In this document: piece after piece, positions 1 to 8,093 of the stretch | How the letters are laid out: each line of letters opens with the position of its first letter | How positions within the stretch are numbered: position 1 is the stretch's first letter | NCBI GenBank assembly: GCA_018985225.1 | Contig: JADGIF010000467.1 | Span: 1 to 8,093 of the forward strand | Reading direction: 5' to 3' | Length of the DNA: 8,093 bases | DNA from: Amoeboradix gromovi X-113 | Lineage: Eukaryota > Fungi > Sanchytriomycota | Notes under the pieces: model-generated | Told to the model about the DNA's origin: nothing | Databases searched by the model: none | What the model saw: the letters and a program-made list of their open reading frames with translations, nothing else | Made by a program: the position numbers and the translations under genes

Positions 1-174
1 ACCTTTTGCTTAGATGCTCAAAGACCTCATATATTTGAAAGAGATGTAGGGTCTTCTAGTTTTATTTTGAAGAGGGGATTGAAAGCAATGAAAGAAAATT
101 GGTACTATAGAAGATCTTTTATTAATGATAGCATTTCATCCGTATGGAGCACCTTTAAAAACGAGTTAGTCTAG
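1..174 (+). CDS. 3' end of a Fanzor (eukaryotic TnpB-like, probably Fanzor1-type) ORF, partial
   Basis: Frame +1 is open from base 1 to TAG 172-174: TFCLDAQRPHIFERDVGSSSFILKRGLKAMKENWYYRRSFINDSISSVWSTFKNELV*. With copy 2 upstream sequence (EYRLRKCTFC) this resembles the Fanzor C-terminal pattern ..LxxCxxC....RDxxxxxxI (second Zn knuckle + RuvC-III Asp). Whether the upstream part is intact cannot be seen. Confidence 0.6.
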   Translation, partial: TFCLDAQRPHIFERDVGSSSFILKRGLKAMKENWYYRRSFINDSISSVWSTFKNELV

Positions 175-193
175 TTTTTATATTTGGTGTCCC
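1..193 (+). mobile_element. Right part of a TIR transposon carrying a Fanzor/TnpB-like C-terminus (copy 1, truncated by window start)
   Basis: Colinear with 6400-6592 over 193 nt and with the reverse complement of 7997-8093. Ends in the TIR ...gagttagtctagtttttatatttggtgtccc (163-193). Confidence 0.85.
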
Positions 194-469
194 AAATAAA
201 AGATAAGACCAGCAAGGTGAAGGAAAACGCGGATAAACTGTTAGAATTCTTTGCCAATAAAAGATTATATGCAAACACTGGAGGATAGAGACATGTATAC
301 ACATCTATTAGTCCTGAATAGCGGAAAAGGAAATTGGTCTAAAATTAAACTATTTGAAGAAATTGAGTGGTATGTTGAACAATGGGATGAAAAAGAAGAT
401 ATTGTTGTCGAGAAAGAGTTTATTGACTCAATGAAATTCAATTTAACTGTTGAACTGATAGCACAATAG
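194..469 (+). pseudogene. Possible disrupted host coding fragment of unknown product
   Basis: Protein-like reading (IKDKTSKVKENADKLLEFF, frame +1) starts right at the transposon end and continues after an apparent frameshift near 250 into the 251-469 ORF (TTG start only). No family recognised. Confidence 0.25.
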
Positions 470-519
470 ACAATTAACTACTACATTTTAATCTCACTCA
501 ATACATGTAATCAAAACAT

Positions 520-603
520 GGAACACCGAATATAAAAAACTACACAATAATTATGATTCGGTCGACTAAAAATAACTGACCTAGTTTTCATGTTTGATAT
601 TTT
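520..603. mobile_element. Degenerate ~84-bp mini-MITE made of two inverted TIR relics of the same family
   Basis: From 520, ggaacaccgaatataaaaaactacacaa resembles the TIR gggacaccaaatataaaaactagactaa. 567-603 taaaaataactgacctagttttcatgtttgatatttt aligns to the copy-2 right end with one gap and only transition mismatches. Confidence 0.55.
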
Positions 604-749
604 AATTGGTACTTAATACTAAAAAACCTAATATAAAAGAGCCCCTTATACGTTAACATAGAATATCACAAAATCATGTTTTCCGAAGTTGTCTAGTTAT
701 TGTAGTGTCCTAAATGTCTTCAATCCTAAAAAACTCACACAGAGTACAT

Positions 750-899
750 GGACTGCAAAAACTGGACTAAATTATATTTGCAAAACAAAGTATATCTCTA
801 CCTGGATAATAGGCTGAATATTCAAATAATCACAAATTCTACGCCAATCAAGTCTTTTTCATTTTGCTAGCAGAAATTAGTTCACTGTATTTATAGCCT
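750..899. mobile_element. Possible degenerate MITE of a related TIR subfamily
   Basis: 750-772 ggactgcaaaaactggactaaat shares aaaaactggactaa exactly with the 6154 TIR. An imperfect inverted partner lies at ~874-899, and CAT flanks both sides (747-749, 900-902). A similar end-like relic lies at ~686-711. Confidence 0.35.
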
Positions 900-1124
900 C
901 ATTGGTATTGGATGGCCGATATGCCTGCTTCTGCATCATTGAAATATTCTGGTAATATTTGTGTTGACTACCTTTAGTTCTTCTTACTTTTTCTACTGCG
1001 GTAATAAATGTCAATCAAAACTCTGGAAAAAAAGCGGTTCGAATAAAATAATTCATGTTAATGAGTCAAACGTTGAATTCAACTAAATAGGATACAGAAT
1101 GTCAATCTTCCTGGAGGTCAAACA

Positions 1125-2432
1125 ATGTCAAATAGAATTTTGAGATCCACTCGTATTTTACTACGATCTCTTCATCCTGATCTAGTGGCTACAAATACCT
1201 TGACTGCAGATAAAATCAAACATGATTTATCAACAACTCCAATGCATTTAGAAGCACCTGCAATTGAGTTGAAACCAATAGCTCTTAATTTTGGTCCTCA
1301 ACATCCTGCTGCGCATGGTGTCTTACGATTAATACTCCAGATGCATGGAGAGAAGATAGTCCACGCTGATCCACACATCGGTCTACTTCATCGTGGTACT
1401 GAGAAATTGATGGAGTACAAAACGTATCTACAGGGTTTACCTTATGTTGATAGATTAGACTATTGTAGCATGATGTGCAACGAGCAATGCTACTCATTGG
1501 GTGTAGAGAAGCTTTTAAACATTGAGGTTCCTTTGCGTGCAAAGTACATTCGTACAATGTTTGCGGAAATCACACGAATAATAAATCACATAATGGCACT
1601 AACTACCCATGCATTAGATCTAGGAGCTACAACTCCATTTCTATGGATGTTTGAGGAAAGAGAACGACTGATGGAATTCTACGAGCGTGTATCTGGTGCT
1701 CGAATGCATGCTGCATATATCAGACCAGGAGGTGTGTCCCAAGACATCCCCATAGGCTTATTAGCTGACATACATACTTTCTGTACAACGTTTCCAAGCA
1801 GAATTGACGAGATGGAGGAGTTGCTGAGCGGAAATCGAATTTGGAAGCGACGACTTGTTGGGGTAGGCATCGTCGATCAGGATTATGCCATGGATTATGC
1901 CTTTACAGGACCAATGTTACGCGGTAGTGGGATTCCGTTTGATATCCGAAAGTCTCAGCCATATGATGCCTACGACTTAGTGGAATTTGATATTCCTGTG
2001 GGACGCAATGGCGATTGCTACGACAGATATATGTGCAGAGTAGAGGAAATGAGGCAGAGTATCAGAATCATTGAGCAGTGCGTGAATCAGATGCCGGCAG
2101 GTGACATTAAAATAAACGACAATAAAATTGCACCCCCAAGCAGATTAGAAATGAAGACATCAATGGAAGCATTGATACATCACTTTAAATTGTATACTGA
2201 GGGATACCAAGTGCCCAAAGGTACTACTTATACTTCAATCGAAGGTCCCAAAGGGGAATTTGGAGTGTATTTTGTAAGTGATGGTAGCAGTAGACCTTAC
2301 AGAGTTAAGTTTAGAGCACCTGGGTATGCACATCTTCAGGGGAGTGATCATATGATGAGAGGGCACTACCTTGCAGATGTAGTAGCTATTATTGGTACTT
2401 GTGATGTAGTTTTTGGGGAAGTAGATCGCTAA
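1125..2432 (+). CDS. NDUFS2: NADH:ubiquinone oxidoreductase 49-kDa subunit (NuoD/Nad7 homologue), nuclear-encoded mitochondrial precursor
   Basis: Canonical motifs [68 protein letters not shown] and terminal DVVFGEVDR. Arg/Ser/Leu-rich N-terminus resembles a mitochondrial presequence. Intronless. Confidence 0.98.
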
Positions 2433-2434
2433 TC

Positions 2435-2440
2435 AATAAA
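2435..2440 (+). promoter_or_regulatory. Polyadenylation signal AATAAA for NDUFS2
   Basis: AATAAA 2 nt after the stop codon; the same arrangement follows the transporter gene (6099-6104). Confidence 0.55.
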
Positions 2441-2990
2441 TTTCGACATTTTTTAATTGCAAGATTAAGCATATACTGGCTTGACATAAATATTGGTCTC
2501 TAGCATAATTGAAACGTATTTCAATTCATCATTTTACTCATTATTTGAATAGTACAAATAGGGCAGCATTTCATCAGCCTACTAGACCAACCGATTCTAA
2601 ATATTTCTACAGTTGGGATTCTCACATGCTAAAAGTAGAAAACAAACACATTGGCAACAATTTATACTTTGAGTCAATTTTTATCTTCATGTAAATCACA
2701 GCTTTTGAACTCTGCAAAATAAATCAATCATCGATAATTGTGTATGTTTCTATGCACCACTTTTATAGTTTTTCAAATATCTTAAATATTCGATATTCTT
2801 GATTTCCCAAATAGTAAATGGAATCAATGGATGTAATTCTGAATATGACAGATCTAAATAAATAAGTAATAGTTACAACATACATCAACGTTGAGGAACC
2901 GGTCCAAGAATAGAACAATAAGATGTCCTTCAATGCCTATAAAGAGATCAACGATAAATAAGCCTTAAAAACATTTATTTAATAATTTTT

Positions 2991-3173
2991 ATGTGGGTTG
3001 TTCCTACCAACTGTGCAAAAACACGATATCTCAACACTTCGTATGAATGTAAAAGTGGCAATCTTAAGAAAACCAATCTGTAGGGTTACAGTTGTACCAA
3101 CTGTCATATTAAGATAGATAGAGACCGTAATTCAGCAATGCTAGTTCTCTGTGGAAAGTCTCAATTTTCTTAG
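2991..3173 (+). pseudogene. TnpB/Fanzor2-like C-terminal remnant (zinc ribbon + RuvC-III)
   Basis: Frame from 2991 reads MWVVPTNCAKTRYLNTSYECKSGNLKKTNL*GYSCTNCHIKIDRDRNSAMLVLCGKSQFS*. This matches the TnpB/IS605-OrfB signature (Y/N)TSxxCx(x)CG...YxCxxC...DRDxN(A/S)A. It has an internal TAG (3081-3083) and Ser in place of one Cys. Confidence 0.75.
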
Positions 3174-3365
3174 AAATCAGGACTTTTAACGAGAAGTACA
3201 TGGAAACAATAAACTAAATAAAATGTTTGTGAATAGTACATAATGAATGTGGCAAGTTTTGTTCACAACTCCTAACTGGTTTTGATCTACGAGAAGATCA
3301 AGAGCTTCCACAGAGCGACTGACATCTGATCTGTTACACCAGGTACTCTCGCTTTGACCAGTCAG
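3121..3365 (+). ncRNA. Candidate structured RNA (putative omegaRNA) overlapping the 3' end of the TnpB/Fanzor remnant
   Basis: Long interrupted helix between ~3121-3180 and ~3276-3350, including perfect ctctgtggaa (3147-3156)/ttccacagag (3306-3315) and attttct (3164-3170)/agaagat (3292-3298). Many deviations are U.G wobbles on the + strand. Boundaries uncertain. Confidence 0.45.
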
Positions 3366-3548
3366 ACACGGGATTGAACATCGATGCACGCACTTAAAAT
3401 ACACGCTCATTGCTGCCATATAGTGTCTTTGTGATTCCAAATGATAATGAAATGAATGAAAGGAAAGTTTTTCGTTTTTTCATTAAGAAAAGCCTAGAAA
3501 GAGAACATACTGGACAGCTGATGTAATCACTGTAGATGACTTGTTCGA

Positions 3549-4544
3549 TTAAACCTGTATCAAGCCGTTCGAAGAATTTTTGGATGACACTCTCGTTTTC
3601 CATTCTCTTTTATAAGGCGTATATCGAACGGTGCAAAATAAAAGTGCGCTATCGATGATGCATCGCACCAAAACAAGCACAAAATCAATTACAGACGCGT
3701 ATTGCCTTGTGAGCTGATTTGATGGAATGTGGAAAGATTCATTAGTGATTAGTTTTGTTCCCACATCGCTAATTTTGTAACTAAAAAGGCTTTGTTTAGA
3801 TGATGTGCTAAACGACTTTCTTCGAGACGAGCTCGATATCTTGTTACTACTTGATACACTTCCAAAATACAGGCCAAGCTGTTTGCACATCGCTAAATTT
3901 GCTATACTGGGACTGTTTTTTAGTGGGTTGTTTGATATATCACAGTTGTCATAAGTCAAACGGCTGGAATCAGTAACAGCGAGGCTGGTAATTCCATTAT
4001 CAGTTATGTAGAGTTTTCTAGGCTTATTAAGCGAGATAGGGCCTGTGAAATGGTTACCGTAACTTTGTTCGGAATAACCAATGACAAGCTCAAATAGACT
4101 TGTTGGCAAGTTGACCACATTTCCGGACAACAAATTGCCTTCAACCCATAGGACTTTCAGGTTTGTCGGTAGGTTATCAGAAATAGTACCGTTCAGTCTG
4201 TTTTCTTGTAAATAGATGTATTCTAAAGTCGTTGGAAACAAGTCCGGTATTTTTCCGATTATCTTGTTGTAGTTCAAATCAAACGTGACTAGAAACTCTG
4301 GAAGCGCCGTACTATTAATACTTCCGTTGAGATTCCCGTATTTTAATGGGAGGTCTCCTCTCCATATAATTGATGTTACTGAGAAAGTATTACAAGTGAC
4401 ACCATCCGCTGTGCAGCAATCTTTTCTAATTTGAGTGTAGGTGTTTGGATAACTTATATCCATGCCAAGCTCTTTTGCCAAGTTGCTGACTTTTTGGCAA
4501 TCTTTTACTGCTCCAAATATAAAATAAACCAAGAAAGAAACCAT
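3549..4544 (-). CDS. Leucine-rich-repeat receptor-like membrane protein (plant-type LRR)
   Basis: Hydrophobic N-terminus; DCCTADGVTC cap like plant LRRNT; repeats LxxxxLxxNxLxGxI (LVTFDLNYNKIIGKIP, LEYIYLQENRLNGTIS, LKVLWVEGNLLSGNV); Ser-rich stalk; hydrophobic segment near the C-terminus; short basic tail; no kinase domain. Confidence 0.85.
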   Translation of the reverse strand: MVSFLVYFIFGAVKDCQKVSNLAKELGMDISYPNTYTQIRKDCCTADGVTCNTFSVTSIIWRGDLPLKYGNLNGSINSTALPEFLVTFDLNYNKIIGKIPDLFPTTLEYIYLQENRLNGTISDNLPTNLKVLWVEGNLLSGNVVNLPTSLFELVIGYSEQSYGNHFTGPISLNKPRKLYITDNGITSLAVTDSSRLTYDNCDISNNPLKNSPSIANLAMCKQLGLYFGSVSSSNKISSSSRRKSFSTSSKQSLFSYKISDVGTKLITNESFHIPSNQLTRQYASVIDFVLVLVRCIIDSALLFCTVRYTPYKREWKTRVSSKNSSNGLIQV

Positions 4545-4851
4545 TAGCAGCGATGGAACTATCCATTTCCAACGCCATTTTTAATTCTCCAATTAGAAGC
4601 CTAAAATTAGGCCTCATCGGCAGGGCTTCAATTTTTGGTACTAGGCCAAGATTTTGCTGTCCTAACAATTTTAACTGCAATCTAAGAGAATTTTGATTCT
4701 CAGTAAAATTAAGTTTTCACTTTTCATCGATATGTATTGGCGAGTCTTGACTTATCGGCTAGTTTGGTAAGATCAGTATTGATGGCATTAGGTAGCCAAT
4801 TAAAATGACCTGGATAAAGTATATAAACCCTACAAGTCAACAATATTAGAA

Positions 4852-5097
4852 ATGAAATTGTTAGCTTTCCTATTAGTTGCTGTTCAAGCTGGAACTTATC
4901 CTCTTCCTCCAAGTGGTCAGAAGCCAACTGGAGAAATTAACACCTCAGTACCGAAACCATCTACTGAACCTGGTAGAATCATGGACAGTCTCAAATATTG
5001 CACATCCTGGATGAAATATTACAATGCTCAGGGTTATAGCATCACAACTTCATCTTGGTGGTTTACCGATTACTGCATGAAGAAATTATACCAATGA
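4852..5097 (+). CDS. Small secreted protein (81 aa), unknown function
   Basis: Signal peptide-like MKLLAFLLVAVQA, Pro/Thr/Ser-rich linker, aromatic-rich C-terminal domain with two Cys; ATG in aaaATG context. Confidence 0.75.
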   Translation: MKLLAFLLVAVQAGTYPLPPSGQKPTGEINTSVPKPSTEPGRIMDSLKYCTSWMKYYNAQGYSITTSSWWFTDYCMKKLYQ

Positions 5098-5194
5098 GTA
5101 AATCTTTTACTTATTAGACTAGTTTTGATTTTTGCGTGCATATTTTAACTGATTTTATTTTTGTTGTCCTAGTTAAGTTCTAAACAGAGGAGCG

Positions 5195-6094
5195 ATGAGA
5201 TATATTTGGCTTTTTTTATATGTTGTAAGTAATATCGCTCTGACCTTACATAATAAGTTCGTGTTAAACCAGTTTGATTATCCATGGTTATTGACTGCTT
5301 TGCACTCAATTATGACGTACATTGGGGTGTCGATGCAGCATTCTCCAACGCAGCTGACCGCTAGAGAATGGAAAACAATATACTACTTCAGCAGTCTATA
5401 CACAGTTAATATTGCAGTCAGTAACTGGTCTCTCCTGCTCTCCAGCGTACATTTTCACCAAATAATTAGAAGTTCAACACCTTTTGTCACTGTCATATTA
5501 AATCTATTTTATGGTAAGACCACACCATTTCAAAAGATTTTAGCTCTTATACCAGTAGTTGTTGGTGTAATGATGTCTGCTGGAGGTGAAGTTGATTATA
5601 CCATTTTTGGATTTATTTTAGTTTGGGTCGGAGTTGTTCTAAGTGCTTTGAAAGGAGTAGTAACTAACCAGGTAATGGTTGGGCCTTTAAAACTGCATCC
5701 TATGGATGCTTTGTTAAAGTTATGCCCGTTAGCTGCTACTCAATGCTTTTTCATCGCAATCATCAATGGAGAGGTAATTAGACTTTTAGACGAGCCGCCT
5801 ACCTACAAAATAGTGTTGAGCTTGGTATTCAATGGATTCATCGCCTATTTGTTAAATGTTGCATCATTTACAGCGAATAAATTAAATGGAGCATTAACAA
5901 TGACTGTGTTTGGAAACGTTAAACAGATCGTGACGATAATACTGAGCGTTGTGATATTTAGTGCCATAATCACACCCATGAATGCTATCGGAATTGCGCT
6001 TACCTTGTTTGGAGGTATTTTGTATAGTTGGACTGATTTTTTGACTCAAAAGTTTAATTATTTACCATTGACTAGACCAAAAGCTTCAGAGTAA
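5195..6094 (+). CDS. Triose-phosphate/nucleotide-sugar transporter family (TPT/SLC35, DMT superfamily) protein
   Basis: Many hydrophobic helices; family motifs LTLHNKFVL..FDYPWLLTALH, NIAVSNWSL..SVHFHQIIRSSTP, LNVASFTANK..GALTMTVFGNVKQ, NAIGIALTLFGGILYS. AATAAA at 6099-6104. Confidence 0.92.
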   Translation: MRYIWLFLYVVSNIALTLHNKFVLNQFDYPWLLTALHSIMTYIGVSMQHSPTQLTAREWKTIYYFSSLYTVNIAVSNWSLLLSSVHFHQIIRSSTPFVTVILNLFYGKTTPFQKILALIPVVVGVMMSAGGEVDYTIFGFILVWVGVVLSALKGVVTNQVMVGPLKLHPMDALLKLCPLAATQCFFIAIINGEVIRLLDEPPTYKIVLSLVFNGFIAYLLNVASFTANKLNGALTMTVFGNVKQIVTIILSVVIFSAIITPMNAIGIALTLFGGILYSWTDFLTQKFNYLPLTRPKASE

Positions 6095-6153
6095 TACCAA
6101 TAAATGACTAGCTGTTTACAACAAAATCTTTTTATTCAGTCTTGATTAACATT

Positions 6154-6592
6154 GGGACATCAAATATAAAAACTGGACTAACTCTCTTAAATAGTTTGAA
6201 TCATTATTTCAAGTGTATTAACCGATAGTAAATTAGACTAATCTAGTTAGTTCAAGTAAATTATTTTAGTATAAAAGCTTCTCATCCATCAAAATCTTAG
6301 AAACAATGACTAATATGAAGAAGAGAAAACAAAAATATGTTATACGAAAGGTGATAAAAAGAAAAACAAACAGATAAAGAATATCGTCTAAGAAAATGCA
6401 CCTTTTGCTTACACTCAAAGACCTCGTACACTTGAAAGGGATAGTGGGTCATCTTGTTTATTTTAAAGAGGTGAATGACATTTATGACAGAAAATTGGTT
6501 TGAAAGAAGGATTTTTATTAATAACAGTATTTCCTCCTTATGGAGTACTTCCTTTAAAAACGACTTGGTCTAGTTTTTATATTTGGTGTCCC
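6154..6592 (+). mobile_element. Complete 439-bp non-autonomous TIR element (copy 2) carrying a decayed Fanzor C-terminus
   Basis: 31-bp TIRs at 6154-6184 (gggacatcaaatataaaaactggactaactc) and 6562-6592, 27/31 identical. Interior 6400-6592 is homologous to 1-193. Flanks att|...|ttt, so the TSD is not clean. Confidence 0.9.
6307..6573 (+). pseudogene. Frameshifted Fanzor-like C-terminal fragment inside copy 2
   Basis: MTNMKKRKQKYVIRKVIKRK / DKEYRLRKCTFCL / QRPRTLERDSGSSC / ILKR*MTFMTENWFERRIFINNSISSLWSTSFKNDLV*. Relative to copy 1 it has -2 and -1 nt deletions and GGA>TGA. Confidence 0.6.
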
Positions 6593-6625
6593 TTTTGTTT
6601 TACATACCGCTGAAACATCGTTATT

Positions 6626-7811
6626 ATGAGTGTTGAACACCTTGAGACTAATCTATATGAGCAGCAACTGATGAACCAAGAGCTCCAGAAGTACATAAAT
6701 AGATTGAAGCATCAAGTCTCTTTAAATTCGCAGGTTCAGCATGATGAAGTGCAAATTGTTGAAAATAAACCTTCCCAGATAATTATTGAAAAGGTAGCAA
6801 GCAGGTCCAGCTCATCATGTACCAATAACGAAAATTTACAGAAACAGAATCTAGAACTAATGCAGCTTTTACAGGATGCCCGTGATGAAATTGATGAGTT
6901 AAGACAAAGGCCCTGGAAAGAGGAGGAACAAGAGTTCGAGTCATTTGGTATACTGCAATCTGTTACACTGTCTACGCCTAAAAAAAGAAAACCATTGGAA
7001 TGGGATTCGAAATTAAATTTAAAGAGGTCAGATAAAATTGAATTTACTGCGAAAGCACAAATCGGACAAGCCGGAATTGTTAAAAGAAGGTTAAATCAAT
7101 ATGAAACTAAGAGTGCTGTTAATCTTCAGGCTAATTGTTTCACTAACTCGCAGCCCTTAAAAATTAATTTAGATCCAATGGAGGAACTTGATCTTTTGAT
7201 GAACAAGTTACGTACAAAAATTCCGGATTCATATATACCAAAGAAACTTAGTGTTCCTAGTGAGAACCTGCATCATTTAAACCAAATCTTAACAATTTTG
7301 GAATCTAAAAATAATTCCAGTTTAAGCTCTTTTGAATTCAATCATTCTCACTTTGCGTACCACATTATGACTGGTGGCTACATAAACTGTTTTAGAAATT
7401 TCAAAAAACCTCTTAATCATGTTTACTGCTGGATTCAACCGATGACTTGGCAACTATTTCTTTCTTTCACAGAACCTGGCCTAGAGTCAAAGTCTATTAC
7501 TTACACCTATCAGGTGGACCCGTATAAGACTTACTATTCTTTACTCTCCTGCCCTATAAACGAAGGAGTTCCTGTAATTCTTACATCTTCAAAATCCAGC
7601 GGAAATCGGCAGTTGCTAATTTTAAAACCTCTCTGTGCTCCAGAGTACCATGTGTGGTAATATTTATTAATTCAGGTGGAAGGGTATTATTGATTGGTGC
7701 ATATGGAATATTCAACATCAACAACGGATGAAATCAGACATATTTTATCAAAGAGACATTCGAGAAAACGGATTGATAAGGGCGCATCATATGAACTTGC
7801 TCAATGATTGA
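6626..7811 (+). CDS. Coiled-coil protein with C-terminal Num1/Mcp5-like PH domain; probably two exons (6626-7656, 7676-7811)
   Basis: N-terminal Q/E/L heptad segments. HIMTGGYI...HVYCWIQPMTWQLFLS..EP resembles the Mcp5/Num1 PH pattern (MIGE.L...H.RYFW.HPYT.TLYWS...P). The ORF stops at the PH C-terminal Trp, but removing a short GT..AG intron extends it 44 codons to TGA 7809-7811. Confidence 0.65.
7657..7675 (+). other. Candidate ultra-short spliceosomal intron (19 nt; alternative donor at 7654 gives 22 nt)
   Basis: gtaatatttattaattcag: GT donor, AT-rich body, ttaat branch-like motif, CAG acceptor. It contains the apparent stop codon, and its removal restores a frame. Confidence 0.6.
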
Positions 7812-7996
7812 AAAAGTAAATTTAATTCGTATTTTCTAACATGCGACTTGATAGCAAGAAGATCAATTTTGAGTCTTAAATAGGGGCCTGGTGTTTTATA
7901 TGCTTTTGCAACAAATTACATACGCAAAAGCGCAAACTGCCACTTTACATCAAAATACTAGGAGATAATATTGTTTTGTATTAATTGTGTAGAGTT

Positions 7997-8093
7997 GGGA
8001 CACCAAATATAAAAACTAGACTAACTCGTTTTTAAAGAAGGTGCTCCATACGCAGGAAATGCTATCATTAATAAAAGATCTTCTATTATACCA
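7997..8093 (-). mobile_element. Right end of the same Fanzor-carrying TIR element, inverted (copy 3, truncated by window end)
   Basis: Reverse complement matches 100-193 with few substitutions and one 3-nt indel; translates WYNRRSFINDSISCVWSTFFKNELV*. Confidence 0.88.

What the first reader, a model, noticed from the sequence alone, without database searches (positions are those of the whole stretch)
100..213. Conserved right-end hairpin followed by copy-specific flank: predicted omegaRNA scaffold + guide
Seen: in all three copies the terminal ~45 nt can fold as gcacc(149-153)/ggtgt(186-190) enclosing taaaaac(156-162)/gttttta(174-180); copy 2 changes (gtact) keep pairing through G.U. Conservation stops abruptly at CCC. 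The following 20-mers differ: aaataaaagataagaccagc (194-213), ttttgttttacataccgctg (6593-6612), aactctacacaattaataca (7996-7977, minus). Inference: each insertion would produce an RNA with the same scaffold and a different guide aimed at its own empty site, i.e. a dispersed guide repertoire.
Basis: partly seen in the sequence, partly recalled or inferred. Interest (0 to 1): 0.78.

Follow-up and report, generated by a model that had tools for sequence, protein, structure and literature searches.

The report
Fanzor-derived MITE with guide-RNA hairpin
The three repeats are right ends of a short, multicopy jumping element that still carries broken pieces of a Fanzor-type nuclease gene, and their terminal hairpin is likely the end of its guide-RNA scaffold, an arrangement already described in another early-branching fungus.

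Summary
[quoted passage not shown] The abrupt end at CCC and the differing flanks are therefore what any TIR transposon shows, and do not by themselves indicate a guide. The element is an internally deleted Fanzor gene: it keeps the N-terminus and a zinc-finger/RD tail, and longer relatives have the TNB domain and Fanzor's shifted glutamate. Named relatives are from the sanchytrid Amoeboradix gromovi. The hairpin needs a right-end-only arm outside the TIR and parallels the terminal stem of the SpuFz1 omegaRNA, so a scaffold role is likely. Not shown: expression, covariation (0 of 24 pairs), an intact nuclease, or a transposase. The G.U pairs are minority C-to-T changes, and guides would start after the 2-bp duplication. 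Ghost loci as a guide repertoire were proposed for Spizellomyces in 2023. Verdict: new member of a known kind.

The parts
1..174 (+). Copy 1: C-terminal remnant of a Fanzor-type gene (end of zinc finger, E-R-D motif at 37-45, stop codon 172-174 inside the TIR); runs off the window's left edge
124..135 (+). Copy 1: candidate upstream 4-bp stem-loop with one G-C/A-U double change in copy 2; not above chance
144..195 (+). Copy 1: terminal hairpin (5' arm 144-162 outside the TIR, 3' arm inside it); predicted 3' stem of the omegaRNA scaffold
163..193 (+). Copy 1: right TIR, 31 bp
   Evidence: (I4)
194..195 (+). Copy 1: AA, probable target-site duplication (left side not in window)
   Evidence: inference from copy 2
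196..210 (+). Copy 1: host flank, predicted guide of about 15 nt (untested)
   Evidence: inference from PMC10711439 and PMC10432273
6152..6153 (+). Copy 2: left TT, probable 2-bp target-site duplication
   Evidence: chance identity of two intergenic dinucleotides 0.08
6154..6184 (+). Copy 2: left TIR; no equivalent hairpin (z +0.96 and +0.94)
6306..6374 (+). Copy 2: remnant of the basic Fanzor N-terminus (KKRKQK, NLS-like)
   Evidence: compare P0001-P0004 and P0012
6376..6573 (+). Copy 2: broken zinc-finger/RD tail of the Fanzor gene, directly after the N-terminal remnant (internal deletion of nearly the whole gene)
   Evidence: P0001 40-104, E 9e-20, within-window search
6540..6592 (+). Copy 2: terminal hairpin including the right TIR 6562-6592
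6593..6609 (+). Copy 2: right TT (6593-6594), then predicted guide (untested)
   Evidence: inference
7997..8093 (-). Copy 3: right end of a third copy (TIR 7997-8027, hairpin 7995-8049); runs off the window's right edge
7980..7996 (-). Copy 3: AA (7996-7995), then predicted guide (untested)
   Evidence: inference

Best explanation
The repeats are right ends of a short non-autonomous TIR transposon (MITE) that carries internally deleted remains of a Fanzor-type gene, and the terminal hairpin is likely the 3' stem of its omegaRNA scaffold, which would join each copy's own flank as a guide. Shown: TIRs, one complete 439-bp copy with matching TT flanks, the gene remnants, many copies, and a right-end-only hairpin in folding predictions. 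Inferred: (1) a DDE transposase supplied in trans moves the copies; (2) transcription through the right end gives an RNA made of scaffold, 2-bp duplication and about 15 nt of flank; (3) an intact Fanzor1 supplied in trans would load it and cut the element-free allele next to a motif from the left flank; (4) repair from the occupied chromatid would restore the insertion. Steps 2-4 are untested, and no intact nuclease gene was found.
For: Fanzor origin: the window remnant is 82-86% identical to four EukProt mini-proteins. A profile of these reaches P0005 (298 aa, E 9e-24) and P0006, which match Pfam Cas12f1-like_TNB at E 3e-5. The top ESM Atlas clusters are TNB-bearing clusters of Mucoromycota and giant viruses, score 0.96-0.97. 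P0005 has a glutamate six residues before the zinc finger and the TS-xx-C4-RD motif, the Fanzor marks given in PMC10711439 and PMC3627910. Hairpin: it lies on the gene's sense strand, downstream of the RD motif. It is absent at the left end although the TIR is shared. Sense folds 2.7 kcal/mol better than antisense in all three copies. Length variants among X1 contigs fall in the internal loop (3-nt insertions behind 151/152). Relatives read the arm in different frames (..FKNELV stop here..SLKTT and ..SLIKT in P0007 and P0005), which fits a nucleotide-level constraint. The SpuFz1 omegaRNA also ends in a long stem that closes on the target duplication (Table S3 of PMC11423790 read by eye; PMC10711439). 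Spu-1 ghost RNAs were functional in cells (PMC10432273).
Against: No two-sided change in the hairpin (0 of 24 pairs, 3 sequences). Copy 2 does not beat arm-shuffled controls (273 of 2000). The antisense strand also folds well (z -3.71 for copy 1), so a DNA palindrome is not excluded. The 7-bp SL1 said to be common to three Fz1 RNAs (PMC11423790) has no convincing equivalent: the 4-bp candidate is matched by 14% of column shuffles and 149 of 500 shuffles. No full-length Fanzor was found, none of the sequences covers the RuvC-I DPG, the Pfam scores (24.4 and 24.6 bits) are below the 26.3 cut-off, and P0007 has lost the RD aspartate. A review notes that DDE excision already leaves a break, so the benefit of the nuclease may be small (PMC13565253).
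Confidence: 0.6

Rival explanations
1. The hairpin is an inherited omegaRNA stem but only a passenger in these copies. It survives because deletion derivatives keep their ends, the MITE spreads by transposase alone, and no working Fanzor or guide RNA is left.
For: No intact Fanzor found; the longest same-species protein, P0006, lacks both ends. The MITE also keeps non-structured sequence such as the 5' region and N-terminal codons. Copy 2 has a weakened hairpin.
Against: The arm is somewhat better conserved than the adjacent remnant. The protein searches are weak for long proteins and no genome was available.
Confidence: 0.22
2. The structure is a DNA-level subterminal palindrome: a second, inverted copy of the TIR motif that binds transposase and has no RNA role.
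For: The 5' arm is in effect an inverted, gapped copy of the TIR's outer 20 bp. Both strands fold. Transposon ends with unequal subterminal sites are common (recalled).
Against: The G.U-tolerant changes and better sense-strand energies favour one strand. The left end lacks the site. A second TnpB/Fanzor-like family in the same window, with no TIR found, also ends in a hairpin of about 50 nt after its RD motif.
Confidence: 0.13
3. The pairing is chance (A-run against T-run in AT-rich DNA), and the arm is conserved only because it coded for the Fanzor C-terminus.
For: The inner helix is six A-U pairs and one C-G pair. The ORF overlaps the whole arm. 41 of 3800 random window stretches fold with the TIR as well as the real arm does.
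Against: About 1% by chance for copies 1 and 3. Relatives end the protein in different frames over the arm. The copies are broken genes.
Confidence: 0.05

Closest known systems
Spu-1 ghost elements and SpuFz1 of Spizellomyces punctatus (PMC10432273, passages; PMC3627910, parts 1-4 of 7)
   Same: About 30-nt TIRs, 2-bp duplication, short non-autonomous copies that keep the right-end region, a long terminal stem overlapping the TIR, basic N-terminus (KKKQKL there, KRKQKL in P0001-P0003), no transposase inside the element; proposed guide repertoire in trans.
   Different: Here the TIR begins GGG and flanks are AA/TT rather than CA+TA. No sequence likeness to the SpuFz1 omegaRNA is visible by eye. 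The ORF runs through the predicted scaffold and stops inside the TIR, whereas SpuFz1 has about 75-80 nt between stop and end. The copies keep both protein termini rather than lacking the ORF. No intact gene or RNA has been shown.
SfAV and related lepidopteran-virus Fanzor1 TIR elements (PMC10711439, passages)
   Same: TIR and target duplication predicted to be part of the scaffold; RNA extends about 15 nt beyond the duplication; host transposase unknown.
   Different: Those carry intact Fanzor1 with 13-bp TIRs and 4-bp duplications (PMC3627910), and their expression was measured.
ISL2EU / PHIS-group DNA transposons (PMC4122938, passages)
   Same: 2-bp, AT-rich duplication (typically AT). The consensus of loose flanks in X1 begins A-T (agreement only 0.41-0.45).
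   Different: No transposase was found, so the superfamily is not established. The window's own flanks are AA, AA and TT/TT, not AT.

Membership tests
Fanzor (TnpB-like OMEGA nuclease) | [TS][TS]xx-C4 zinc finger-X(5,50)-RD motif (PMC3627910) | tested here: met
   Complete in relative P0005; the window keeps the tail with E-R-D at 37-45; P0007 has RG
Fanzor (TnpB-like OMEGA nuclease) | RuvC-II glutamate six residues before the zinc finger (Ealt; PMC10711439) | tested here: met
   P0005 E205 and P0007 E15; P0006 by eye; deleted in copy 2, outside the window for copies 1 and 3
Fanzor (TnpB-like OMEGA nuclease) | RuvC-I DPG motif | tested here: inconclusive
   No retrieved sequence covers it; P0005 and P0006 appear to start just after it (by eye)
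Fanzor (TnpB-like OMEGA nuclease) | TNB domain / fold | tested here: inconclusive
   Pfam PF07282 E 3e-5 but below cut-off; Atlas top hits TNB; model pLDDT 42.8, too poor for fold search
Fanzor1 (versus Fanzor2) | Placement in the Fanzor1 clade | not tested
   No reference sequences were held for a tree. TIR host element, 25-28 aa zinc-finger spacer and Atlas neighbours are leads only
Fanzor1 omegaRNA | Terminal stem that includes TIR and target duplication, next to the guide | tested here: met
   Predicted fold only: hairpin in 3 of 3 copies; the first duplication base extends the stem in 2 of 3
Fanzor1 omegaRNA | Upstream 7-bp stem-loop SL1 (PMC11423790) | tested here: inconclusive
   Two weak candidates (106-123 and 124-135), neither above chance
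Fanzor1 omegaRNA | Expressed small RNA ending about 15 nt beyond the end; RNA-guided, TAM-dependent cleavage | not testable with these tools
   Needs small-RNA data and a bench assay
MITE / non-autonomous TIR transposon | Short, TIR-bounded, target duplication, no transposase, many copies | tested here: met
   439 bp, 31-bp TIRs, TT/TT in the one complete copy; 879 of 69,711 X1 contigs laid on 95-215; remnants on 8 different EukProt contigs
Spu-1 family | Spu-1 IR with CA upstream and TA duplication | tested here: not met
   Flanks are AA, AA and TT/TT; copy 2's left flank ends CATT; a different family that works alike
ISL2EU (PHIS) | 2-bp duplication, typically AT | tested here: inconclusive
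   One complete copy with TT/TT; weak A-T consensus in X1 flanks
ISL2EU (PHIS) | THAP-DDE transposase plus YqaJ exonuclease ORF | not tested
   No autonomous element or genome available

The most novel reading that the evidence does not exclude
A compact sanchytrid genome holds hundreds or more guide-RNA-only copies from two unrelated Fanzor/TnpB-derived families. One of them rides on a GGG-ended, 2-bp-duplication (ISL2EU-like) transposon not reported with Fanzor, and has a TnpB-like overlap in which the whole scaffold lies inside the nuclease ORF. Together the copies form an expressed, genome-wide guide library served in trans by a few intact nucleases.
Probability: 0.2. Interest if true: 0.6.

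Novelty: new member of a known kind. Interest (0 to 1): 0.33.

Why it matters
If true, it extends Fanzor ghost loci to an early-branching fungal lineage that I did not find in the Fanzor papers searched, and probably to another host transposon group. A high-copy family in a small genome would give the statistical power to test the still-open proposal that ghost omegaRNAs are kept by selection and protect their insertions. The principle itself (TIR element, right-end scaffold, flank as guide, ghost repertoire) is published.

Tried and rejected
No whole genome was held, so copies could not be collected for covariation. Rfam gave nothing at gathering level (3 chance-level hits elsewhere). DNA pattern scans found 0 loci in metagenome contigs, viral contigs and prokaryotic genomes. 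Protein-based locus scans found none in viral contigs. The 3 metagenome loci L001-L003 match at the same weak level; L003, the one I opened, is an iron-sulfur subunit next to a molybdenum-type oxidoreductase gene, so all three were dropped as false positives. A search for proteins of 523-2000 aa found no full-length Fanzor (weak evidence). P0011 is an unrelated Cys-rich repeat protein and was dropped. PDB sequence searches gave no Fanzor hit. NCBIfam gave only a weak guided_TnpB hit for P0007, E 0.035, 1 of 5 proteins. The AlphaFold model of P0005 was low-confidence, and the Foldseek and VIA searches were uninformative. No RNA holder was listed, which is no evidence either way. The bacterial promoter scan does not apply to a eukaryote. 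Rejected: Spy (no duplication, needs TTT on every right flank) and Tc1/mariner (TA duplication). The scan's earlier notes held nothing on this sequence. The second family's remnant has no ESM Atlas comparison, so its Fanzor1/Fanzor2/TnpB placement is open.

Full report
Setting. The window is intron-poor eukaryotic DNA (36% GC). It encodes the complex I 49-kDa subunit (1125-2432), an LRR-type protein, a TPT-family transporter and a coiled-coil protein. Three of its proteins are in the collection with EukProt as source and names withheld. All eight named relatives of the repeat's coding remnant are EukProt proteins of the sanchytrid Amoeboradix gromovi, from eight different contigs, so the host is probably that species or close kin. 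No genome was held.

Observation. Every quoted piece is at the stated place. Over the last 97 alignment columns the copies are 79/94, 90/94 and 81/97 identical. The terminal 50-53 nt fold into the described hairpin in all three copies, with z -2.88, -1.39 and -3.81. Keeping the TIR and shuffling only the 5' arm, 25, 273 and 9 of 2000 shuffles fold as well, and 41 of 3800 other window stretches do. The hairpin is therefore above chance in two copies and not in copy 2.

What the repeat is. Copy 2 is a whole element, 6154-6592 (439 bp), with 31-bp TIRs that are 27/31 complementary and TT on both sides. Copies 1 and 3 continue with AA. A 2-bp duplication rests on this one complete copy; chance identity is about 0.08. 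Contigs of DNA run X1 show the family is abundant: 879 of 69,711 records lie on 95-215. Summed depth reaches about 499,000 over the TIR, against 23-34 for single-copy contigs. Groups of 24, 12 and 18 contigs run on into other flanks behind 194, 197 and 198. The tool warns that depth is not copy number; dozens of loci are shown and hundreds are likely. The sharp boundary and variable flanks are thus explained by transposition alone.

Fanzor origin. Frame +1 of 1-174 reads as the end of a zinc finger, an E-R-D motif and a tail that stops inside the TIR. It is 82-86% identical to four mini-proteins that join a basic N-terminus to the same tail; copy 2 has the same two pieces, broken. A profile reached P0005 (298 aa) and P0006 (256 aa). 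Both match Pfam Cas12f1-like_TNB at E 3e-5, just under the cut-off, and P0005's nearest Atlas clusters are TNB proteins of Mucoromycota and giant viruses. P0005 has the TS-xx-C4-RD motif of PMC3627910 (parts 1-4 of 7 read). It also has the glutamate six residues before the zinc finger that marks Fanzors in PMC10711439 (passages). Against: no full-length protein was found, RuvC-I is not covered, PDB and NCBIfam searches were blank or weak, and the fold model was unusable. Fanzor1 rather than Fanzor2 is a lead, not a tested result.

Is the hairpin an omegaRNA stem? For: it is on the gene's sense strand at the right end only, and the left end shares the TIR but has no such fold (z about +0.95). 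Sense is 2.7 kcal/mol better than antisense in each copy. The insertions listed in X1 are 3-nt ones in the internal loop, and the common substitution at 148 is at the bulge (that table is filtered and lists only 5 substitutions, one of which, at 160, breaks a pair). P0005 and P0007 end in peptides that fit the same arm read in another frame (their DNA was not seen). Published Fanzor1 RNAs include TIR and duplication in a terminal double-stranded stem and extend about 15 nt beyond (PMC10711439). SpuFz1 has a 75-nt scaffold of two stems (PMC10432273, passages), and its listed RNA ends in such a stem by eye (PMC11423790 Table S3). Against: 0 of 24 consensus pairs have a two-sided change. The two G.U pairs are minority C-to-T changes. 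The antisense strand also folds (z -3.71). The 7-bp SL1 common to three Fz1 structures (PMC11423790 section 5) has only weak candidates: one 4-bp stem with a G-C/A-U change is matched by 14% of column shuffles and 149 of 500 shuffles. Three sequences give little power either way.

Mechanism. Shown: a MITE derived from a Fanzor-type gene. Inferred: a trans DDE transposase moves it; read-through transcription yields scaffold plus duplication plus about 15 nt of flank; a trans Fanzor cuts the element-free allele; repair from the occupied chromatid restores the copy. This restorative homing is shown for IS605/IS607 TnpB, and the same review notes that DDE excision already leaves a break, which may lessen the benefit (PMC13565253, passages). 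I put this reading at 0.6, a passenger relic at 0.22, a DNA palindrome at 0.13 and chance or coding at 0.05.

Comparison and novelty. It works like the Spu-1 ghosts: 134 ghost loci, functional ghost RNAs and an explicit guide-repertoire proposal (PMC10432273). It is not a Spu-1 member. Differences are the GGG-ended TIR, the AA/TT flanks (ISL2EU has 2-bp, typically AT, duplications; PMC4122938, passages), and an ORF that overlaps the whole predicted scaffold. Paper searches found nothing for Fanzor with chytrid and terminal inverted repeat, with ISL2EU or with Sanchytriomycota. Amoeboradix searches listed only general papers, seen as listings. The species names were absent from the searchable supplements of three Fanzor papers. 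One PDF was unreadable, tables may list accessions only, and subscription papers and Repbase were not searched. Earlier notes of this scan show the same kind of finding in other genomes, one marked as in print. Verdict: new member of a known kind, interest 0.33.

Noticed in passing
window 2815-3197 (+): A second multicopy element (summed X1 depth 1,572-5,466 in these bins) with a broken TNB/RD tail (Pfam PF07282 E 9.6e-5 with X at the stop) and a terminal hairpin at 3145-3195 (z -2.65, 5 of 200 shuffles). No TIR longer than 7 nt was found. Probably another Fanzor/TnpB-derived ghost family.
   Followed up: partly
window 3189-3197 joined to 6153/6154 and 7992/7996 in X1 contigs: In several X1 contigs the end of the second family is followed within about 25 nt by a TIR of the first, and TIR ends also follow each other closely (tables 5 and 5c). 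This may reflect crowding in short intergenic gaps or an insertion preference.
   Followed up: no
window 519-540, 692-711, 743-772: Degenerate TIR-like relics at single-copy depth (D3, D6, I12, I13; 692-711 by eye), perhaps older copies of both families.
   Followed up: partly
window 251-469 (+): 72-aa ORF without a Pfam match; X1 contigs show a diverged second copy over 306-364.
   Followed up: no
window 6148-6153: The left flank of copy 2 ends in CATT, one base from the SpuFz1 TAM CATA (PMC10432273); single case, may be chance.
   Followed up: no
window 3549-4544 (-): 331-aa ORF with a signal-like N-terminus and weak LRR matches. Its C-terminal part may be broken or run on, since it reaches the neighbouring low-complexity region.
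   Followed up: no
window 4852-5097 (+): 81-aa ORF with a signal-peptide-like start, a Pro-rich linker and two Cys; no Pfam match; possible small secreted protein.
   Followed up: no
P0005, P0007, P0009, P0013: After the RD motif this family has G/A/V-S-S/A-x-F-I where TnpB/Fanzor proteins usually have N-A-A-x-N-I (recalled consensus); effect on activity unknown.
   Followed up: no

Follow-up and report, generated by a model that had tools for sequence, protein, structure and literature searches.

Miniature Transposon Copies in the Fungus Amoeboradix gromovi Very Probably Derive from a Divergent Fanzor-Bearing Element

Results and Discussion

Three copies of one repeat in an 8,093-nucleotide stretch of Amoeboradix gromovi X-113 DNA (the window) are very probably internal-deletion miniatures of a transposon of ~2–2.2 kb that has terminal inverted repeats (TIRs) and a single, highly divergent Fanzor gene. 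The window is an entire contig (G000:C732) of an AT-rich, 10.5-Mb assembly of 1319 contigs, in which the family numbers at least ~750 copies, or about 1 per 14 kb. The Fanzor gene was under purifying selection while the family diversified. A plausible reading is that the right end kept by the miniature copies templates an omega RNA.

Copies in the Window

Repeat finding and alignment located the three copies at the same coordinates as an earlier, sequence-only reading of this DNA had proposed (table 1), and the 25-nt terminus of the element matched the window four times at up to three mismatches, against zero matches expected from 200 shuffles. The one complete copy, copy B, was placed in a 531-bp spacer between the stop of a transporter gene at 6094 and the start of the next ORF at 6626. 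Its two arms are 31 nt each, 87% complementary and of the form GGGAC...GTCCC, in agreement with the earlier description of a complete 439-bp copy with 31-bp TIRs; its left flank lacks one duplication base relative to the AC-ANNT found beside GGGAC across the family.

Table 1. Coordinates of the element copies and their parts in the window
Feature	Positions	Strand	Remarks
Copy A, young subfamily-A right end	1-193	+	Cut by contig start
Copy A, target-site duplication	194-197	+	AAAT, fits the ANNT rule
Copy B, complete non-autonomous ("ghost") copy	6154-6592	+	439 bp, older subfamily B
Copy B, left terminal inverted repeat	6154-6184	+	31 nt; AAC-ATT directly 5'
Copy B, relic of the putative Fanzor N-terminus	6306-6374	+	Lys-rich, NLS-like, MTNMKKRKQK...
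Copy B, relic of the putative Fanzor C-terminus	6376-6570	+	Second zinc-ribbon CxxC, ERD (RuvC-III), tail
Copy B, site of the predicted right-end hairpin	6541-6592	+	Degraded here
Copy B, right terminal inverted repeat	6562-6592	+	Ancestral stop codon within
Third copy, subfamily-A right end, inverted	7997-8093	-	Cut by contig end

The lysine-rich N-terminal relic of copy B matches MAKRKQK...KSKKKKP in a 130-aa ORF from another locus (L072) and the MVKKKRK... start of a metagenomic protein, P0009, while its C-terminal relic aligns with the tail of a 427-aa ORF in a longer copy (L081). KEYRLRKCTFC is read from 6376 and ERDSGSS one frame over, with several stops, and since these peptides lie in successive frames, copy B carries two frameshifts. 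Old and degraded, the complete copy is probably inert. Copy A retains an open tail of the Fanzor frame at 1–171 with a stop codon at 172–174, inside the inverted repeat at 163–193; its peptide, TFCLDAQRPHIFERDVGSS...KNELV, is read in a single frame. The lysine-rich segment, YRLRKCTFC and ERD(V/S)GSS peptides that had been noticed earlier were thus all found again in copies A/B. The third copy is flanked by AACT in element orientation. Because the window is a whole contig, both flanking copies represent assembly breaks inside the repeat.

A possible fourth relative, much older and shorter, occupies 519–711 (+), where a left-end-like GGAACACCGAATATAAAAAAC at ~521 has ACAT directly 5' of it and a right-end-like GTCTAGTT..GTAGTGTCCT at 691–711 is followed by AAAT. 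Both ends of this contig fall within copies of the family, and in many other contigs the same is true of the first ~100 nt. Host ORFs between the copies are uninterrupted, and by eye from their translations we take them to be an NDUFS2-like complex I 49-kDa subunit (1125–2432), a leucine-rich-repeat protein (3549–4544, minus strand), a sugar-phosphate/nucleotide-sugar transporter-like membrane protein (5195–6094) and a coiled-coil protein (6626–7660).

Family across the Genome

A right-end 19-mer allowed up to two mismatches matched the genome 757 times (377 forward and 380 reverse), and the reversed-pattern control did not match at all. Many of these matches fall less than 110 nt from a contig end, and this crowding indicates that contigs are broken by the family, which is a main cause of assembly fragmentation. 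Copy B has at least 40 full-length relatives at 81–87% identity (1290 first-look candidates), and the copy-A type is younger, with at least 40 scored matches at 93–97% identity (908 candidates).

Complete elements among the fetched loci range from 294 to 649 bp. Subfamilies A and B have their left end in common over only ~36 nt and their right end over ~215 nt, and this right block starts exactly at the KEYRLRKC codons. Separate deletion classes spanning the whole size range all carry the same block. In terms of the ORF, the miniature copies keep the first ~45 codons, which are lysine-rich and NLS-like, and the last ~65–80.

The Parent Element and Its Reading Frame

The relic compared directly gave nothing, having no match in Pfam when searched alone and no BLASTP similarity to the TnpB of this genome; the link to a parent came only from a profile search of protein representatives. 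A profile of 20 stop-free relic tails, searched against 1.84 billion such representatives, returned 10 proteins. One is P0009, of 616 aa, encoded on a metagenome contig (L093); shorter kin were also recovered. P0009 starts MVKKKRK and ends ...SYRLRMCTDCLSDNKPCFSERDFGSASFILKRGL, the same tail as the relics, and on L093 no ends resembling those of the family adjoin its ORF. What immediately precedes the relic, ...VDEYHTSKMCSVCENEIDKSNDV..., comes from P0006 and P0001. In a search for further homologues by profile words, three proteins only were found. The middle of P0009, which is missing from the miniature copies, has 47 matches in the A. gromovi genome.

Recovery of longer copies had been proposed as a check on the sequence-only reading, and such copies were found. 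In L081 a 427-aa frame is truncated by the start of the contig (436 codons are open) and terminates 24 nt into a right inverted repeat that differs from that of the family by two mismatches. The L083 copy spans 1660 bp, has the family ends on both sides and contains fragments of this ORF. Miniature copies and Fanzor-bearing elements have both ends in common, and the parent frame reaches its stop codon within the right inverted repeat. The claim that copy B is an internally deleted derivative of a Fanzor transposon was therefore supported, in that longer elements with the same ends carry an ORF of TnpB/Fanzor type. The assembly yielded no Fanzor gene of the family that was both complete and intact; the 436-codon frame of L081 came closest.

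In the 130-aa ORF of L072, a deletion has brought the N-terminal ~45 codons (MAKRKQK...KFSKT) next to the last ~80. As L083 runs this N-terminal text on into the protein body, the lysine-rich segment of the relics represents the NLS-like start of the nuclease. It could be argued from its one fully open copy that the 130-aa ORF is itself a working small protein, but it was open in 1 of ~80 loci examined and is a fusion of N- and C-terminal Fanzor pieces, and we consider this very improbable. The parent frame carries a set of recognizable nuclease motifs in the family alignment.

RuvC-I reads IGIDPGV in L081 and L083 and YGCDPGV in P0009 and P0011. The canonical RuvC-II site is FWGDGQF or YWGNGNF, with glycine at the glutamate position, and an alternative glutamate, assigned by motif and by hhalign, lies ~38 residues further on in (I/V)NE(S/D)YTSK (INESYTSK). 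Fanzors have likewise replaced the canonical RuvC-II glutamate by glycine or proline and have another glutamate ~45 residues on (PMC10530073). The zinc ribbon consists of a CxxC after NE(S/D)YTSK and then RL(R/K)xCTxC, so that all long members have CxxC...CxxC, and RuvC-III follows as ERDxGS(S/A)xFI, in which ERD is invariant in the long members and nearly so in the relics. The context of the RuvC-III aspartate in TnpB and Fanzor proteins is usually RDxNAA. In every member of the present family the residues after ERD are GS[SA] and not NAA, and a family profile search of all PDB sequences matched no Fanzor or TnpB; both results agree with the earlier suggestion of a divergent subfamily.

Relationship to TnpB and Fanzor Proteins

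Placement of the parent ORF in the TnpB/Fanzor superfamily, as judged from profile comparisons and a predicted fold, is well supported. The TnpB/Cas12f TNB domain (PF07282) ranked first among Pfam matches in six members and second in P0009, with scores in these seven members of 26.1, 24.6, 24.4, 21.2, 20.8, 17.5 and 13.6 bits, the cut-off being 26.3. Aligned by hhalign to the alignment of the genome's own IS607-type TnpB, the family gave an E value of 8e-4 over 182 columns with the D/E/D residues colinear, pairing GCDPGV with ALDPGV, NESRTSK with TEEFTSQ and ERD with DRD; against a single TnpB sequence, hhalign aligned the ribbon only.

The TnpB-like fold comes from one source, the ESM Atlas model of P0009 (pTM 0.63). 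Its feature neighbors in that atlas (score 0.98, 215–219 of 256 features) were giant-virus "transposase" clusters with PF07282, and its structure neighbors (TM 0.70 over ~500 residues) were likewise giant-virus PF07282 clusters; bacterial IS605 OrfB/TnpB clusters scored TM 0.56–0.64 to P0009, measured on the hit. An AlphaFold model from an eight-sequence alignment had a mean pLDDT of 38 and was unusable.

It had been recognized from the outset that the parent might lack RuvC motifs and prove to be a DDE transposase or other zinc-finger protein, of which the relic would be the C-terminus. Taken by itself the relic would allow this, having one CxxC only in addition to its lack of Pfam and BLASTP matches. 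The longer copies, however, add the first CxxC, ESYTSK and the RuvC-I strand, giving an ORF with RuvC-I, RuvC-II, ribbon and ERD that is not a DDE transposase; PF07282 is the only recurrent Pfam match and the structural neighbors are TnpB-type. We regard a DDE or other zinc-finger origin as highly improbable and a TnpB/Fanzor-type parent as the reading to retain.

Assignment to Fanzor1 in particular would come solely from the transposon context of 31-nt TIRs and a 4-bp target duplication. No serine recombinase ORF adjoined the ORF in L081 or L083.

A Second TnpB Family and Further Open Frames

A second and unrelated TnpB family is represented in the window at 3012–3173 (+) by a degraded C-terminus, recognizable by C..C, one stop, C..C and DRDRNSA. 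This family has at least 150 PF07282 matches in the genome from 560 candidates, mostly ~144-aa C-terminal ORFs, which occur in hundreds of copies, and looks like a separate set of truncated copies. A full copy (L040, 569–672 aa) lies 3' of a serine-recombinase (Resolvase) ORF, which marks the family as IS607-like or Fanzor2-like.

Abundant as these IS607-like genes are in the same genome, we rejected them as the origin of the present copies and find that origin scarcely credible: GGGAC ends flank the ORF in 0 of 20 fetched loci, the GGGAC matches in 6 of the 20 read as adjacent miniature copies, there is no BLASTP similarity, and the tail reads DRDHMAARNIY as opposed to ERDAGSSSFIL. The separate, TIR-bearing Fanzor element described above remains the preferred parent.

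Two more open frames, of 693 and 748 aa (G000:C363:1637-2116, minus strand, and G000:C1184:5144-5548, plus strand), are 27–32% identical to the RuvC half of P0009 and could represent additional Fanzor families with intact genes.

Selection on the Nuclease

Compared with five other long copies, the ORF of L081 gave dN of 0.16–0.61 with dS at or near saturation, and dN/dS of 0.08–0.24. In their consensus tails, subfamilies A and B have the same stop and a conserved frame, with dN/dS of 0.34 over 65 codons. These low ratios indicate that the nuclease was a working gene while the lineages behind the miniature copies diverged. Within each subfamily the copies have decayed almost evenly along their length, as expected if they are dead, and so give no indication of being under selection themselves.

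Insertion Sites

Insertion is accompanied by a 4-bp duplication of the form ANNT, in which the first base is A and the last mostly T; examples from elements with both ends include AGAT, AAAT, ACAT, AATT, ATGC, ACTC, ATAG and AAAC. Among 57 right flanks the sequence is A (50/57), N, N, T (41/57). The 49 left flanks, read as the reverse complement, give A, N, N, T (42/49) followed by G (41/49) and T (37/49), which corresponds to AC-ANNT beside GGGAC, with AC at -6/-5. At the mirror positions right of the element, G was found in 19 of 57 and T in 21 of 57. With AC at ~80% on the left and ~35% on the right, the target is asymmetric relative to the element. In the empty site AC would lie just 5' of what becomes the right-end flanking sequence, so the logo is such as a target-adjacent motif would leave. 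By analogy with the nuclease SpuFz1, which requires a CATA motif (PMC10432273), we infer that the left-only AC may be the imprint of a nuclease target-adjacent motif.

Candidate Mobilizer

A transposase associated with the family had been suggested as something to look for, and a near-identical copy of the family end was found beside a DUF7869 ORF. Genome-wide there are 29 matches to DUF7869. In L097, 29 nt that are 27/29 identical to the family end lie 134 nt past the DUF7869 stop, with ATTT 5' of them, and another DUF7869 ORF, in L095, is followed after 99 nt by a more degraded version; in both loci the end faces away from the transposase ORF. The ~90 nt inside the L097 end recur at 15 other places, including two inverted pairs. 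One pair (C915:52-121, plus strand, and 5461-5547, minus strand; ~70–87 nt), 5.4 kb apart, brackets a 586-aa DUF7869 ORF, and the other (C901:4998-5084, plus strand, and 5822-5900, minus strand) belongs to a short derivative. No composite element with both a transposase and this Fanzor was seen here.

Long open DUF7869 ORFs occur in L097 and L096. That of L097 (L097:427-2487, G000:C556) encodes 687 aa with a C-terminal homeodomain (PF00046, E 9e-10), and the transposase-like 586-aa ORF occupies L096:460-2217 (G000:C915).

We tentatively take the DUF7869-plus-homeodomain transposase to be Sola-like. The near-identical 29-nt end beside its genes makes it the likeliest candidate for the mobilizer, and the copies would then have been moved in trans by a DDE transposase, most likely this protein.

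The Right End and a Possible Omega RNA

Over its last 215 nt the element has no excess of folding relative to shuffles (z scores of -0.56 and +1.19, and -1.27 for the opposite strand). RNAalifold, applied to 48 right ends, predicted one hairpin, in which GGAGCACC pairs with the last 8 nt of the element and the inner stem is UAAAAAC/GUUUUUA (AAAAAC/GUUUUU). Its 11 consensus pairs are each kept in 41–48 of the 48 copies, and no compensatory changes were found among these right ends. Scored on the terminal 80 nt together with 15 nt of flank, the hairpin had z values of -4.06, -3.26 and -2.01 in three young copies, the first of these being copy A, and of +0.05 in copy B owing to mutation of its outer stem. 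As GGAGCACC is not in the left end on reading the subfamily consensus, the hairpin appears to be specific to the right end. The index of public sequencing runs returned one run that contains this stretch, a DNA run.

In L081 (1258-1337), the 5' arm of the inner hairpin has undergone four A-to-G changes, all of which leave a G able to pair with U. Such changes fit a plus-strand RNA and not DNA, and all four are in a single lineage.

By analogy with known Fanzor systems, it is plausible that the retained right end templates an omega RNA, whose guide would be the flank beyond GTCCC. The alternative, to which we give somewhat less than an even chance, is that the copies are ordinary dead MITEs, deletion derivatives of the Fanzor element without functional RNA, in which the right 215 nt have been kept by descent and by the need of the transposase for subterminal sequence, and AC is a target preference of that transposase. 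The hairpin without covariation, the 215-nt right end without folding excess and the nearly uniform decay within subfamilies all fit dead MITEs, and a weak G excess (33%) at the right mirror position hints at a partly palindromic ACANNTG. Against this, the left/right asymmetry of AC is unusual for a DDE target site and parallels the CA beside the Spu-1 Fanzor and ghost loci, whose nuclease requires CATA; independent deletion classes have kept the same right block; a terminal hairpin with z down to -4 appears specific to the right end; and the ghosts of Spizellomyces have functional omega RNAs.

The more far-reaching possibility is that the at least 750 ghosts form a genome-wide library of omega RNAs, with their own flanks as guides, that would be used in trans by the rare, divergent Fanzor (ERDxGSS), with the left AC as the target-adjacent motif and the Sola-like homeodomain transposase as the mobilizer. 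Taken as a whole, this combination is tentative and we think it rather unlikely.

Comparison with Known Systems

The family is of the same kind as the Spu-1 Fanzor1/ghost system, and its target duplication resembles that of Sola2-borne Fanzor1 elements. The Spu-1 Fanzor and 134 ghost loci are bounded by inverted repeats of 30 nt, with a conserved CA that precedes the left repeat only (PMC10432273); the ghosts of Spizellomyces punctatus are ~550 nt and their omega RNAs are functional (Saito et al. 2023, PMC10432273). Both families are based on a ~2-kb element with a single ORF and ~30-nt inverted repeats, both have many ORF-less copies that keep both ends and the region beside the right repeat, both have conserved bases upstream of the left repeat only (CA in Spu-1 and AC here), and both reside in an early-diverging zoosporic fungus. 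In contrast to this shared layout, the present protein has no sequence similarity to SpuFz1 detectable by the PDB profile search, and its RuvC-III context is ERDxGS[SA]. The ORF here runs into the right repeat, so that ~60 codons would lie within the putative omega RNA as well. Copies are more than five times as numerous as those of Spu-1, in a genome less than half the size, and a candidate transposase is present. RNA and activity were shown for Spu-1, whereas the A. gromovi system is known from its sequence.

Bao and Jurka described Fanzor1 in dictyostelid Sola2-type transposons (DFa-1..3 and PPa-1, 4 and 5) with 4-bp AWWT duplications (Bao and Jurka 2013, PMC3627910). Those elements and the present family have in common TIRs, AT-rich 4-bp duplications (AWWT there, ANNT here) and derivatives without transposase, but the candidate transposase here is a DUF7869 protein with a C-terminal homeodomain, linked to the family by a common 29-nt terminus.

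Giant-virus "transposase" clusters with DUF8286 and PF07282 in the ESM Atlas are the nearest neighbors of P0009 by both features and structure. HMMER found no sequence-level match to these clusters, and viral contigs scanned by protein pattern and by exact end yielded nothing.

The miniature copies may also be likened to the PATEs of bacteria, which are non-autonomous derivatives of IS200/IS605 that keep the omega RNA. Both are short derivatives of TnpB-type elements in which the termini have been retained along with an RNA-coding right end, the latter being conjectural here. PATEs differ from the present copies in deriving from hairpin-ended, single-strand transposons moved by Y1 transposase, without TIRs or target duplications.

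Implications

To our knowledge, Fanzor1 with ORF-less ghosts has been characterized in one fungus, Spizellomyces, and no transposase was found there. The A. gromovi family adds a second, very divergent fungal lineage with far more copies. As its protein branch lies below the Pfam cut-off and beyond the reach of searches against solved Fanzors, it widens the sequence space of eukaryotic RNA-guided nucleases. The insertion-site logo predicts a target-adjacent motif that can be tested, and together with a candidate transposase with common ends it makes both the role of Fanzor for its transposon and the identity of the mover more approachable. If the ghosts did prove to be an omega-RNA library, this would be the first natural Fanzor1 element for which both mobilizer and nuclease are named.
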